Shown piece after piece: positions 1 to 64,000 of a stretch of 64,000 nucleotides of DNA (positions within the stretch are counted from its first letter, which is position 1; each line of letters opens with the position of its first letter). The stretch spans positions 352,001 to 416,000 of the forward strand of contig JBEKIW010000002.1 in the NCBI GenBank assembly GCA_050011565.1. The letters run 5' to 3'. The stretch is from Dehalococcoidia bacterium. Lineage in GTDB: Bacteria > Chloroflexota > Dehalococcoidia > GIF9 > UBA5629. The notes beneath the pieces were generated by a model that made no database searches, was not told where the DNA came from, and was given only the letters and a program-made list of their open reading frames with translations. The position numbers and the translations under genes are program-made.

Positions 1-1389
<1,389 letters not shown>

Positions 1390-1515
1390 TCAAAAGGGCA
1401 TAGAAACTGTTGTTCACCTGTAGTGGTAAACGTCGGCAAAACTTGTTTATTTGCTATAATGAAGCCTCTTGATTTCAATGGCGGAAGATAAATTAAACGG
1501 CGAGGAGAATGAGGA

Positions 1516-2451
1516 ATGGAAAAGTTGATTATAACCGCTGCCCTGACCGGCGCGGTAACCATGCCTACCCAGACGCCTTATTTACCGATTACTCCGCAGC
1601 AACTTGCAGACGAAGCGGTCAAGGCAGCTGAAGCCGGCGCTGCCTCGGTGCATATTCATGCCCGGAATCCCAAAGATGGCATGCCCACCTCCGACCTGGA
1701 AGTTTATGGCGAAATCGTCTCCAGTATTAAGCAGCGAAGTAATGTAATCGTCTGCATAACCACCGGTGGTGCAGTAGGTGCCGACAGGGAAAAAAGGATT
1801 GGCGTCGTACCCAGGTTTAAACCTGAGCTTGCCTCTTTCAATATGGGGTCGATGAATTTCTCCATTCACCCTATAGCCGAGCGATATGAGGATAAAGATT
1901 ACAAATACCCCTGGGAAAAGGGATTCATACTTGGAACCAAGGAGAATGTCTTTCGTAATACCTTCTCCGATATAGAATACTTCTGCCGGACGATGAAGCA
2001 GAATGGCACCAGGCCGGAGTGCGAGGCTTATGACGTCGGCCACATTTATAACATCGCTTATCTGGTCAGGGAGAAACTACTACAGGTACCTCTCTGGATG
2101 CAGTTCGTTACCGGAGTGCTGGGAGGCATCGGCTCGTCTCTTGAAGATATAATGTACATGAAACAGACTTCAGACAGGCTGTTCGGTACACAAAACTATA
2201 GGTGGTCGGTAATAGGGGTGGGTTATCCGGATGAGTTTAAGGCAGCCGCACTGGCAATTATGATGGGCGGACATGTACGGGTAGGTCTGGAGGATAATAT
2301 CTTCGTGAAGAAAGGGAAGCTGGCTAAGAGCAATGCGGAACTGGTGGAAAAGGTCGTCAGGATAGCCGCAGAGTTTGAGCGCGATATAGCTACACCTGAT
2401 GAAGCCAGGAAAATCCTGAACCTTAAGGGCATGGATAAGGTGGGCTTCTAG
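1516..2451 (+). CDS. Beta-keto acid cleavage enzyme (BKACE/DUF849, Kce-like)
   Basis: IITAALTG, HIHAR, ITTGG and GHVRVGLED motifs. Confidence 0.92.
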   Translation: MEKLIITAALTGAVTMPTQTPYLPITPQQLADEAVKAAEAGAASVHIHARNPKDGMPTSDLEVYGEIVSSIKQRSNVIVCITTGGAVGADREKRIGVVPRFKPELASFNMGSMNFSIHPIAERYEDKDYKYPWEKGFILGTKENVFRNTFSDIEYFCRTMKQNGTRPECEAYDVGHIYNIAYLVREKLLQVPLWMQFVTGVLGGIGSSLEDIMYMKQTSDRLFGTQNYRWSVIGVGYPDEFKAAALAIMMGGHVRVGLEDNIFVKKGKLAKSNAELVEKVVRIAAEFERDIATPDEARKILNLKGMDKVGF

Positions 2452-2487
2452 ACATAGTTTTCGAATCGGATGAAAGAGGCAGCAAAG

Positions 2488-3249
2488 ATGGTAAAGATTC
2501 TAGATTTGAGTGTGCCGCTGGAAGAGAGCCCCAGCGAACCGCTGCCGGTTAAGGTAACCCACGAGCCGCACAAACAAGGCGTCAATAGAATGAAAACCTT
2601 CTTCGGCTGCAGCGAGCAGGACTTACCGGAGGGGCTGGGATGGGCTAACGATAGCTTGACACTGGGTGCCCATGCCGGGACGCACGTTGACGCACCCTGG
2701 CATTACTTTCCGACATCAGAAGGGAAAAGAGCCAGGACGATTGACGAGATGCCACTGGAATGGTTTTATCACGATGGCGTAGTGCTGGATATGAGGCACA
2801 AGCCGCGCGGTTCCGGCGTCACCGTCGAAGACCTTAAGGAAGCTTTGGCGAAGATAGACTATCAGATTAAGCCCTGGGACATTGTCATGATACAGACCGG
2901 CGCTGACAAATTGTGGGGTAAGGAGGAGTATTTTGATGCCGGCTGCGGCATGACTCGCGAGTCGACACTGTGGCTGATAGGGCAAGGCATCCGGGTCATG
3001 GGAATTGACGCCTGGGGGTGGGACCGGCCGTTCTGGGCGATAAAAGAGGAGTTCGCTAGGACAGGTGATAGAAGCCTGCTGTGGGGTGCGCACTTTGTCG
3101 GCAGAGATAAGGAATATTGCCATATAGAGAAGCTGGCGAATTTAGACAAGCTGCCCAAACCACTCGGCTTCAAAGTGGCCTGTTTCCCGGTGAAGCTCGC
3201 CGGCGGTAGCGCCGGATGGGTACGTGTTGCGGCTATAATAGAGGGCTGA
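2488..3249 (+). CDS. Cyclase-family metal hydrolase (kynurenine formamidase-like)
   Basis: HAGTHVDAPWH motif, GIDA and HIEKL; start may instead be 2470. Confidence 0.9.
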   Translation: MVKILDLSVPLEESPSEPLPVKVTHEPHKQGVNRMKTFFGCSEQDLPEGLGWANDSLTLGAHAGTHVDAPWHYFPTSEGKRARTIDEMPLEWFYHDGVVLDMRHKPRGSGVTVEDLKEALAKIDYQIKPWDIVMIQTGADKLWGKEEYFDAGCGMTRESTLWLIGQGIRVMGIDAWGWDRPFWAIKEEFARTGDRSLLWGAHFVGRDKEYCHIEKLANLDKLPKPLGFKVACFPVKLAGGSAGWVRVAAIIEG

Positions 3250-3405
3250 CCAGGCTTGCCTTTTACCCTCGATAACAACTCACGAAAACTCAAAATGTCA
3301 TCCCTTATGTTAATTATTTGTCTTGAGATGTAGTCTACAAACGGCTAAAATTGGTATTGTTTTTAAACGCAATATGGGTATATACGAGTATGGAGTACGC
3401 CTGAC

Positions 3406-3687
3406 GTGGTAGAAACATTTCTCTGCCCCAAGTGCGGAGAAGAGAATATTATGGGCTACCGGTTTTGCATGGTTTGCGGGACACGGCTGGCAGCAGCGGC
3501 GCAGCAGTCCGAGAAGACCTGCCCGAAATGCGATTCAAAGAACCCTGCGGATTATAAGTTCTGTGGTACTTGTGGCTCAAAGTTAGACACCAGCTGTCCG
3601 AATTGCGGTGTTGATGTGCCTGCTGACTCGAGATATTGTCCTAACTGTGCCTTTCTCTGTGGTGAAGGACGGCATAGCGAGGAGTAG
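3406..3687 (+). CDS. Multi zinc-ribbon (DZR) protein
   Basis: Six CxxC pairs (CPKC..FCxxC repeats); GGAG Shine-Dalgarno. Confidence 0.85.
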   Translation: MVETFLCPKCGEENIMGYRFCMVCGTRLAAAAQQSEKTCPKCDSKNPADYKFCGTCGSKLDTSCPNCGVDVPADSRYCPNCAFLCGEGRHSEE

Positions 3688-3703
3688 AGGTGGTGCTCAT
3701 CAG

Positions 3704-4114
3704 ATGAAATCCAGACCGCCCCTGTGGTATACGCTGCAAGCCGTTTTAAGCTCGATATTGGAAGAAATTCTACTTGCGGCTGTTGTACTGTGGCTGCTGC
3801 CACATTTCAATGTAAATATACCGCTGTGGGGTCTGGCTATTTTTATGATAGCCCTGGCTGTATATTCCGGTGTGATGTACCGGGTGGGCAGGCAGACCTT
3901 CTTCATAAGGCCGAAGGTGGCGGCGGAAAATATTATCGGCAGTGAAGGCAGGGTGACTAAGCCACTGGCACCAGAGGGTTATGTTAAAGTCCAGGGTGTG
4001 TTATGGAAGGCGATATGCAACGAGTTGGAGCTGGGAGTGGGTGATGAAGTTGAGGTTATCGGCATGGAAGGCCTGAGGCTTGTGGTCAAGCCTAAAAAAG
4101 GCGATTCCGAATAG
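3704..4114 (+). CDS. NfeD-like membrane protein (C-terminal OB fold)
   Basis: Two TM helices then IGSEGRV..PEGYVKVQGVLWKA..GDEVEVIGMEGLRLVV. Confidence 0.85.
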   Translation: MKSRPPLWYTLQAVLSSILEEILLAAVVLWLLPHFNVNIPLWGLAIFMIALAVYSGVMYRVGRQTFFIRPKVAAENIIGSEGRVTKPLAPEGYVKVQGVLWKAICNELELGVGDEVEVIGMEGLRLVVKPKKGDSE

Positions 4115-4121
4115 AAAAACC

Positions 4122-4149
4122 TTGACATTTGAGAATTTTGAGGTATAAT
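4122..4149 (+). promoter_or_regulatory. Sigma70 promoter of perR
   Basis: TTGACA (4122-4127), 16 nt spacer, TATAAT (4144-4149). Confidence 0.8.
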
Positions 4150-4180
4150 TCAATTAACGATAACTATTACTAATAAAGAG

Positions 4181-4576
4181 ATGAGGAAAACAAAACAGAA
4201 GGCAGCCATACTCGAGGTTTTAAGGGGCACGACCTCTCATCCGACGGCCGATTGGGTTTATAACGAGGTAAGGAAAGAGATACCTAATATCAGTTTAGGG
4301 ACGGTGTATCGGAACCTCAGACTGTTATGCGAGAGTGGCGAGATATTGGAGTTGGTCTTATGCGGTAGCTTAAGCCGGTTCGATGCCAGAAGCGATAATC
4401 ATTATCATTTTCGCTGTGAAAAGTGCGGTCAGGTGTTCGATGTCGATGAGACGGTGAATTCTGAGATGGATAAAATAGCTGCGCGGCGGACGGGTTTCCG
4501 AATAACGTATCATCGACTGGAATTTTACGGGCTGTGCCTGGAATGTCAGTTAGTTGAGGCTGTAGGAGGAAGTTGA
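4181..4576 (+). CDS. perR: Fur-family regulator, PerR-like
   Basis: HPTAD..ISLGTVYRNL, RFD..HYHFRCEKCG, CLEC; heads peroxide-defence genes. Confidence 0.85.
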   Translation: MRKTKQKAAILEVLRGTTSHPTADWVYNEVRKEIPNISLGTVYRNLRLLCESGEILELVLCGSLSRFDARSDNHYHFRCEKCGQVFDVDETVNSEMDKIAARRTGFRITYHRLEFYGLCLECQLVEAVGGS

Positions 4577-4746
4577 TGCCCAAAGCAGTAATTACATTGG
4601 ATGAGCAGCAGGTGATCAGACTGGAACAGGCCATCATTGACCAAGACGAGAAAGCGGCATGGGAGCTTCTAAATGAGATAAGGGCCAAGGTTAAAGCGAC
4701 TCAGAATACACAATGCGGCGTGGAGAAACTGAGAAAACAGGTTTAA
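4576..4746 (+). CDS. Small hypothetical protein, 56 aa (not in ORF track)
   Basis: TGATG coupling to perR with an AGGAGG SD; MPKAVITLDEQQVIRLEQAIIDQDEKAAWELLNEIRAKVKATQNTQCGVEKLRKQV. Confidence 0.65.
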   Translation: MPKAVITLDEQQVIRLEQAIIDQDEKAAWELLNEIRAKVKATQNTQCGVEKLRKQV

Positions 4747-4891
4747 GTCAAAGTAATTGAATAACCGCTGCAAAATGTTATAAGTTTTTAACTTTTGGGC
4801 TATTGATTTTACGACTATTTTACGATTGACGGGGCATAATATCCTAAATTGAATCGGGAGAGGTCACAGAAGTAAGATTAGAGGAGGCGAA

Positions 4892-5131
4892 ATGGCAAAA
4901 GAGGTTAAAGTATATTCTACCGCTACCTGACCCTGGTGCATTAAAGTCAGGCAGTTGCTGGACGAAAACAAAATCCTTTATAAATATCTTGATGTTGCCA
5001 GAGACAAGGTTGCCCGCGATGAAATGGTAAACAAGACCGGTAAATTTGTGGTGCCGGTTATTGACATCGATGGCGAGGTTTCTGTCGGCTACAACGAGAA
5101 ATGGCTGAAGGAAAAACTGAACCTCTCATAG
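4892..5131 (+). CDS. Selenocysteine-containing glutaredoxin/NrdH-redoxin, UPWC motif, 79 aa (not in ORF track)
   Basis: GAGGAGG SD; MAKEVKVYSTAT-TGA(4928-4930)-PWCIKVRQLLDENKI..KTGKFVVPVIDIDGEVSVGYNEKWLKEKLNLS. The TGA sits at the first Cys of CxxC. Confidence 0.9.
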
Positions 5132-5212
5132 ATCTGTCGTAATAGCTGAAAAGGTATATTGAGTTTGCTTGATTTTGAGTAACGATATATCAGTCAATAC
5201 GAGGAGAAAATT

Positions 5213-6079
5213 ATGAGGCTGAAAGGAAGCAGGACCGAGGATGCCTTACGCAAGGCGTTTGCCAGAGAGGTACACGTTCATGCCGCCTATTCATACTTCT
5301 CCAAGGCTGCCAGAGAAGCCGGCCTGGGCCAGATAGCCGATATGTTTTTGGCTACGTCACAGAATGAGGCTGAACATGCTGAGCATGAGTTTAAATTCCT
5401 GGGTGGCTTAGGTGATACAGCGGCCAATCTAAAGCTGGCTATCGGTCGTGAGCATGAAGAAGCCAGCAGATTGTATCCCGAGGCGGCGCAAATATCTGAG
5501 GAAGAAGGCTTTAATGACGTCGCTGATTTCTTTAAGCGGATGGGTAAGGTGGAACAGAGGCATGAAGAGAATTTTAAGCAGCTAATAGAGGCGTTGGATG
5601 GAAAGAAGGAGTTGAAGGGCAAGACTGTGGGGCATTCAGCGGTTGAGATGGCGGAGCTTATGTTACCGCATCACAGCAATCCAGCCGGTGTGGTTCATGG
5701 CGGCGAATTAATGAAAATGATGGATAATGCCGCCGGTGTGGTAGCTGCCCGGCACAGTCAGGCTAATCCGGTGACTGGCACGGTGCACAATATCCGCTTC
5801 CTTAACCCGGTTCACGTCGGTGACCTGGTGCTAATTCATGCCAGGCTGACTTTCGTAGGGCACACATCTGTGGAGGTATGGGTACAAATCGATGCCGAGA
5901 ACCTTAATACCGGAGAACGGCGCCCGGCTATGACGGCCTACTATATAATGGTGGCCACCGATAACAAAGGGAAACCCGTGGGCGTTCCACCGCTTATTGT
6001 GATTACTGAAGAAGAGGAAAGATTGTTTAGTGAGGGGCTGGCCAGATATGAGATGGTCAAGAAGCAATCTAGTAGTTAA
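5213..6079 (+). CDS. Rubrerythrin di-iron domain fused to a hotdog acyl-CoA thioesterase
   Basis: N-half: [31 protein letters not shown]-half: [26 protein letters not shown]. Confidence 0.88.
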
Positions 6080-6093
6080 TAGGAGATACGTTA

Positions 6094-7296
6094 ATGGGGA
6101 ATGAGAAGAAGCCGGAAAGAATGGTTTATCTGGATAACATGGCTACCACGCCCGTATTGCCCGAGGTGCTGGAGACGATGTTGCCCTATTTTCGGGAGGT
6201 CTATGGAAATCCGCAATCAATCCATTCCTGGGGCGACGAAGCCAGGGAAGCCATCGAGAAAGCCCGAGAGCAGGTGGCCGCCTTAGTCGGCGGCAATGCT
6301 GAAGAAATAATTTTCACGTCCAGCGGCAGTGAGGCTAATAATCTGGCGCTCAAAGGGCTTTCTCAGGGTCAGATGGCAAAGGGGAAGCACATAATTGTCT
6401 CGGCGGTCGAGCATTTTTCGGTGCTACATGCTGCCAGAACTTTGGAGAAAGCTGGTTTTGAGATTACCGAGGTGCCGGTGGATAAATACGGAATGGTCGA
6501 CCCCGATGAAGTGGCCAGAAATATTAAGAAAGAAACCATACTGGTGTCGGTGATGCATGCCAACGGAGAAGTAGGCACCGTAGAGCCAATTGCCGAGATA
6601 GCTAAAAAGGTTAAAGAGGCCGGCGTGCTATTTCACACGGATGCTGTTGCCAGCGCCGGCAGCATACCCGTTGATGTCAACAAACTGGGAGCAGACGCCT
6701 TGAGCCTGGCCGGGAATGAATTTTATGGGCCTAAGGGATCAGGTGCCCTCTGGGTACGTAAGAGGGTCCGTCTTATTCCGTTAATGGACGGTGGGGTGCA
6801 GGAAGGTGGACGCAGGCCGGGCACGGAAAATGTGCCGGCTATTGTGGGTATGGGAAAAGCTGCTGAAGTGGCGTCGAGAGACATGCCGTCGCGCATGGAA
6901 AAGCTGTCCCGCCTGAGAGACAGGCTAATCAAAGGTCTACCGGCGGCAATTGACCATGTATTTCTTACCGGTCATCCAACTCAGCGTCTTCCCCAAAACG
7001 CCAGCTTTTGCGTTGAGTTTATTGAAGGCGAAGGCATGCTGCTGCTGCTTAACAGCCAGGGCATAGCTGTCTCCAGTGGCTCAGCCTGCACCTCCAAAGC
7101 CTTGAAAGCCTCCCATGTGCTTATTGCCATGGGTATTCCGCACGAGATTGCCCAGGGCTCTTTGCTTTTTGGCCTGGGGGTGGACGATGACGAGGCGGAT
7201 ATAGATTACGTATTGGAGAAGTTGCCTCCTATTGTTGATAGATTGAGGCAAATGTCTCCCTTATATGCTAAATTTATGAAAGAAAAGAGGGGGTGA
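6094..7296 (+). CDS. iscS: Cysteine desulfurase
   Basis: [27 protein letters not shown]. Confidence 0.95.
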
Positions 7297-7742
7297 GTTA
7301 TATGCCAGCATATAATGAAAAAGTTATGGACCATTTTATGAACCCCCGCAATGTCGGGGAGATTAAAGATGCCGATGGCATCGGTGAGGTAGGCAACCCG
7401 GTGTGCGGTGATATGATGACGTTTTACATTAAGGTAAAAGATAACCGTCTTGAGGATGTCAAATTTCAGACCTTCGGCTGTGGGGCTGCGGTGGCCGTTT
7501 CCAGCATTACCAGCGAGATGGCAAAGGGTAAAACGCTGGAGGAGGCAGTAAAAATTACACCCAGTCTGGTAGCTAAAGAATTAGAAGGTTTGCCCAAAAA
7601 CAAATATCATTGCTCTAATCTGGGAGCTCAAGCCCTACAACAGGCAATTCGTGATTATGCCAAGAAGAAGGGAATTAAAATCGAAGGTCTAGAAGAGAAA
7701 GGAGAAGGTGATGAAGAAGGAGAAGAGTGTGAAGTCTGCTAA
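7293..7742 (+). CDS. iscU: Fe-S scaffold IscU/NifU
   Basis: [26 protein letters not shown]; start may be 7302. Confidence 0.95.
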
Positions 7743-7944
7743 TAAATCCAGTAAAGCTAAGAAGGAGCATAGCTGTCTCTGCCCTTACTGCGAAGAGGAA
7801 CTGGTTATCGCTAGCTGTCCCTTTTGTGGGGCTTGTGGATCAGTCATCAGCTATTGTGTTAGCTGCCAGATAATGGTGCCGGATGAGAAAGCGACTAAGT
7901 GCCCTGAATGTGGCGCGCCGCTGAAGAAAGGGCGAAAGAAGTAA
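7708..7944 (+). CDS. Zinc-ribbon protein
   Basis: Four CxxC pairs (CPYC, CGAC, CVSC, CPEC). Confidence 0.75.
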   Translation: MMKKEKSVKSANKSSKAKKEHSCLCPYCEEELVIASCPFCGACGSVISYCVSCQIMVPDEKATKCPECGAPLKKGRKK

Positions 7945-7974
7945 GATAGAGATTACTATTCAGGAGAGAAAAGG

Positions 7975-8205
7975 ATGAAAGCAGACGAGACTCTGGATTG
8001 CTTGGGACTTTATTGTCCCATGCCTATTGCTAAAACCGCTCAAAAAATAAAGCAGTTGAAACCGGGGCAAGTGTTGGAAGTCCTGGCTGATGATAAGGGT
8101 ATAAAAGAGGATATCCCCAACTGGTGCAAGACTACCGGCAACGAATGCTTGGGCGTAGAAGAGGAAGGCGGTGTCTTTCGCGCGTATGTAAAAAAGACAA
8201 AATAG
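7975..8205 (+). CDS. tusA: TusA/SirA sulfur carrier
   Basis: LDCLGLYCPMP, LEVLADD, DIPNWC. Confidence 0.93.
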   Translation: MKADETLDCLGLYCPMPIAKTAQKIKQLKPGQVLEVLADDKGIKEDIPNWCKTTGNECLGVEEEGGVFRAYVKKTK

Positions 8206-8218
8206 GGTGGTTGTGTAA

Positions 8219-8755
8219 ATGACAATTAGGGAAGAACAAAGCCAGACTTTAGAAGCCATTAAGTTCGCTATTCAGATGGAAATAGATGGCAAGGAATACT
8301 ATCAGAAAGCCAGTCGACAGAGTGATAACAAGGTGGGAACGGAGCTTTTTGAGTGGCTGGCGGCTGAGGAAGATAAGCACCGGCGTATATTTGGGGGCAT
8401 TTACAACGCTATTAGAAAACAAAAGGCTTGGCCTGAGGTTGGCATGCGGCCTCGGCAGGCTGCCATACTTGACACCATATTTTCCAAGGAGATGAAGGTG
8501 GCCGCCTCTACTGTGAAAGCAACCGGTACTGAACTTGATAGCATAGCCAAGGCTATGGAAATGGAGAACAAGACTCGGGAATTCTACAAAAGCCAGGACC
8601 AGAAAACGGCTTATGATGCCTTGAAGAAACTGTATTCGGCTCTGGCTGCCGAAGAGGAAGGTCACTATCTGACTCTGGTTGACTACCGTGAATACCTGAT
8701 TGACCCGGCAGGCTATTTCCGTAAAGCAGAACACCATTCGCTGGATGGCGGCTAA
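8219..8755 (+). CDS. Ferritin/rubrerythrin-like di-iron protein
   Basis: AIQME..EEDKH and AMEME..EEEGH; ends SLDGG. Confidence 0.88.
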   Translation: MTIREEQSQTLEAIKFAIQMEIDGKEYYQKASRQSDNKVGTELFEWLAAEEDKHRRIFGGIYNAIRKQKAWPEVGMRPRQAAILDTIFSKEMKVAASTVKATGTELDSIAKAMEMENKTREFYKSQDQKTAYDALKKLYSALAAEEEGHYLTLVDYREYLIDPAGYFRKAEHHSLDGG

Positions 8756-8840
8756 ATAGCATCCCGAAAAACAATTTTTTGATGGATCCCTGACAGATTG
8801 CAGTTCTTTGGACGCTGCAAAATAGGAGAGGAGTTAAACT

Positions 8841-9527
8841 ATGAATCTGCAAGCGCTTCACAAGGTTAGTTACGGTTTGTATGTGGTTTGTTCCAAAAAA
8901 GATGGTAAGTTCAACGGACAAATAGCCAATACAATCTTTCAGGTTTGCTCCGAACCACCTATTATAGCGGCGGCGTTGAATAAGCAAAATCTGACCAACG
9001 AGTTTGTCTCGGCAAGTAAAGTATTTACGGTGTCGATTCTTTCTCAGGACACACCTCTGAGTTTTATCGGCAACTTTGGTTTCAAGACAGGTCGGGATGC
9101 GGACAAATTCAAAGGCGTAAACTACAAGATGGGGGAGACCGGTGTACCTATAGTGCTTGACAATACACTGGCCTATCTCGAGGCTAAGGTGATTAATCAA
9201 ATGGACGTTAGCACCCATACTATTTTTGTAGGAGAAATTGTGGCAGCCGACGTAATCAAAGAGGGCGAGTTGATGACCTATGCCTATTATCAGCAGGTCA
9301 AGAGGGGCACCACGCCGAAGACGGCACCGACTTATATCGAAGAGAAGAAGGAGGCAGCAACGAAAATGACGAAATACAAGTGTTCAGTTTGCGGGTATAT
9401 TTATAATCCTGAGCTCGGAGACCCCGATGGCCATATTAAGCCCGGCACGCCTTTTGAAAAGCTACCTGACGATTGGGTATGTCCCGCATGTGGCGCTAGT
9501 AAAGACCAGTTTAACAAGCTGGATTAA
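8841..9527 (+). CDS. Flavin reductase-rubredoxin fusion (high-molecular-weight rubredoxin)
   Basis: [15 protein letters not shown] flavin reductase domain plus [15 protein letters not shown] rubredoxin. Confidence 0.92.
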
Positions 9528-9619
9528 TTGGAAGACCGTAGAAATAAAGAGATGTGCGCTACGGACATAAAGAAGATTAAAGGTGAAAGGAGACTTCTCG
9601 AATATTAGTGGAGGGTGAT

Positions 9620-10804
9620 ATGAAACCGAGAGAAATAAAGCACGGCATTTATTTTGTAGGAGCTGTCGACTGGGACCGACGACTTTTTGATTCGCTCATA
9701 CCGCTTCCGGATGGCACCAGTTACAACTCATATCTAATACAGGGGAATGAAAAAACGGCTCTTATTGACACGGTTGACCCGACTATGGAGCAAGTGCTGG
9801 TAAATCATCTGGACGAGCTTAAAGTTAAAAACATAGACTATGTTATTGCTAATCATGCTGAGCAGGACCATTCCGGGACTATTCCGCGTGTACTGGAAAA
9901 ATATCCTGAGGCAAAACTGGTGTGCACGCCCCGATGCAAGGGGATGCTCATAGACCTGCTTTTGGTTGCAGAAGACAGATTCATAACCGTCGAAGACAAG
10001 GAGGCCATTTCGCTGGGAAACAGGACGCTCGAGTTCATTCATGCTCCGTGGGTCCACTGGCCGGAGACAATGCTTACCTATCTAAGAGAGGACAAGATAC
10101 TGTTCCCTTGTGATTTATTCGGCTCGCATCTGGCCACCTCCAATCTTTATGTGACCGATGAAGGGCAGGTGTATGAGGCGGCTAAAAGGTACTACGCTGA
10201 AATAATGATGCCCTTCCGAACTAATATCCAGAAAAATCTGGACAAGATTAAGGACTACCCGATAGCTATCATCGCGCCCAGCCACGGGCCCATGTACGAT
10301 AAACCGGAATTTATTATCGAAGCCCATCGTGACTGGGCCTTCTGTGAGCCTAAAAATATTGTCGTCCTCCCCTATATCTCGATGCACGGCAGCACACGCA
10401 GAATGGTAGCTTATTTTGTCGAGGCTTTAGCCCAGAGAGGGGTGACGGTGAAACAGTTCGACCTGACGGTCACCGACCTGGGTAAACTGGCAATGGCCCT
10501 GGTGGATGCGGCGACCATTGTTATTGGTACGCCCACCGTGCATGCCGGCCCACATCCCGGCGCTGCTTACGCTGCTTCACTGGCGAATGTCGTCAGAGCG
10601 AATGTTAAATTTGCCTCAATAATAGGTTCCTATGGCTGGGGTGGTAAGACCGTGGAACAACTGGTGGCCATGATACCCAACTTAAAGGTGGAATTGCTGC
10701 CGACGGTGATTGTTAAAGGTTATCCCAGGGAAGCTGATTTTAAGGCTCTGGACAATCTGGCTGAGACCATTGCGCAGAAACACAAGGAGAAGGGCTTTGT
10801 TTAA
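9620..10804 (+). CDS. fprA: Flavodiiron protein (O2/NO reductase)
   Basis: GTSYNSYL, NHAEQDH, HWPE, APSHG and a C-terminal flavodoxin domain. Confidence 0.94.
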   Translation: MKPREIKHGIYFVGAVDWDRRLFDSLIPLPDGTSYNSYLIQGNEKTALIDTVDPTMEQVLVNHLDELKVKNIDYVIANHAEQDHSGTIPRVLEKYPEAKLVCTPRCKGMLIDLLLVAEDRFITVEDKEAISLGNRTLEFIHAPWVHWPETMLTYLREDKILFPCDLFGSHLATSNLYVTDEGQVYEAAKRYYAEIMMPFRTNIQKNLDKIKDYPIAIIAPSHGPMYDKPEFIIEAHRDWAFCEPKNIVVLPYISMHGSTRRMVAYFVEALAQRGVTVKQFDLTVTDLGKLAMALVDAATIVIGTPTVHAGPHPGAAYAASLANVVRANVKFASIIGSYGWGGKTVEQLVAMIPNLKVELLPTVIVKGYPREADFKALDNLAETIAQKHKEKGFV

Positions 10805-10807
10805 CTT

Positions 10808-10886
10808 GTCATTGCGAGCGAAGCGAAGCAATCTCACCGCCTCTCCGTCACCGAGATTGCCACGGCACATCGTGCCTCGCAATGAC
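10808..10886. repeat. Palindromic intergenic element GTCATTGCGAG..CTCGCAATGAC
   Basis: 11-bp perfect terminal inverted repeat, internal GCAATCTC/GAGATTGC stem and GGCAC/GTGCC hairpin. Confidence 0.85.
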
Positions 10887-10926
10887 GAGGAATAATTTGG
10901 GAATCTCGGATGTGCGGAGGTATCAA

Positions 10927-11232
10927 ATGGAAAAGAGTTACAAGGTGACGCTTTGGGTGAACAAAAAGCCAATCCCGATGAACCGCTTTGTCGAGGAGTT
11001 TTTATCTCATACTACCATAGGCGCTGTTACTTCACTCAAAGATGCAGAGAACATACGAAAATTGGAAATACATCAGAAAAAGGGTAATGTCGAAATCACC
11101 GTCAACGGCGGTGAAATTCCTCTTACTCCTTTCCCTAACGATATTATTTCCAATACTTTGTTGGGGATGGTCTCTTCATTGAAAGAGGTAGAGGATATAG
11201 AAAGCATAGATATCAGCGTTGAAATACAATAA
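10927..11232 (+). CDS. Hypothetical protein with an internally duplicated small domain
   Basis: Two halves of pattern VNxxxIP.xxF..(I/L)G.V(T/S)SLK.EI..I.I; GGAGG SD. Confidence 0.75.
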   Translation: MEKSYKVTLWVNKKPIPMNRFVEEFLSHTTIGAVTSLKDAENIRKLEIHQKKGNVEITVNGGEIPLTPFPNDIISNTLLGMVSSLKEVEDIESIDISVEIQ

Positions 11233-11268
11233 CTCACGTCTTGTGAGAAATTAATGTAGGACTTAAGA

Positions 11269-11601
11269 ATGAAGCATGGAGATAAAGCATTTAAGACTAA
11301 GATGGCTAAACTGACTGATTTAGTCGACTACCAGGATGGAGCTGTGGTGAGCCGGGAGATTATTAATCAGAAGTCAGGGTCGGTAACTTTATTTGCCTTT
11401 GATGAAGGGCAGGGGCTGAGTGAGCACATGGCACCGTTTGATGCCATGGTTTACCTTCTTGACGGCGAAGCTGAAATTGCCATTTCAGGCAGACCTCTTC
11501 AATTGAAGCAAGGTGAGATGGTTATAATGCCGGCCAATCAACCCCATTCTCTAAAGGCAATTAAGAGATTCAAGATGGTCCTCACCATGATTAAGGCTTA
11601 A
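11269..11601 (+). CDS. Cupin-domain protein
   Basis: [20 protein letters not shown]. Confidence 0.9.
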
Positions 11602-11620
11602 TACTAGGAGCTGCTGCAAC

Positions 11621-14113
11621 ATGGTTGAAAAGACAAGTAGTAAGAAATCCGAGAAAGCTCGCCTTCATGTAACGGGCATGACCTGTACTACCTGTGCTCG
11701 GACCATCGGAAAGGGTCTGTCGGAGACACACGGGGTGAAGCAGGCGAATGTCAACTTTGCTTCAGAGGAAGTGTCACTGGATTATGACCCTAATAAGGTA
11801 AACCTGGCCAAAATTAAGGATACTATCCAGCAACTAGGCTACGGGGTAGCCACCAAGAAATCCATTTTCCCCGTGAGTGGTATGACCTGTGCTTCATGCG
11901 TCGCTCGTGTAGAAAGTGCTCTGTCCAGTGTGCCCGGGGTGGTTTCAGTCAGTGTCAATCTAGCTTCTGAAAAGGCAACTGTGGAATATACTGAAGATAT
12001 GCGCGTAGCCGACCTGCAAAAGGCGGTAAGAGAGGCTGGCTACGAGCTTGGTCCGGAGGCAGAGACCCTGGAGGATGTGTCCACAGCCTCCCAGCGAGAC
12101 CTCAAGGTTGTAAGGAATCGATTCATAGTCGCCGTCGTTCTCGGTTTGTTAATTATGACTCTGGGCTTTATACCTGCAGTGATGATGCAGCCCTATATGC
12201 CTTACATACTGTGGGCATTAGCCACGCCGGTACAGTTCTGGGCAGGCTGGCGGTTCTATCGAGGCGCGTGGGGAGCGTTGAGACACCGGACCACGGATAT
12301 GAATACCTTGATTGCTGTAGGCACATCAGCGGCATATTTTTACAGTGTGGTGGCAGTATTATTCCCCAGCCTCTTCACTGCTGCGGGTGTGGAACCTCAC
12401 CTATACTTCGATACTTCGGCTCTGATTATTGCCCTGATTTTGCTGGGTCGGTACCTGGAAACCAGGGCTAGAGGGCAGACTTCAGAAGCGATAAAACGGC
12501 TAATAGGTCTCAATCCTAAGACTGCTGTGGTCATACGTGACGGCGAGGAGAAAGAGATTTCGGTAGAAGAAGTCCAGGTCGGTGATATTATCCTAGTACG
12601 CCCCGGGGGGCGCATACCCGTTGATGGTATAGTCAGGCAGGGGTATTCCAGTGTTGATGAATCGATGATTACCGGTGAGAGCATTCCGGTGGATAAGAAA
12701 GTGGGTGATGAGGTTATCGGCGCTACTATCAACAAAACGGGTAGTTTTCAATTCGAGGCGACCAGGGTGGGCAAAGACACCACGCTAGCGCGCATTATCC
12801 GGCTAGTAGACGAGGCACAGGGTAGCAAAGCTCCCATCCAGCGCCTGGCTGACGTCATTGCCAGCTATTTTGTGCCGGTCGTAATCGGTATTGCTTTGGT
12901 AACCTTCGTAATCTGGTATTTTGTTGGCCCGCAGCCGGCTCTAACTTTGGCCATACTGAACTTTGTCGCCGTGCTCATAATTGCCTGCCCCTGTGCCCTG
13001 GGACTGGCCACGCCCACCGCCATAATGGTAGGTACAGGTAAAGGGGCCGAGAACGGGATCCTTTTCAGGAGCGGAGAGTCGTTAGAAAGAGCTCACCAGA
13101 TAAATATCGTGTTGCTAGACAAAACAGGCACGCTGACCCGCGGTGAGCCAGCGGTGACAGATGTGCTGGCTGTTGCCTCTTCCTCAGAAGAAGAAGTCCT
13201 CCGGCTGGCGGCTTCGGCTGAACGTGTCTCGGAGCATCCACTCGCACAGGCGATAGTCAAAGCAGCTTCTGAAAAGAAGCTGAAGACGTCCCGCGTTTCA
13301 GATTTTGTTGCCTTACCTGGTCTGGGAATAGAAGCTTCTGTGGGCGGCAGGAAGATTATGTTAGGCAACCTCAGATTGATGAAAGAGAGAGGTATTTCGT
13401 TGAACGGCCTTGGTGAAAAAGCCGATAAACTTTTTAGTGAAGGTAAAACAGTAATGTTCCTCAGCCTGGCTAACAAAGCCATGGGAATAATTGCGATGGC
13501 TGATACCCTGAAGCCAAATGCCAGGGAGGCAGTGCGGGCGATACAGCAGATGGGCATTGAGACTGTGATGATAACCGGGGACAATCGACGTACTGCTGAG
13601 GCTATTGCCCGTGAGGCCGGCATTGAGCGCGTTTTAGCTGAAGTTCTCCCCGAGCATAAAGCCGCGGAGGTCAAGAAATTGCAGGATGGCAGGGTGGTGG
13701 CGATGGTGGGAGACGGCATCAACGATGCACCGGCGCTGGCTCAGGCAGATGTAGGCATAGCCATAGGTACCGGTACCGATGTGGCCATGGAAACCGGAGA
13801 AGTTACGTTGATGCGGGGAGATTTGATGGGAATTGTAACCGCCATATCGCTTAGTAAGAGCACTATCAGGATAATTAGACAGAACCTTTTCTGGGCTTTT
13901 GCTTATAATGTGGCTCTTATCCCCGTGGCAGCCGGTGTGTTATATCTTGTCTTCTCTCATACCGGCGTCCCGGTGGGGCTGCGCTTTATATTCGGCGACT
14001 ATGGTTTTCTCAACCCTATCATGGCAGCGGCGGCTATGGCGGCCAGTTCCATTACTGTGGTATCGAATTCACTTCGCCTGAGGAGGTTCAAGCCAGCCCA
14101 GGTCGGCAAATAG
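11621..14113 (+). CDS. copA: Cu(I)-transporting P1B ATPase
   Basis: Two GMTCxxC HMA domains, [33 protein letters not shown] and MAASS. Confidence 0.96.
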
Positions 14114-14130
14114 TCGAAGGAGGTGACACG

Positions 14131-14286
14131 ATGGCAATAGACCCGGTGTGCAAGATGCAGGTGGACGAAAAAAATGCTCCGGCTACTTCGGAGTACAAGG
14201 GTAAGAAATATTACTTCTGCGCCATGGGCTGCAAGAAGGCTTTCGACCAGAATCCGGAGAAATACATCGGTAAGAAAAGCAAGTAA
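14131..14286 (+). CDS. YHS-domain protein, 51 aa (not in ORF track)
   Basis: AGGAGGTG SD; MAIDPVCKMQVDEK..YKGKKYYFCAMGCKKAFDQNPEKY. Confidence 0.92.
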   Translation: MAIDPVCKMQVDEKNAPATSEYKGKKYYFCAMGCKKAFDQNPEKYIGKKSK

Positions 14287-14367
14287 GGTTGAAACGTTTC
14301 TCCGGGTGGTGATTGGCTTGTAAGCCGCCGTTAGCGGTGCCGTAAAATAAATTTATACGGGGTAAGA

Positions 14368-15210
14368 ATGAAAAAAGAAGAAATCATTGCTTTACTCAAT
14401 GAAGACCTCCAGGCTGAGCATGGTGCCATTATTCAATATCTGAGCCATGCGTATGCTATGGGTGAAGGCGAGTTAGCCTGTGAAATCGAAGCCATTTCCA
14501 GGGAGGAGATGCGGCATCTTGATTGGCTGGCTGAGACCATAGTTGAGCTAGGCGGCAAGCCAAGTATGAAAAGAGGCAAGATGCGCATGGAAGGCAAATC
14601 AACCAGTGATTGGATGAAAAACGATGTGCTGCTAGAAGAAGACGCCATAACCATGTATAAAGAGCACATTGAGGCTATCGGTGACCGCAAGATAAAGCGG
14701 TTGCTGAAACGCATACTGTCAGACGAGGAGTCTCATCACGGTGATTTTGCCCACTTTATCGAGAAGGCCAAGAAGGAAGGCACCAGGGACCTGAGGGGTG
14801 ACCGCAAGGATGGGATAGCTCAGATTCTCAATTGGGGCATCGAACATGAATATACGGTTATTCTGCAATATCTACTTCACTCATATCTGGCGACAAATGA
14901 GGAAATGAAGCTGGAAATGGAGGACCAGGCTATAAATGAGATGCAGCATATGGGCTGGCTGGCCGAGAAGATGGTCAGCGGCAAGGGGAATCCCAGGCTG
15001 GAGCATACTGAGATTGATAAATCCACCAAAGTTGGTGATATGCTCCGCGATGACATCAAAATAGAAAAAGAGGTGGCTGCCGAGTATAACCGAGCTGCCA
15101 AAGAAGTCAAAGATGTCGGCTTGAAGAAGTTGCTTACTCGGATAAGAGACCATGAAATCTATCACGTAGAAGTATTCGGCGACCTGCTAGAGAAAGTAGA
15201 GAAATCTTAA
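14368..15210 (+). CDS. Tandem two-domain bacterioferritin-like protein
   Basis: Two repeats of EH.aI.QY..H / EM(R/Q)H..WLAE / E...Y / (D/H)E..H. Confidence 0.85.
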   Translation: MKKEEIIALLNEDLQAEHGAIIQYLSHAYAMGEGELACEIEAISREEMRHLDWLAETIVELGGKPSMKRGKMRMEGKSTSDWMKNDVLLEEDAITMYKEHIEAIGDRKIKRLLKRILSDEESHHGDFAHFIEKAKKEGTRDLRGDRKDGIAQILNWGIEHEYTVILQYLLHSYLATNEEMKLEMEDQAINEMQHMGWLAEKMVSGKGNPRLEHTEIDKSTKVGDMLRDDIKIEKEVAAEYNRAAKEVKDVGLKKLLTRIRDHEIYHVEVFGDLLEKVEKS

Positions 15211-15260
15211 AGCCAATGAATATTGCGGGTTACCTGGTTTTTAATTTTGGGAGGTAGACG

Positions 15261-15785
15261 ATGTCATTAAAGGGAAAGCGTATTGCCATACTGGCAGAAC
15301 AAGATTTTGAAGATGTTGAACTTACTGAGCCTTTAAAGGCAATGAAGGAAGCAGGTGCTCAGATATTTATCGTCGGCAGTGGCTCTCAGACAAGCTATCA
15401 GGGGAAGAGAGGCAAAGCGACAATCAAGGTCGATATCGATGCCGATAAGGTTAGAGCCGAGGACTTTGATGCCATCATTATCCCGGGTGGCTATGCACCG
15501 GATAAGATGCGGCTGCATCAGCCTATGATTGACCTGGTAAAAAAGGCGCACGATTTAGGCAAGGTGATTGCTGCCGTTTGTCACGGGCCACAACTTCTTA
15601 TCTCAGCTGGTATTGTGAGCGGGCGACGTCTAACTTCCTGGCCTTCAGTGGCCATAGACCTCAAGAACGCGGGTGCAATCTGGGTTGATGAGCCCTTAGT
15701 TAGGGATGGGAATATTATTACCTCTCGCCGACCATCCGATTTGCCGGTATTTAATAGCGCTATAATTCAGGCGCTGGGTGGATAA
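15261..15785 (+). CDS. PfpI/DJ-1 family (YhbO-like) protein
   Basis: FEDVE, IPGG, AVCHGP, TSR. Confidence 0.92.
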   Translation: MSLKGKRIAILAEQDFEDVELTEPLKAMKEAGAQIFIVGSGSQTSYQGKRGKATIKVDIDADKVRAEDFDAIIIPGGYAPDKMRLHQPMIDLVKKAHDLGKVIAAVCHGPQLLISAGIVSGRRLTSWPSVAIDLKNAGAIWVDEPLVRDGNIITSRRPSDLPVFNSAIIQALGG

Positions 15786-15924
15786 ATTGTAAGCGGGAAA
15801 ACTGCGCATATCTGCGAAAGGGATGCATATTGTAATGTTTCTCACCGTGGGATTTTTCAGTAATATTTTGTCTGGGCGTGCTTAAACCGGATGTGATTCT
15901 ATCGAGTTTGCAGGGAGGCTAGAA

Positions 15925-16638
15925 ATGAAGAAGTTTTGTTTTGCTCTGCAGAGATGGGGCCGTAACGGAACTAATAGGGGTTTTGGTAATATCGCTTTTC
16001 TCGCAGTCTTTTTGATTAGTCTAGTAGCAACAAGTAGTTGTGGAGTTAATCAGAGTAAGAGTCTGGAACCGGTACAAATTAGGGAATACCAGGGAGAGAA
16101 ACTTTCATCGATTAATGATTTTCGAGAAAACTCAATTAGCGGTCCTCAGCATGTGGATTTAGGACGCTACAGGCTGAAAATCTTGGGCCTTGTCGAGAAC
16201 CCCAAAGAGTACACCTACGACGAGGTCATTAACAATCACCAAAGTTATGAGAAAGTTGTCGGGCTGGACTGTGTGGAAGGATGGAGTGTGGTCATTCTCT
16301 GGCAAGGCCTGCTGGTTAAAGATTTACTGGCGGAAGCTAAAGTTAAGCCGGAGGCAAAAGTGGTTATATTTCTCGCCTATGATGGATACACTACTTCTCT
16401 TCCACTCGACTACATAACGAACAACGATATACTAATGGCCTACAAGATGAATGGTGTTACCCTTCCTCCGGAGAGAGGGTTTCCTTTTGAATTGGTAGCC
16501 GAAAGTAAATGGGGGTACAAATGGGAAAAGTGGGTTACACAAATAGAGCTGTCTGACGACGTTAATTATCGGGGCTACTGGGAAAGGCAGGGCTACTCCA
16601 ATAGTGCTGACCTTAATCAAGACTTCTTTGAAAAATGA
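15925..16638 (+). CDS. Sulfite-oxidase-family molybdopterin oxidoreductase (MsrP/YuiH-like), probably exported
   Basis: DCVEGWS, DGYTTSLP, RGFPF..WGYKWEKW..GYWE; N-terminal hydrophobic segment ending TSSC. Confidence 0.88.
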   Translation: MKKFCFALQRWGRNGTNRGFGNIAFLAVFLISLVATSSCGVNQSKSLEPVQIREYQGEKLSSINDFRENSISGPQHVDLGRYRLKILGLVENPKEYTYDEVINNHQSYEKVVGLDCVEGWSVVILWQGLLVKDLLAEAKVKPEAKVVIFLAYDGYTTSLPLDYITNNDILMAYKMNGVTLPPERGFPFELVAESKWGYKWEKWVTQIELSDDVNYRGYWERQGYSNSADLNQDFFEK

Positions 16639-16877
16639 GAAATATATTAAAGCAGAACCTGGCCAAACAAATTGTGCACTGGTCGCTGCTGGCTGTGCTG
16701 GTGCTTTATGTTTTAACTGGTTTTGGCATTACGGCATACCGTACTGTTGAGTTTTTAACATTTGGACTGCTAAGCAAAGCGCTGGCCTTCAAAATTCATG
16801 ACGACCTGATAATTCCGTTTATAGTTCTGATAGGCTTACATATCTACCAGCAAATCAAGAAGAAGTCTACAGAGTGA
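16635..16877 (+). CDS. Small His-containing membrane protein, possible cytochrome b partner
   Basis: ATGA overlap with the upstream gene; two TM segments; HWSL..TGFG..KIH..GLH. Confidence 0.7.
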   Translation: MRNILKQNLAKQIVHWSLLAVLVLYVLTGFGITAYRTVEFLTFGLLSKALAFKIHDDLIIPFIVLIGLHIYQQIKKKSTE

Positions 16878-16956
16878 TTGGGGTGGTCTTGAACATGGAG
16901 AGATACATGCTACAATTATTGTAAAGGCAAGCTGGAACCTGGGTTTGGAGGTATAG

Positions 16957-17424
16957 ATGAGCGAAAAATTACAGCGGATTTTCTCGATAGCTTTGTGGAC
17001 CTCGACTCTCGCGATTCTCGTGGTTATGACCATACAAGCCTTGAGTGGGAACTGGATTACTTTCTTTCTTATTTTACCCGACGGTCCAGCAAATTTAAGC
17101 CAGAGTTTCATTGGTGCTTTGATAAAGTTAGCTATCTATCATAAATTAATGGGATTTGTGATAGACGGCATTTCCATTCTGGTCCTTATTTTCGCTTTCA
17201 TTCGCCGCTCCAGTATTTACGTCCGCATTTTTGCTGTCCTCGGGTTCATCATAACTGTTTCAGCGGGCATTGGCGGGTTCCTATTTGTGAAGTCAGGACT
17301 TCAGGACCGATGGGCACTGGGCCAGATGGCGGACAGCTTTGTCGGCGCGTACGCAGCCTATTTCCTACAACTTTTCTTCATGAATAAGACTCCCAGGTTT
17401 CCCTGGACTTCGCAAAACCACTAG
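16957..17424 (+). CDS. Hypothetical membrane protein (about 4 TM)
   Basis: GGAGGT SD; alternating hydrophobic helices. Confidence 0.7.
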   Translation: MSEKLQRIFSIALWTSTLAILVVMTIQALSGNWITFFLILPDGPANLSQSFIGALIKLAIYHKLMGFVIDGISILVLIFAFIRRSSIYVRIFAVLGFIITVSAGIGGFLFVKSGLQDRWALGQMADSFVGAYAAYFLQLFFMNKTPRFPWTSQNH

Positions 17425-17601
17425 AACAAACCATTCCCCGGCATCTGTCACAGCTCAATTCGTCGTTTAGTCGATAAATTCGCCGTTCCATATCTTAAAG
17501 CAGAAAAACTCTTGACATCGGCGGTGAAAGGTAGTAGAAATAGCGAGTGCAATTAATCCCGGTAGCTAAGAAGTAGTTATTCCTCTTTTAGGAGGTGGGA
17601 G

Positions 17602-20600
17602 ATGAAGGGAACCCACAAGACAAAAAAACAACTCATAGATGAATTGAACTCCCTGAGTCAGTACGTAACTGAGTTGGAGGCAGCGGAAGCCGAACACAAG
17701 CGCGTAGAGCATGATGTGAGGCTGCCAGAGCAAATTTTGGAGAAAATTATCCAGATTCTGGAGAGTACCATAGACCTCATATTTATTCATGATGCCGAAG
17801 GTAACTTTATTTACGTTAATGAAGCAGCTGCCCGGTCGCATGGCTACACCAAGGAAGAATTACTTAAAACAAATCTCCGCAAGTTGAAAATTCAGGAGTC
17901 TTCAGAACTGTTCGAGGGACATATCAAGAAAGTTCTGGAAAAGGGCGATGCCGTTTGCGAGATAGGGCACTATCGAAAGGATGGCTCAGTCTTACCACTT
18001 GAAATTCATACCAGAGCGATTGAAATAGACGGGAACATGGTTCTTGTCAGTGCGGCTCGTGACATCACTGAGCGCAAGCGAGCTGAGGAGGCATTGCGAG
18101 ACAGAGAAGGAAGATACAGGTATCTTTTTGAGCACAGCCAGGTGGCTAACGCCTTAGTCGGATTTGATGGAACAATCATTGATGCCAATCAATCGGCTGC
18201 AGAGCTTTATGGATATAACAAGAGTGAGATAATCGGTAAAAGTTTGCTAGAATTTTTCACCGCAGAGAGCCGGGAAAAAGTAGCCGAGGCCTTTGCTCGC
18301 GGTTTACAGCGTAACTATGCTGAACCTGTGGATGTTGATGCCATTACCAAAGCGGGCACCAAAACCTTCTTCTACCCGGGAGGTTATCAGGTGGTATTTG
18401 AAGGGGGTAAGGAGATAGGATTTTTAATTAGCGTAGTCGATATCACCGAGCGTAGGAGGGCAGAGGAGGCCTTGAAACAGTCGGAGGAGAGGTACCGCAC
18501 CATCCTGGAAGAAATGCAGGATGCTTACTTTGAAGTTGACCTTGCTGGTAATTTCACCTTCGTGAACGATGCCAACTGCCGCCAGTTGGGGTATTCGAGG
18601 GAAGAGTTGATGGGTATGAATAACCGGACAATCACCGCGAGTGACGATATAGAAAATGTATATAAGGTCTTTAATCAGGTCTACCGGGAAGGTCAACCAA
18701 TTAGAGTTTTTAATTTTAAAACCGTTAGAAAAGATGGCAGTATAGGGCAGGGTGAGCTAGCAGTTTTCCCCTTACGAAACGAGAAAGGTGAGATAATCGG
18801 CTTCCGGGGAATCGGACGTGATATCGCCGGACGCTTGCAGATGATTGAAGATTTAAAACGGTCAGAGGAGAGATATAGAACTGTCCTGGACGAAATGGAA
18901 GAGGCCTATTATGAGTTGGACCTTGACGGCAATTTAACCTTTTTCAATGACGCTCTATTCCGCAAGGGAGGCCGTTCCAGAGAAGAGTTGATGGGTATGG
19001 GATATAAGGATTTCACGCCGGCAAAGGACATGGGGCGTGTATACAATGCATTCAATCAGGTCTATAAGACGGGGAAGCCGCTCAAAGGCATTCCACTGCA
19101 GGCTATCAGAAAGGATGGAACAATAATATCCAGCGAGGATACAATTTTACCCGTGAGAAACAAGGCGGGTGAGATAATTGGATTCCGTGGCCTTAGTCAC
19201 GATGTTACCGAGCGCTTGCAGATGATGGAAGCTTTGAGGCGGTCAGAGGAGAGATATCGGACAATGCTGGATGAAATGGAAGAAGCCTACTACGAGGTGG
19301 ACCTAACGGGCAACTTCACTTTCTTTAGCGATGCATTGTGTCGCCAGTTAGGTTATTCCAGAGAAGAGATAATGGGGATGAGCTACCAAATTTACATACC
19401 CCCTGAGAACGCCAAGAAAGTATTTGAGGTCTACAATACCGTGTATCGTACGGGTGAACCATTTAAATTGTTTACTTCGTCACAGATTAAGAAAGACGGA
19501 ACGCGAGTATATACCGAGGACTCAATTTTTCCTATGCGGGATGACGAGGGGAAAATTATCGGATTTAGAGGTATTAGCCGCGACATTACCGACCGCAAAC
19601 AAAGGGACGAAGAAAGGAAACAATTGGAACAGAAGGCCCAGTTTGCCAGCCGCCTGGCTTCTGTCGGCGAGCTGGCTTCGGGTGTCGCCCATGAGATAAA
19701 TAATCCCCTCACCGCAGTAATCGGTTATGCCCACCTGTTGCTGGACAGAAAAGACATACCCGTGGATATAAAACGCGATGTCGAGGTTATTAACGAAGGC
19801 GCCCAGCGTGTGGCGGGGATTATTAAGAAATTGCTTGTCTTTGCCCGCCAGACCAAACCGGAGCGGACATATGTTGACATTAATGAAATCATAAACACCA
19901 CGCTGGAACTGCGAGCTTATTCTCTGCAAAGTTCTAATGTAAAGGTTATACTTCAGTTCGACCCCGATTTACCTATGACTGTTGCCGACCCGGGTCAGCT
20001 CCAGCAAGTTTTTCTCAATTTGATTATGAATGCCGAAACAGAGGTGAAGCTAGTCCAAGGCGGGGGCAAGCTGTCAATCAAGACGGAACAGATAGGCGAT
20101 AACATACTGGTGTCTTTCAAAGACAATGGTCTGGGGATAGCCAAAGAAAACCTGGAGAGAATATTTAATCCCTTCTTCACTACCAGAAAGGTGGGCCAGG
20201 GGACAGGTCTGGGTTTGAGTGTCTGCCATGGAATAGTGACCGAACATAAAGGCAGGATATGGGCTGAAAGCCAGTTGGGCAGGGGAGCTACTTTCATTGT
20301 GGAATTGCCCATAGTCAATGAGAATAAGCAGTTGGAGATGCCTGAGCCTATCGTCCGAGAGACTCGGAAGGCGGCTAAAGCAAGAATACTGGTGGTAGAC
20401 GATGAGACAGTGATACGCCAATTCGTGAGCCAGATATTAACCGAAGAAGGACATGAGGTGGAAGCCGTGGATAGCGCGGAAGATGCCTTAGAAGAGGTTA
20501 ACAACAAGAAATATCAGGCTATTATGTTGGATATAAAGATGCCAGGCATGAGTGGAATTGAATTATACAATCATTTTCAGAAGGTATCGCCGGCACTGGC

Positions 20601-20745
20601 GGAGAAGGTAGTTTTCATTACCGGCGACGTAATGGGAACGAGCACTATGGCCTTTCTTTCCAAGACCAAAGCGCCGTATATTATAAAACCTTTTGATGCC
20701 ACGCAATTGAAAGCAGAGATAAATCGCGTATTAGCCAGCGGGTGA
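17602..20745 (+). CDS. Hybrid sensor histidine kinase (5 PAS/PAC, HisKA, HATPase, receiver)
   Basis: Repeated SEERYRT.L.EM..AY.E.DL.GN.TF; AHEINNPL; DNG.GI, PFFTT, GTGLGL; VVDDE, DIKMP, KPF. Confidence 0.95.
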   Translation: MKGTHKTKKQLIDELNSLSQYVTELEAAEAEHKRVEHDVRLPEQILEKIIQILESTIDLIFIHDAEGNFIYVNEAAARSHGYTKEELLKTNLRKLKIQESSELFEGHIKKVLEKGDAVCEIGHYRKDGSVLPLEIHTRAIEIDGNMVLVSAARDITERKRAEEALRDREGRYRYLFEHSQVANALVGFDGTIIDANQSAAELYGYNKSEIIGKSLLEFFTAESREKVAEAFARGLQRNYAEPVDVDAITKAGTKTFFYPGGYQVVFEGGKEIGFLISVVDITERRRAEEALKQSEERYRTILEEMQDAYFEVDLAGNFTFVNDANCRQLGYSREELMGMNNRTITASDDIENVYKVFNQVYREGQPIRVFNFKTVRKDGSIGQGELAVFPLRNEKGEIIGFRGIGRDIAGRLQMIEDLKRSEERYRTVLDEMEEAYYELDLDGNLTFFNDALFRKGGRSREELMGMGYKDFTPAKDMGRVYNAFNQVYKTGKPLKGIPLQAIRKDGTIISSEDTILPVRNKAGEIIGFRGLSHDVTERLQMMEALRRSEERYRTMLDEMEEAYYEVDLTGNFTFFSDALCRQLGYSREEIMGMSYQIYIPPENAKKVFEVYNTVYRTGEPFKLFTSSQIKKDGTRVYTEDSIFPMRDDEGKIIGFRGISRDITDRKQRDEERKQLEQKAQFASRLASVGELASGVAHEINNPLTAVIGYAHLLLDRKDIPVDIKRDVEVINEGAQRVAGIIKKLLVFARQTKPERTYVDINEIINTTLELRAYSLQSSNVKVILQFDPDLPMTVADPGQLQQVFLNLIMNAETEVKLVQGGGKLSIKTEQIGDNILVSFKDNGLGIAKENLERIFNPFFTTRKVGQGTGLGLSVCHGIVTEHKGRIWAESQLGRGATFIVELPIVNENKQLEMPEPIVRETRKAAKARILVVDDETVIRQFVSQILTEEGHEVEAVDSAEDALEEVNNKKYQAIMLDIKMPGMSGIELYNHFQKVSPALAEKVVFITGDVMGTSTMAFLSKTKAPYIIKPFDATQLKAEINRVLASG

Positions 20746-20785
20746 TTTGACTAGATTTCCGACCCAGACATTGCAGGCCATGAGC

Positions 20786-21556
20786 CTATTTGTGCGTGAT
20801 TTCGCTCTTTAGCCTGTCCAGCCAGGCCGTTGATTTGAGCTGTTTCTCCAAGAGGTACCTGATATATTCCCGCATCACCTGTTCCAACTCTATAGCCAGC
20901 TCGCGGTTTATTCTTACGCGCCTGGCGGCTGCGAAATCACAATTCTGCCACAGCCGCAGTACCTTTAAGGCGTTCAGGGAAAGAGGGCGTGCCACCGGCT
21001 CGTTGAGACCGCACTTGTAACACAGGACACCACCCAGACTGGAGCTGAAAAAATTGCTGTCAGGTTTCAATTGCGAATTGCAGCCTGTACAATGCTGAAG
21101 CTGGGGACGGTAGCCTAGATGGTCGAGCAGATGCAGCTCGAAATAGCGCAGGATTGGCTCGTAGTCCTTGGATTGGGACAACTGTTTCAGTGTTTCCAGC
21201 AATAAGTCAAAAAGCTGCCGGTCTTCGATATGCTCGCCGGTGAAAGAGTCAACCAGTTCTGCAATGTAGAGACCCCGAGAAATACCTTCTAAATCATCCT
21301 TTATCGGCAGAAAGTTATCGATTGTCTGTGCCTGCGTGATGATATCGAGGTTGCGGCCGCGGGCGAGCATCAGACGGCTGTGGGTGAGAAGTTCTACGTG
21401 GCCGCCAAGCTTGCTTTTAGGACGGCGTGTCCCTTTGGCTACCGCTTTAAGCTTGCCCAGTTCAGGCGTATAAAGGGTAAGGATTCTATCGGCTTCGCCC
21501 AGCTTGATTCGTTTGATGATAATAGCTTCTGTTTGGTAAGTCTTAGGTGCTGTCAT
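20786..21556 (-). CDS. recO: DNA repair protein RecO
   Basis: GEADRILTLYT..GKLKAVAKG; Zn finger CTGC..CYKC. Confidence 0.95.
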   Translation of the reverse strand: MTAPKTYQTEAIIIKRIKLGEADRILTLYTPELGKLKAVAKGTRRPKSKLGGHVELLTHSRLMLARGRNLDIITQAQTIDNFLPIKDDLEGISRGLYIAELVDSFTGEHIEDRQLFDLLLETLKQLSQSKDYEPILRYFELHLLDHLGYRPQLQHCTGCNSQLKPDSNFFSSSLGGVLCYKCGLNEPVARPLSLNALKVLRLWQNCDFAAARRVRINRELAIELEQVMREYIRYLLEKQLKSTAWLDRLKSEITHK

Positions 21557-21569
21557 GGCCTGCGTTTGT

Positions 21570-22181
21570 TCACATTTCCTGCCTGCCTTCTAAGGCACGG
21601 CTGAGGGTGACATCGTCGGCATATTCCAGGTCGGCACCATAGGGCAAACCGCGGGCCAGACGTGTGATTCTAATACCAAGGGGGGCAATCAAGCGCTGGA
21701 TATACATGGCAGTGGCTTCACCTTCAAGGTTCGGATTGGTTGCCAGTATCACCTCAGTCACCAGGCCGTCATTAAGGCGTGACAGCAGCTCCTTTATTTT
21801 CAGCTCGTCAGGTCCTATACCGTCAGTAGGAGCGATGACGCCGTGAAGTACGTGGTAAAGCCCTTGGTATTTCTTGGTGCGTTCTAACGGCGGGATATCT
21901 ATAGGCTCTTCGACGATGCAGATTTTTGTGTGGTCGCGTTCTTCGTCTCGGCACGTAGCGCAGGGGTCAGAGTCGGTGATATTGAGACAAACGGAACATA
22001 ACGCTAGTTTTTCTTTTAAATTTCTGATGGCGTCGGCCAAGGCACCGACTTCGCCGGCAGGTGCCCGGAGCAAGTAGTAAGTAAGCCTCTGGGCGCTTTT
22101 TGGCCCTATGCCCGGCAGCTTGTTGAATTCTTCTATCAGCCTGGTTATGGGCTCGGCAGTGTGGATTGAATCTGCACTCAA
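21570..22181 (-). CDS. recR: Recombination mediator RecR
   Basis: LPGIGPKSAQR, C4 Zn finger, YHVLHG, ATNPNLEGEAT. Confidence 0.97.
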   Translation of the reverse strand: MSADSIHTAEPITRLIEEFNKLPGIGPKSAQRLTYYLLRAPAGEVGALADAIRNLKEKLALCSVCLNITDSDPCATCRDEERDHTKICIVEEPIDIPPLERTKKYQGLYHVLHGVIAPTDGIGPDELKIKELLSRLNDGLVTEVILATNPNLEGEATAMYIQRLIAPLGIRITRLARGLPYGADLEYADDVTLSRALEGRQEM

Positions 22182-22194
22182 ATATTTTGCCCCC

Positions 22195-22500
22195 TTAAAA
22201 CATACCCGGGATTTTGAGGCCGCCGGTTAAGCCGCTTAAGTGGCTGGCGGCGAGCTCCTGTGATTTCTGGATAGCTTCATTCACGGCTGTCATCACCAGG
22301 TCCTCGAGCATCTCAGCGTCTTCAGCGTTAATGACTTCCAGCGATATGCTCACAGAGCGAATTCTTTGCTGGCCGTCAATTACTATCTTGATAGCTCCAC
22401 CTCCGGAGCTTACTTCAGTAGTCATATCGGCCAACTCTTGCTGGGCCTTGAGCAGCTTGGCCTGTAAATCCTGTGCCTGGCGAAGTACAAACTTGTTCAT
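22195..22500 (-). CDS. ybaB: Nucleoid-associated protein YbaB/EbfC
   Basis: SGGGAIKIVIDG..MLEDLVMTAVNEA; lies between dnaX and recR. Confidence 0.93.
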   Translation of the reverse strand: MNKFVLRQAQDLQAKLLKAQQELADMTTEVSSGGGAIKIVIDGQQRIRSVSISLEVINAEDAEMLEDLVMTAVNEAIQKSQELAASHLSGLTGGLKIPGMF

Positions 22501-24143
22501 TCCTCCTCCATTCTGGGCTTCCTGCCGACGATAGTAGCACCATAGCTTTCCTTAGCCGCTTTTACCAGAGGGCTCTCTCCTTCCGATTTGCCTTTGGCTT
22601 TCCCTGCGGTCAGAACGCAACGCACCTGGTAAGAACGGCCGAAGACTTCTCGCAGCTTCTTTTCCACCAGATGCTTATACTTCGGGTCTTCAATATATTC
22701 CTTGTGAAATTTATGATAAAAACCCAGTGTCAGCGTATTATCTTCAATGGAAAGAGGTTCGCAGGAGCTGCGTAAAAAGGCATCCAGGTTGCCTTTGGAG
22801 CCCTCGCCGCGCATAGCGTTGACAAAGTCTTTCCAGCGGTCGCGTATGTCGTTCATCTCCGGAGAAGATGCTATTTCCAGAGTCTTTACGGGTTCGATTG
22901 GCTCCGCCTGGGTCTCGGCGCTTTTAGCCGGTGCCGGCGCGTTAGCTTCGGTTTTAGCCTGGATTTTAGCTTCCGGAACCGACCTGGTTGGTTTGGCAGG
23001 CCGGCTAGTCACCGCAGCCGGTTCTTTGGGCTCAGGTTGTTCGGTTTTGATTGGCTCCTTAGCTGCGGTAGAAGCTAAAATACAGTCAACGAGGGCCAGT
23101 TCTAAGGGCAGCGATGAGTAGTTGTCCAGGCGGAGGTCTATCTCGCCAAAGCGCTTGACTGCTATTAGAAGGTAATCTAGGCTGGCGCCGGTTGCCAGCT
23201 CTTTTATCTCAATTAAGTCGTCACTGGTAACATCTAGGACTTCTTCCGAGCCAGACTTGACCAGGAGTAACTCCCTTAGATAGTCTACCAGTTCACGATT
23301 GAATTGGCGGAGGTCGAGACCGTCACTGGCGACGCTGTTAATTGTCTTAAGGCCGGCAGTGATATCCTTATTGACGATATGTCTGGCTAGCTCTCTAATG
23401 CGCATGTCGCCACTGATGCCTAGCATCTCCTGCACCTGGTGCAGTTTAATCTCGTGTCCGTAATAGGTAACCAGTTGCTCAAGTAAATTTTCTGCATCGC
23501 GGAGGCTGCCGGTAGTGACTTTGGCAATGAGCCTCAAGGCCTCAGACACAATATTAATGCTTTCTTTGTCGCAGATAAGGTTCAGCTTGGAGATAACCGA
23601 TGATTGGGACAATCGATGGAAATCGAATCTCTGGCAGCGCGACATTATGGTTGACAGGACTTTGTGTGGTTCCGTAGTTGCCAGTATGAATATAGCGTGA
23701 GGCGGCGGCTCTTCCAGGGTCTTAAGGAATGCATTGGACGCTTCCTTGGTTATCATGTGGACCTCGTCTATGATATAGACCTTATAGCGAGCCAGGTTGG
23801 GGGTATAATTGACCTTTTCTCTCAGGTCTCGAATTTCATCGATGCCCCGGTTACTGGCGGCGTCTATTTCTATAATGTCGGGAGCGCTGGCTTCGTTTAT
23901 TGCTTTACATAAGGCACAGCTATTGCACGGCTCGCCCTGTTCCGGATTCAGGCAATTTATGGCTTTAGCCAGTATGCGTCCGGTACTGGTCTTACCGGTG
24001 CCTCTGGGACCGCAGAAGAGGTAGGCATGGGCTACCCGCCCACCGGCTACAGCATTACGTAGTGTTTGGGTAACGTGCTCTTGTCCCACTACTTCCGATA
24101 GGTTTTGGGGGCGCCATTTGCGGTAATAAACCTGGGAGGCCAT
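22497..24143 (-). CDS. dnaX: DNA polymerase III gamma/tau
   Basis: YRKWRP, GPRGTGKTS, IDEVHM, SRCQ; start reassigned to MASQV. Confidence 0.96.
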   Translation of the reverse strand: MASQVYYRKWRPQNLSEVVGQEHVTQTLRNAVAGGRVAHAYLFCGPRGTGKTSTGRILAKAINCLNPEQGEPCNSCALCKAINEASAPDIIEIDAASNRGIDEIRDLREKVNYTPNLARYKVYIIDEVHMITKEASNAFLKTLEEPPPHAIFILATTEPHKVLSTIMSRCQRFDFHRLSQSSVISKLNLICDKESINIVSEALRLIAKVTTGSLRDAENLLEQLVTYYGHEIKLHQVQEMLGISGDMRIRELARHIVNKDITAGLKTINSVASDGLDLRQFNRELVDYLRELLLVKSGSEEVLDVTSDDLIEIKELATGASLDYLLIAVKRFGEIDLRLDNYSSLPLELALVDCILASTAAKEPIKTEQPEPKEPAAVTSRPAKPTRSVPEAKIQAKTEANAPAPAKSAETQAEPIEPVKTLEIASSPEMNDIRDRWKDFVNAMRGEGSKGNLDAFLRSSCEPLSIEDNTLTLGFYHKFHKEYIEDPKYKHLVEKKLREVFGRSYQVRCVLTAGKAKGKSEGESPLVKAAKESYGATIVGRKPRMEEE

Positions 24144-24340
24144 GCCGTCACTATTATACTCCATAATGAGTTGATTGCTAAAGTTCGGTGACAATCTTTG
24201 AACCCTGAGGAGCCGTCTATCATTTACATTTATCTTATTCAATTAGGAGGAAAAAAACTAAGCAGTAAAGTAATTGTGCATTGATTTTGAACCTATGTTA
24301 TAATTGTGCGTTACGGACATATGTTAGAAGGAGTATAAAT

Positions 24341-24604
24341 TTGGATAAAGAGAAGAAGAGCGCTATCATTTCGGACTTCAAAGTTCACGATGGTGATACC
24401 GGCTCCACTGAAGTCCAGGTAGCGCTGCTTACGGAGAGGATAAATCAACTCTCTGAGCATTTGAAGGCGCATCCTCATGACCAACACACCCGTCGCGGAC
24501 TTCTGAAGCTCATAGGACAGCGAAGGCGCTTGCTTGCCTATGCTTCCAAGAGCGACATTAAGAACTATCGCAGTTTAATTTCCAGGTTGGGCCTGAGGAA
24601 ATAA
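24341..24604 (+). CDS. rpsO: 30S ribosomal protein S15
   Basis: [22 protein letters not shown]; TTG start after AAGGAG. Confidence 0.96.
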
Positions 24605-24627
24605 ACTCAGAAGTGTTTGGGTAGGTT

Positions 24628-26835
24628 ATGTCTGAGTCTGTCCAGGATGAAATTGGGGGTAGGCGCCTAACTATCGATACAGGCAAGCTGGCAGCACAAG
24701 CTGACAGCGCTGTTACCGTTAGCTATGGCGATACTGTTGTTTTAGTCACCGTTTGCGTTAGTGATGCGCCACGTGGAAATGGTGATTTCGTCCATCTGAC
24801 CATAGATTATGAGGAAAGGCACTATGCTGTCGGCAAGATACCCGGGAGCTTCATCAGACGAGAGGGACGTCCCAGTCAAGAGGCAACTCTGGCCGGGCGG
24901 CTAACCGACCGCAGTCTACGTCCGCTTTTTGATAAAAATCTGCATAACGATGTCCAGATTGTGGTCACTGTCCTTTCCACGGACCAGGAGAATGACCCCG
25001 ATATACTAGCGGTCAGCGGAGCTTCGGCTGCGATGACCCTTTCTTCCATCCCGTTCTATGGTCCGATAGGTGCGGTGCGTGTCGGCTATCTCGACGGTAA
25101 CCTCGTACTAAACCCCACATTGCCTCAGTTGGCGGACAGCCTGTTGGACCTTGTTATCGTCAGCACCAAAGAAGCCATAGTCATGGTGGAAGCGGGAGCC
25201 AAGGAAGTTTCCGAGGAGATAGTTCTGGAAGCCATTATATTTGGGCACAAGGCGAACCAGGATATCATAAAGCTCCAGGAGAGTTTGCAGCAGACTTACA
25301 ACAAGCCCAAAATGGAAGTGAAAGCGTCTGAAACCGGGGATGAATTGTCAACAGCTGTATCTTCAGAATTCGGGGGCAGATTGAGTGAGGCAGTCAAATT
25401 AGCCGAGCGGGCTGAACGGGAAAAGGCGATTGAAGTAGTAAAACATGAAGCCCTGGAAAAGTTTAAGGAGACATTTACTGAAGCTGATATTAATGCTGCG
25501 CTTGAAAACCAAATTAAAAAGGCAGCCAGAGCATATATTTTGGAAAAGAGGCAACATCTCGACGGCCGCCAACCAAAAGAGATACGTCACCTTAGTGGTG
25601 AAGTCGGTTTCCTGCCGCGCACTCACGGCTCAGGCCTATTCAGCAGAGGGCTAACTCAGGTATTGACCATAACCACCTTGGGTTCTCTTCGACAAGAGCA
25701 ATTGATTGATGGCCTGGGATTGGAAGAGACAAAACGTTTTATGCACCATTATAACTTTCCCCCGTTTTCTACCGGTGAGGTGAAGCGTCTCGGCTCACCC
25801 GGGCGGCGTGAAATAGGACATGGCGCGCTGGCGGAAAGAGCTTTGACGCCGGTGATACCGTCTAAAGACGAGTTCTCCTATACAATACGCCTGGTGTCCG
25901 AAGTGCTTAGCTCTAATGGCAGTACTTCGATGGCGAGTGTCTGCAGCTCGACCCTGGCTTTGATGGATGCCGGCGTGCCGATTAAAGCTCCGGTGGCGGG
26001 GATAGCTATGGGGCTGGTTACCGGTGATAATAATGACTATATCGTCCTGACTGATATCGAAGGCATGGAGGATGCCTATGGCGATATGGATTTCAAGGTA
26101 GCGGGTACCGACAAAGGAATTACAGCTCTTCAATTGGACATTAAACTTAGAGGCGTAAGTTACGACATTTTAGCTGAAGCGATAAAACAGTCGCGTGAAG
26201 CATATACCGAGATACTGGACAAACTGAGACAGATTATCAGCACCAGCCGCCCTGAACTTAGCCCTTATGCGCCGCGAATGTACAAGATGACCATTGACCC
26301 GGGCAAAATCGGCGCCGTAATCGGCCCCGGGGGCAAGACTATCCGGTCCATAATTGAAGAGGCTAAGGTGACCATAGATGTTGAAAATGATGGTACGGTG
26401 ATTATCGGTTCACCCAGCCAGGAAGCAGCTCAGAAAGCAATCGAAAAAATAGAGAGCCTGACCCGGGAAGTGGAAGTCGGCGGCATTTATACCGGGAAGG
26501 TAACTCGTTTGACAAACTTCGGCGCTTTTGTCGAGATTCTGCCCGGAAAGGAAGGCCTGGTTCATATAAGTGAGCTAGCCGACTCTCATGTTGCCAAGGT
26601 CGAGGATGTGGTGAAGGTGGGCGATGAGATTATGGTTAAAGTTATTGAAATCGACCACCTGGGAAGGGTAAACTTGTCACGGCGGGCAGTTTTTTCAGAT
26701 TCGCCGACAGCTCGGACAGGTGAGACTACAGAATCTACCGGAACACATCGTCCTCCGCCCAGGCAGCAAAAATATCGTCCCGGTGGTCAGCAGAGCGATA
26801 GAGACAACCCACGCCGCACTCCTAAGTGGCGTTAG
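24628..26835 (+). CDS. pnp: Polynucleotide phosphorylase
   Basis: Two RNase PH domains, HYNFPPFSTGE, GDMDFKVAG, KH and S1 domains. Confidence 0.97.
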   Translation: MSESVQDEIGGRRLTIDTGKLAAQADSAVTVSYGDTVVLVTVCVSDAPRGNGDFVHLTIDYEERHYAVGKIPGSFIRREGRPSQEATLAGRLTDRSLRPLFDKNLHNDVQIVVTVLSTDQENDPDILAVSGASAAMTLSSIPFYGPIGAVRVGYLDGNLVLNPTLPQLADSLLDLVIVSTKEAIVMVEAGAKEVSEEIVLEAIIFGHKANQDIIKLQESLQQTYNKPKMEVKASETGDELSTAVSSEFGGRLSEAVKLAERAEREKAIEVVKHEALEKFKETFTEADINAALENQIKKAARAYILEKRQHLDGRQPKEIRHLSGEVGFLPRTHGSGLFSRGLTQVLTITTLGSLRQEQLIDGLGLEETKRFMHHYNFPPFSTGEVKRLGSPGRREIGHGALAERALTPVIPSKDEFSYTIRLVSEVLSSNGSTSMASVCSSTLALMDAGVPIKAPVAGIAMGLVTGDNNDYIVLTDIEGMEDAYGDMDFKVAGTDKGITALQLDIKLRGVSYDILAEAIKQSREAYTEILDKLRQIISTSRPELSPYAPRMYKMTIDPGKIGAVIGPGGKTIRSIIEEAKVTIDVENDGTVIIGSPSQEAAQKAIEKIESLTREVEVGGIYTGKVTRLTNFGAFVEILPGKEGLVHISELADSHVAKVEDVVKVGDEIMVKVIEIDHLGRVNLSRRAVFSDSPTARTGETTESTGTHRPPPRQQKYRPGGQQSDRDNPRRTPKWR

Positions 26836-26871
26836 GGAACCAGTACTTGACTCAAATATTGGGGGTGGGAA

Positions 26872-27690
26872 ATGGAACCGATAACAGTATTGGTACATGG
26901 GGCTTTAGGCAAAATGGGGAGGGAGGTGGTGGCTGCGATAAGTCGAACTCCCGAACTTGAATTGGTTGGAGCTGTCGACATTAAAGCGACTCAAGGGGAG
27001 CTGACTTTACCGGACGGTTCAAAGAAGGTGCCTCTTTCTTCCAATCTGAGTTCGCTTCTTGAAGTCTGCCATCCAAAGGTGCTGCTAGATTTCACCATTG
27101 CTGAGGCCGCAATGTCGGCGGCTCGTATTGCCCTTAAACAGGGCGTTAACGTTGTTATAGGCACATCCGGACTTTCAGAAGACAATCTCAAAGAGATTGC
27201 CCAACTGTCTGAAGCTAATAAGGTAGGTGCCGTAGTAGCCCCTAACTTTACCATTGGGGCAGCAGTCCTATTAAATGCGGTTAAGGCGGCAGCCAAATTA
27301 TTCGACTACGTGGATATAGTTGAGATGCATCATCATGAAAAGGTAGACGCCCCATCGGGGACTGCGATGGCTACAGCAAAGGCTATGCTGCAGTCGCGCG
27401 GCAAGCCCTTCCTTTATTCCAAAACCAAAAAGGAAACGCTCAGCGGCACTCGTGGTGGGGAGGTTGACGGTGTGGCTATCCATAGCGTAAGATTACCTGG
27501 ATTTGTTGCCAGTCAGGAGGTTGTGTTTGGGGGGCAGGGGCAAACGCTTAGCTTTCGCCATGATACTATAGGGCGTGAGTGCTATGTACCTGGCGTTATC
27601 TTAGCCATAAAAGAAGTTGTGAATCGGAAAGGATTGGTTTACGGACTGGATACCCTGTTGAATTTAAGGGGGAGCAATGAAATCCTATAA
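26872..27690 (+). CDS. dapB: 4-hydroxy-tetrahydrodipicolinate reductase
   Basis: GALGKMG, EMHHHEKVDAPSGTA. Confidence 0.96.
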   Translation: MEPITVLVHGALGKMGREVVAAISRTPELELVGAVDIKATQGELTLPDGSKKVPLSSNLSSLLEVCHPKVLLDFTIAEAAMSAARIALKQGVNVVIGTSGLSEDNLKEIAQLSEANKVGAVVAPNFTIGAAVLLNAVKAAAKLFDYVDIVEMHHHEKVDAPSGTAMATAKAMLQSRGKPFLYSKTKKETLSGTRGGEVDGVAIHSVRLPGFVASQEVVFGGQGQTLSFRHDTIGRECYVPGVILAIKEVVNRKGLVYGLDTLLNLRGSNEIL

Positions 27691-28702
27691 TGTGGCTATC
27701 GTAGGCGCCACCGGAATGGTGGGACAGGAATTCATCAAGGTACTGCAGCAGCGAAATTTCCCGGTGGCATCTATAAATCTCTACGCCTCCGACCGGTCGG
27801 CAGGTAAGAAGCTGTATGTTGGCCATCATGAGATTGAAGTTAAGGAGACCGCCCCCGAATCTTTTCAGAATATTGATATTGCGCTCTTCTCAGCCGGGTC
27901 TGAGATTAGCCGCTATTTTTCACCTATCGCTGCCAAGTCCGGAGCACTTGTCGTTGACAACAGCGCGGCTTTCAGGATGGAGCCCAAGGTGCCTCTCGTT
28001 GTTCCTGAAATAAATCCCGAAGACATAAAGTGGCACGAAGGAATTATTGCTAATCCGAATTGCTCCACCATTCAAATGGTAGTAGCTTTATATCCACTTC
28101 ATAAGGTAAACCCTATAAAGCGGGTAGTTGTTTCTACTTATCAATCGGTTTCCGGTACCGGTGCCGCTGCTATGGAGGAATTGACCACTCAAGCTAAGTT
28201 GGTATTGGAAGGGCAGAACGTGGTTCCACATGTATATCCTCACCAGATAGGATTTAATTTATTACCGGAGATAGATGTTTTCCTGGATAACGGCTATACC
28301 AAGGAAGAATGGAAGATGGTCGATGAGACTCGAAAGATAATGCATGCTCCTGATATGGCTATCTCTGCAACTTGTGTCAGAGTGCCTGTTTTCATTGCAC
28401 ATAGTGAAGCGGTGAACATTGAATTTACCGACCCTATGAGCCCCGAGGAAGCGAGACAGATATTGGCTAAGGCTCCGGGTGTGAAGGTGCTCGATGACCC
28501 CAGTGTTAGCCTTTATCCCATGCCCTGGCTGGCTGCCGGCTCAGATGATGTTTATGTGGGACGTATCCGCTCTGATGCATCTCATCAGAGGGGTTTGGTG
28601 ATATGGGTGGTAAGCGATAATTTGCGTAAAGGTGCTGCCCTCAATGCTATCCAGATTGCCGAGGAAGCTACACGACGGGAATGGGTTAAAAGCGGCAAAT
28701 AA
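27677..28702 (+). CDS. asd: Aspartate-semialdehyde dehydrogenase
   Basis: VGATGMVG, ANPNCST, DNLRKGAALNA. Confidence 0.97.
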   Translation: MKSYNVAIVGATGMVGQEFIKVLQQRNFPVASINLYASDRSAGKKLYVGHHEIEVKETAPESFQNIDIALFSAGSEISRYFSPIAAKSGALVVDNSAAFRMEPKVPLVVPEINPEDIKWHEGIIANPNCSTIQMVVALYPLHKVNPIKRVVVSTYQSVSGTGAAAMEELTTQAKLVLEGQNVVPHVYPHQIGFNLLPEIDVFLDNGYTKEEWKMVDETRKIMHAPDMAISATCVRVPVFIAHSEAVNIEFTDPMSPEEARQILAKAPGVKVLDDPSVSLYPMPWLAAGSDDVYVGRIRSDASHQRGLVIWVVSDNLRKGAALNAIQIAEEATRREWVKSGK

Positions 28703-28724
28703 ATCATCTGTAAGGAGGCTGGTG

Positions 28725-29627
28725 ATGAAGAAGTTTGGTCGATTGCTCACAGCAATGGTTACCCCCTTTGATGCTAAGGGTGAAGTTGATTATGCGCAGG
28801 CTAAAAAGCTGGCTAAAGCCCTGCTCGATTCAGGCAGTGATGGGCTTGTTGTCTCGGGCACTACCGGGGAAAGCCCAACGCTGACTACTGCGGAAAAGCT
28901 GAAGCTTTTTGCTGAGGTTAAGTCAGCAGTTGGTAACAGGGGCGCGGTTATAGCCGGCACCGGTAATTACAGTACAGCAGAGAGCATAGAGCTGACCAAA
29001 GAAGCGGAGAAGACTGGCGTCGATGGCTGTCTTCTGGTGGTGCCCTACTATAACCGTCCTACCCAGGATGGTTTATACGAACATTTTAGGGCCATCGCCG
29101 GGGCAACGAATCTACCATGCATCGTGTACAACGTGCCGTCGCGCACTGTTACCAGCCTGGCTGCTGAGACCTGCATCAAGCTTAGCCAGATCGATAATAT
29201 CATCGGAGTAAAGGAGGCCAGTGCTAATCTTGAGCAGATAGCCAAGATTATACAGGGAGCAAGAAAAGGCTTCCTCGTTTACAGTGGTAATGATGGCGAC
29301 ACATTTCCTATCTTATGTTTGGGTGGCTATGGAGTTATCAGTGTGATTTCACATCTGGTTGGGCTTCAGTTTAAGCAGATGATAGATGATTACATCCAGG
29401 GAAAGATCGATAAGGCGGCAGCGGCTCATCGGAATTTGCTTCCTTTTGTTAATGCCATGTTTGTCGTTGCCAATCCAATACCGGTAAAATATGCTTTGAA
29501 TCATGCAGGTTTTTCTGTAGGCAAGACGCGCTTACCGCTTACTGAACCTGACGATAAATCCAGGGCTGTCATTGAGCAGGCTTTGAAGAGCTACAAGATT
29601 GACTTGCCGATATCTGCTAAAGCTTAA
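28725..29627 (+). CDS. dapA: 4-hydroxy-tetrahydrodipicolinate synthase
   Basis: TAMVTPF, GTTGES, YNVPSRT, GVKEAS. Confidence 0.96.
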   Translation: MKKFGRLLTAMVTPFDAKGEVDYAQAKKLAKALLDSGSDGLVVSGTTGESPTLTTAEKLKLFAEVKSAVGNRGAVIAGTGNYSTAESIELTKEAEKTGVDGCLLVVPYYNRPTQDGLYEHFRAIAGATNLPCIVYNVPSRTVTSLAAETCIKLSQIDNIIGVKEASANLEQIAKIIQGARKGFLVYSGNDGDTFPILCLGGYGVISVISHLVGLQFKQMIDDYIQGKIDKAAAAHRNLLPFVNAMFVVANPIPVKYALNHAGFSVGKTRLPLTEPDDKSRAVIEQALKSYKIDLPISAKA

Positions 29628-29641
29628 GCTTGGATTTACAG

Positions 29642-30124
29642 TTACAAAATCTGCAAGGATTGTTCGAAGTTCATTACTCGAGGTGGCTTTCTACCCCTTT
29701 TTAAATCGATAATGTGCCCTTCTTCTTCCAAACGATTAGCTTGAGCTTGCACACCGCCGGGAAACCTTTCGTTCAAGCTGCCGTCCGCCCTGACCACACG
29801 CCAGTAGGGCGTTACCTCTTTTTTCCCGCTCCTTAAGTCTTCTTCGGCCACTTCGGCTACAATGCGCAGGAAGATACCGGTTGTCAAAGGACAACAGCAA
29901 TTGGCTTGGGCGTCTCTGGCTAATTTGTCTCTGATTTGAATCACAGTTGCCAGTTTTCCCTTGGGGACTCTGTGAATTAATGCATCTATATCCAGCGGCT
30001 TGGGGATAAGCATTTTCCCGACCAGGAATCTGTTTTGCATTTTAGGCGGAACATCAACTACTTTTCCATGCTCAGGATGTTTTTCCTCTAGCTTCTGCCG
30101 CCATGTTTTACGCATTTTAGGCAT
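29642..30124 (-). CDS. MGMT/ATL-family alkylated-DNA-binding protein
   Basis: VPKGKLAT..PYWRVV..QANRLEEEG; no PCHR. Confidence 0.8.
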   Translation of the reverse strand: MPKMRKTWRQKLEEKHPEHGKVVDVPPKMQNRFLVGKMLIPKPLDIDALIHRVPKGKLATVIQIRDKLARDAQANCCCPLTTGIFLRIVAEVAEEDLRSGKKEVTPYWRVVRADGSLNERFPGGVQAQANRLEEEGHIIDLKRGRKPPRVMNFEQSLQIL

Positions 30125-30170
30125 AATCTTATCTCCTTTTACAAAGATTTGCCTGAAACCTTTGCAGGTC

Positions 30171-31454
30171 TTATATAATTTGTTTGACCATTATTGACTG
30201 GTCTCGATTAGCACCGACGGAGATAATGCTGACAGGGCAGGAGAGAAGTTCCTCAAGCCTGGCGATATATTGGCGGGCTTGGGCAGGCAGTTGCTTGTGG
30301 TGACGTATATCGCTTATTGGTATCCGCCAACCTGCTAATTCCTCATACACCGGTTGACATTTATCCAGAATATCAATATCGCTGGGAAAGTCCTTTATAA
30401 TATTTCCGTTTAATTTATAGCCGGTGCATATTTTCACTGAGTCGAGTGCGTCCAGGACATCGAGACGGGTTAGGGCTATACCGGTAAAACCATTGACTTG
30501 AGCGCTGAAGCGTCCGGCTACAGCATCGAACCAGCCGCAGCGGCGTGGCCTACCGGTAGTAGCCCCGTATTCGTGAGCTCGTTCTCTGATGAATTCACCG
30601 ATTTTATCCTTAAGCTCTGTAGGCATAGGCCCACCGCCCACCCTTGTGGTGTAAGCCTTGAAAACACCTATAATTTGGTCAAGTTGCCTGACATTTATCC
30701 CGGAGCCCGTAGAGCTGCCGGCAGCCATAGGCGAAGATGAGGTGACATAGGGATAGGTGCCAAAGTCAGGGTCCAACATAGTACCCTGAGCTCCTTCTAA
30801 TATAATAGGCTGTTTCCGGGATATCATGTCCTGGATTACAGGTTCGGTATCTCGAATGAACGGAGTTAGCCGTTCAGCATAAGAGCAGTATTGTTCGTAA
30901 ATCTCTTCCAGAGATAACGGTGCGACGTTGTATATTTTGGTCAAGATGGCATTTTTGGTTTCCAGGATTTGGCTAAGTCGAGACCGAAATTTCTTTTTGT
31001 TGAGCAGGTCACAGGTTCGGATTCCAAGGCGAGCTATCTTGTCAGCGAAAACAGGACCAATGCCTTTACGTGTAGTGCCTATAGCTCCTTCGCCTCGACG
31101 TTCCTCTTCCAAGCCATCAAAGAGCGTGTGATACGGCATTATTAAGTGTGCCCGGTCACTGATGAACAGGTGGCTGGTATCAACGTTGTGTTTCTGGAGG
31201 TTATCAATTTCTTCCAGCAGTATGACCGGGTTAACCGCTACACCGTTGCCTATGATGCAGACTACTCCCGGGTGGAATATACCTGAGGGAACGAGATGAA
31301 GTTTAAACTCACCGCAAGGGTTGATTACTGTATGTCCGGCATTATCGCCTCCTGAAAAGCGGACTACCGCTTTTGCCTTCTCCGCCAGGAGGTCGACTAT
31401 TTTCCCTTTGCCCTCGTCTCCCCATTGGGCGCCAATAATTGCTACTACCGACAT
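30171..31454 (-). CDS. purA: Adenylosuccinate synthetase
   Basis: GAQWGDEGKGK, EGAQG, TTGRPRRCGW. Confidence 0.97.
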   Translation of the reverse strand: MSVVAIIGAQWGDEGKGKIVDLLAEKAKAVVRFSGGDNAGHTVINPCGEFKLHLVPSGIFHPGVVCIIGNGVAVNPVILLEEIDNLQKHNVDTSHLFISDRAHLIMPYHTLFDGLEEERRGEGAIGTTRKGIGPVFADKIARLGIRTCDLLNKKKFRSRLSQILETKNAILTKIYNVAPLSLEEIYEQYCSYAERLTPFIRDTEPVIQDMISRKQPIILEGAQGTMLDPDFGTYPYVTSSSPMAAGSSTGSGINVRQLDQIIGVFKAYTTRVGGGPMPTELKDKIGEFIRERAHEYGATTGRPRRCGWFDAVAGRFSAQVNGFTGIALTRLDVLDALDSVKICTGYKLNGNIIKDFPSDIDILDKCQPVYEELAGWRIPISDIRHHKQLPAQARQYIARLEELLSCPVSIISVGANRDQSIMVKQII

Positions 31455-31520
31455 TATCTTTTTTGTTTGCTCTGCGTGAAAGTTTAAGTTGACTCTAAGT
31501 ACTAATAAACAGCCTCGACC

Positions 31521-31709
31521 TCACACTCGCGACATGTAGTTCTTGCCCCAGAAGTAGAGCAAAGCCCCGCCACCCCCAATCCAAACCACCAGGCCAATAA
31601 TTATTACCCAGACAAGGCCAAGTATACCAAAGATACCTCCGAGCAACATCCATAGTAGAGCCACAATGCTGAGAGCTATCAGACTCCGTTCAAATGCCTT
31701 TTCACTCAT
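31521..31709 (-). CDS. Small membrane protein
   Basis: Hydrophobic two-TM ORF in operon orientation; start 31709 or 31718. Confidence 0.65.
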   Translation of the reverse strand: MSEKAFERSLIALSIVALLWMLLGGIFGILGLVWVIIIGLVVWIGGGGALLYFWGKNYMSRV

Positions 31710-31732
31710 GATATTCAAGTTTGTTTATAGCT

Positions 31733-32332
31733 TTATTGGGCTTTTGTTTGCCGCCACACATATACAAGCCGTTGCACCACGGTAATGAAGCCAAACACTA
31801 CCAAAAGCAGTAAAGCGATGAAAATGCTAAATTTGTATAAGGGGCTAAAGAGCAGCCCGAGCGCCAGTATTATAACTCTCTCAGTCCTGGTAAACAACCC
31901 GATGGGGCAGTTTATGCCAAGTCCTTCGGCTCTAGCCCGTACATAACTGGTGAGCAATGAAACAATCAAGGCTAGGAAGATAAGTACAATTTCTGTACTA
32001 CCTCCGCTCCTTATATATAACGCCAGAACTCCCATAAGAAGTACGGCATCCGAAATCCTATCGAAAGTAGAGTCTAAAAGAGCGCCGAAGCGGGTTGCCT
32101 GGTTAGTCAAACGAGCTAATGCCCCATCGAGTATATCGAACAACCCGGAGAAAAGAACTAGAAAGCCGCCGATGAGGAGGTGATTGGTGGCAATAGTGGC
32201 AGCGGCGATTAAACTTATTGCCAGGGCACACCAGGTCAACATGTTAGGCTTAAGTCGACTTTTGACCAGAGCGGTATTTAATGGCTCGGTAATCCGTCGA
32301 GCAGCGATTCTACGTAACTCAGCCAGGTTCAT
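31733..32332 (-). CDS. CDP-alcohol phosphatidyltransferase (PI/PIP synthase-like)
   Basis: DILDGALAR..GALLDSTFD, SYVRARAEG, RTER. Confidence 0.92.
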   Translation of the reverse strand: MNLAELRRIAARRITEPLNTALVKSRLKPNMLTWCALAISLIAAATIATNHLLIGGFLVLFSGLFDILDGALARLTNQATRFGALLDSTFDRISDAVLLMGVLALYIRSGGSTEIVLIFLALIVSLLTSYVRARAEGLGINCPIGLFTRTERVIILALGLLFSPLYKFSIFIALLLLVVFGFITVVQRLVYVWRQTKAQ

Positions 32333-32353
32333 AAAGTATGTTCTTTTATCTGT

Positions 32354-33472
32354 CTAGCTGCTAAGCAACAGGTTATAGTAATTTATAACCTGTCGGGTAA
32401 TGTTCAGCCAGCTATATTTCTCAGCTTTAATTAATCCCTTATTCCCCATACGCAAGCGCAAAGATTTGTTATGCAGGAGAGATAGTAAGGCATCAGATAA
32501 GGATTCCTCGTCTCTTGGCCGGACGAGAAGCCCTTCCTCACCATCAGCTAATACGCTGGCGTAGCCTTGAATGTTGGTAGCAACTACCGGCTTTCCACAT
32601 GCCATAGCTTCAAGCAAGACTATACCGAAGCTCTCGCCACCGGTAGCCGGGGCACAAAAAATATCGGCACTACGGTAATACGAGGGGAGCTCAGCACTGG
32701 AAACAAATCCGGTAAAAACCACGTTGTTAGTCAGGCTCATATCCTCCACCAATTTTTCATATCTGAGGCGTAATACAGTGCCTGGCCCAACTACAATGAG
32801 ACGGAAGTTTGGGAAACTGCGCTTAATATCGGCGCACGCATTAAGTAAGTAGGCTAAGCCCTTTCGCCTTTCCAGCCGACCGACGAAGAGGATGTTTATT
32901 TTCCCGTCATTGAATTCTTCGCGCCCGGAGCCATTAAGGCAAAAGTGTTCAGTATCTATGCCATTTGGGATAATGCAATATTCACCTGGCAGGTGACGGC
33001 TCACATGTTCCAGCGCCGGTTTGGAAACAGCGATTTTGCCATGCAGTTTGGTAATCCATCTCCGGAAAATAGGCTTTCCCAGCCAGTATTCTCTTGGTTT
33101 AGTATGGAAAGCATGAAAAGTGCCAACATTTATAGAGTCTGACTTAAGCAAGGCACTCAAACAGACCATAGGTGCGAAGGGTTCGTGCAGATGTAGAATA
33201 TCGAATTTCTCTTTAGCCAGGATTTCACCTATTTGGGTTGGCAGCCAGGGTGATATGGGCACCCGCGCTATAGCGCCGGCGTATGGAATAGGCAAAGGCC
33301 TGCCCACGGGTGTAACTTCTTCTTCGAAGTAGCGGGCCCCAATTTTTGTGCATGGAGCTATAATTTTTACTTTATGCCCCGATTGAGTCAGATAATGAGC
33401 CAGGTAAGCACAGTGACTGACGACCCCGCCTGGGAAGGAATAATCGTAGGGGGAAACTAATCCGATTTTCAC
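32354..33472 (-). CDS. GT4 glycosyltransferase, PimA-like
   Basis: KIGLVSPY..PGGV, HLHEP, VGTFH, RKG, GGESFGIVLLEAMA. Confidence 0.88.
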   Translation of the reverse strand: MKIGLVSPYDYSFPGGVVSHCAYLAHYLTQSGHKVKIIAPCTKIGARYFEEEVTPVGRPLPIPYAGAIARVPISPWLPTQIGEILAKEKFDILHLHEPFAPMVCLSALLKSDSINVGTFHAFHTKPREYWLGKPIFRRWITKLHGKIAVSKPALEHVSRHLPGEYCIIPNGIDTEHFCLNGSGREEFNDGKINILFVGRLERRKGLAYLLNACADIKRSFPNFRLIVVGPGTVLRLRYEKLVEDMSLTNNVVFTGFVSSAELPSYYRSADIFCAPATGGESFGIVLLEAMACGKPVVATNIQGYASVLADGEEGLLVRPRDEESLSDALLSLLHNKSLRLRMGNKGLIKAEKYSWLNITRQVINYYNLLLSS

Positions 33473-33519
33473 TACTCTTATCGCCCTATCTCTCCGGATG
33501 TGATAGCCTTTATACTTGT

Positions 33520-34647
33520 CTAACTTTCCTTTATTTTGTCGTTGGCTATCTCGGGGAGACAAATCGGAGTCTGTTGTTCTTTGCCGGTAATGTAATTCTC
33601 GACACGCCTATGGGCTTCGTCGTCTGAATATTGGATGGGCGGCGATTTCATAAAGTATGAACTGGGAGCAACTATGGTTCCACTTAAACCTCTATCCATA
33701 GCTAATTTGCAGCATCTTATGGCATCGATAACAACACCGGCGGAGTTGGGACTGTCCCATACCTCCATTTTAAGCTCTAAGTTTAGGGGGACATCGCCGA
33801 AAGTGCGCCCTTCCATTTTGATGTAGCAGAATTTACGGTCAGCCAGCCACGGCACGTAGTCACTGGGACCGATATAAATATTTTCTTTGTCGATTTCATA
33901 GTCTAGCTGAGAGGTAACAGCATTGGTTTTGGAAATTTTCTTAGACTCCAGGCGCTCCCGTTCCAGCATATTATAGAAATCAGTATTACCGCCGAAGTTA
34001 AGCTGATAAGTCCTCTCTAGCTTGACTCCACGGTCGCGAAATAGCCTGGTCAATACGCGATGGGTGATTGTAGCTCCGACCTGAGATTTTACATCGTCAC
34101 CTATAATCGGTAGCCCCGCATCGGCGAAGCGCTTATACCAATAGGGTTCCCGAGCGATAAAGACGGGTATGCAATTGACAAAGCCGCAACCGGCCGTCAA
34201 CACCTGTTCTATGTACCACTTGGTCGCCTCTTCGCTTCCCACCGGAAGAAAATTCACTACTATGTCTGTTTTTGTCTCCTTGAGTATGCCGACAATGTCA
34301 GCTGTAGCCCCGGATGATTTAGTTATTATTTGAGACAGGTATTTACCCAACCCGTCATGGGTCATACCCCGAGTTACTTTGACTCCGGTGCTGGGCACAT
34401 CGCAAAACTTGAAAGTGTTATTGGGTTTTGTATAAATAGCTTCGGCCAGGTCTTTACCCACTTTGTTTTTATCTATGTCAAAGGCAGCCACGAAGTTGAT
34501 GTGGTTAATATGGTAGCCGCCGAGAATATTATGCATTAGCCCGGGCACCGACTCACCTTCTTTTACTTTTCTGTAGTAATGGACGCCCTGAACAAGCGAG
34601 GAAGAACAATTGCCGACGCCTATTATAGCTACATTTATTTTTTCCAT
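33520..34647 (-). CDS. ino1: Myo-inositol-1-phosphate synthase
   Basis: [36 protein letters not shown]. Confidence 0.95.
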
Positions 34648-34704
34648 AACCTGTTTCCTCTCTTCCGTTTTACTTGGCTACTCAACTTCTGGAACTCTCA
34701 AATT

Positions 34705-35613
34705 TTAACCTCGCGGTTTGATGGCAACCATTTTGGGTGATCTGACTAATAAGATGGGTATTCTGGCTCCGTGTAATACTTTATCGGCCACGCTGCCTAA
34801 TACCCATCGAGCAACACCTGTCCGACCATGAGTTGACATGGCTATCATGGAGGCCCCCTTGTCTGTAGCATATTCTACTATTTTGTCGGCAGGGTCACCA
34901 GTGGCTACTTCGTACGTGACTTTAATATTCTTGCCGCCTAATCTTTCAGCTACGCCTTTTAGATAATCTTCGCCTGCGTCGTGCATAGCTTTGACAAACT
35001 TTCTCCAATCAGGGCCGCCAAGCAAGTTTGCCTCTACTGTTCCAGGTGGTGATATAACCTGCAGTAGGTTGACCGAAGCTCGCGAGTTTGCAGCTATTGT
35101 TTCGGCATAAGGTAGGGCTGATTCACCGATGTCTGAGCCGTCTAAAGGTGCCAGGATTTTATGAGGGAAATTTAGTTTGTCGGTGGTCCCGGTTGTACCA
35201 GGCCGTTTGCTTCGGACAAGTAGAACCGGCGCTGTAGCCTCACTTATGACCTTTTCAGCTACACTTCCCATCCACCAACGAGTGATACCACTTCGACCGT
35301 GTGTAGTCATTATAATCAAATCAATCTCTTTTTCGGCGGTGAAATCAAGGATTTTATCGGCTGCGACGCCGTAGCGAATTACGGGTTCAGCTTTAATATT
35401 ATCCCCGTGCAGCTTATTTGCGGTCCTGTTTATGTAATCCTCAATAAGGCGGTTTACACGGCGCGTCTTTCTGCCGATGCCAACACCCAAAATGTGCACG
35501 CGAGAGCCAAATTTTGGAGCTAAATCTCTAAGATAAGGAAATACACTCTCAGCTTCCGTAGAACCGTCCAAAGGAATTAGAATTTCTTGTATCTGTAACA
35601 TTCTCTTTGCCAT
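34705..35613 (-). CDS. Tandem universal stress protein
   Basis: Two PLDGS..M.THGR.G..RW..GSVA domains. Confidence 0.93.
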   Translation of the reverse strand: MAKRMLQIQEILIPLDGSTEAESVFPYLRDLAPKFGSRVHILGVGIGRKTRRVNRLIEDYINRTANKLHGDNIKAEPVIRYGVAADKILDFTAEKEIDLIIMTTHGRSGITRWWMGSVAEKVISEATAPVLLVRSKRPGTTGTTDKLNFPHKILAPLDGSDIGESALPYAETIAANSRASVNLLQVISPPGTVEANLLGGPDWRKFVKAMHDAGEDYLKGVAERLGGKNIKVTYEVATGDPADKIVEYATDKGASMIAMSTHGRTGVARWVLGSVADKVLHGARIPILLVRSPKMVAIKPRG

Positions 35614-35677
35614 TTTATTTAGTTGATTATAACCGACGCTCTTGTATAAGACAACACATTTATGGTATTTTTGAGGC

Positions 35678-36343
35678 GTGCTTTATGATTTCCACACCCA
35701 TACTTTTCATAGCGATGGCGTTTTATCACCCATTGAGTTAATACGTCGTGCTCACGTTAAAGGCTATTCGGCTATTGCCATTACCGACCATGTGGCCATC
35801 GGTTCACTTGGCAGATTAATCAAAGAAATAAGCGACGATTGCGCTCTGGCAAGGGCTTATTGGGATATTCTGGCAATCCCGGGCGTGGAACTTACCCACC
35901 TTCCGCCGCAGGCTATCCCCGAAATGGCTAAGAAAGCTAAAGAAATGGGAGCCTGGTTGGTAATAGTACACGGCGAAACCACTGCAGAGCCGGTGGAAAA
36001 AGGTACTAACTTCGCCGCTGTCCAATCTCCCCACGTTGATATCTTAGCTCATCCTGGCTTATTGACTATTGAGGAAGCCTCTCTGGCAGCCAAAAATAAC
36101 ATCTTTATCGAACTTACAGCTCGGAAGGGCCATTCTACTACCAATTCTCATGTTGCTTCGGTTAGCCAAAAAGCAAAGGCGAGGCTCCTGGTTAATTCTG
36201 ATGCCCACCACGAAAAAGACCTATTAATGCCGAACTTAGTTGAGGCTATACTTCATCAATCAAACATAAACCAGCGGCAACGCCGACAAATTATCGACCG
36301 AAACCCCCTGCTTTTAATCGAGAAAGTCAAAAATCGCCTCTAA
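35678..36343 (+). CDS. PHP-family phosphoesterase
   Basis: DFHTH..SDG, ITDH, HGE, AHPG, NSDAH. Confidence 0.92.
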   Translation: MLYDFHTHTFHSDGVLSPIELIRRAHVKGYSAIAITDHVAIGSLGRLIKEISDDCALARAYWDILAIPGVELTHLPPQAIPEMAKKAKEMGAWLVIVHGETTAEPVEKGTNFAAVQSPHVDILAHPGLLTIEEASLAAKNNIFIELTARKGHSTTNSHVASVSQKAKARLLVNSDAHHEKDLLMPNLVEAILHQSNINQRQRRQIIDRNPLLLIEKVKNRL

Positions 36344-36368
36344 GCTCTGATTAAAGCGTGTAGTTGAA

Positions 36369-36512
36369 TTAGCCTTTGCCAATTCGAAAGACCTTCGTTC
36401 CACAGGATGGGCAAGTTCCGCGTGTCGCTGGCCTCTTGTTCTTCAGAGTGACGCTCTGCGGGTTTTTCATTTCCGTCTTCCTCCGGCATTTGAAGCAATA
36501 TGCCTGCGCCAT
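36369..36512 (-). CDS. Small basic zinc-finger protein, DUF5679-like, 47 aa (not in ORF track)
   Basis: AAAGGAGGT SD; MAQAYCFKCRRKTEMKNPQSVTLKNKRPATRGTCPSCGTKVFRIGKG. Confidence 0.88.
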   Translation of the reverse strand: MAQAYCFKCRRKTEMKNPQSVTLKNKRPATRGTCPSCGTKVFRIGKG

Positions 36513-36595
36513 GTATTTGACCTCCTTTCACCCAAAGCTAAATCATATCTATTAAAATATGGACTGTCAAGACCTTTGAGCGTTTCGCAGACAAC

Positions 36596-37492
36596 CTACG
36601 AGAGTGAGAAGACCTTTTCCGGATGCCATTGCTGTTTTTCAGGAATAAAGTGCAGCACCGCTAGAAAATTACCATCGAGGTCGTAGGCTCTGCAGTATTC
36701 CTCTGAAAACGGGTAAGCTTCGTCTAGAGGAAATGGACGGCCGTTTCTAATGTCCAGTTCGTTTTTCCTGCTAACGATGATTGCCTTCCAGTTCCCCAGC
36801 GGGCTGTCCACGGGGTGGATAAGCTTTTTCCAGGCATCTTTGTGAAAGGCATCTTCGACCTGGTCTAGAGATAACGCATCTCTGATGGAAAATGGACCAC
36901 AACGTAATCGAGTCAGATTTTTCAGATGAGCACCACAGCCCAGGTATTGTCCGAGGTCGTTGGCCAGGGAGCGTATATAGGTGCCCTTGCTGCAGTCTAT
37001 ATTGATTTCTATTAACGGTTGCTGGTAGCTGATAAGCTCCAGTTTTGTGATTTCGACCCGTCTTGATTTAAGCTTTATCGGGACACCAGCACGAGCCAGT
37101 TCATAACATCGACGGCCTCCCTGTTTCAAAGCGCTGAATGCCGGGGGTACCTGATTAATGACACCTCTAAAAGCGGTAAGAGCTTCTTCTATCAGGGTCA
37201 CGGTGATATCGCCTGGGTCTCTACGTTCGACTATCTTGCCTTGTCTGTCGAAGGTATCCGTGGTTACACCCAGTTCAATATGGGCTAAATAGGTTTTGCT
37301 GCTATTTGTTAGGAACTGTGTGATGCGGGTTGCCTGACCAAAGCAAATCGGCAGTACGCCTGTAGCTATTGGGTCTAGTGTACCGGCGTGTCCGACGTGT
37401 TTCTCTCCGGTGAGGCGCTTAAGCCGGGCAACTACACTAAAAGAAGTCTTGCCTTCGGGTTTGTTGACGTTGAGGATGCCGTCAATGCCCAT
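36596..37492 (-). CDS. truB: tRNA pseudouridine(55) synthase
   Basis: GHAGTLDPIATG, CSKGTYIRSL. Confidence 0.96.
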   Translation of the reverse strand: MGIDGILNVNKPEGKTSFSVVARLKRLTGEKHVGHAGTLDPIATGVLPICFGQATRITQFLTNSSKTYLAHIELGVTTDTFDRQGKIVERRDPGDITVTLIEEALTAFRGVINQVPPAFSALKQGGRRCYELARAGVPIKLKSRRVEITKLELISYQQPLIEINIDCSKGTYIRSLANDLGQYLGCGAHLKNLTRLRCGPFSIRDALSLDQVEDAFHKDAWKKLIHPVDSPLGNWKAIIVSRKNELDIRNGRPFPLDEAYPFSEEYCRAYDLDGNFLAVLHFIPEKQQWHPEKVFSLS

Positions 37493-37850
37493 CTTCGTTT
37501 TCGGCGTCTTTTGAAGCGACCTCATCGATTAACCTGAGGAGATTAGCGGCACGCTCAATAGAGTCATCAAACTGAAAACTAAGCTCGGGCATGTGCTTCA
37601 GTTGCAGGCGGGTGGCCAATTGGCGGCGTAGAAATCCTGAAGCAGCAGTGAAACCCTGTAACATCTCTTTTTTATCGACATTGTCCCCAATACTGCTGAT
37701 AAAGACTTTGGTGTGCCTTAAGTCGGAAGACGTCGAAACCTTGGTAATCGAGATAAGGCTACTAAGCCTCGGGTCATTAACTTGCTCTCGGAGCAACTGG
37801 CTTATTTCTTGCTGAATTACGCTGTCTAGTCTTTCCGTGCGTCGTGTCAT
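37482..37850 (-). CDS. rbfA: Ribosome-binding factor A
   Basis: DPRL..SDL..GFLR..PELSF. Confidence 0.95.
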   Translation of the reverse strand: MTRRTERLDSVIQQEISQLLREQVNDPRLSSLISITKVSTSSDLRHTKVFISSIGDNVDKKEMLQGFTAASGFLRRQLATRLQLKHMPELSFQFDDSIERAANLLRLIDEVASKDAENEDGH

Positions 37851-37932
37851 ATTGTTTATTCCTTTTAGCTAAATGGTTGCGATTTGGGATAGAAAGTAGA
37901 ATATAACATGAGAAAAACAGAGACCAGGCGGT

Positions 37933-39750
37933 TTAGCTAACTATTTCCTTTCGGTAGGACTGAATTATATCTCCAATTTGGAAATCTGAAAAGCCTTCTA
38001 GTCTGAGCCCACACTCAAAACCGGTAGCTACTTCCTTAACATCTTCCTTGAAACGCCTCAAGCTATTTATACGGGATTCGTGTATTGGTTCGCCCCGACG
38101 TATTAACCGGGCTGGAGCATCCCGTCTCATCTTCCCTTCTTTAACTGAAACCCCGGCTATTCTGGCTTTTTTACCTGTTTCAAATATGGCTATCACTTCG
38201 GCCTGACCTTCAATGACCTCGGTGTAGGTGGGCTCCAGCATGCCTTTCAGTGCTTTTTCAACATCCTTCACCAGTTCATAAATCACGTTGTAATACCGAA
38301 TGCTTATTCCCTCTGTTTCGGCCAGTCGTTGTGCCCCTGGTTCAGGTCGGCTGTTAAAGCCGATGATTATACCTTTAGAAGCTAAGGCTAGTAGCACATC
38401 GCCTTCTGTAATACCGCCGCTGCCCGAGTGGATAATTCTGACCTTAATCCTCTCGTCCCCGAGATGCTCCAGAGAATCCTTGATGGGCTCTATGCTGCCC
38501 TGAACATCTGTCTTAAGAATTATATTGAGCTCCTTTATCTGTCCGGTGCTGATTTGAGTTGAAAGGTCGCTAAGTCCCAGGGGCCTGGCACGAGTTGAGA
38601 CCTTTTGTTGCGAGTCTTTCTGCTTTTCTAATAGCGTTCTGGCTTCACGCTCGGTGCTAAGAACCTTGAACGATTCTCCCGCTTGAGGGACAGCATTTAA
38701 TCCGAGAACTTCCACCGGGGCAGCAGGCTCAGCTTTCTTAAGATGCTTACCCAACTCATTGAACATTGCCTTGACCCTGCCCCAGGTATTACTAACTATG
38801 ATGTTATCGCCGAGCTTGAGTATACCTTTTTGGACCAGAAGGGTAGCTAACGGCCCCCTGGTTTTATCCAGTCGAGCTTCAATTACTACTCCTTCCGCCG
38901 CGCAATCGTGTTCAGCTTTTAGTTCCAGTATATCAGCGACAAGGAGAAGGTTTTCCAGAAGCACATCTATTCCCTGTTTCTTCTTGGCTGATATAGGCAC
39001 GCATACCGTATCTCCTCCCCATTCCTCAATAACCAAGCCTAAATCCGATAGTTGTTTTTTCACTTTCTCCGGATTGGCGTCAGACTTGTCAATTTTGTTT
39101 AGGGCGACCACTATAGGTACATTAGCCGCACGCGCGTGGTCTATAGCTTCTACAGTCTGGGGCATAACTCCGTCATCAGCAGCTACCACCAGGACAGCTA
39201 TATCGGTAACTTGAGTTCCTCTAGCTCTCATGGCGGTGAAAGCCTCGTGCCCCGGCGTATCCAGGAAAGTAATCTTTCTTGAGTCCACCTCGACCTGGTA
39301 AGCTCCTATATGCTGAGTAATAGCGCCAGCTTCGGTGGCGATCACATTGCTTTGGCGAATGGCATCCAGGAGGCTTGTCTTGCCGTGGTCGACATGCCCC
39401 ATAATAGTAATCACCGGCGGCCGCGGGTAAAGTTTACCGCCAGCTGTTGTCACAGGACGTTTTATTTGGGAGAGCACCGGCTGCCTTTTAGCCTCGTAGC
39501 CGAAATGAGCAACTACCACCGCCGCGGTATCATAATCTACAGCCTGATTGATATTAGCCATGATACCGTTTCTCATCAGCTGCTTGATGACCTCGACGGC
39601 ACTAACCTTCAAGAGGTCAGCCAACTGTTTGACGGTTAGAGTTTGTGGAAGGCTAATATGACGCAGCACCTTTAAGGAACTGCTAGCTTCTGGGTTGGTC
39701 ACCTCTTCGTCAGCAATTGATTCTTGTTTCTTATTACTCAACCCTGGCAC
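37933..39750 (-). CDS. infB: Translation initiation factor IF-2
   Basis: GHVDHGKT, DTPGHEAF, NKID. Confidence 0.97.
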   Translation of the reverse strand: MPGLSNKKQESIADEEVTNPEASSSLKVLRHISLPQTLTVKQLADLLKVSAVEVIKQLMRNGIMANINQAVDYDTAAVVVAHFGYEAKRQPVLSQIKRPVTTAGGKLYPRPPVITIMGHVDHGKTSLLDAIRQSNVIATEAGAITQHIGAYQVEVDSRKITFLDTPGHEAFTAMRARGTQVTDIAVLVVAADDGVMPQTVEAIDHARAANVPIVVALNKIDKSDANPEKVKKQLSDLGLVIEEWGGDTVCVPISAKKKQGIDVLLENLLLVADILELKAEHDCAAEGVVIEARLDKTRGPLATLLVQKGILKLGDNIIVSNTWGRVKAMFNELGKHLKKAEPAAPVEVLGLNAVPQAGESFKVLSTEREARTLLEKQKDSQQKVSTRARPLGLSDLSTQISTGQIKELNIILKTDVQGSIEPIKDSLEHLGDERIKVRIIHSGSGGITEGDVLLALASKGIIIGFNSRPEPGAQRLAETEGISIRYYNVIYELVKDVEKALKGMLEPTYTEVIEGQAEVIAIFETGKKARIAGVSVKEGKMRRDAPARLIRRGEPIHESRINSLRRFKEDVKEVATGFECGLRLEGFSDFQIGDIIQSYRKEIVS

Positions 39751-40049
39751 TCTCTTTCCGGTAGGCTCTTGCCATATTCTACCAGCACCTGCCGATTTTC
39801 CAAAGTGAGCTTAACCCGCAGGGCATGCTCGAGGCGGTTGCCTTTAAGTCCTGTCTCCCAGCATTCACGCATCGGGCATAAATAAGCCCCTCGACCTGCT
39901 TCTTTACCCTTAGGGTCTATTTGTACTGCGTCGGCGTTACCAACGAGTCGTATTAGCTCCCTTTTAGCCATTTTCCCCCGGCAAGCAACGCAACTGCGCT
40001 CAGGTACGTGCCTTTGGCGATGGCTTTGTTTCTTAGGACTATTCTTCAA
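39738..40049 (-). CDS. ylxR: YlxR/RnpM family protein
   Basis: PERSCVAC..LIRLV..GRGAYLC. Confidence 0.92.
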   Translation of the reverse strand: MKNSPKKQSHRQRHVPERSCVACRGKMAKRELIRLVGNADAVQIDPKGKEAGRGAYLCPMRECWETGLKGNRLEHALRVKLTLENRQVLVEYGKSLPERECQG

Positions 40050-41484
40050 GTTCTTCTTCGTAGGCTAACCGTTTTTGACGAGCCTTCTTAGGCCTGCTTT
40101 TACTTGCCGGCACATCGGGCTCTTTCTTGCTGGCTTTTTTCTTCTTGGCCTTACTGGCTCTTCCCGGCAGTATGTCCTCGGCGAACCTGATTTTTCGGCC
40201 CTCCGCAGATTTTGCTGTTGAGGGTACACCGCCAGCCAAAACAAGGTCAAAATCACTTACAGCAGCGACTACCTCTTCGGTTTTCTCCTCAGTCACTGGC
40301 TCCGGTTCACCCAGTATTTCCTCTTCACCCTCTGTGGCTGGACCGGGAACTTCTTCTGAAGCAGCAAATTCGGGAATAAGCTCTTCAGCTTCGGTGACTG
40401 CCCCTCTGCCTGCCGCCGCAGCTTCTCTGTCCATACTCGCCCTTTCCGCTTCAACCGCTGAGTTGCTCTTGATATCGATTCGCCAACCGGTTAGTTTTGC
40501 CGCTAATCTGGCGTTCTGTCCTTCTTTGCCGATGGCCAGGGATAGCTGCTTATCGGGAACAGTTACTACACCAGTATTTTCTGCCTGATTGAGTTCCACA
40601 CTTGATACCTGAGCCGGGCTGAGGGCATTGGCAATGAAGGTCGCCGGGTCATCCGACCACTCAACCACGTCTATCTTTTCGCCACGTAGTTCATTTACTA
40701 TGTTTTGTATCCTGATTCCACGCAGTCCGACACAACAGCCGACGGGGTCCACACCCTCCTGGCGGGCTGCCACAGCTACCTTGCTCCGATAACCTGCCTC
40801 GCGTGCTATTGATTTTATATCTATAGTGCCGCCATATATTTCCGGGATTTCCAATTCGAAGAGCCTGCGCAGCAAGTTGCGATGCGAGCGCGATACCAAT
40901 ATCTGAGGCCCCCGGCTACTCTTGGTTACTTCTAAGACGTATAATTTGAGCCTTTGTCCGACTCGGTAGCGCTCGTTATGTACCTGTTCGATGCTAGGTA
41001 ATATTGCTTCGGCTTTGCCCAAATCAATATGAATTTGTTCCGGAGTAATGCGTTGCACTATTCCGGTAACGATGTCACCCTCTTTGCCGGTAAATTCCTC
41101 GAAAATTGCATGATGCTCTGCCTCATGCAACCGCTGCAATATGACCTGTCTTGCCGTCTGAGCAGCTATACGTCCGGCATTCGGCGGTGTGGATTCTATG
41201 CTTACAATGTCTCCGAGCTGGACATTTTTATCTTTCTTTTGAGCGTCGCCAAGGGATACCTCACGAAGCAAGTCGGTTGCTTTTTCAACTACTGTCTTCC
41301 TGACATAGACCTTGACCTCGCCGGTGTTAGGGTTGATTTTAGCCGAGATATCCTGGCCGGCGACAAAAGCGTCTTTTCTGTACGCGGAGACGAGTGCCGT
41401 CTCTATGGCAGACAGCACTACTTCCTTCGGCAGATGTTTCTCAGCCGATAGCTGGGTAAGGGCCACCATGAACTCTGTCTTCAT
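40039..41484 (-). CDS. nusA: Transcription factor NusA
   Basis: S1 and KH domains, [24 protein letters not shown]; low-complexity tail. Confidence 0.97.
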
Positions 41485-41517
41485 CGCATACCACTCCCCG
41501 ATTCTACTACATCAACA

Positions 41518-41544
41518 AAAAAGTGGGAACTAGCCCCACTTTTT
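41518..41544 (-). terminator. Leader hairpin/attenuator upstream of nusA (rimP-leader-like)
   Basis: AAAAAGTGGG-GCTAGTT-CCCACTTTTTT on the minus strand, between the promoter and the nusA start. Confidence 0.75.
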
Positions 41545-41568
41545 AAGGTACTATGAAGTTACAGCGCC

Positions 41569-41597
41569 AGTATAACATAACTATAAGCAGAATGCAA
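41569..41597 (-). promoter_or_regulatory. Sigma70 promoter of the nusA operon
   Basis: TTGCAT-N17-TATACT with extended -10 TG. Confidence 0.75.
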
Positions 41598-41766
41598 CTC
41601 AGTTTTTATTCATAATTTTTCATCTTTTGTCTGCTAAATACGCTGTCCGGTGACTGATGCCTCAAATCTCGCAGCAAGCAATAAAAATTAGGCCAATGAG
41701 TTTGTTGCCGAAATTTTGCGGTTTTGCTATTCGAGTAAGCTTGGTGCAGAAGTCCCAAAACCCTTA

Positions 41767-43101
41767 TTAACCATCTCCGGCTAATTTCTCGAGCTTTTCT
41801 TTCAGTTCTATTCTTTTTGCCTCGTCAAGCTTAATCGGGTTGGGTTGAGTTCGATAATGTGGCTCAGACTGTATCATTTTTTCCGGTCCGAGATCTTTCG
41901 TAAGGCAGACGTGAGAACCGACGATAGAATTAGGGCCAATTTTAATGCCGGGCATAACACTGGCGTTAATTCCAGTTTTGCAATTGTCGCCAATTATGGC
42001 TCCGAGCTTATCTCGTCCGCTGTCGATAGCCTCATCGCCAATAGCCACGGAGATATTCTGCTCGTCAAAGCGGAAGTTAGCCAGGACAGTGCCGGCGCCG
42101 AAGGAGCAACTTTTACCTATTATCGAGTCACCGATATAGCTGGAATGAACCCAGCAGCCGTCTCCGATATAAGAACCTTTTACCTCCGTGCCGTAACCTA
42201 TGACACAATCAGCACCGATATGGCTGTAGTCTCGCACCAAAACGTTATTACCTATCATAGAGCCGGCACCAATATAGGCCGGCCCTCTTATCACCGCGTT
42301 TTCCAGCACTCTGACGCCGTCTCCTATTATAACCTTACCTTCGATGGTGGCTTTACCTGAAATAACGGCTGACCGGGAAACCTTCGGCTGGCTTGTATCC
42401 AGTATATATTTGACTACATCAAAGATATGCCAGGGGTATTTTACGGGCGCCCAGAAATCATCGTAGGGAATAACCTTGATTTTATGCCCGTCTTTGGCCA
42501 GATTATCGAGTGCGCATTCGTAGACATCGTCCTTAGTTGTTTTGGCCTCGTCAATATACTCTAAAAGTTTCCTGGGATTAGAATGAAGATGGACCAGTAT
42601 GTTTACCAGGTTGCTCGGTTCTTTCCCGGGTTTCGGCTTTTCTACAACGTGTTCCAGCTCATCGGCTGCGTTTACGACCAAATAACCTCCGGGGAAATAG
42701 CTTTTAGTGTGATAGCCGAGCATATATGAATCCGCCGATTTCTTTTTAGCTTCTTGAAGAAGGCTAGTATATGCCGAGGAGGCAAAAACATCGTTAGGAT
42801 TTACTATCAGGATACCTTCATCCAGGAAAGAAGCGGCACTTTGTAAGGCATCAGCAATGCCCTTCGGTTGTTTTTGTAGGACCAGCTTAATTTCAGTATC
42901 GGAGACCGTGCTGGTTATTTTCTCAATTTGTTCTAGATTGTATTTATTGCAGACAATTACAAAATGATTTAGCCCTGCCTGCCTGGCTGTCTCCAATTGT
43001 ATCTGGAGTAGTGTTTTGCCCAGGAAATTTAGCAGGAATTTATCTTCAGTGATTGGAAACATCCTTTTACCAATGCCGCCACACAGAAAAACTACTTTCA
43101 T
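41767..43101 (-). CDS. Bifunctional sugar-1-phosphate nucleotidyltransferase/acetyltransferase (archaeal GlmU-like)
   Basis: LCGGIGKRM, Q..GIADA, EKP, hexapeptide repeats, YIGDSIIG, GTVLANFRFD. Confidence 0.88.
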   Translation of the reverse strand: MKVVFLCGGIGKRMFPITEDKFLLNFLGKTLLQIQLETARQAGLNHFVIVCNKYNLEQIEKITSTVSDTEIKLVLQKQPKGIADALQSAASFLDEGILIVNPNDVFASSAYTSLLQEAKKKSADSYMLGYHTKSYFPGGYLVVNAADELEHVVEKPKPGKEPSNLVNILVHLHSNPRKLLEYIDEAKTTKDDVYECALDNLAKDGHKIKVIPYDDFWAPVKYPWHIFDVVKYILDTSQPKVSRSAVISGKATIEGKVIIGDGVRVLENAVIRGPAYIGAGSMIGNNVLVRDYSHIGADCVIGYGTEVKGSYIGDGCWVHSSYIGDSIIGKSCSFGAGTVLANFRFDEQNISVAIGDEAIDSGRDKLGAIIGDNCKTGINASVMPGIKIGPNSIVGSHVCLTKDLGPEKMIQSEPHYRTQPNPIKLDEAKRIELKEKLEKLAGDG

Positions 43102-43158
43102 CTTTCCATCCTATTGTTTTGTTAACTTTATATCCATTAACTGTGCCGGAGCACTAAG

Positions 43159-44352
43159 CTAATTTGTAGTTACTTTACGTTTTATCAGGGGCTTTATTGC
43201 CAGCGCGGGAATAGCGATAGCCAGGTGCTTCAACGTTTTCAAGATAAGCTCGCTGTGCCAATCGAACGGGAAATCGTCAAGCTCAGCTATAAACTGCGGC
43301 ATACCATTGTGGCTGATAAAATCATATAAGCCCTCAATCTGCCGGTTGCCAAGCATGCGGTAAATACGATGTGCCCAATAGCCAACTTTGAGCTCCTTAC
43401 CCAGCCGGGCTCGCCATATCTTCTCGTAAGAAGCCAGTCGGGATTCCGAAAATTCGCGGACTTGAAATGCTCGGTGCAGGGTATCGGCGGCTATGTTAGC
43501 ACATACGAATCCATAATATATGCCTCCGCCGGTAGTCGGCTTAACCTGTCCGGCGGCTTCACCGACCACCAATAGCCGGTCGCTGTAAGTTTTGGGTAAG
43601 GATTGTAGAGGTATTGCCCTGTAAGCCGGTATAACTTCGGTGGTAGCTATTTTGCCCTGAGCTTTAAGGGCTGATAGTAGCTTTTTGAAGTATCGTTTTG
43701 GCTGCCGGTTTGTTAATTGCCCGACCAGGCCTTTATTATCTCCGATAGGTACTAACCATGAAAAACCACCGGGATCCAGTCTCCGGTCAAAATAAATTTC
43801 TATCTCGTCGATGTCTGTTATGCTTACCTCCGCCTGAGCCCCGATGACGAAATTGCTTATTTCTCCTAAACCAAGCCTGGCGGGCAGCGGTGAGCCGAAT
43901 CCAGTGGTAATGACCGCTGTCTCGGCTTCAAATAAAGTTTTATGCCCTCCACAATTCGCTGTCACGTGTAAGCATCCCGTTGCTCTCTGAATGTCAATGA
44001 CGTTACTTCCGAAAAGATAACGAACGCCGGATGCCTGAGCATAGTCGACCAGTACTTGCTCAAGAGCCACCCGGTCAATTATATAGGCTACCTCATCGTT
44101 TCGCGAGATTTTAAGCGATTTACCAGAAGGCGCCACGAACCTGGCCGAGCAAACCGGCCTTTTAGCCAGATTTATCTCGGTAGGAAGCAAATTAAAACAA
44201 TCTTTGCTAATGATACCGGTGCAGCAGATGTCCTGCCCGGCAGCCGATTTTTTATCAAGGACAAGCACTTTGTATCCTAGCTGAGCTAGTTTCGCAGCCA
44301 GGTAGCTGCCAACTGGACCGGCGCCGATGATTATGGTGTTATACAACTGCAT
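43159..44352 (-). CDS. Geranylgeranyl-reductase-family FAD oxidoreductase
   Basis: GAGPVG, PGGFSWLVP, GEAAGQVKPTTGGGI. Confidence 0.88.
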   Translation of the reverse strand: MQLYNTIIIGAGPVGSYLAAKLAQLGYKVLVLDKKSAAGQDICCTGIISKDCFNLLPTEINLAKRPVCSARFVAPSGKSLKISRNDEVAYIIDRVALEQVLVDYAQASGVRYLFGSNVIDIQRATGCLHVTANCGGHKTLFEAETAVITTGFGSPLPARLGLGEISNFVIGAQAEVSITDIDEIEIYFDRRLDPGGFSWLVPIGDNKGLVGQLTNRQPKRYFKKLLSALKAQGKIATTEVIPAYRAIPLQSLPKTYSDRLLVVGEAAGQVKPTTGGGIYYGFVCANIAADTLHRAFQVREFSESRLASYEKIWRARLGKELKVGYWAHRIYRMLGNRQIEGLYDFISHNGMPQFIAELDDFPFDWHSELILKTLKHLAIAIPALAIKPLIKRKVTTN

Positions 44353-44370
44353 CTCCTGTCTTAACAAGTA

Positions 44371-44811
44371 CTACGGAGAAACGACATCAATATAAAGTCT
44401 GAGTGGCTCCTTTAGATAGGGTTCTGTCCCTCCGTTTTTGTACAGGATAAAGTCGACCCCCTGTCTTTCTCCAACTACCTGAGGAGTGAAACTGACCTTC
44501 TCCTCCCATTTTTGCTGATAAGTGAGCGTACCTATATTTACCTCCCCAACTTCAATGCCATCCATCTTTATGTATACCTGATAGGCGGCCGGCTGATATT
44601 CGTGGTTGACGACACCAATACGCATGTCAACAGGATGACCTACGGTTACCTGTTCCGGATAATCCTGAGCTTTACCTTCTGTGTTCAGGACATAGAATTC
44701 AGTGAATTTCTCTACTTCCTGTGGTGTAACCGCCATATAGATAATAAAGCCCGACGTAACGACAATGGCTACCACCAAGAAAATAAATAAGGCTCTGTTT
44801 AACTTGCTCAT
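44371..44811 (-). CDS. DUF1616-like membrane-anchored protein
   Basis: TM helix then EKFTEFYVL..GKAQDYP..GVVNHE. Confidence 0.8.
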   Translation of the reverse strand: MSKLNRALFIFLVVAIVVTSGFIIYMAVTPQEVEKFTEFYVLNTEGKAQDYPEQVTVGHPVDMRIGVVNHEYQPAAYQVYIKMDGIEVGEVNIGTLTYQQKWEEKVSFTPQVVGERQGVDFILYKNGGTEPYLKEPLRLYIDVVSP

Positions 44812-44911
44812 GGTATCAAGTTAGGCAAGCCAATTAAAAGTTGGGTCACTGGTGCAATTATATATGTGGTGCCGTTAGACTTGCAATGGAGGGTTCGAGA
44901 TGTGGCAGTGG

Positions 44912-46387
44912 TTATTTGCTACTCTGATTAAGGTATTCGGCGTACTTTGCCAGGTTGGCGAAGGCTGCTGCTGCTTTGTGAGGCATGTCATAACATACAG
45001 AATTTCTGTCGGCCAGGGAGCGGATTGTCTTTTTGGCCAGACCGGCGCCAAATGCAATTGGCTCGGAGCCGACAACTATGGGCTTGTCGTACTTGGCGGT
45101 CAGTTCTTTAAGTGTGTCGAAGATTTTAATTATGGCGGAGAGAATAGCCTCCCGCGTTCGGTCCTTTTCCTCCGTTTTAACAGCGCGACGGAACTGCTCC
45201 ATGGGCAAGGCAGGCATTATCCCTAAAAAGATTACCCCATCGACCGCAGGGCTGCGCAGAACTACTTCGATGCATCTCATTACGCCTTCTCCGAAGATGC
45301 CGGCTACCATGTCAACCGGGTTGCCATGGCTCCACCATGCCGGCATGAAGCTATTTAGCTCGTCAATGGTCTCGGGAGGAAATTGAACGACATCGAGCCC
45401 CAATTTTGCGCAAGCATCGGCAGCCAGAACTCCCCAACCTCCTCCGGCGGTAACTATACCCACTCTACGGCCTCGGGGTAAAGGATGGCATAGAAAGGCG
45501 GTGCCGGCGTCAACAAGCTCGTCCAGATGTCTGACCCTTACAATTCCCGATTGCTGGCACATAGCGTCGACTATGGTGTCCAGTCCGGCTAGAGATGCCG
45601 TATGTGACTTGGCAGCGATAGCTCCGGCCGGCGTTTCACCGGTCTTAAGCATTACAATTGGTTTTTTCTTGGTTACCTCTTTGGCTGTTTCGAAGAACCG
45701 GCTGCCGTCCTTGAACCCTTCGACATAGCTAAGTATGACCTTGGTCTGCGGGTCATCCGCCAGGTATCGAATATAGTCCTCGGCGTGGAGGTCGGCCTCG
45801 TTGCCGCTGCTGATGCATTTAGCGCAACCGAAGCCGCTTTCTATCGCCAGCCGCATCATGGTTCCCACTATATTCCCGCTCTGGGAGACTATGGAGACAG
45901 GTCCTGCGTAGGGAAAAATTGGCGGCATCTCGGCATATAGCTTGTGATGCGGATTAACTATGCCGTCGGTATTAGGCCCTATAAATCTCAAGCCGGCACG
46001 GTGGGCTATTTCGGCCATCTCCGCCTGCAGGTTTTCGCCTTCTCTATCGACCTCGGCGAAGCCAGCGGTTATGACAACAACGGCTTTTATTCCCTTATCG
46101 GCACATTCCTTTAAGACTTTGGGTACGCCCGGCGGGGGTATCACAATGACAGCCAGGTCAGGTATCTCCGGAACTTCACCAACGGTCCTGTAGACTTTTA
46201 TCCCGAGTATCTCTTCCTTGGTCGGATTGATGGGGTATAATCGGCCTTGAAATCCACCAAATACAATGTTGGCAAATATGCGGAACCCCCATTTCATGGG
46301 GTTATTGGTGGCCCCCAGAAAGGCAATGGAGCGGGGTTCAAATATAAGCTTGAGCTTGGCTATCAGGTCAGATGTTTCGTTGTTCAA
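44912..46387 (-). CDS. ADP-forming acyl-CoA synthetase, alpha subunit
   Basis: PRSIAFLGA, AGFAE, GPN, SQSG, SHTASLAG, NPVD; TTG start. Confidence 0.9.
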   Translation of the reverse strand: MNNETSDLIAKLKLIFEPRSIAFLGATNNPMKWGFRIFANIVFGGFQGRLYPINPTKEEILGIKVYRTVGEVPEIPDLAVIVIPPPGVPKVLKECADKGIKAVVVITAGFAEVDREGENLQAEMAEIAHRAGLRFIGPNTDGIVNPHHKLYAEMPPIFPYAGPVSIVSQSGNIVGTMMRLAIESGFGCAKCISSGNEADLHAEDYIRYLADDPQTKVILSYVEGFKDGSRFFETAKEVTKKKPIVMLKTGETPAGAIAAKSHTASLAGLDTIVDAMCQQSGIVRVRHLDELVDAGTAFLCHPLPRGRRVGIVTAGGGWGVLAADACAKLGLDVVQFPPETIDELNSFMPAWWSHGNPVDMVAGIFGEGVMRCIEVVLRSPAVDGVIFLGIMPALPMEQFRRAVKTEEKDRTREAILSAIIKIFDTLKELTAKYDKPIVVGSEPIAFGAGLAKKTIRSLADRNSVCYDMPHKAAAAFANLAKYAEYLNQSSK

Positions 46388-46524
46388 GATGAATTATTTG
46401 TCTTTTTGCTCTTGGGTCTGAGTTAGAAAACCGGCTTATATTGTAGCAACTACGCATGCCTGAGGCAAACTCGACAGTAGCTATTTTGACATTCTCAATG
46501 GCGGCTGGACCTAGTACTATATGG

Positions 46525-47505
46525 CTATTTTTTCGATGTGGCTAAGACCGAGCCCAGAAAACGGGTTATTTCCCGTGCGATGACGGGATACCACAGCCAG
46601 AAGGTGACGTGTGTGCCCGGCAGCCACCTGATGGCAGGTTTATGACAGGCTTCCCAGAAGTCGAGCGTAGCCTCTTTGGGGATGGTCTTGTCCCACTTTG
46701 CATTTAACATTAATACCGGGCGCTCTCGGAGATAGGAGGCGAATGTCAGGGCATCGGTTAAGAAGCAATGGTTAAAGGGGACAACATTGTCCAAACCCTT
46801 CTCGGCTACTTCAGCCAGATACTGGGGATAGCGACTGCGAATCTCGCGGCATTCGGCTTCGGTGCAACCGTGACCCTTTACTATAGCTTCGTTCTGGGTG
46901 TTCCAGGTTATTTTCTCCGAGTTGCCGCCGGACACCATGAATACCCCGGCCTTGATGCGTTTGTCCACTCCCATCGCTATCTCGGAGACGAATCCGCCCA
47001 GGCTTATCCCGAGAACGGCTATTTGCTCTTTGTCCAGCTCCGGCCGACTGCTTGCCCAGTCTATTATCTGACGAACTTCAATTATCGATGCCCGATAGCC
47101 TTCAAACCAGTCTTCAGTGGTAAGATATGGCATATGGCTTTTCATGGTTTCCGACATGCGGCTGGTATGGAATACCAGGTATAAGATAAAGGCAGCAATG
47201 CCCTTTTTCACCAGAGTTCGCGCCAGCAATCTGCATGGTATTGTGCTACGGTCGCCCCATCCGTGAATTACTATAGCCAACGGAGCGTGGCTGACATTCC
47301 GCGGCTGAAAATATTCACCCAGGACACTGTTGTTTTCGTTATAGAGGGCGTAGGCGGTAGGGAAATCGACCGCATAACGCAACCAGCGAGATGTCGTTTC
47401 TTTCAGCTTCAGGTTAGCCTTAATATCCTGCCTTTGATAATTGTACGGATTCATGTATTTATCCGGCGGATCCTTTAAATATCTGTTGGACCAGAATGAG
47501 TGCAT
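46525..47505 (-). CDS. Alpha/beta hydrolase
   Basis: HGWG, GISLGG nucleophile elbow, D..IP, GTH. Confidence 0.88.
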   Translation of the reverse strand: MHSFWSNRYLKDPPDKYMNPYNYQRQDIKANLKLKETTSRWLRYAVDFPTAYALYNENNSVLGEYFQPRNVSHAPLAIVIHGWGDRSTIPCRLLARTLVKKGIAAFILYLVFHTSRMSETMKSHMPYLTTEDWFEGYRASIIEVRQIIDWASSRPELDKEQIAVLGISLGGFVSEIAMGVDKRIKAGVFMVSGGNSEKITWNTQNEAIVKGHGCTEAECREIRSRYPQYLAEVAEKGLDNVVPFNHCFLTDALTFASYLRERPVLMLNAKWDKTIPKEATLDFWEACHKPAIRWLPGTHVTFWLWYPVIAREITRFLGSVLATSKK

Positions 47506-47585
47506 CTTTACATATTAACTTCGGAGGAAATTTTTGGCAAACTCAGGGATTTTCGGTGGGGCGAACTGCCTCAGTGGGAGATACC

Positions 47586-47765
47586 TCAGCCAGGGCTGCT
47601 AATGCAGGATTTGCCAGAGGAAGCGGTGCCGAAGGTGGAGAAAATCCTTCGCGGCTGTTTCTTGCCGCATTTGGGACATTTTAATTCGCTGTCGCTGTCC
47701 GTTATTTTGCGATGCGCTTCAAACTTTTCGCCGCAGGATGGGCACTTATATTCATAGATTGGCAT
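47586..47765 (-). CDS. FmdB-family zinc-ribbon protein, 59 aa (not in ORF track); possible Sec read-through to 47571
   Basis: MPIYEYKCPSCGEKFE..CPKCG..RRIFSTFGTASSGKSCISSPG-TGA-GISH-TGA. Confidence 0.9.
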   Translation of the reverse strand: MPIYEYKCPSCGEKFEAHRKITDSDSELKCPKCGKKQPRRIFSTFGTASSGKSCISSPG

Positions 47766-47780
47766 AATTCCATTCTCCCA

Positions 47781-49055
47781 TTAAGCTAAAGCTTTTACTG
47801 CCAGCTCTGAGACGCTACTGGCTTCGACATTCAAGCCGTAATGCTCGCTTAGATCTCCGATTTGCTGACGGCAGTTATCGCAGGAAGTGATAACGAGGCT
47901 GGCACCGGTGCGTTTAACCTGCTCAGCCTTAAGCTTCCCCGCCTGCATGCGGATATCTAACCATTCCGGCTCGGCCACCAGTCCGCTGCCGGCGCCACAA
48001 CAATAGCTCTCCAGCCGGTTTGGCGTCATCTCTCGAAAATCCTTAACCGCGGCTCGGATTACACGTCGGGGTTCGTCGAAAATACCGCCTTTACGGCCCA
48101 AATTACAGGAGTCGTGATATGTGGTCGGCTGTCCATTCTTGGAGGAATCCAAGTGTAGACGCCCTTCTCTAACGTATTCATCGAGTACTTCTAGGATGCT
48201 GCGGACCCGAAACGGAAGCTGTCCAAACCATTTGGGAGCCTCCCAGCGCATAGTGGTGTAACCATGGCCGCACTCGGTGACGATGATCTCCTCAGCTTTA
48301 AGTTTTTTGGCCTCATTGATAACACGCCCGGTGATGCGCTTGGACTTGATGCCATCGGCCAGAAAAACGGCGTAGTTGGATGACTCGAACATGCCCAGGG
48401 TCCATGATTCCTTAGCTGCATTGAACAGTATAGCCTGAGGGACAATGGTATGAGCCCCGGCCAGGGGTACGTAAAGCATGCGAGCGCCCTTCTCTTCCAC
48501 CGGTATCCGGGCTTTGGAGCTGCCCAGGCGGTCCTGGACTTCCTTTTCCAGTTCTTTAACCTGCTCCCGATATATATCGCGGAATAGTTCAGCGTTCTCT
48601 TCTTTGGCAATGGCAGCGTTAGCCAGCTCCACCAGCATTTCCGGGGCATTGCCGGTGGCGGTGGCTATCGCCCTCATTATGCGCATGATTTCGGCTGTCT
48701 CCACGCCAAAGGGGCAGGCGAAAGTGCAACGGTGGCACAGCGTACAACTGGCAAAAGCAATCTCCGCCAGCTTGGACAACATCTCGTCGGTCGTCTCTTT
48801 GACGCCCACCCACCGCGGGAATGCGCGTCCCATGGGGTCGAAAAAGCGACGGTACAATCGCCGCACCATTTCGGCACGGTAATAGGGAGTGTGCTCCGTC
48901 CGGGGATTGGACTGGTAATAGTGACAGCTTTCGGTGCATATGCCGCAGCGGACACATACCTCTAGCGCCGTCAGCACCCTGCGGTCAACCAGATTGCCCA
49001 GCATTTCCCGGGCTATGGTTAGCTTATCTTTTTTTGTTTCTACTGCGCTACTCAT
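47781..49055 (-). CDS. DsrK/TmcB/HdrD-like Fe-S CCG-domain oxidoreductase
   Basis: CVRCGICTESC, CTLCHRCTFAC, TECGHG, YHDSC, YCCGAG, TSCDNC. Confidence 0.88.
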   Translation of the reverse strand: MSSAVETKKDKLTIAREMLGNLVDRRVLTALEVCVRCGICTESCHYYQSNPRTEHTPYYRAEMVRRLYRRFFDPMGRAFPRWVGVKETTDEMLSKLAEIAFASCTLCHRCTFACPFGVETAEIMRIMRAIATATGNAPEMLVELANAAIAKEENAELFRDIYREQVKELEKEVQDRLGSSKARIPVEEKGARMLYVPLAGAHTIVPQAILFNAAKESWTLGMFESSNYAVFLADGIKSKRITGRVINEAKKLKAEEIIVTECGHGYTTMRWEAPKWFGQLPFRVRSILEVLDEYVREGRLHLDSSKNGQPTTYHDSCNLGRKGGIFDEPRRVIRAAVKDFREMTPNRLESYCCGAGSGLVAEPEWLDIRMQAGKLKAEQVKRTGASLVITSCDNCRQQIGDLSEHYGLNVEASSVSELAVKALA

Positions 49056-49680
49056 GTGTCCACTCCAGTACGCCGCGGCGCCCGAAGAACAAACCGACAA
49101 AGACGCGTTCGTAAAAGAAATAAATAAAGTGTTTAATCTTGCCGAATGGCGCGTAAGCCAGCGTTATGCCGGAGATAGCCCAGAATAGGGGTAAAAAGTC
49201 CGGTTTGATAGCGGATGCGGCGCCTGCTGCCAGGAATAGTGTCACCAGCGCCAGAGAGAAATAATCATCCGGGGTGCTTAGCAGCCGCATGGTTGGGTCG
49301 CCCAATCTTATGCCGAAACCTGCCACACCCAATACAGCGCCGACGCCGAAAAGAGCCGCTAAAGAGATGCGTAGCGGCAATATCATCTGCGTCAGCCATG
49401 GGCTGGCAATAAGAAACGCTGCGGCCACGAATATGCCAACATGAATGATTATGCCGCGTATATAAGCTACCCAATGCCGTCGAGCGCTCTCCTTGGCCCA
49501 CGGAGCCATGCCCAGAGTGAAAGCATAAAGGACGCCTTGTGCTGGAGAACGTTTGACTGGCGCTTGTTCAGACTGGTAGGGCCGGCGCTGAGCAGCGACA
49601 AGAACGTATAATACGCCAATAATAAAGATGACGGCACCAACCAGTGCTATTCCGGCGGTCACCATCTGCAACATACTCAT
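49048..49680 (-). CDS. NarI/DsrM/HdrE-like membrane cytochrome b subunit
   Basis: About 5 TM helices, IIIHVG, R.LSTPDDY, PFGKIKH; overlaps the DsrK-like gene. Confidence 0.82.
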   Translation of the reverse strand: MSMLQMVTAGIALVGAVIFIIGVLYVLVAAQRRPYQSEQAPVKRSPAQGVLYAFTLGMAPWAKESARRHWVAYIRGIIIHVGIFVAAAFLIASPWLTQMILPLRISLAALFGVGAVLGVAGFGIRLGDPTMRLLSTPDDYFSLALVTLFLAAGAASAIKPDFLPLFWAISGITLAYAPFGKIKHFIYFFYERVFVGLFFGRRGVLEWTHE

Positions 49681-49919
49681 TTCACTTTCTTGATATGGAA
49701 CCTGATTAGCTTGCCATCTCTTTCGATGGAGATAAGCTCGTTGCCGGTGCTCTTGGTCCAGGCAGGTATATCTGCCAGTACACCAGGGTCGGTGGCCGTG
49801 GCTTCTAGTACTTTGCCCACCTCCATGGTTTTAATTGCCTGGCTCACCTTAACTATCGGGATAGGGCAAAGTAGACCCTCAAGATTTAGTTTAACATCTG
49901 CATTTGTTTGTCCTGGCAT
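49677..49919 (-). CDS. TusA/SirA sulfur carrier
   Basis: LEGLLCPIP, ATDPG..DIPAW. Confidence 0.92.
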   Translation of the reverse strand: MPGQTNADVKLNLEGLLCPIPIVKVSQAIKTMEVGKVLEATATDPGVLADIPAWTKSTGNELISIERDGKLIRFHIKKVK

Positions 49920-49935
49920 TATTTTCTCCTCATGC

Positions 49936-50412
49936 CTATACAAATAATGTCATCTTGGAGTGGAAAGCTTTCTCCAGCATGGTAGCCACTCCGCAAGACT
50001 CTTCGGCCTCGTCAATCAGGTGTTCCGCCTTTATCTCCATGACCTGCATGCTCATCTCGCAGGGCAGGAGCTTAACTCCCAGGTCGATGGCGGTCTGCCG
50101 GAGTTCCTCCAGCGGTGTTATTTTATGTGACTTCATCATTTGTTTGAACATCCACCGGCCGATGCCCCAGAAATTGAAACGCGACGGGCCGATAGTATTG
50201 ATACCGCCCCGGTTGAGGAGGCCCATCATGCGGCCGAAGAAGCCCTGACCTGTTAGATTTCCTTTCTGTATGGCTTTTATACCCCAGAAGGTGAAAAACA
50301 TATTGGTTTCTTTGCCGGCTGCGGCAGCTCCGATGGCGATATTGAAGGCTGCCATGACCTTGTCCATGTCACCGCTAAATACGATTATGGTTACACCATC
50401 TTCTTTTGCCAT
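49936..50412 (-). CDS. DsrE2/DsrE-like sulfurtransferase
   Basis: FSGDMDK, MFFTFWG, PCEMSM, CGVAT, TLFV. Confidence 0.92.
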   Translation of the reverse strand: MAKEDGVTIIVFSGDMDKVMAAFNIAIGAAAAGKETNMFFTFWGIKAIQKGNLTGQGFFGRMMGLLNRGGINTIGPSRFNFWGIGRWMFKQMMKSHKITPLEELRQTAIDLGVKLLPCEMSMQVMEIKAEHLIDEAEESCGVATMLEKAFHSKMTLFV

Positions 50413-50621
50413 TTCTGTCTCCTTCACAATTATTAATACACGTTAGATGCGGCACCCTGTACCATGGGGTGGGTGCCGTGCGCCCCCTTAACCAAACTGA
50501 CATGAATTTACCCTGCTTACACCTCCTTCATAGCGTAAACGCGCTGACCTGATATTTATCAAGGTAATTGATGACCTTTTGTTATTTCCAACTTGCGTGC
50601 GAGGCTTCCAGCCTCATCTGT

Positions 50622-50810
50622 CTAGCTTCAGCCGCCGCCGAAGGCGAACTGAGTAAAGAACCTTAACTTATCGGTAGGGCTGTCTAATTTTTCAACTTTG
50701 CCGCCACCGCAGCGGGGGCACTTCACGTTCTTATCGTCTTTCACATTATCCAGATTGGGTTTCTTAAATGTGACGCGACATTCATTACATCCGTATTCCT
50801 GGACTTGCAT
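50622..50810 (-). CDS. FmdB-like zinc-ribbon protein, probably ending GGG-Sec-Ser (TGA at 50628-50630)
   Basis: EYGCNEC..CPRCG..FAFGGG-TGA-AGC-TAG followed by hairpin GAGGCT-GGA-AGCCTC. The gene is solid; the read-through is inferred. Confidence 0.8.
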
Positions 50811-50834
50811 TGTATATCTCCTTTAACTCTGAAA

Positions 50835-51167
50835 TTAAGCTACCAGCCTCTCGGCTAGCTGTTTGTTCTTCTCCATCCGGTCGAGCAGTATCTCATGCAC
50901 CATGTCACAGGCATCGCCGATTTTGGGGTCGCTGAGGCTGTAGTAGACACTGGTCCCTTCTCGCCGGAACTGCACCACCCCTTTGTCCCTGAGAATCGCC
51001 AGATTACGGGAGACAACCGCCTGAGGAAACTCGAGCACCCTTGCCAGCTCGCCCACAGTCGTCTCACCCTGTCGCAGCTCATCGATGATGATAAGCCGCT
51101 TGGCGTCAGCGAAGGTCTTGCATAGTTCCGCCTTTAGTGCGTAAAGTTCAAGATTGTGTCTGGCCAA
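50835..51167 (-). CDS. ArsR/SmtB-family regulator
   Basis: KTFAD.KRL.II, VGEL, VSRNLAILR, REG..VYYSL; TTG start after AGGAAGG. Confidence 0.92.
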   Translation of the reverse strand: MARHNLELYALKAELCKTFADAKRLIIIDELRQGETTVGELARVLEFPQAVVSRNLAILRDKGVVQFRREGTSVYYSLSDPKIGDACDMVHEILLDRMEKNKQLAERLVA

Positions 51168-51193
51168 TGGGCACCTTCCTCATGGTTAATACA

Positions 51194-51239
51194 AATATAT
51201 ATATAGACGTATATTATCATATTGTGTGGGCATTGTCAA
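51194..51239 (-). promoter_or_regulatory. Promoter and candidate operator of the arsR operon
   Basis: TTGACA-N17-TAATAT overlapping the imperfect palindrome AATATACGTCTATATATATATT (51194-51215). Confidence 0.6.
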
Positions 51240-51259
51240 ACCACCTATCCCCGGTGGGG

Positions 51260-51399
51260 AAATCCCAAATCCTAAGCACCAAATCCTAAATAATATCAAA
51301 ATACTAATTCTCCAAATTCAGGATAGTTTATCTTTGTGCCGTTCGAATTTTGAGATTTGGATTTGTTTGATGCTTGGAATTTATTATTTATAATTTGGG
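51260..51399. repeat. Heptamer-built inverted-repeat element (CAAATCC-type left arm, GATTTGG-type right arm)
   Basis: AAATCCCAAATCCTAAGCACCAAATCCTAAA..GATTTGGATTTGTTTGATGCTTGGAATTT. Confidence 0.7.
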
Positions 51400-51460
51400 C
51401 TGCCGGGGGGATATGGTGGGCACACGAATGGTGGTATAATAGGCATCTTGGGGGAAATAG

Positions 51461-53005
51461 ATGGCCAGGTACATAATCGCCCATGATGTAGGCACCAGCG
51501 GCAATAAAGCGGTTCTGGTGGATACTAAGGGGCGCGTCCACGGTAAATGTATTGAGCCTTACAAAACGTATTTTCCGAAGCCAGGATGGGCGGAGCAGGA
51601 ACCGTCAGACTGGTGGAAGGCGGTAACGCGGACGACCAGGCTTCTCCTCGACCGGACAAATATATCTCCTAAAGACATTCTGTGCGTTACTTTCGGTACG
51701 CAGATGCTCGGCGTCATCCCCATTGACTCCAAAGGTGTGCCGCTGAGGCGTGCCATTATCTGGCTTGACAACCGCGCCGGTGAACAGGCGGAGCGGCTGA
51801 TGAGAAAATTCCTCGGACCTCGTGTCTTCGCCTTAATTGCCGGCACTGCCTTATGCGGCAAAGACGGCATGCCCAAGCTACTCTGGCTGAAAGGGGAAGA
51901 GCCTGATATTTACCACAAGATGTGTTGTTTTCTGGATACCTCGGGTTATCTTTTCTATCGCAGCACCGGCAACATGGCCATGGAGTGGACCGGCGCTTCA
52001 GTCTTCGGGCTCGACCTGAAAAAGAAAACATGGATGACCAGTATTTTCAGCTATGTCGGACTTGATACCGAGAAGCTGCCCCCGTTAGTACGATCGATCG
52101 ATAAGGTCGGTGAACTTACCAGAGAAGCTGCCAGGGAATACGGACTTTTGCCCGGCACACCGGTTATGGCTGGCGCCGGCGATGCTCCCTGCGCCGTAGT
52201 TGGCTCCGGCGCCGTCGGCGAAGGCGAAGGTCATGTTTATCTGGGAACCTCCGGCTGGGTGGGCGTGGTCACCAGGCGAATACTGCAGGGTAAATGCGGC
52301 GCCGCCACCATTCATTCGGCAGACCCCGACAAGACGTTTCTATTTGCCGAGACTGAAGCAGCCGGCGGCTGCATCCAGTGGATCGCCGACCAGTTTTACA
52401 AAGCGGAAAAAAAGGACCCGAATATACCCAATGTTTATGCTCTGATGGACGATGAGGTGGCTAAAATTCCACCGGGCTCCAATTATCTTCTTTTCACCCC
52501 CTGGATTTATGGAGAAAGAGCTCCCATTAACGATTGTTATGTCCGTGCCTCATTTCTCAACTTGAGCGCCGAGCATACCCGCGAGGATATGCTGCGTGCC
52601 GTATATGAAGGTGTGGCTTATAACATCAGGTGGATTGTGGAAATCGTAGAGAAAGAGTTCAAGTTGCCACTGCCGCAACTCAGGGTTATAGGTGGAGGCG
52701 CCAAGGGCAAACCCTGGATGCAGATAATGGCTGATGTTACCGGCAGAAAAATTGAGACCGTCTGCGACCCTCAGGAAGCTGGCGCCGTAGGTGCCGCACT
52801 GATAGCGGCGGTTGGCCTGGGAATATACCCGGACTTCGAGTCGCTGAAAAAGGTAATCAAAGTGGACAGGGTATTTGAGCCACAGCCCCGGAATTCGGAT
52901 ATTTATAATACGCTGTATGGTTCGTATCATGAAGTCTACAGTAGCTTACGTAATTTCTATAGAAGGCTGAATAAGGAGCGATTCGACAAGGCGGTGTGTG
53001 AGTAG
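51461..53005 (+). CDS. FGGY carbohydrate kinase (xylulokinase-like)
   Basis: HDVGTSGNKA, WAEQ.P..WW, IIWLDNR, GAGD, GTSGW, GER, EGVA, GGGA. Confidence 0.92.
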   Translation: MARYIIAHDVGTSGNKAVLVDTKGRVHGKCIEPYKTYFPKPGWAEQEPSDWWKAVTRTTRLLLDRTNISPKDILCVTFGTQMLGVIPIDSKGVPLRRAIIWLDNRAGEQAERLMRKFLGPRVFALIAGTALCGKDGMPKLLWLKGEEPDIYHKMCCFLDTSGYLFYRSTGNMAMEWTGASVFGLDLKKKTWMTSIFSYVGLDTEKLPPLVRSIDKVGELTREAAREYGLLPGTPVMAGAGDAPCAVVGSGAVGEGEGHVYLGTSGWVGVVTRRILQGKCGAATIHSADPDKTFLFAETEAAGGCIQWIADQFYKAEKKDPNIPNVYALMDDEVAKIPPGSNYLLFTPWIYGERAPINDCYVRASFLNLSAEHTREDMLRAVYEGVAYNIRWIVEIVEKEFKLPLPQLRVIGGGAKGKPWMQIMADVTGRKIETVCDPQEAGAVGAALIAAVGLGIYPDFESLKKVIKVDRVFEPQPRNSDIYNTLYGSYHEVYSSLRNFYRRLNKERFDKAVCE

Positions 53006-53022
53006 ATATCCACTAATTCTTA

Positions 53023-53074
53023 TAGGGGCGAGGCTTTAGCCTCGCCCAGTGCGACCTTAAAAGGTCGCACCTAC
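53023..53074. repeat. REP-like double hairpin
   Basis: GGGCGAGGC-TTTA-GCCTCGCCC then GTGCGACCT-TAAA-AGGTCGCAC-CTAC; degenerate copy at 62269-62309. Confidence 0.8.
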
Positions 53075-53144
53075 ATGAGACGATGATGAGTGATGCTAAA
53101 CAAGGGAAAGATTCGATAAGACAGTGTGTGAAGGAGGTGTTTAA

Positions 53145-54455
53145 ATGAATGGCGATGATATTTTGAGCCTGCCCATTGCCCTGCCCGACGGCGTGGATTA
53201 TGACGACTACGTTATCGGCACCTATCTGGTCTCTTATCCAGCCTCGCTGCCTCTCCCTATAATTGCGCCTTTCCTGGCTATCGAGCAGAGCACGGGGACG
53301 TGGGTGGCTGTGCCCGGCGAGACCGAGGAAGTCCGACGTCAGCATATCGCCAAGGTGGTGGGTGTTTATGAAATGCCCGACTACGAGTCCACCGTGCCGG
53401 CGAATCTACAGACCAGGCAGTGGTTCGTCCAGGTGGCTTATCCCGAGGTAAACATCGGTGAGCAGATACCCATGCTGCTGACCACAGTGGTGGGCAACAT
53501 CTCCATGGGCGGCGAAATAAAGCTGGTGGACATGCGTTTTCCGAAGAAATTCGCTGCCGGTTTCAAGGGCCCCAAATTCGGCGTCGACGGCATACGTAAG
53601 CTTCTGGGAATTCCGAAGCGACCACTGCTAAATAACATGATAAAGCCCTGCACCGGCTATACCTGCGAAGTCGGGGCTGAACTGTTTCGCAAAGCGGCCG
53701 CCGGCGGCTGCGACATCGTTAAGGACGACGAGCTTATTGCCGACGCCTCGTTCAACTCGGCGCTGGAGCGCGTCAAGCTTTATATGCAGGTTGAGAAGCA
53801 GGTCTTCGAGGAAACCGGTGAACATACGCTGTACACAGTGAATGTAACGGATAAAATACCAAAGGTCTTCGAGACTGCCAAACGCGCCGTGGAATTGGGC
53901 TGCAACGCGCTGATGATAAACTACCTGGCTGTCGGCTTTCCGGTGTTGCAGGCGCTGGCTGAAGACACCAGCCTGAATGTGCCCATACTGGCACATATGG
54001 ACGTGGCCGGCGCTCTGTACATGTCGCCTTATCACGGCATGAGCTCTCATCTGGTGCTGGGCAAATTGCCGCGGCTAGCAGGCGCCGACGTAGTTGTTAT
54101 CCCCGCCCCCTACGGCAAGGCGCCGGTAATTGACTATAAGTTCAAAAATGTTGCCCGAAACCTGTTATTCCCGCTATATAACCTGAAGCCCACGTTCCCC
54201 ATGGCATCGGGCGGCATCACCCCGTCCATGGTGCCGCAGGTGATGATGGCGCTGGGCAATGACATAGTCATAGGTTCCGGAGGCGGCATTCATGCGCATC
54301 CCCAGGGTGCCATCGCCGGAGGCAAAGCCTTCCGGCAGGCGATAGATGCTACCATGCAGGGCATTCCGCTGGCCGACTATGCCAAGGAGCATGAGGAGCT
54401 GGCGATTTCACTAAAGGAGTGGGTCGACCCGTTCAGCAGAGGAATCAGAATTTGA
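53145..54455 (+). CDS. RuBisCO-like protein (form IV)
   Basis: EQSTGTW, VGN, GPKFG, IKP, KDDE, SGG, GGGIHAHP.G; lacks several carboxylase residues. Confidence 0.93.
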   Translation: MNGDDILSLPIALPDGVDYDDYVIGTYLVSYPASLPLPIIAPFLAIEQSTGTWVAVPGETEEVRRQHIAKVVGVYEMPDYESTVPANLQTRQWFVQVAYPEVNIGEQIPMLLTTVVGNISMGGEIKLVDMRFPKKFAAGFKGPKFGVDGIRKLLGIPKRPLLNNMIKPCTGYTCEVGAELFRKAAAGGCDIVKDDELIADASFNSALERVKLYMQVEKQVFEETGEHTLYTVNVTDKIPKVFETAKRAVELGCNALMINYLAVGFPVLQALAEDTSLNVPILAHMDVAGALYMSPYHGMSSHLVLGKLPRLAGADVVVIPAPYGKAPVIDYKFKNVARNLLFPLYNLKPTFPMASGGITPSMVPQVMMALGNDIVIGSGGGIHAHPQGAIAGGKAFRQAIDATMQGIPLADYAKEHEELAISLKEWVDPFSRGIRI

Positions 54456-54468
54456 AAGGAGCAGTAAG

Positions 54469-55686
54469 ATGTCTAAAGTTACGGTTTTAGGCGGCAGTGG
54501 TGCGGTTGGCAGCATAGCCTCGGAGACGCTGGCTTCGAGCGGTGTATTCTCCGAAGTAACGGTGGCTGATATAAATATTGCAGCCGCCAGAAAGGTAGCC
54601 GGCAAGCTAAAGGGGAGTAAGGTCTCTGCTGTCGAATTCGATGCCGATGGCCCCCAGAGCCTGAGAAAGGTAATCGGCGGCTCATCAGTGGTACTGAACT
54701 GCGTGGGTCCTTTCTACAAGTACGGGCCCACCATACTAAAAACGGTGATAGAAGCCAGAATAAACTATGTTGATATCTGTGATGATTTCGATGCTACCGA
54801 GAAGCTGCTGGCAATGGATGACAAGGCCAAGAAAGCCGGCGTTTCAGCGCTCATCGGCATGGGCAGCTCTCCCGGCGTAGCTAATATTCTGGTCAGGTTC
54901 TGCGCTGATTCCCTGCTCGACCAGGTGGAGGCGGTGGATATATACCACGCCCACGGCGGCGAAAAAATTGAAGGACCGGCGGTAGTGAAACACCGGATTC
55001 ATTCCATGCAGATAGGTATTCCGATGTTCCTCGACGGCAAATTTACTACCGTGAATCTATTTGACGACAGCGGCAAGGCATTGGAAGAGGAGGCCGAGTT
55101 TAAAGATGTCGGCACCTACAACGTCTACGGCTATCCGCATCCCGAGACAATAACCCTGCCTAAATATTTGAAGGGTTTGAAGAGGGTAACCAACCTGGGG
55201 CTGGTGCTGCCTCCGGCTTACGCCGAGCTGATAAAGGGTATGGTCAGGCTGGGCGTTACCGATGAGAAACCCATCGAAGTACAGGGCCATAAGATTGTGC
55301 CGCTGGAATTTGCCGTAGCCTATATACTTTCCCAGCGGGAGAGATTGCTGAAAGAGGCCGGGATTAACCAGCCTATGGGCTGCTTGAAGATCGTGGTTAA
55401 AGGGGTCAAGGACGGCGGCAAGAACACTTATATCTTCTCCATGTCTTCCCGGGGGCAGGGTATGGGCGAAGGCACGGGCATACCGGCCGCTATTGGCGCC
55501 ATAATTATGGGTACGGGAAAGATTACGCTGAAAGGCGTTTTGCCGCCCGAGGCCTGCGTCAACCCCATGGACCTGCTGGAGCTGGCTAAGACCAAAGTAA
55601 AGACGGTTGGCGGCAAGGGCTTCCCCATTTCCATCGAGCATATCGATAAGGACGGCAAGTCGCAGAAGTTGAACCTGTTTAGCTAG
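54469..55686 (+). CDS. Saccharopine dehydrogenase-family oxidoreductase
   Basis: LGGSGAVG, NCVGPF, YVDICD, GSSPG, HPE, GVLPPE. Confidence 0.9.
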   Translation: MSKVTVLGGSGAVGSIASETLASSGVFSEVTVADINIAAARKVAGKLKGSKVSAVEFDADGPQSLRKVIGGSSVVLNCVGPFYKYGPTILKTVIEARINYVDICDDFDATEKLLAMDDKAKKAGVSALIGMGSSPGVANILVRFCADSLLDQVEAVDIYHAHGGEKIEGPAVVKHRIHSMQIGIPMFLDGKFTTVNLFDDSGKALEEEAEFKDVGTYNVYGYPHPETITLPKYLKGLKRVTNLGLVLPPAYAELIKGMVRLGVTDEKPIEVQGHKIVPLEFAVAYILSQRERLLKEAGINQPMGCLKIVVKGVKDGGKNTYIFSMSSRGQGMGEGTGIPAAIGAIIMGTGKITLKGVLPPEACVNPMDLLELAKTKVKTVGGKGFPISIEHIDKDGKSQKLNLFS

Positions 55687-55688
55687 TG

Positions 55689-55823
55689 AAATCCCCCTTA
55701 ACCCCCCTTTTTCTAAGGGGGAGATGAATTTTTACCTTTTTCTAAGGGGGAGATAAGCTTTTACCTTTTCTAAAGGACGAAATAAACCTCTCCCTTTCGT
55801 AAAGGGAGATTGAGAGGGATTTT
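55689..55823. repeat. Palindromic element with tandem CCTTTTCTAAGGGGG hairpins upstream of the DUF559 gene
   Basis: AAATCCCCC..AGGGATTT termini; partial copies at 60637-60661 and 62458-62494. Confidence 0.8.
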
Positions 55824-55829
55824 ATTAAA

Positions 55830-56189
55830 ATGCTAACCTACAACAATAGACTGGCAAGCTATAGCCGTGAACTGAGAAAGAATATGACGGATGCCGAACG
55901 GTATCTCTGGTCTAAGGTAAGGATGCGACAAGTAGGAGGCTGCCAATTCTATAGGCAGAGAATTATAGGTGATTACATAGTGGACTTTTTTTGCCCCAGA
56001 GCAAAACTGGTAATTGAAGTCGATGGTGGCCAGCATAGTTCTGATGAGATTACCGCTGCAGATGAAGAGAGGGATGAATATTTGAAAAGCAAAGGTTTGA
56101 AAGTGATAAGATTTAATAATATTGAAGTTCTCAGGAATATTGAAGGGGTGGTGGAAAAAATACTTGAGAATATGAGGTATATCAGGTAG
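55830..56189 (+). CDS. DUF559 (Vsr-like) endonuclease-domain protein
   Basis: LRKNMTDAE..LW, RQ..IGDYIVDF, IEVDGGQH, RD.YL, V.RF.N. Confidence 0.92.
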   Translation: MLTYNNRLASYSRELRKNMTDAERYLWSKVRMRQVGGCQFYRQRIIGDYIVDFFCPRAKLVIEVDGGQHSSDEITAADEERDEYLKSKGLKVIRFNNIEVLRNIEGVVEKILENMRYIR

Positions 56190-56240
56190 CTCCCCATAAT
56201 CCTCCTCACCTTTGACTTTTGGCCTTTAAATTTTTACTTT

Positions 56241-57110
56241 ATGTCCATGACCATCCGTGAAACCATCCGCCGTCGGTTCAGCGTCCGGCATTACCAACCA
56301 AAACCGGTGCCGGAAGACATCTTAAAGGCTGTTGAAAAATCCGGTGAAACATCCCTGGCTCTGGCCGACGGCATTAAAGCCCGCTTCCACTTAATCAACG
56401 AGGGCAGGCTGGTGGCGGAGCAGATGACCTTTCAAACCGGCAGACGGTGGCTCTTCGGCTCAGCGCCGCACTTCATCATAGCCACCTCGGAGGAAAAGCC
56501 CCTGTTTATGTTGAACATGGGCTTCCGCATGGAGCAGGTGATGCTTTTTGCCACCACGCAGGGCCTGGGCACTTGCTGGATTGGCGGCCTGTTCACCGAG
56601 AAGCGAATCGGGACCTTTTTAGGATTGGATAAAGGCGAGCGCGTCATCGCCCTGACGCCGCTCGGCTATCCCGATGTCTCGTCCTACGGGCGGGCTATAC
56701 ACAGCATCGTTCACCTGGGCGGGCCGGATTCCAGGCGGAGGCAGCCTCTGGAGCAGATAGTCTTCGGCTCCCGGTGGGGTACGCCGCTTGAGACTAAGGG
56801 CAACGAGCTTCTGGAAGTTTTGGAATGCACCCGCCTGGCGCCGTCGTGGGCAAATACGCAGCCCTGGCGCTTTTTAGTGAATGGCAGGGAAATAATAGCT
56901 GTTGCCGACGCCAGCGGCAGAAACCTTTCCGTCCGCGATGGAAAGCATTATTATCGCCTCGACCTCGGCATCGCCATGGCGCATTTCTACCTGTCGGCTA
57001 AAGAGCTGGGCTGGAAAGGAAGCTGGCAGGTTACCGGCTTCGACCCGGCGCAGGTGGCTAAACAGCACGCCATTCCCGCCGGCTTTGAGGTGCTGGGGAT
57101 ATACAGGTGA
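56241..57110 (+). CDS. Two-domain nitroreductase-family protein
   Basis: RFSVRHY, GLGTCWIG, LAPSWANTQPW, DLGIAMAHF. Confidence 0.9.
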   Translation: MSMTIRETIRRRFSVRHYQPKPVPEDILKAVEKSGETSLALADGIKARFHLINEGRLVAEQMTFQTGRRWLFGSAPHFIIATSEEKPLFMLNMGFRMEQVMLFATTQGLGTCWIGGLFTEKRIGTFLGLDKGERVIALTPLGYPDVSSYGRAIHSIVHLGGPDSRRRQPLEQIVFGSRWGTPLETKGNELLEVLECTRLAPSWANTQPWRFLVNGREIIAVADASGRNLSVRDGKHYYRLDLGIAMAHFYLSAKELGWKGSWQVTGFDPAQVAKQHAIPAGFEVLGIYR

Positions 57111-57181
57111 TAGGCTATTCATTTTTGCAATAGCTTGCCCGTTAGGGTTATCATTGGTTACATCAAGAAGAAGAGTAAGAA

Positions 57182-57727
57182 ATGAAAAAGAAATCAATCA
57201 CCGTGGCGGTAAGCGGAGCCTTCGACCCCATACACGTAGGTCATATTGCCTACCTGCGTGAAGCGGCCAAACTGGGTGACAGGCTGGTGGTGATATTGAA
57301 CAACGACATTTTTCTGCTCAGGAAAAAAGGGTTTGTGTTCCGGCCGTTCGAGGACAGAAAAGAGATACTGGAGAACATTAAGGGTGTAGATGAGGTTATC
57401 GCGTCTATAGATGACGACCAGACAGTCTGTAAAACCCTGGAACTGCTCAAGCCCGATATATTCGCCAAAGGAGGCTATCGGACGGGCCCCGAAAATATTC
57501 CCGAAGCCGAGACCTGCCGCGCCATCGGCTGCAAGGTAGTCACCATGGTCGGCGGCGGCAAACTTCGCGCCGATGAGGAGTTGGACTCAAAGCTTAAGGG
57601 ATTTGGCAGGCACGAGGAAGGCACGGTTGAAATCGACTGCCCCTACTGTGACGACCATCCCATATTAAAAGAGAGATGTCTCCACTGCAAAGGCAAGGGC
57701 AAGGTGGATGTGGGGAAGGCGGACTAA
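57182..57727 (+). CDS. Cytidylyltransferase-family protein (TagD/RibL-like) with a C-terminal Zn finger
   Basis: SGAFDPIHVGH, R.EILE.I.GVD, PDIFAKGG; CPYC..CLHCKGKG. Confidence 0.85.
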   Translation: MKKKSITVAVSGAFDPIHVGHIAYLREAAKLGDRLVVILNNDIFLLRKKGFVFRPFEDRKEILENIKGVDEVIASIDDDQTVCKTLELLKPDIFAKGGYRTGPENIPEAETCRAIGCKVVTMVGGGKLRADEELDSKLKGFGRHEEGTVEIDCPYCDDHPILKERCLHCKGKGKVDVGKAD

Positions 57728-57753
57728 GTTATAATCCCACGCCCGCAACGGCT

Positions 57754-58320
57754 TTACTTCTGAGTTTCTATTGGCACTCTTCGGCGATAGGCATAGCGTT
57801 TTTGCGTCCACAGGCCGGTGAAGAAGGCCCGGTTCATCAGATACCGGTTATCGGCCACACTCAGCAGGTCCTTGGAGACGCCGGTCTCGAAGTAAGCCAC
57901 CTCGACATGCTTACCCATGTTCTTTACCGCTTGAAGTGCATAGGCGAAGTCGGCGTCACCGCTCACCAGCACTGCCACGTCGTAGAAGTCGTTCCAGGCA
58001 AAATACAGCAGGTCCGTAGCCAGCATGATATCTATGCCCTTCTCCACCGGTATTCCCTGTGACACCTTCATGCCTCCCAGCCGAATCTCCAGATACGGTG
58101 TCTTGCGCAGTATATCGAGGAATTCCTGTTGGTCTCGATAGCCGTCGGGCTTTTGTGTCGGGTCCTGTAAGACGTTGTAATAATATGTCCGGAACAATCG
58201 CCTGGCGCCGCATAGCTTATTGGAAAATTCAGAGAAGTTGATGTTGTGATGCCCGAAGCTACCCCGCAGACCGTGATATAAATTGCTGCCGTCTATGAAA
58301 ATGGCTACTCTGTCGTCCAT
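57754..58320 (-). CDS. NYN (LabA/DUF88) PIN-fold protein
   Basis: FIDGSN, EKGIDI, LVSGDADF, GKHV. Confidence 0.92.
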   Translation of the reverse strand: MDDRVAIFIDGSNLYHGLRGSFGHHNINFSEFSNKLCGARRLFRTYYYNVLQDPTQKPDGYRDQQEFLDILRKTPYLEIRLGGMKVSQGIPVEKGIDIMLATDLLYFAWNDFYDVAVLVSGDADFAYALQAVKNMGKHVEVAYFETGVSKDLLSVADNRYLMNRAFFTGLWTQKRYAYRRRVPIETQK

Positions 58321-58398
58321 TACATCCTCCCTTAAGACCGGCTAAAAGCCTTTGATAATTGCATTATAACACCGAATATGGGGAGACGTATATGAGTG

Positions 58399-58595
58399 AA
58401 AGTCAAAGGTTAAAAGCAAAAAATAAAAGGTTCACGTCAAAATTTGATAGTTATTTTTGATTTTTTACATGTACCTTTGACTTTTGGCCTTTAACTTTTA
58501 ACTTGTTGACCCCCGCTCATTCTGAGCTTGTCGAAGAATGTACCTTTTTGACTTTCGACTTGTACCTTTGACTTTTGGCCTTTAACTTTTAACTT
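58399..58595. repeat. Heptamer-repeat palindromic element with an embedded CTGAGCTTGTCGAAG half-element
   Basis: AAAGTCA/AAGGTTA left arm; the 35-mer TGTACCTTTGACTTTTGGCCTTTAACTTTTAACTT occurs twice (58470, 58561). Confidence 0.8.
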
Positions 58596-60420
58596 AACTC
58601 TCTCGGCTGGCGGTGTGGCGGGCTCTGGCGCGCTGGTTCTGTGTCAGCAACCGCTTGCGCAGCCTGATGTTGGCCGGCGTCACCTCGATAAGCTCGTCGT
58701 CGCTGATAATGCCCAGAGATTCTTCTAGGCTGAATTTCACCGCCGGCGTCAACTTGATGGCAATATCTGATGTGGAAGCCCGGATATTGGTCTGTTTTTT
58801 CTCCTTGGCCACGTTGACCGCCAGGTCGGTCCCACGGGCATGCATGCCCACTATCATACCCTCGTACACGGCGGTGCCCGGCTCGATGAATGTTATGCCT
58901 CTTCCCTGGGCATTGTTTAATCCGTAGGTAACGGCGGTACCGGCTTCGGAAGCCACCAGCATGCCGCTGCGGGTGGAAACGATATCTCCATACCAGGGCT
59001 CATATCCCAGGAACAAGGTGCTCATAATGCCCTCGCCCCGGGTGGCGGTCAAAAACATGCTGCGGAAGCCGATCAGGCCGCGCGTGGGGATGTGAAATTC
59101 CAGTCGCACATTGCCCTGCCCGTCGTTGCGCATATTGGCCAATCTCGCCTGGCGCGTGCTCAAAATTTCCATAAGCGCACCCACGTGTTCTTCGCGCGTA
59201 TCGATGGTCAGCTCTTCCACGGGTTCCATAAGCGTGCCGTTTATTTCTTTGGTTATAACTTCAGGCTTTGAAATTTCAAACTCGAAGTCCTGGCGGCGCA
59301 TAGTCTCGATAAGTATTGCCAGGTGCAGCTCGCCTCTGCCGGATACCAGGAAAATATCGGGAGTTTCGGTATCCTGCACCCTCAGGCTGAGATTTGTTTC
59401 CAGCTCCCGATAAAGCCTTTCCCGGAGCTGCCTCGAGGTGCCGTATTTGCCTTCTCTGCCGGCGAGCGGTGAACTATTCACGCCGAACATCATTTTTAAT
59501 GTAGGTTCGCCTATCTCTATACGGGGCAGTGCCTCCGGCTGGTCGGGACTGGCTATGGTATCGCCGATACTTACTATTTCCACGCCGGTTATGGCCACGA
59601 TATCGCCGGCGGTTGCCTCCTCAACTTCCGGTTGGTCGAGGCCCAAGAAGGTGAACACCTGGTTCACCTCGTAGTTCTGGGTGCTGCCGTCAGCGCCGAT
59701 AACGGCCACCTTATCGTGCGGCTTAACGCTGCCGCGGTAAATTTTGCCGATGGCTAGCTTGCCTTTGTAGCTGCTATAGTCCAGGTTGGATACCAGCATC
59801 TGGAAAGGTCCGGCCTCGATGCCGGGCGGCGGCACCTTATGGAGTATAGATTCGAACAATGGTATAAGGTCTTCGCCTTCTTTCTCCGGGTCGGTGCTAG
59901 CTGTGCCGTCCCTGGCGCTGGCGTACAGTACCGGAAAATCGAGCTGGTCGGCGTCGGTGACTAACTCCAGAAACAGGTCCTGAGTCAGCCGGACCACCTC
60001 GGGTATCCTGGAATTTACCCTGTCAATTTTATTAATGACCACAATCGGTTTCAGCTTCTTAGCCAGTGCCTGCTTCAGCACAAACCTGGTCTGGGGCATC
60101 GGTCCATCGATAGAATCGACCAGCAGCAGGCAGCCGTCTGCCATATTCATGACGCGCTCCACTTCGCCGCTGAAATCGGCGTGGCCCGGGGTATCTATGA
60201 TATTTATCTTTACGCCGAGGTAGATTACGGCGGTGTTCTTGGCCAGTATGGTAATGCCCTTCTCCCGTTCCAGCGCGTTCCGGTCGAGTATCAAATTGCC
60301 CACCTGCTGGTTATCACGGAAGATTTTGCTTTGTTTCAGCATCATATCCACCAGGCTCGTCTTGCCATGGTCGACATGGGCGATTATGACAATATTTCTT
60401 AAATCGTCTCGATAGTTCAT
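58594..60420 (-). CDS. typA: Translational GTPase TypA/BipA
   Basis: IAHVDHGKT, EREKGITILAK, DTPGHADF, GRGELHL, KKQTNIR. Confidence 0.97.
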   Translation of the reverse strand: MNYRDDLRNIVIIAHVDHGKTSLVDMMLKQSKIFRDNQQVGNLILDRNALEREKGITILAKNTAVIYLGVKINIIDTPGHADFSGEVERVMNMADGCLLLVDSIDGPMPQTRFVLKQALAKKLKPIVVINKIDRVNSRIPEVVRLTQDLFLELVTDADQLDFPVLYASARDGTASTDPEKEGEDLIPLFESILHKVPPPGIEAGPFQMLVSNLDYSSYKGKLAIGKIYRGSVKPHDKVAVIGADGSTQNYEVNQVFTFLGLDQPEVEEATAGDIVAITGVEIVSIGDTIASPDQPEALPRIEIGEPTLKMMFGVNSSPLAGREGKYGTSRQLRERLYRELETNLSLRVQDTETPDIFLVSGRGELHLAILIETMRRQDFEFEISKPEVITKEINGTLMEPVEELTIDTREEHVGALMEILSTRQARLANMRNDGQGNVRLEFHIPTRGLIGFRSMFLTATRGEGIMSTLFLGYEPWYGDIVSTRSGMLVASEAGTAVTYGLNNAQGRGITFIEPGTAVYEGMIVGMHARGTDLAVNVAKEKKQTNIRASTSDIAIKLTPAVKFSLEESLGIISDDELIEVTPANIRLRKRLLTQNQRARARHTASRES

Positions 60421-60504
60421 ACCGATACGTATTTTAAGCGATTTCACACCCCGATAGCCAATTTAATGAACCTCTCCTTCTATGTCATCGCGGGAAGTTT
60501 AAGC

Positions 60505-60661
60505 GGGGCGCAGCCCCTCTTAGAAAAAATGTATCCCCTCTCCCGTGGGAGGAAGGGTGGGCAGGCATCCAGCGAGGATTTATTCCCGCTGGGATAAGGG
60601 GAGAGGGATAGGGCAGGGTGAGGGTGAAAAGTAAAAGTAAAGGGAGATTGAGAGGGATTTT
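60505..60661. repeat. Nested palindromic elements
   Basis: GGGGC-GCA-GCCCC; CCCTCTCCC..GGGAGAGGG enclosing a CCAGCG..CGCTGG stem; 25-nt exact match to 55799-55823. Confidence 0.75.
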
Positions 60662-60748
60662 CTCGAAGGAGTCATTAACTGTAGCCGGGATTTCCCCGTG
60701 AACCCGGATTGGAGCGATGGCGAACATCATACTTGATGCATTCTGGCT

Positions 60749-62029
60749 CTATCTAAGGGTGCATCTCTCCAGGGTCTTCGGCAAGTATTGCATGGTGCTA
60801 AAAAGTTCGTCACCGGAAAGTTTGGCGATTCGACCGGGGCTGGAATCCTTGACAATTGATGATTTACGAACATCTACTACCAGGGCGACCTGCTCCGCAA
60901 ATGCTTGACCGATCTCACCGGCGACACTTTGCCCACGGGATAAAGATTCGGATAACCCGTTAACGGTGGCCGTCAGGATTTCCGGATTGAGTTTTTTAAT
61001 TGCATCTTTGGCGGCTACTATCGCGGTATACAGTAGCCCTACCTGAGCGCCCGCCTCGCGTTCGGACAGCACGCCGTCACTGTAAATTATAGAGCGCAGC
61101 CTGAAAAATTCGTCCAGAATCGTTTTGTCGCCGGTTCCGCTGGGTTTAAGTTGAGCCAGTCCATCGTCTTTAGTTATCAAACTAGCTTTAACATCATCGA
61201 CCAGGCTCTTAACTCGATTCCTCAACTTGGCGGCATCCGTAAACCAGCTCCGGATGCCGGAATATTCGTCGCTACGCCTTATCCTGAGCATTAACCAGGC
61301 TCCATCTTCGAGCGGTGTATTCTCATAATAGGGCATTAGTATTTCACTCTGGCGTTTAACTGATAACCCGGGCTTATCCAGGTCCACTCCGTATTTAACT
61401 GACAACCCGGGCTCATTCAGTACGGCTCCGCGATGGAAAAGTATAAAAATTTCCGGTCCTACCATGGCTTCGGGGCGTAAATAATAGTCCATACCGGAGA
61501 AATCAAAGAATGCATCTCGTTTCAGGATGGGGTCAGCCAGTATCTTAAGTACGGCGCCGGTGATGTCCCGACCTGCGGCAGCGAGTATTCCGGCAGGTCC
61601 GGTTATGCCGGCCGTTTCCACCATTCCGGTAACTATCCCCAAACTGGCACTGGCGGCGCTTTTGAACGTATCGCTGGTGGCAGTATCTTTCCTGACTGAA
61701 GAAAATACGGCAGAAAGAGATATCGGCCCGCCCCTATAATTGCGGTCAACCAGTACGGGTTTCTCGAAAACCCGGGCGATGCGTGCTCCGGCGTGCAGGT
61801 TAAAAGCGCCTAAAGCCACCGGGTAGTTCTCTGCTCCTCCCGACATTTTGATATCCAATATACCGGAAGCTGTACGCTCCGCAAACCACAAAGGCTGTCT
61901 ATTGATGAACCAGGAAACTGCATCAACACTCAAATAATGATTGCCCGCTGTCAACTTCGCCTGGTCGCTGCTGCCCTGCGGTACGATCTTATAGATATGC
62001 TGTTCCCCGTGTCCTGCTTCGGTAGCCAT
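60749..62029 (-). CDS. Hypothetical protein, 426 aa
   Basis: Long ORF with an AAAGGAGG SD and an upstream promoter; no motif recognised. Confidence 0.8.
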   Translation of the reverse strand: MATEAGHGEQHIYKIVPQGSSDQAKLTAGNHYLSVDAVSWFINRQPLWFAERTASGILDIKMSGGAENYPVALGAFNLHAGARIARVFEKPVLVDRNYRGGPISLSAVFSSVRKDTATSDTFKSAASASLGIVTGMVETAGITGPAGILAAAGRDITGAVLKILADPILKRDAFFDFSGMDYYLRPEAMVGPEIFILFHRGAVLNEPGLSVKYGVDLDKPGLSVKRQSEILMPYYENTPLEDGAWLMLRIRRSDEYSGIRSWFTDAAKLRNRVKSLVDDVKASLITKDDGLAQLKPSGTGDKTILDEFFRLRSIIYSDGVLSEREAGAQVGLLYTAIVAAKDAIKKLNPEILTATVNGLSESLSRGQSVAGEIGQAFAEQVALVVDVRKSSIVKDSSPGRIAKLSGDELFSTMQYLPKTLERCTLR

Positions 62030-62119
62030 ACTATGCCTCCTTTGTCCCGGTTAAAAAACAGTGTTCCAAGGTAGTTCTTTCAGAAGTTCGTTACTGAATA
62101 GATTACTGCCTGCTGGTCA

Positions 62120-62265
62120 ATAGCTAATTAGTCCCCCAGTCCAATAGCCAATTAGTACGCCCCTGCTTAATCATATGCGGGTATGTTAGCTTTATCAATA
62201 GCCAATTAGTACCCCCTGGTTAATAGCCAATTAGTACCCCCTGGTCGATAGCCAATTAGTACCCC
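62120..62265 (-). promoter_or_regulatory. Five direct repeats ATAGCCAATTAGTACCCC surrounding a sigma70 promoter
   Basis: Copies start at 62120, 62144, 62198, 62223 and 62248; TTGATA (62198-62193)-N17-TATGAT (62175-62170) lies in the one long gap. Confidence 0.8.
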
Positions 62266-62268
62266 ATT

Positions 62269-62576
62269 GCTTTAGCCCCGCCCGTGCCACCTTAAAAGGT
62301 TGCACCTGCGTGATGTGGCTGTCATTCTGAGCGCAGCGAGGAATCTACCCCTTTCCCACCGCCGAGATTCTTCGGTCGCGTCATTCCCTCAGAAAGACAC
62401 ATAGTGGTATACTCATTTTTGACCTTTGACTTGAACTTTTGACTTTTAACTTATTAAAAATCCCCTTTAATCCCCCTTTTCCTAAGGGGGAAACAAAAGT
62501 AAAAGGTTAAAGGTTAAAAATTAAAGGTTCACGTCAAAAAGTTAAAAGTATTTTTGGCCTTTAGCTTTTAACTTGG
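62269..62576. repeat. Stack of four different palindromic/heptamer element types
   Basis: REP-like copy 62269-62309; GTCATTCTGAG..CTCAGAAAGAC 62321-62398; heptamers 62417-62453; CCCCCTTTTCCTAAGGGGG 62458-62494; heptamer element 62496-62575. Confidence 0.8.
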
Positions 62577-64000
62577 CTAAAGCGTGATAACGAAATTGGT
62601 GATGCCGTGTTCGGTCTTTTCCCAGTAAGAAGGCTTGACTATCAGTTGCCATAGTGCCTTATATGCCCCCACGGATTGCAGCAGCCAGTAAACCGGGCTG
62701 AGCAGCGCGTAGGGAATGAGATGATAATATTTTCTGGGCACCACCGCGAACAAGTTCAGGCAAATAACTACCGCGTTGCCCACAAACAGGTTTATTGCCG
62801 ATACATAAAACAACACTATAGGCGTCGAATGTGGAGACAGTATAGGTGCTCCGATAGTGAGAAAATATATAAACAGGCACCACATGATCGGATTCAATAA
62901 AAATAGTGCCGGCGTTCCACCTATGAGAAGATTATACCCAAGCCACTTTTTTAATCCCATCACCTTCATTCCCTGCAATGGGTGTCTATTGTGTATCAAA
63001 AACGTTTGCATATATCCCTTAACCCAGCGGGAGCGCTGCCTCAGCCAATTCCCCAACTTGGAGTTTGCTTCCTCGTAAGTTGTCGATTTAATGATACCAA
63101 CTTTGTAGCCTTTCGCGGCGGCTCGTATGCCTAGATCGGCGTCCTCGGTCACATTGAACGGGTCCCAGGCTCCTATTTTCTTCAACTTCTGCACATGGAA
63201 ATGATTACTGGTGCCACCGAGAGGTATAGGTAGACCCATAGCATCGAGTCCGGGCAGCAGGCAATCGAACCAGTAAGTATATTCCAGGGTGAACATCTTA
63301 GTCAGAAAATTCTCATTGCGATTGAAATAATTAAGCGAGGCTTGAAAGCAAATATAGTCATCCGGATGTGTTCGAAAGGCAACGACCGCTTTTTTCAACT
63401 GGTCAGGTTCGGGAATATCTTCGGCATCATAAATAGTCAGGTACTCGCCTCTGGCGAACTGAATTCCGTAGTTTAAAGCTTTAGGTTTTGTTTTTGGCTC
63501 GCTGTTCGGCAAAGTTAGAATCCTCCAGCTTACCGGAGGGTGCGCTTTTTTAGTAGCCTCCAATGTCTCCTTGTCGTTTTCTTCCAGCAGCAGGATTATA
63601 TCCAGCTTATCGGCGGGGTAATCTAACCTTTGAACAGCTTTTATCAGGGTAGGAATGACCTTCATTTCCTTGTAAGCCGCAATGAGAACCGTATAAACAG
63701 GCAATCTCTTCGGGTCCAGATAAAGATAATTATCCTCAGTGTATTGCCTATGCTGGGTACGCTTCAGCCCCCAGGCTGTAACAATGAACTTATATAGGAA
63801 TGAAATCAGGTAAAAAAACTGAACAGCGAATAAAAAGATGATAAAAACAACTTGCGCATTGACAGCAATGGCAATAAATGTCGTGAGGAGAAGCAGACAT
63901 AAAATGCTGATCTGCGATTTATTAAAGACCTTTTGGGCGGACTCATCAGGATTCCGGTAGAAAAGCCCGTGAACAGACTTATCAAGCATCGTGTCCCGGT
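62577..64000 (-). CDS. Membrane GT2 glycosyltransferase (5' end probably beyond the window)
   Basis: YTVLIAAYKE, TKPKALN, YDAED, LGGTSNHF, TEDADLG, QRSRW; frame stays open to the window edge. Confidence 0.92.
   Translation of the reverse strand, partial: RDTMLDKSVHGLFYRNPDESAQKVFNKSQISILCLLLLTTFIAIAVNAQVVFIIFLFAVQFFYLISFLYKFIVTAWGLKRTQHRQYTEDNYLYLDPKRLPVYTVLIAAYKEMKVIPTLIKAVQRLDYPADKLDIILLLEENDKETLEATKKAHPPVSWRILTLPNSEPKTKPKALNYGIQFARGEYLTIYDAEDIPEPDQLKKAVVAFRTHPDDYICFQASLNYFNRNENFLTKMFTLEYTYWFDCLLPGLDAMGLPIPLGGTSNHFHVQKLKKIGAWDPFNVTEDADLGIRAAAKGYKVGIIKSTTYEEANSKLGNWLRQRSRWVKGYMQTFLIHNRHPLQGMKVMGLKKWLGYNLLIGGTPALFLLNPIMWCLFIYFLTIGAPILSPHSTPIVLFYVSAINLFVGNAVVICLNLFAVVPRKYYHLIPYALLSPVYWLLQSVGAYKALWQLIVKPSYWEKTEHGITNFVITL

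Follow-up and report, generated by a model that had tools for sequence, protein, structure and literature searches.

Gene organisation of the locus

The locus lies in a window of 64,000 nucleotides (the whole stretch of DNA analysed) from a Dehalococcoidia-like genome with a completeness of 99.2%, that of a bacterium from soil or sediment. As anticipated in the original prediction, it comprises seven co-oriented genes, all on the minus strand, in the order arsR, fmdB1, DsrE-like gene, tusA, NarI-like membrane gene, CCG gene and fmdB2. The two overlaps expected were confirmed and span 4 bases between tusA and the membrane gene and 8 bases between the membrane gene and the CCG gene. The features are the following:

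51211..51239, minus strand: sigma-70-like promoter 5′ of arsR (TTGACA, 17 nt, TAATAT, with TG; 10/12 matches; the best site of the region, as a consensus match only)
50835..51167, minus strand: ArsR/SmtB-family repressor, 110 aa (NF033788, 78 bits, cut-off 55)
50810-50631 (50622..50810 with the read-through tail), minus strand: fmdB1, zinc-ribbon protein, 60 aa (TIGR02605, 31.3, cut-off 31.3)
50600..50616, minus strand: candidate SECIS hairpin after fmdB1 (7 bp, GGA loop, 15-31 nt past the UGA)
49936..50412 (alternative start 50427), minus strand: DsrE-like sulfur transferase of the DrsE_2 family (PF13686, 138.8 bits)
49677..49919 (alternative start 49943), minus strand: tusA, TusA-family sulfur carrier (PF01206, 71.5 bits)
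49048..49680, minus strand: NarI/TmcC/HmcE-like membrane subunit, 210 aa (TmcC 48 bits, HmcE 39 bits, below cut-offs)
47781..49055, minus strand: CCG iron-sulfur subunit, 424 aa (DsrK 246, TmcB 231 and HmcF 209 bits, below cut-offs)
47765-47589 (47571..47765 with the read-through tail), minus strand: fmdB2, zinc-ribbon protein, 59 aa (TIGR02605, 71 bits)
47558..47572, minus strand: candidate SECIS hairpin after fmdB2 (AGUUC loop, 17-31 nt past the UGA)

The start of the CCG protein was set at ATG 49055, where its homologues begin, and not at TTG 49100.

A four-gene core is conserved without DsrC and DsrAB

Neighbourhood conservation had been named beforehand as a check on the predicted operon, and the synteny of the CCG gene with TusA and the DsrE-like protein was indeed kept. 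The DsrE-TusA-membrane-CCG core was also present at 20 other Chloroflexota loci. In a scan of the genome collection, 12 related loci reached upstream of the membrane gene, and 11 of them had the core in the same order, as did 10 of 26 loci in a 401-genome sample of the phylum, one locus (L020 in the close set, L030 in the phylum sample) being counted in both sets. These proportions indicate that the arrangement goes beyond chance. The flanks of the core varied, and so did its regulators (ArsR, PocR-HTH or two-component systems), with arsR upstream of the core at 7/12 close loci.

The lack of dsrAB and dsrC, claimed initially for the window, held genome-wide, as a search of the whole source genome recovered neither DsrC nor DsrA. 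Among 14 cluster-bearing genomes, DsrC was present in 3 and DsrA in 2, leaving 11 without the former and 12 without the latter, which supports the proposal of a module independent of DsrC and DsrAB.

The CCG protein belongs to a TusA-linked clade

The best curated model for the CCG protein was DsrK, with a score well below the cut-off of 400 bits, and the scores on TmcB and HmcF also lay under their cut-offs (735 and 750 bits, respectively). The eight cysteines of two 4Fe-4S motifs and the six cysteines of the CCG site were kept in 20/20 homologues. In a FastTree phylogeny, the TusA-linked CCG proteins formed a single clade (25 of 100 rows, support 99), which was recovered with IQ-TREE (23 of 64 rows, SH-aLRT 99). 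The 9 proteins that pass the DsrK cut-off all fell outside this clade, as did the one HmcF and a protein close to TmcB. Relative to the Hmc and Tmc proteins the clade was likewise separate, and the IQ-TREE tree did not resolve the branching order of the three. Judged by the curated cut-offs and the trees, the CCG protein belongs to a clade of the DsrK/HmcF/TmcB superfamily that is linked to TusA and, as originally supposed, is not a canonical DsrK.

TusA is predicted to contact the CCG domain

The sole active-site cysteine of the operon TusA is Cys26 (ORF numbering), and the Cys26-Pro pair was invariant in 20/20 sequences. The protein matched the YedF and TusA models equally (E 3.7e-13 and 8.8e-13, respectively, both below cut-off). 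The window also encodes a second, housekeeping TusA next to NifS and NifU, and the operon TusA is therefore taken to be specialised. The DsrE-like protein, whose Cys123 was kept in 19/19 sequences, reached 61.6 bits on the DsrE2 equivalog against a cut-off of 210; its best solved relatives were 2qs7 and 3pnx, the nearest being 2qs7, a structure of the DsrE2B type.

Complex prediction of TusA in the CCG site, which had been put forward as a check, placed the Cys26 loop at the CCG domain with an ipSAE of 0.78, while the best control reached 0.01. This mark was attained by 116/157 solved complexes and 2/215 mismatched pairs, counts that are rough and based on self-made alignments. At least 98% of the contacts were shared between runs, and the partner pLDDT was at least 81. 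In the model, TusA residues 25-28 faced CCG residues 198-202, 226, 361, 363, 393 and 397, positions flanking the cysteines of the CCG site. The Cys26 loop would thus dock on the surface of the CCG domain, the score expressing the model's own confidence. A sequence search of solved structures returned no close DsrK-like complex and only a partial match, 9ojn_A.

The membrane subunit as candidate anchor

The membrane subunit had no Pfam match, and its only family matches were TmcC and HmcE, both far below cut-offs. Three histidines (His69, His80 and His184) were invariant in 16/16 sequences. Its structural model had a pLDDT of 83, and the top 8 Foldseek matches were NarI chains, all of them weak (E 0.04-0.1, TM 0.35-0.49). 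The subunit probably holds haem b and is a candidate anchor, although a NarI-type di-haem arrangement needs four histidines instead of three and the match to the NarI fold is weak. Coupling to quinone in the source genome appears doubtful from its gene content: the MenA-like match, at 76 bits, fell short of the cut-off of 102, MenB gave no match above its cut-off and MqnA was not found, although NuoH was present.

Proposed mechanism and direction of the reaction

We lean, with moderate confidence, towards the four core genes encoding a relative of the membrane redox modules DsrMK, HmcEF and TmcBC that does not depend on DsrC and acts reductively on TusA-bound sulfur. The NarI-like subunit would pass electrons between a membrane carrier and the cytoplasmic CCG protein, which is predicted to bind two 4Fe-4S clusters of the cubane type and to have a site for one non-cubane cluster. 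Instead of DsrC, the TusA encoded in the operon would present the substrate, sulfur on its only cysteine, and the DsrE-like transferase may load or unload TusA. In the reaction that we infer, as we do its direction and any quinone coupling, thiols and H2S would arise from a persulfide on TusA or from a TusA-S(n)-DsrE bridge, so that sulfane sulfur would be removed or respired. The operon would be switched on upon modification of the ArsR-type repressor. In this lineage, FmdB1 and FmdB2 would have been added, each with a flexible Ser/Gly linker and a putative selenocysteine at or beside the C-terminus; such tails could serve as mobile nucleophilic arms that attack or carry sulfur, comparable to the C-terminal DsrC arm or the thioredoxin reductase tail.

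The data agree just as well with the opposite direction, since the clade, the conservation of the ligands and the complex model suit both. The CCG subunit would then oxidise sulfide or a thiol and build the TusA persulfide, electrons would flow to the membrane, and TusA and the DsrE-like protein would pass the sulfur on for energy or biosynthesis. Thermodynamics speak for this direction: oxidation of sulfide to sulfane sulfur is downhill when a membrane component accepts the electrons, whereas menaquinol-driven persulfide reduction would be tight. A YeeE/YedE-type importer for thiosulfate or sulfane sulfur was not found, which makes free sulfide a plausible input. TusA/DsrE relays are also described as supplying the oxidative sHdr and rDsr systems in the pertinent part of PMC11094781. 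However, a search covering DsrAB identified no enzyme that would oxidise the sulfur further downstream, and the NifS-NifU-TusA set is already there for biosynthetic sulfur. On the whole, we consider an oxidative function unlikely.

Both FmdB proteins probably end in selenocysteine tails

The original prediction had assigned putative selenocysteine (Sec) tails to both zinc ribbons, and these were backed by a full Sec machinery in the source genome (SelA, SelB, SelD and tRNA-Sec), conserved TGAs and hairpins at a fixed spacing. In fmdB1, the TGA (50630-50628) is followed by one codon and TAG, so that read-through would put selenocysteine second from the end. Of 22 fmdB1 homologues, 19 had exactly 60 aa and the others 59, 38 and 38 aa; a GGG motif closed 11 of the 12 ends read and SGG the remaining one. 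The related locus L021 kept the TGA, one codon and TAG, and its hairpin occupied the corresponding position but had another loop. In fmdB2, four codons separate the TGA (47588-47586) from a second TGA, and the read-through tail would hold a Cys, five residues and then selenocysteine-Gly. L010, L012 and L021 kept the first TGA together with the codons that follow, the predicted selenocysteine of L015 was second from the end, and the homologue P0138 has Trp at the TGA position, followed by the same four residues. The loop and stem core of the fmdB2 hairpin were invariant in 7/7 aligned sequences, and pair changes occurred between L012, L015, L051 and L052.

We extended the comparison to 80 metagenome loci of the FmdB family, 30 of which stopped at TGA with at most 6 further codons. 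A hairpin of at least 5 bp followed in 27 of these 30, with the loop centre 21-27 nt past the U in 24/27. In contrast, such a hairpin occurred in 12 of the 37 loci with other stop codons, and only 2/12 fell within that range. Median fold energies differed accordingly (-10.7 kcal/mol for TGA and -3.8 kcal/mol for other stops; Mann-Whitney p = 4e-8). Based on these patterns in sequence, both FmdB proteins probably end in selenocysteine tails.

Alternatively, the TGAs could be ordinary stops, the hairpins transcript-stabilising or terminator structures, and the FmdB proteins unrelated small zinc-ribbon regulators present by chance, the family being annotated as 'putative regulatory protein'. In line with this, Rfam gave no SECIS family match at this locus, the fmdB2 hairpin of the window is weaker than those of its relatives (not in the minimum-energy fold, z = -0.65), and one genome (G003) keeps the fmdB2 tail and tRNA-Sec with neither SelB nor SelD found. 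Nevertheless, the spacing and stability of the hairpins at TGA loci, the conservation of codons past the TGA with one homologue reading through as Trp, the complete Sec machinery and the lack of a T-run 3′ of the FmdB hairpins make this explanation improbable.

The role first proposed for the FmdB proteins, as carriers bracketing the module, was not supported. fmdB2 was located 3′ of the CCG gene at only 3-4 of 12 close loci, pointing to a lineage-specific accessory, and in the phylum sample at none of the 10 loci linked to TusA; fmdB1 appeared at only 1 of the module loci compared. Both genes lie outside the conserved core, which would work without FmdB since most module loci, as would be expected from a chance association too, do not have them.

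The DsrC arm carries a penultimate Cys, and the thioredoxin reductase tail is Gly-Cys-Sec-Gly. Like them, the FmdB tails would form a flexible arm at the C-terminus whose penultimate residue is the reactive one and whose last residue is small; in fmdB2, a second cysteine also lies a few residues upstream. They differ in that the FmdB fold, a zinc ribbon, is unrelated and the putative arms are missing at most module loci. FmdB-family selenoproteins of the same family (TIGR02605) have been reported from Global Ocean Sampling data, where, in the portions of PMC2398784, PMC9312934 and PMC13188914 that treat them, Sec replaces a zinc-ribbon cysteine within CxxU, U/CxxU or UxxU (2 selenoproteins against 807 Cys forms). 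Compared with this published motif, the predicted Sec lies here at or beside the C-terminus after a Ser/Gly linker, with a Cys five residues before it in fmdB2 and no nearby Cys in fmdB1.

Selenium and metal-stress readings

A selenium relay had been named beside a persulfide relay in the original prediction. Selenide or selenopersulfide would be the cargo of the YedF-like TusA, the DsrE-like protein and the FmdBs with their Sec tails, either to supply SelD or to detoxify selenium, and the CCG protein would reduce Se-S bonds. The operon TusA fits the YedF selenium-metabolism model as well as the TusA model, two probable selenoproteins lie within the operon, a Sec-tailed fmdB adjoins selB at L052, and comparative genomics ties YedF and DsrE-like proteins to selenium in the relevant text of PMC9312934. 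Against this, SelD was not found in 8/24 module genomes, two of them 98-99% complete (7/23 if G011 and G091 are, as it appears, the same genome), the sel genes are on another contig and not beside the operon, and YedE was not found. A selenium-specific relay is very unlikely for these reasons.

The operon might instead respond to soft metals or metalloids, with ArsR as metal sensor and with TusA, the DsrE-like protein and the Cys/Sec-bearing FmdB tails as chelating chaperones. The ArsR protein fits a metalloregulator subfamily, and Sec-tailed fmdB genes elsewhere adjoin CsoR-family repressors (L056, L072 and L112) or HMA domains (L073 and L089); the CsoR family, however, also contains persulfide sensors. 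A membrane CCG redox enzyme syntenic with TusA and DsrE has no known metal-handling role, and the regulators of the core vary by lineage, so that we regard this possibility as highly improbable. Cys16 of ArsR was kept in 7/7 homologues but Cys87 in only 4/7, and the score of ArsR on the BigR model (55 bits) was far under the cut-off of 155; the last two observations count against the mechanism proposed above. Two-cysteine ArsR-type repressors sense sulfane sulfur in the sHdr context, as described in part of PMC10451225.

Altogether, the original interpretation was supported as regards independence from DsrC and DsrAB, the non-canonical CCG protein, the synteny with TusA and the DsrE-like gene, the modelled TusA contact and the Sec tails, but not the FmdB role or the selenium-specific relay. 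Both outcomes named beforehand as refuting it, a lack of conservation of the cluster and a canonical DsrK accompanied by dsrABC at another place in the genome, were checked, and neither was observed.

Comparison with known systems

It is extremely improbable that the core is a canonical DsrMK working for DsrC and DsrAB encoded elsewhere in the genome: DsrK is its best curated model and the related genomes G010 and G011 have dsrAB and dsrC, but the low score, the clade apart from all true DsrK proteins and the nearly complete genome without either partner speak against it. The likeness to DsrMK, the core of DsrMKJOP that acts on DsrC trisulfide in sulfate reducers and sulfur oxidisers, resides in the NarI-like membrane subunit combined with a cytoplasmic two-4Fe-4S/CCG protein, in adjacent and overlapping genes, and in a proposed substrate that is a small protein presenting cysteine-bound sulfur. 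The difference is that linkage to TusA and a DsrE-like protein takes the place of the DsrC, DsrA and dsrJOP context, which was not found here. Basal Chloroflexi DsrM sequences from DsrAB-less organisms were noted, and not interpreted, in the portion of Neukirchen et al. (2023, PMC10504309) that mentions them.

The HmcEF and TmcBC pairs of the Hmc and Tmc complexes from Desulfovibrio-type sulfate reducers share with the present system a membrane subunit matching TmcC and HmcE only and a CCG protein that aligns over its full length with TmcB and HmcF. They differ in score and clade, and no cytochrome c subunits are near the present operon. Regarding sHdr, TusA and DsrE-type transferases are likewise genetically tied to a CCG-domain enzyme in the corresponding part of PMC11094781. 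However, sHdr is soluble and combines HdrA/B/C homologues with lipoate-binding proteins and a TusA/DsrE3 cascade, whereas the operon described here has no lipoate-binding gene, a DsrE-like protein nearest to the DsrE2B type and a predicted membrane-anchored enzyme of the DsrK/HmcF type.

Organization of the operon and its surroundings

The window spans 352001-416000 of contig C2. The genome that contains it is 2.0 Mb long in 8 contigs (99.2% complete, 0.42% contaminated) and its closest public relatives are metagenome-assembled genomes of Dehalococcoidia and Chloroflexota. The original prediction had described seven co-oriented, partly overlapping genes; this description was correct and all the genes were found in place. 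They run on the minus strand from 51167 to 47571, with a single strong promoter-like site upstream, at 51239-51211. In order of transcription, they are:

arsR, minus strand, ArsR/SmtB repressor, first gene of the operon
fmdB1, minus strand, FmdB-type zinc ribbon, 60 aa
dsrE-like gene, minus strand, DsrE-like protein of the DrsE_2 family
tusA, minus strand, TusA
membrane gene, minus strand, membrane protein of 210 aa without a Pfam match
CCG gene, minus strand, CCG protein of 424 aa with two 4Fe-4S motifs and a CCG domain
fmdB2, minus strand, FmdB zinc ribbon, 59 aa

The tusA and membrane genes overlap by 4 bases, and the membrane and CCG genes by 8. Contigs from four DNA sequencing runs contained relatives that covered the operon with at least 865 differences. 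A contig joint that skipped 47611-51267 was not trusted because its short side comprised only 21 letters. Divergent from the operon, at 51461-55686 on the plus strand, lie an FGGY sugar kinase gene, a RuBisCO large-subunit-like gene and a saccharopine-dehydrogenase-like gene; the first two also adjoin the operon in the related locus L021. Directly upstream of the arsR promoter (51259-51320) lies a copy of a repeat, about 60 nt long and dispersed through the genome, with 15 more copies of 68-91% identity across contigs C1-C7, and a sequence resembling it stands in place of the zinc-ribbon part of fmdB2 in locus L010. The similarity of many metagenome contigs to the window ends at about 51260.

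The CCG protein forms a clade apart from DsrK

The CCG protein belongs to the DsrK/HmcF/TmcB/HdrD superfamily, as it presents two CxxCxxCxxxC motifs and the cysteines of the CCG domain (PF02754, 46.4 bits; Fer4_8, 43.9 bits), and all its 14 cysteines were invariant in 20 of 20 homologues. When compared to the curated models, it scored below the DsrK cut-off (NF045796, 245.7 bits against 400) and below those of TmcB (NF045724, 231 against 735) and HmcF (NF045711, 209 against 750), while the TusA-linked relatives that were scanned with the DsrK model all fell between 240 and 289 bits.

The proteins for the phylogenetic analysis came from three sources: 150 cluster representatives of an exhaustive HMMER search (5265 proteins, E up to 0.001), 26 loci from a 401-genome phylum sample, of which 20 genomes matched at E up to 1e-60, and 13 loci from a genome-collection scan. 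An NCBIfam scan of 101 CCG proteins recognized nine true DsrK, one HmcF (P0273, 927 bits), one near-TmcB (P0229, 724 bits) and two TfrB-like proteins, the latter being used as outgroup. In the FastTree phylogeny (100 rows), every CCG protein with an upstream tusA and DsrE-like gene fell in a single 25-row clade with a support of 99, together with the protein of locus L012 and three representatives whose context was not known. All true DsrK proteins were placed in a separate 32-row clade (support 100), and both the HmcF and the near-TmcB protein lay outside the clade of the CCG protein, in a separate 21-row clade. IQ-TREE recovered the same three clades from 64 of these rows with SH-aLRT values of 99, 100 and 95, although their branching order was not resolved; the 36 rows left out were mostly unlabelled representatives and near-duplicates. 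Judged by its sequence, the CCG protein is not a DsrK, which bears out the expectation that it would differ from the canonical enzyme. Two database homologues, P0184 (661 aa) and P0188 (670 aa), consist of a CCG protein with about 250 extra N-terminal residues, possibly a fused membrane subunit. Outside the operon, another six reading frames of the window's genome gave eleven more matches to the CCG domain.

The core is conserved, mostly in genomes with no DsrC or DsrA found

Cluster conservation, which the original prediction had proposed as a check, was found in two sets of loci. In the genome-collection scan, 12 out of 13 related loci extended upstream of the membrane gene, and 11 of those 12 carried the DsrE-like, TusA, membrane and CCG genes in this order; in L012, tusA was reduced to a remnant of 20 residues. 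In the phylum sample, DsrE-TusA preceded the membrane and CCG genes directly in 10 out of 26 loci. The CCG proteins of these ten, 39-73% identical to that of the window, were exactly those inside the TusA-linked clade. Loci L030 and L020 are identical, so the two sets share one genome. The flanking genes of 10 related loci showed no conservation beyond the operon. The regulator adjoining the core varied by lineage, being an ArsR in 7 of the 12 close loci, a PocR-HTH regulator in L016 and L017, and a two-component system in L018 and L022.

Neither DsrC (PF04358) nor DsrA (TIGR02064) was found anywhere in the 99.2%-complete genome of the window, in line with the proposed independence from DsrC and DsrAB and at odds with a canonical DsrK having its dsrABC genes elsewhere. 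Among 14 cluster-bearing genomes, DsrC was detected in three and DsrA in two; the absences in the other genomes weigh less, because completeness was known for the window's genome only.

TusA is modelled against the CCG site

TusA scored above its family cut-off (PF01206, 71.5 bits against 28.6), its Cys26 was invariant in 20 of 20 sequences and the Cys26-Pro27 pair was invariant in the alignment. The DsrE-like protein fell below the DsrE2 cut-off (NF047629, 61.6 bits against 210) and belongs to the broader DrsE_2 family (PF13686, 138.8 bits), with 2qs7 as its nearest solved structure; its Cys123 was invariant (19/19).

For the CCG protein and TusA, supplied as alignments of 20 and 19 rows respectively, the predicted complex scored 0.78, compared to 0.01 for the best control. 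Of 157 solved complexes, 116 attained this value, as did 2 of the 215 mismatched pairs; these counts apply only roughly here because our own alignments were used. At least 98% of the contacts agreed between runs, and the pLDDT of the partners was at least 81. In the modelled interface, TusA residues 25-28, which form the Cys26 loop, face CCG residues 198-202, 226, 361, 363, 393 and 397, located beside the invariant cysteines 352, 353, 392 and 395, and helix 139-169 contributes too. There was no close solved complex by sequence, the sole solved match being partial (9ojn_A), so the score is unlikely to stem from a structure already known to the predictor. The model predicts, with a confidence that is its own and not a measurement, that the Cys26 loop of TusA would meet the CCG site.

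The membrane subunit and the repressor

A DsrM/NarI-type di-haem subunit is characterized by four haem-ligand histidines, a NarI family match and a NarI fold. The membrane subunit had no Pfam match, and its only family matches, TmcC (48 bits) and HmcE (39 bits), were far below the cut-offs. Its AlphaFold model was all-helical (pLDDT 83) and the best eight Foldseek matches were NarI chains of nitrate reductase, at a weak level (E 0.04-0.1, TM 0.35-0.49). Three histidines were invariant in 16 of 16 homologues. Since the structural matches were weak and only three histidines were invariant, we describe the subunit as NarI-like and probably haem-binding, not as a proven di-haem DsrM. As for its electron partner, NuoH was present in the window's genome, and neither MenA nor MenB was found above cut-off, nor MqnA; coupling to menaquinone, as usually assumed, therefore finds no backing in this genome.

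ArsR repressors of the SqrR/BigR/SoxR type, which sense sulfane sulfur, have two conserved cysteines that become joined by a sulfur bridge. The repressor of the operon scored 55 bits against the BigR model (cut-off 155). Among its homologues, Cys16 was kept in 7/7 and Cys87 in only 4/7. These cysteines are 71 residues apart; in the sulfane-sulfur sensor SoxR, Cys50 and Cys116 are separated by 66 residues (PMC10451225).

The flanking zinc ribbons carry putative selenocysteine tails

Both FmdB proteins contain two CxxC pairs and reach the TIGR02605 cut-off of 31.3 bits, placing them in the FmdB zinc-ribbon family: fmdB2 scored 71 bits and fmdB1 31.3 bits, exactly at the cut-off, with 30.1 bits against PF09723 (cut-off 34.4). 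An atlas look-up of fmdB2 returned FmdB clusters only. Both genes end at TGA. Reading through it adds four codons to fmdB2 before a second TGA. In this tail a cysteine would precede the putative selenocysteine (Sec) by five residues, and a glycine would come after the Sec; in fmdB1, one codon and a TAG follow.

The fmdB2 TGA was kept in 5/5 DNA sequences with a conserved hairpin. The TGA, the next codons and the hairpin, which has an AGUU(C/U) loop, were kept in L010, L012, L015, L021 and the distant metagenome loci L051 and L052, and the stem pairs varied among loci. The L015 protein would extend two residues beyond a Tyr-Ser, and its penultimate residue would be Sec. Among 59 database homologues of fmdB2, all but a few were cut at the place of the TGA. 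In one uncut homologue, P0138, Trp takes the place of the TGA and is followed by the same four residues, and others have Cys-type tails; in P0170, P0176 and P0177 a second cysteine lies a few residues after the first, in tails too short and variable for a confident alignment. The fmdB1 homologues measured 60 aa in 19 of 22 cases (the rest 59, 38 and 38 aa) and ended in Gly-Gly-Gly in 11 of the 12 that were read and in Ser-Gly-Gly in the other. The fmdB1 TGA was kept in 2/2: L021 also has TGA, one codon and TAG, with a hairpin at equal distance.

The window's genome encodes tRNA-Sec, SelA (572 bits), SelB (368 bits) and SelD (396 bits), the Sel proteins all being above their cut-offs, in one cluster:

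contig C4 of the window's genome (G000), 46992-52951, selD-selA-selB-tRNA-Sec

SelD has its own in-frame TGA. One TGA occurs in every SelD detected, in 16 genomes, including G006, whose selD is divided between two contigs with the TGA on the N-terminal piece. The Sec machinery, the conserved in-frame TGA codons and the hairpins at similar spacing, within the range of about 16-37 nt taken here for bacterial selenoprotein genes, uphold the putative Sec tails proposed for both zinc ribbons.

Their bracketing of the core stood for the window's lineage and failed elsewhere, as most core loci lack both genes. An fmdB2 gene comes after the CCG gene in the window, L012, L015 and L021 (frameshifted), and L010 retains a remnant of its tail. 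None of the other close loci has fmdB2, nor does any TusA-linked locus of the phylum sample; among related loci, fmdB1 was present in L021 only. The zinc ribbons would thus belong to the machine only in this lineage.

Signs of Sec tails across the FmdB family

We surveyed the 80 best metagenome matches to fmdB2, which are generic FmdB relatives of 37-60% identity; because the query is itself Sec-tailed, the share of Sec tails among them does not extend to the whole family. Thirty of the 80 loci stop at TGA with six or fewer further codons. A hairpin of at least 5 bp was found in 27 of these 30, and in 24 of the 27 its loop centre lay 21-27 nt after the U of UGA, a spacing as for bacterial SECIS elements. 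In contrast, 12 of 37 loci with other stops had a hairpin of this kind, just 2 of them with the loop centre in that range. Median folding energies were -10.7 kcal/mol for TGA and -3.8 kcal/mol for other stops (p = 4e-8). These patterns suggest that FmdB genes with a TGA, a short extension and a hairpin are a probable selenoprotein class, and they are a sign that Sec tails may be common in the family. Such members are invisible in protein databases because standard gene callers truncate them. FmdB-family selenoproteins have been published as rare cases with a CxxU or UxxU motif (PMC2398784).

Examples of Sec-tailed metagenome loci are L052:4740-4935, L072, L083, L089:1144-1350 and L112, and the tails are frequently aromatic-Ser/Thr-Sec-Gly/Ala. 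Among all 80 loci, one was near a weak CCG match, one adjoined arsR and one was near a DsrE-like gene. In L052 (4373-7243) the Sec-tailed gene lies beside an ArsR repressor and a convergent selB; CsoR-family repressors adjoin those of L056, L072 and L112. Other neighbours were a rhodanese (L087:5229-5687), a thioredoxin (L062:4368-4721), a DrsE_2 protein with an HMA domain (L089:157-998) and NifU. As an uncontrolled hint, these neighbours point to thiol, persulfide or metal chemistry.

Proposed function and alternatives

DsrMK-type enzymes are thought to need DsrC. We lean, with slightly better than even confidence, towards a DsrC-independent sister of DsrMK, HmcEF and TmcBC that reduces TusA-held sulfur with the Sec-tailed FmdBs as arms. 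Electrons would pass between the membrane carrier and sulfur on TusA, the DsrE-like protein would load or unload TusA, and protein-bound sulfane sulfur would be reduced to H2S. The operon for this reduction would be controlled by a thiol-reactive repressor, and the FmdBs, with their putative Sec tails, would have joined it as nucleophilic arms.

The same machine working in the oxidative direction is the strongest competitor, and we hold it to be unlikely. Concerning the zinc ribbons alone, it is improbable that the TGAs are ordinary stop codons and the FmdBs bystanders. The conserved codons and hairpins speak for Sec; against it count the weakness of the window's own fmdB2 hairpin and the genome holding L012 (G003), where the searches found neither a SelB above cut-off nor, at E up to 1e-30, a SelD. 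That genome has a strong tRNA-Sec match (C1:598893-598985, 74 bits) and still keeps the fmdB2 TGA tail and hairpin, and it may represent a recent loss of Sec use or an assembly gap. Also on the side against Sec, Rfam recognized no SECIS family within 47300-51400 (E up to 10), the only matches being two chance snoRNAs. The selenium relay, raised as an option by the original prediction, lost ground because SelD was not found in 8 of 24 module genomes, and we give it very little credence. A metal-stress module, to which the ArsR/SmtB family of the repressor and the metal side of the FmdB neighbourhoods may be compared, seems remote. A canonical DsrMK is practically dismissed by the DsrK model score and the separate clade.

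The reductive, TusA-fed reading draws on parts and a logic already known from DsrMK-DsrC and from sHdr with its TusA/DsrE3 cascade (PMC11094781). Basal Chloroflexi DsrM sequences in organisms without DsrAB are mentioned by Neukirchen et al. (PMC10504309). Our literature searches, which covered sources outside subscription journals, returned no paper describing the four-gene module. New here are the definition of the clade against curated DsrK, HmcF and TmcB models, the Dsr-free genomes carrying the module, the modelled TusA contact, and the putative selenocysteine tails of the flanking FmdBs, along with an indication that the family often has them. If the sister clade uses TusA, sulfur-carrier-linked membrane redox chemistry would reach organisms without dissimilatory sulfite reductase, and 'Fe-S oxidoreductase' genes common in Chloroflexota of peat, wetland and sediment would receive an assignable function. 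The function of the very large, uncharacterized FmdB zinc-ribbon family, part of which appears to end in selenocysteine, becomes testable.

A bolder proposal, which we regard as doubtful, is that Sec-tailed FmdBs are a widespread, unrecognized class of small selenoprotein swinging arms. At the non-cubane Fe-S site of CCG enzymes, their C-terminal selenolate would carry or resolve sulfane sulfur, and in this operon they would stand where DsrC does for DsrMK. If so, uncultured Chloroflexota of peat and sediments would perform a DsrC-free, TusA-fed and partly selenium-dependent membrane reduction of sulfane sulfur.

Other genes in the window

Genes for a NifS-like cysteine desulfurase, NifU and a second TusA stand in a row at 6094-8205 on the plus strand, with a 78-aa Cys-rich zinc-ribbon ORF (7708-7944) between NifU and this TusA. 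Rubrerythrin and flavin-reductase-rubredoxin genes come after the row.

Follow-up and report, generated by a model that had tools for sequence, protein, structure and literature searches.

Described relatives of the locus

Among characterized RuBisCO-like proteins (RLPs), the 2,3-diketo-5-methylthiopentyl-1-phosphate enolases (MtnW/YkrW; G. kaustophilus 2oek and B. subtilis 2zvi) have mtnB/X/K/A as gene neighbors. The DeepYkr RLP of R. rubrum and R. palustris, a 5-methylthioribulose-1-P 1,3-isomerase, acts on a ketose monophosphate with a non-phosphate tail and is paired with a cupin methylsulfurylase (PMC5893883). In the apiose-pathway systems (the OiaX decarboxylase and a transcarboxylase/hydrolase), an oxidoreductase yields an oxo-sugar, a DUF1537 kinase phosphorylates it, and the RLP acts on the phosphate ester. 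A precedent from biotin synthesis comes from PMC12704756, in which BioU, an enzyme of the saccharopine-dehydrogenase fold, replaces the class III aminotransferase BioA, the two doing the same ketone-to-amine job in different organisms.

The locus investigated here lies in a window of 64,000 nucleotides (the whole stretch of DNA analyzed) from a Dehalococcoidia bacterium. At 51461..55686, an FGGY kinase, a form IV RLP, and a saccharopine-dehydrogenase-like enzyme are encoded co-directionally on the forward strand. The arrangement follows the same logic as the apiose pathways but partners the RLP with an FGGY kinase and an amine enzyme instead of a DUF1537 kinase or the mtn genes and, unlike the DeepYkr system, has no adjoining cupin methylsulfurylase.

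Organization of the locus

The three open reading frames sit exactly where the earlier note on this DNA had placed the trio, and their Pfam domains agree with its assignments.

50835..51167, minus strand: ArsR/SmtB-type regulator, divergent (Pfam HTH_5; NCBIfam HTH_metalloreg, 78 bits)
51367..51394, plus strand: promoter-like site 5' of the kinase gene (TTGATG-16-TATAAT, 10/12 matches, consensus match only)
51461..53005, plus strand: FGGY-family kinase P0002, 514 aa, xylulokinase-like (Pfam FGGY_N 7e-52, FGGY_C 6e-32)
53002..53131, plus strand: kinase/RLP spacer, 130 nt, with two perfect 10-bp hairpins and a flanking 27-nt direct repeat
53145..54455, plus strand: form IV RLP P0001, 436 aa (Pfam RuBisCO_large 6e-45, RuBisCO_large_N 5e-9)
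54469..55686, plus strand: saccharopine-dehydrogenase/reductase-fold NAD(P) oxidoreductase P0003, 405 aa (Sacchrp_dh_NADP, PF03435, 3e-18; Sacchrp_dh_C, PF16653, 1e-11)
56241..57110, plus strand: nitroreductase-family flavoprotein (Pfam TM1586_NiRdase, Nitroreductase)

The kinase-RLP gap is 130 nt here versus 12-30 nt in most relatives, and the spacer looks like a small insertion. It carries hairpins I1 (53026-53047) and I2 (49-70), its direct repeat D1 (52975-53001 and 53105-53131, 81% identical) repeats the 3' end of the kinase gene, and it matched no Rfam family. Promoter-like sites number 13 in the region versus a mean of 6.5 in shuffles. An ArsR/SmtB-type gene holds the same position only in L113, L117, and L129, and a TetR gene holds it in three loci of other lineages (L067, L094, and L109). 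The ArsR/SmtB-type protein is a possible regulator of the trio, in an association that is local only, and might just as well act for the DsrE2/TmcBC-like genes, which share its strand. A nitroreductase-family gene also lies 3' of the dehydrogenase gene in L097, L113, and L117, and the Actinomycetota locus L067 has Fer4-nitroreductase and FMN reductase genes upstream; the flavoprotein is a possible, weakly associated accessory gene.

Conservation of the trio

Of 20 related loci, 19 keep the order kinase, RLP, dehydrogenase; the remaining one stops at a contig edge, and its dehydrogenase is found at the start of another contig. Such a recurrence of three genes in one order is far beyond chance. 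A kinase orthologue or FGGY paralogue adjoins the RLP in all 20. Twenty of 41 related genomes encode the RLP and the identical 20 a dehydrogenase orthologue, whereas the kinase occurs in those 20 and in G023, there near a contig end. Two genomes of the same genus (G006 and G007) lack all three genes. The earlier note had allowed that the trio might prove unconserved; instead, it is ordered where present, all-or-none across the genomes, and gained and lost as a block, although the related genomes are not independent, so that the co-occurrence counts imply more events than there were. A paralogous module, in which dehydrogenase and kinase are paired but the RLP is missing, occurs in G020, G027, and G036.

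An RLP outside the characterized clades

RLP P0001 scores below the cut-offs of both MtnW models (382.5 versus 409 and 349 versus 513.6), the form III model (258 versus 497), and the OiaX model (194 versus 700). In trees, it falls outside the MtnW/DeepYkrW-type clade (SH 100) and belongs to a cross-domain clade of 92 rows that includes archaea and bacteria. Presumed DeepYkr representatives, a label inferred from their KKC...S...GGT signature, group with MtnW and apart from P0001, and OiaX occupies a different part of the tree. Profile scores and trees thus bear out the claim that the RLP is no RuBP-type carboxylase, and the form IV tree and model scores place it in none of the characterized clades, where the earlier note had considered that it might fall.

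To map active-site residues, P0001 was aligned to carboxylase-type representatives, with residue numbers that we take to be those of spinach RuBisCO. The alignment retains E60 (E47 in P0001), N123 (N118), K175 (K167), K201 (K193), D203 (D195), E204 (E196), H294 (H284), K334 (K325), S379 (S355), G381 (G357), and G403/G404 (G379/G380), in agreement with the residues, KDDE motif, and SGG/GGG loops previously described as kept. The K177C and R295M replacements also hold (C169 and M285), but the reported H327P was slightly misaligned: the H327 column contains V318, a valine invariant in the clade, and prolines P320 and P322 fall in the G329 and V331 columns. The signature does not vary among all 92 clade rows; E60, N123, and K334 are kept, and the old second phosphate site (R295, H298, and H327) has become Met/Ala/Val beside a new invariant Asp. 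The far end of the substrate is therefore predicted not to be a phosphate and may be neutral or positive. E60, N123, and K334, kept here although lost in the MtnW type, are the residues that RuBisCO uses for the carboxyl group, so P0001 may perform carboxylate chemistry, either decarboxylation or carboxylation. The OiaX-like representative P0218 likewise keeps N123 and K334, and a DUF1537-RLP fusion protein (P0321) is also found. Judged by sequence, the clade is uncharacterized and kinase-linked, with an active site unlike every characterized RLP type sampled.

MtnW and P0001 have a common fold (≈40% identity to 2oek) and share K175, K201, D203, E204, H294, the first phosphate site, and a P-x-P-Y-G motif before position 334; both have lost the second phosphate site. 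They differ in that MtnW representatives have Gly/Ser at E60/K334 and Pro-Ala, rather than Met-Asp, after H294. The N123 column holds Asn throughout the P0001 clade (N118 stands opposite K98 of 2oek) and Lys in seven of seven MtnW/DeepYkrW-type representatives, a residue that we take to be the catalytic base in MtnW.

These likenesses bear on a variant of MTA or 5'-deoxyadenosine salvage in which the RLP would be an MtnW-type enolase or an R. rubrum-type methylthioribulose-1-P isomerase. The MtnW enzymes are its nearest characterized relatives by sequence, JGI labels hundreds of homologues 'DK-MTP-1-P enolase', and the tail pocket is hydrophobic (M285, V318, and the prolines), as in MtnW. The observation that no methionine-salvage genes are nearby is true within the window; a whole-genome search located MtnA (C2:328245) and MtnP (C2:322866) outside it, 77-82 kb from the RLP, so the genome makes the MtnP and MtnA products. 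That search found no MtnK, however, and both class II aldolases lie far from the RLP; the neighborhood contains no MtnB/X/D or cupin. MtnA exceeds its cut-off in 33 of 41 related genomes, including ones without the RLP, and its product is therefore independent of this RLP. The FGGY kinase and the amine enzyme have no role in the known pathway versions (PMC5893883). Together with the MtnW scores, the tree position, and the Asn at the N123 column, these points make a salvage variant very improbable.

The FGGY kinase

Kinase P0002 carries DVGTSG and GAGDAP motifs, and among PDB entries it matches E. coli xylulokinase best (2itm, 2e-54). It scores 337 bits against NCBIfam XylB, under the cut-off of 380.25; XylB likewise gives the best score for all nine RLP-linked kinases scanned, yet under the cut-off (277-355 versus 380). 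Against the autoinducer-2 kinase model, P0002 gives a match of 196 bits. By analogy, that match could place the trio in detoxification or use of a reactive diketone, the AI-2 precursor DPD, with an LsrK-like kinase, an RLP that tautomerizes the phospho-diketone as LsrG does, and a dehydrogenase or aminotransferase that removes the remaining carbonyl. MtnW-type RLPs are established to act on a 2,3-diketone phosphate, and flavin reductases (nitroreductase, OYE, and PNPOx-like) recur near the loci. With XylB far above LsrK in nine of nine kinases and no LsrF/G-like gene seen, we regard this role as extremely doubtful.

A dehydrogenase exchanged for aminotransferases

Dehydrogenase P0003 has a GGSGAVG motif at residues 8-14, with G8, G11, and G14 invariant in 23 sequences. 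The top folds for its AF2 model (pLDDT 93.5) are the carboxyspermidine dehydrogenases (B. fragilis 8deb and H. pylori 8h4z; TM 0.76-0.81, ≈21% identical), with which it has a two-domain NADP fold in common. L-lysine dehydrogenase, saccharopine reductase, BioU, and homospermidine synthase follow, so that the close structural relatives are all imine-chemistry enzymes. P0003 nevertheless scores only 51 bits against the NCBIfam carboxynorspermidine synthase model (cut-off 800) and has no decarboxylase partner nearby. BioU matches at TM ≈0.5 only, the carboxyspermidine dehydrogenases being much closer (TM 0.8), and no biotin link of the trio operon was found.

In a wider sample of 80 loci from genome contigs, a kinase lies within 5 kb of the RLP in 38. 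Of these, 22 include the dehydrogenase and 13 a class III aminotransferase (nine GABA-AT-like; four HemL-like, in L065, L107, L109, and L120), and none has both. Neither kinase nor amine enzyme is in reach in 41 loci, mostly from Asgard archaea and some on short contigs. At least six dehydrogenase/aminotransferase swaps are needed on the RLP tree, which has 29 S rows and 13 A rows; one of them is between sister rows L052 and L051 (SH-aLRT 100). Genome-wide, dehydrogenase matches do not exceed 35% identity in five aminotransferase-type genomes (orthologues, 50-97%), and aminotransferase matches do not exceed 40% in five dehydrogenase-type genomes (orthologues, 55-71%) or 37% in our genome. By gene content, class III aminotransferases replace the dehydrogenase in other lineages, and the neighbors point to amine chemistry.

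From its predicted structure and its replacements, P0003 likely performs C-N chemistry. This is not certain, because three paralogues in the same genome (36-41% identical) lie in an acyl-CoA/hydantoinase cluster, and one saccharopine-dehydrogenase-like family member is an enoyl reductase. The earlier proposal of C-N chemistry is thereby strengthened, but not its "C-N linked sugar conjugate." Such a conjugate would be a secondary amine, whereas the substrates of aminotransferases are primary amines; an amino-polyol or amino-sugar with a primary amine would be the simpler reading.

If P0003 were instead a polyol dehydrogenase forming a ketose, the kinase and the RLP, as an epimerase or isomerase, would feed the pentose-phosphate pool in plain polyol or sugar catabolism, and the aminotransferases of other lineages would serve a different substrate or step. 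A dehydrogenase with an FGGY pentulokinase is a classic polyol pair, the RLP-less module has just this composition, and the P0003 paralogues lie among non-amine enzymes and give weak 3Beta_HSD co-hits. All closely matched solved structures, however, act on C=N bonds, and an alcohol substrate hardly explains the either-or relationship with two kinds of class III aminotransferase; we consider this role decidedly unlikely.

Two observations from the wider loci sit uneasily with the catabolic pathway proposed below. An HAD phosphatase gene stands beside the aminotransferase-kinase-RLP genes in L065 and L072, which would equally fit biosynthesis ending in an amino-polyol. An MFS gene is near only four loci, and most, including our operon, lack a transporter, which is odd for catabolism of an outside compound.

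A proposed pathway

Our preferred, still tentative reading comprises an amine-to-carbonyl step, phosphorylation, and enolization of a ketose monophosphate by the RLP. Within it, the trio would be a single metabolic module acting on a small, sugar-like molecule that bears an amino group or has one removed or added. The dehydrogenase, with NAD(P), would convert the amine-bearing carbon of a free amino-polyol or amino-sugar to a carbonyl, as L-lysine dehydrogenase does, and aminotransferases would perform the same conversion elsewhere. The xylulokinase-like kinase would then phosphorylate the terminal hydroxyl of the resulting ketose. This ketose monophosphate would occupy the first phosphate site of the RLP, which is intact (S379, G381, G403/404, and T65/W66); the enzyme would enolize it on a Mg2+/carbamate center (K175, K201, D203, E204, and H294) and then isomerize or cleave it to a central metabolite. 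The carbonyl shift along the chain catalyzed by DeepYkr may be a good model for this reaction. The sequence dehydrogenase, kinase, RLP follows the earlier note and fits both the gene order in most lineages, the C-N enzyme gene preceding the kinase gene in Actinomycetota, Bathyarchaeia, Thorarchaeota, Anaerolineae, and three other archaeal loci, and the RLP-less dehydrogenase-kinase module; the order of steps itself we infer.

The module could also run in the biosynthetic direction, which we consider unlikely. A free ketose would then be phosphorylated, the RLP would isomerize it, and the dehydrogenase would reductively aminate its keto group, a step performed by transaminases elsewhere; the resulting amino-polyol phosphate might go into a solute, a cofactor, or a part of the envelope. 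The HAD phosphatases, a Zn-ADH gene between kinase and RLP in L087, and the transporter-free operon agree with this direction, and the invariant Asp might hold an ammonium group, provided that the amine reaches the RLP. The nearest solved relatives, the carboxyspermidine dehydrogenases, presumably run in the reductive, amine-forming direction. BioU and BioA both turn a ketone into an amine (PMC12704756). A pathway that opens with a kinase acting on a free sugar nevertheless resembles salvage or catabolism, since biosynthetic routes usually begin with intermediates that are already phosphorylated, and the C-N gene is usually first in the operon. The module is also lacking in half of the closely related genomes, among them two of the same genus, and therefore does not make an essential building block.

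The trio recurs from Asgard archaea to Chloroflexota. This breadth, together with its gain and loss as a block, suggests that the module marks an undescribed sugar-phosphate pathway, one that appears in databases under the mistaken label of methionine salvage.

Organization and conservation of the kinase–RLP–dehydrogenase locus

ORF calls and Pfam searches bear out the earlier note's placement of three co-directional genes at 51461..55686, in a genome of 2.0 Mb that is assembled in 8 contigs and is 99.2% complete:

51461–53005, + strand: FGGY kinase (P0002), 514 aa, with both FGGY domains (Pfam)
53145–54455, + strand: form IV RuBisCO-like protein (RLP), 436 aa, with both RuBisCO large-chain domains (Pfam)
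54469–55686, + strand: saccharopine-dehydrogenase-fold enzyme (P0003), 405 aa, with both family domains (Pfam)

A promoter-like site lies 70 nt 5′ of the kinase gene, and an Rfam search across 49500–57500 gave 0 matches at E ≤ 1, with no riboswitch or other RNA element. By Pfam and NCBIfam, the flanking genes on both sides are apparently unrelated to the trio: upstream, a divergent ArsR regulator is followed by DsrE2 and TmcB/TmcC-like genes, and downstream lie genes for a DUF559 protein, a nitroreductase-family protein, a cytidylyltransferase, an NYN-domain protein, and TypA. The products of the genes beside the ArsR regulator (47781–50427, minus strand) resemble a DsrE2 sulfur carrier, a TmcC/HmcE membrane protein, and a DsrK/TmcB/HmcF iron-sulfur protein, all scoring under the equivalog cut-offs. 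The DUF559 gene (55830–56189; Vsr-like endonuclease fold), located between the dehydrogenase and nitroreductase genes, resembles a local insertion because the nitroreductase gene is directly 3′ of the dehydrogenase gene in two other loci (L097 and L113). The gap between the kinase and RLP genes also resembles a small insertion, as it measures 140 nt here versus 12 to 30 nt in most relatives. The 130-nt insert between the kinase stop and the RLP start (in the interval 52975–53131) carries two perfect 10-bp hairpins. Flanking it are two copies of a 27-nt direct repeat, 81% identical, in which the 3′ end of the kinase gene is duplicated; the insert may be a miniature mobile element or of the REP-like type.

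The RLP is found in 20 of 41 related genomes, and in all 20 of these loci the FGGY kinase gene is located 5′ of it. The dehydrogenase gene follows 3′ in 19 of the 20; the twentieth locus runs to a contig end, and its dehydrogenase gene is at the start of another contig. By whole-genome searches of the 41 genomes, those with a dehydrogenase orthologue are precisely the 20 that have the RLP; the kinase is in these 20 plus one more (G023), where it is near a contig end in a genome of ≈280 contigs. All three genes are absent from two genomes of the same genus, G006 (83% complete) and G007 (94% complete). This shared presence and absence suggests that the trio is gained and lost as a unit, although the co-occurrence is to be read as a pattern and not a statistic because related genomes are not independent. 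Among 401 genomes sampled from the phylum, only those of this order have RLPs more than 70% identical to the query, the next best being 48% identical. Within one family of the order, the RLP (69–73%) and dehydrogenase (67–70%) resemble ours closely and the kinase is just ≈40% identical; judged by these identities, the original kinase has evidently been exchanged there for another FGGY member. Two assemblies deserve separate mention. The trio has apparently decayed in G012 (C17:32417-35435), where the RLP match is in two pieces (residues 1–389 and 387–436) and the kinase match is interrupted by four TGA stops and one TAA stop. G343 has two equal-scoring RLP matches in opposite orientation (C21:5802-7100 and 14503-15801), which represent an inverted duplication or an assembly artefact.

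Family assignment of the RLP

The RLP exceeds the Pfam cut-offs for the RuBisCO large-chain N-terminal domain (PF02788, 5e-9) and catalytic TIM-barrel domain (PF00016, 6e-45). Its best NCBIfam models are two equivalogs for MtnW, the DK-MTP-1-P enolase of methionine salvage, and it misses the cut-offs of both (PRK09549, 382.5 versus 409; TIGR03332, 349.1 versus 513.6). It also scores 258 against a cut-off of 497 for the form III RuBisCO model and 193.7 against 700 for the equivalog of OiaX, the apiose-pathway decarboxylase. The closest solved structures are those of MtnW enzymes, which are ≈40% identical.

To place the protein among its relatives, we searched 1.84 billion cluster representatives, scanned 60 full-length matches against NCBIfam, and built a tree of 94 rows. 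Only two of the 60 scanned representatives (P0153 and P0157) pass both MtnW cut-offs, and those passing or nearing these cut-offs fall in a single 16-row clade (SH 100), in which 16/16 members do not have the Lys at 334 and the N123 position is Lys in 15/16. The query is located outside this clade, among sequences patterned N-K-C-K-D-E-H...K, and the MtnW-type clade (SH 100) excludes it in a 131-row tree and a 60-row quick IQ-TREE tree as well. All three trees were built with FastTree or quick IQ-TREE and carry SH-type support without bootstraps, and the labels of unnamed representatives come from model scores and signatures instead of organism names. In a comparison with the DeepYkr-type MTRu-1-P isomerase, which is paired with a cupin methylsulfurylase, the RLP's neighbors include no cupin, and the query is also outside the clade that contains the presumed DeepYkrW-type representatives, a tentative label. 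The earlier note had argued that the RLP is not a carboxylase; the form III score, the loss of the second phosphate site described below, and the concurrence of the three trees support that it is probably neither a RuBP-type carboxylase nor a member of the MtnW-type clade. Relatives are numerous, with 2723 proteins at E ≤ 1e-30 to the RLP among 7999 candidates scored; the 120 matches listed are 83 to 96% identical to the query. Many homologs are labeled as methionine-salvage "DK-MTP-1-P enolase" in databases (JGI names).

A remodeled active site

We mapped active-site residues by aligning the RLP to carboxylase-type and MtnW-type representatives, with spinach numbering. The residues that the earlier note had read by eye are all present (E60, N123, K175, K201, D203, E204, H294, K334, S379, G381, and G403/404), as are T65 and W66. 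Its proposed substitutions K177 to Cys and R295 to Met stand, whereas H327 corresponds to Val318 rather than to Pro; the two prolines of the RLP align with G329 and V331, and H298 is replaced by Ala.

The catalytic positions are conserved throughout a clade of 92 rows, for 56 of which a kinase was seen, the remaining 36 including 4 rows of unscored context. The Mg2+/carbamate centre (K193, D195, and E196 of the RLP; K201, D203, and E204 in spinach numbering), K167 (K175), and H284 (H294) are invariant in 92/92 rows save one X at the K201 column. T65 is invariant too, and the W66 column is Trp in 87 rows with Phe in the other 5. The clade retains the first phosphate site, with G381 and G403 invariant and S379 and G404 kept as Ser and Gly, each in 86/92 rows. 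At the second phosphate site and K177, the RLP has M285, A288, V318, and C169, where 6/6 carboxylase-type representatives have R, H, H, and K.

Table. Active-site positions (spinach numbering) in the RLP clade and in MtnW-type representatives
Position; RLP clade (92 rows); MtnW-type representatives (7)
E60; Glu; Gly
N123; Asn (92/92); Lys (7/7, MtnW/DeepYkrW-type)
K177; Cys; Val/Ile, or Cys in DeepYkrW-like rows
R295-A296; Met-Asp; Pro-Ala (one Pro-Ser)
H327; Val (one Ile); Leu
K334; Lys; Ser (one Asn)

Asn118 of the RLP aligns opposite K98 of the Geobacillus kaustophilus MtnW (2oek), presumably its catalytic base. We take E60, N123, and K334 to be the residues that hold the carboxyl group in RuBisCO, and these three with K175, K201, D203, E204, and H294 to be its enolisation and carboxyl-holding set. 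On this alignment, the uncharacterised clade is set apart from MtnW by its residue signature. It retains the enolisation machinery, the first phosphate site, and the three carboxyl-holding residues, whereas its second phosphate site has become a hydrophobic pocket that includes a single new acidic residue. That combination points to a monophosphate substrate with a neutral or cationic far end and is compatible with isomerase, enolase, or (de)carboxylase chemistry. A bolder reading is that the clade is a "monophosphate RuBisCO" that adds or removes CO2 on a ketose monophosphate with an amino or neutral tail. In its favor, the enolisation and carboxyl residues are kept without exception from Asgard archaea to Chloroflexota and only the second phosphate site (Met-Asp, Ala, and Val) is remade; we consider it a long shot.

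Methionine salvage

A role in methionine salvage can be weighed against this signature and against the genomic context. As the earlier note had observed, no methionine-salvage gene is close to the RLP: there is none among the 18 neighboring ORFs (Pfam and NCBIfam). MtnA and MtnP are encoded 77 to 82 kb away and two class II aldolases elsewhere in the genome, in which MtnK was not found. MtnA scores over its cut-off in 33 of the 41 related genomes, including those that do not have the RLP. We therefore rejected a dependency of the RLP on MtnA, and the RLP is not a required consumer of the MtnA product. Together, the missing Lys, the foreign neighborhood, and the independence from MtnA make the database name "DK-MTP-1-P enolase" an improbable one for this clade. 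A metagenome paper generally assigns type IV RuBisCO to methionine salvage (PMC7495880), a default that is unlikely to apply here.

Kinase-linked RLPs in archaea and bacteria

Searching species genomes with a profile built from 11 diverse clade members gave 570 confirmed relatives, and we examined the neighborhoods of the best 80 loci of the 570 by tblastn, on which the context counts rest. The archaea among these 80 are Thor-, Heimdall-, Hel-, Hermod-, and Odinarchaeota, Bathyarchaeia, Hadarchaeales, Baldrarchaeota, Geothermarchaeota, and Thermoplasmata; the bacteria are Dehalococcoidia, Anaerolineae, Actinomycetota, Bacillota, a spirochaete, and Desulfomonilia.

Table. Gene context of the RLP in the best 80 loci
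FGGY kinase within 5 kb of the RLP; 38/80
Kinase and dehydrogenase (50–88% identical to ours); 22 of those 38
Kinase and GABA-AT-like class III aminotransferase; 9 of those 38
Kinase and neither amine enzyme by tblastn; 7 of those 38
Neither kinase nor amine enzyme in reach; 41/80
Aminotransferase alone (L080); 1/80

Four of the seven loci with neither amine enzyme have a HemL-like class III aminotransferase, adjacent in three (L065, L107, and L109) and 4.5 kb away in L120. The 41 loci without a kinase or amine enzyme are mostly Asgard and have quite different neighbors; some are on short contigs.

The kinase P0002 carries PF00370 and PF02782 and, in translation, DVGTSG and GAGDAP, which we take to be the phosphate-binding motifs of FGGY kinases. 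Its score for the XylB equivalog is 337 versus a cut-off of 380.25. XylB is the top model for 9/9 RLP-linked kinases scanned, none of which exceeds the cut-off, the other eight scoring 277 to 355. An apparent kinase–RLP gene fusion of 956 aa in L072 was dismissed because translation reveals a stop codon between the two genes, and no such fusion was found in the clade among longer proteins, an absence that is weak evidence in a search of this kind. The sole fused RLP seen (P0321, an 891-aa metagenome protein) is 33% identical to the query, belongs to another clade, and carries two DUF1537 acid-sugar kinase domains.

Other neighborhoods were also observed. No kinase gene neighbors the RLP gene in many loci of the Promethearchaeota type (L082, L101, L103, and other Asgard loci). 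The RLP gene there comes after a gene, present once or twice, for a 371-aa protein that is restricted to Asgard archaea and has no Pfam family, and Arf/Roc GTPase, LRR, and GH31 genes are close by. The 371-aa protein was considered as a hidden kinase and set aside, its ESM Atlas matches being Asgard hypotheticals only. Sister RLPs of the Clostridia type (L098, L110, L115, and L057) have no FGGY kinase beside them; their neighbors are a SorC regulator and PEP-hydrolase-like proteins (PF09370; one or two of them), which points to another unassigned RLP context.

Probably interchangeable amine enzymes

P0003 comprises PF03435 and PF16653, and its GxGxxG Rossmann glycines (G8, G11, and G14) are invariant. 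It scores 51.4 against a cut-off of 800 for the carboxy(nor)spermidine dehydrogenase equivalog, and its ESM Atlas matches are clusters named "saccharopine dehydrogenase family protein" only. The AlphaFold model (pLDDT 93.5) best matches carboxyspermidine dehydrogenases (TM ≈0.8), followed by L-lysine dehydrogenase, saccharopine reductase/dehydrogenase, BioU, and homospermidine synthase, all of which act on C=N intermediates.

The dehydrogenase and aminotransferase occur together in 0 of the 80 loci. The RLP tree interleaves the two states, requiring at least 6 changes over 29 dehydrogenase and 13 aminotransferase rows, or 5 without the distant L120 gene. Bathyarchaeia (dehydrogenase) are sister to Geothermarchaeota (aminotransferase), Actinomycetota (dehydrogenase) are sister to a spirochaete/Desulfomonilia pair (aminotransferase), and Anaerolineae (aminotransferase) are nested among Dehalococcoidia (dehydrogenase). 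Genome-wide searches for the missing partner in ten genomes gave paralogue-level matches only (≤35% for the dehydrogenase and ≤40% for the aminotransferase), and no aminotransferase orthologue was found in our genome, where the best match is only 37% identical. There is a precedent for such an exchange in BioU, which replaces the class III aminotransferase BioA, as described in PMC12704756. Given the interleaved swaps, the absent partners, the C=N structural relatives, and this precedent, we read the dehydrogenase and aminotransferases as alternative enzymes for amine/carbonyl interconversion on the same metabolite.

C–N (imine) redox activity is accordingly a prediction for P0003, drawn from its modeled structural relatives and its replacement by aminotransferases. 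Three further saccharopine-dehydrogenase-like paralogues (36–41% identical) are encoded at C1:512000-532000 of the same genome (L137 and L138), in an unassigned catabolic cluster that also has TetR, an AMP-dependent ligase, hydantoinase A/B, a LIV-type ABC transporter, an SDR, an acyl-CoA dehydrogenase, and a family III CoA-transferase. One member of the saccharopine dehydrogenase family is an enoyl reductase. Considering that enzyme and the paralogues in an acyl-CoA cluster, C–N chemistry is our best guess for P0003 rather than a certainty.

Possible order of steps

The gene for the amine enzyme is 5′ of the kinase gene in most lineages. Three related genomes additionally contain a paralogous pair, a dehydrogenase gene followed by an FGGY kinase gene (L141, 7470–10374; L143, 563–3378; and G027, C17:294690-297578), with no RLP nearby and unrelated flanks; the dehydrogenase is 50 to 52% and the kinase 36 to 37% identical to that of the trio. 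A pair that exists without an RLP is suggestive of the dehydrogenase and kinase acting in sequence, with the RLP handling the product of its own particular kinase. In two loci with the aminotransferase version an HAD phosphatase gene is adjacent, and one locus includes a Zn-ADH gene; these neighbors would also fit a biosynthetic pathway leading to an amino-polyol.

Implications

RLPs are a small set of enzymes, and each of the few solved functions has revealed a new pathway. In the open-access literature and bioRxiv, we found no paper that links an RLP to an FGGY kinase, xylulokinase, or saccharopine dehydrogenase. The trio is unmentioned in the accessible portions of PMC7325909 and PMC6302742, and form IV neighborhoods are not treated in PMC13454268. 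The conserved gene content described here indicates that a three-enzyme module around an uncharacterised RLP clade is real and crosses domains. The module follows the known oxidoreductase–kinase–RLP logic; its kinase family, active-site variant, and interchangeable amine step are new.

The clade is large, spanning Asgard archaea, Bathyarchaeia, Thermoplasmata, Chloroflexota, Actinomycetota, and Bacillota, and the module lends itself to testing, since it comprises three soluble enzymes in a defined order, an amine step, and a residue signature by which the clade can be told from MtnW. Once the substrate is solved, many reconstructions of metabolism in subsurface microbes would be corrected, and there would also be a further data point on how the RuBisCO active site was reshaped. 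Should the improbable CO2-handling reading prove true, the RLP, kinase, and interchangeable amine enzyme would constitute a new and widespread carbon-nitrogen route in subsurface anaerobes.
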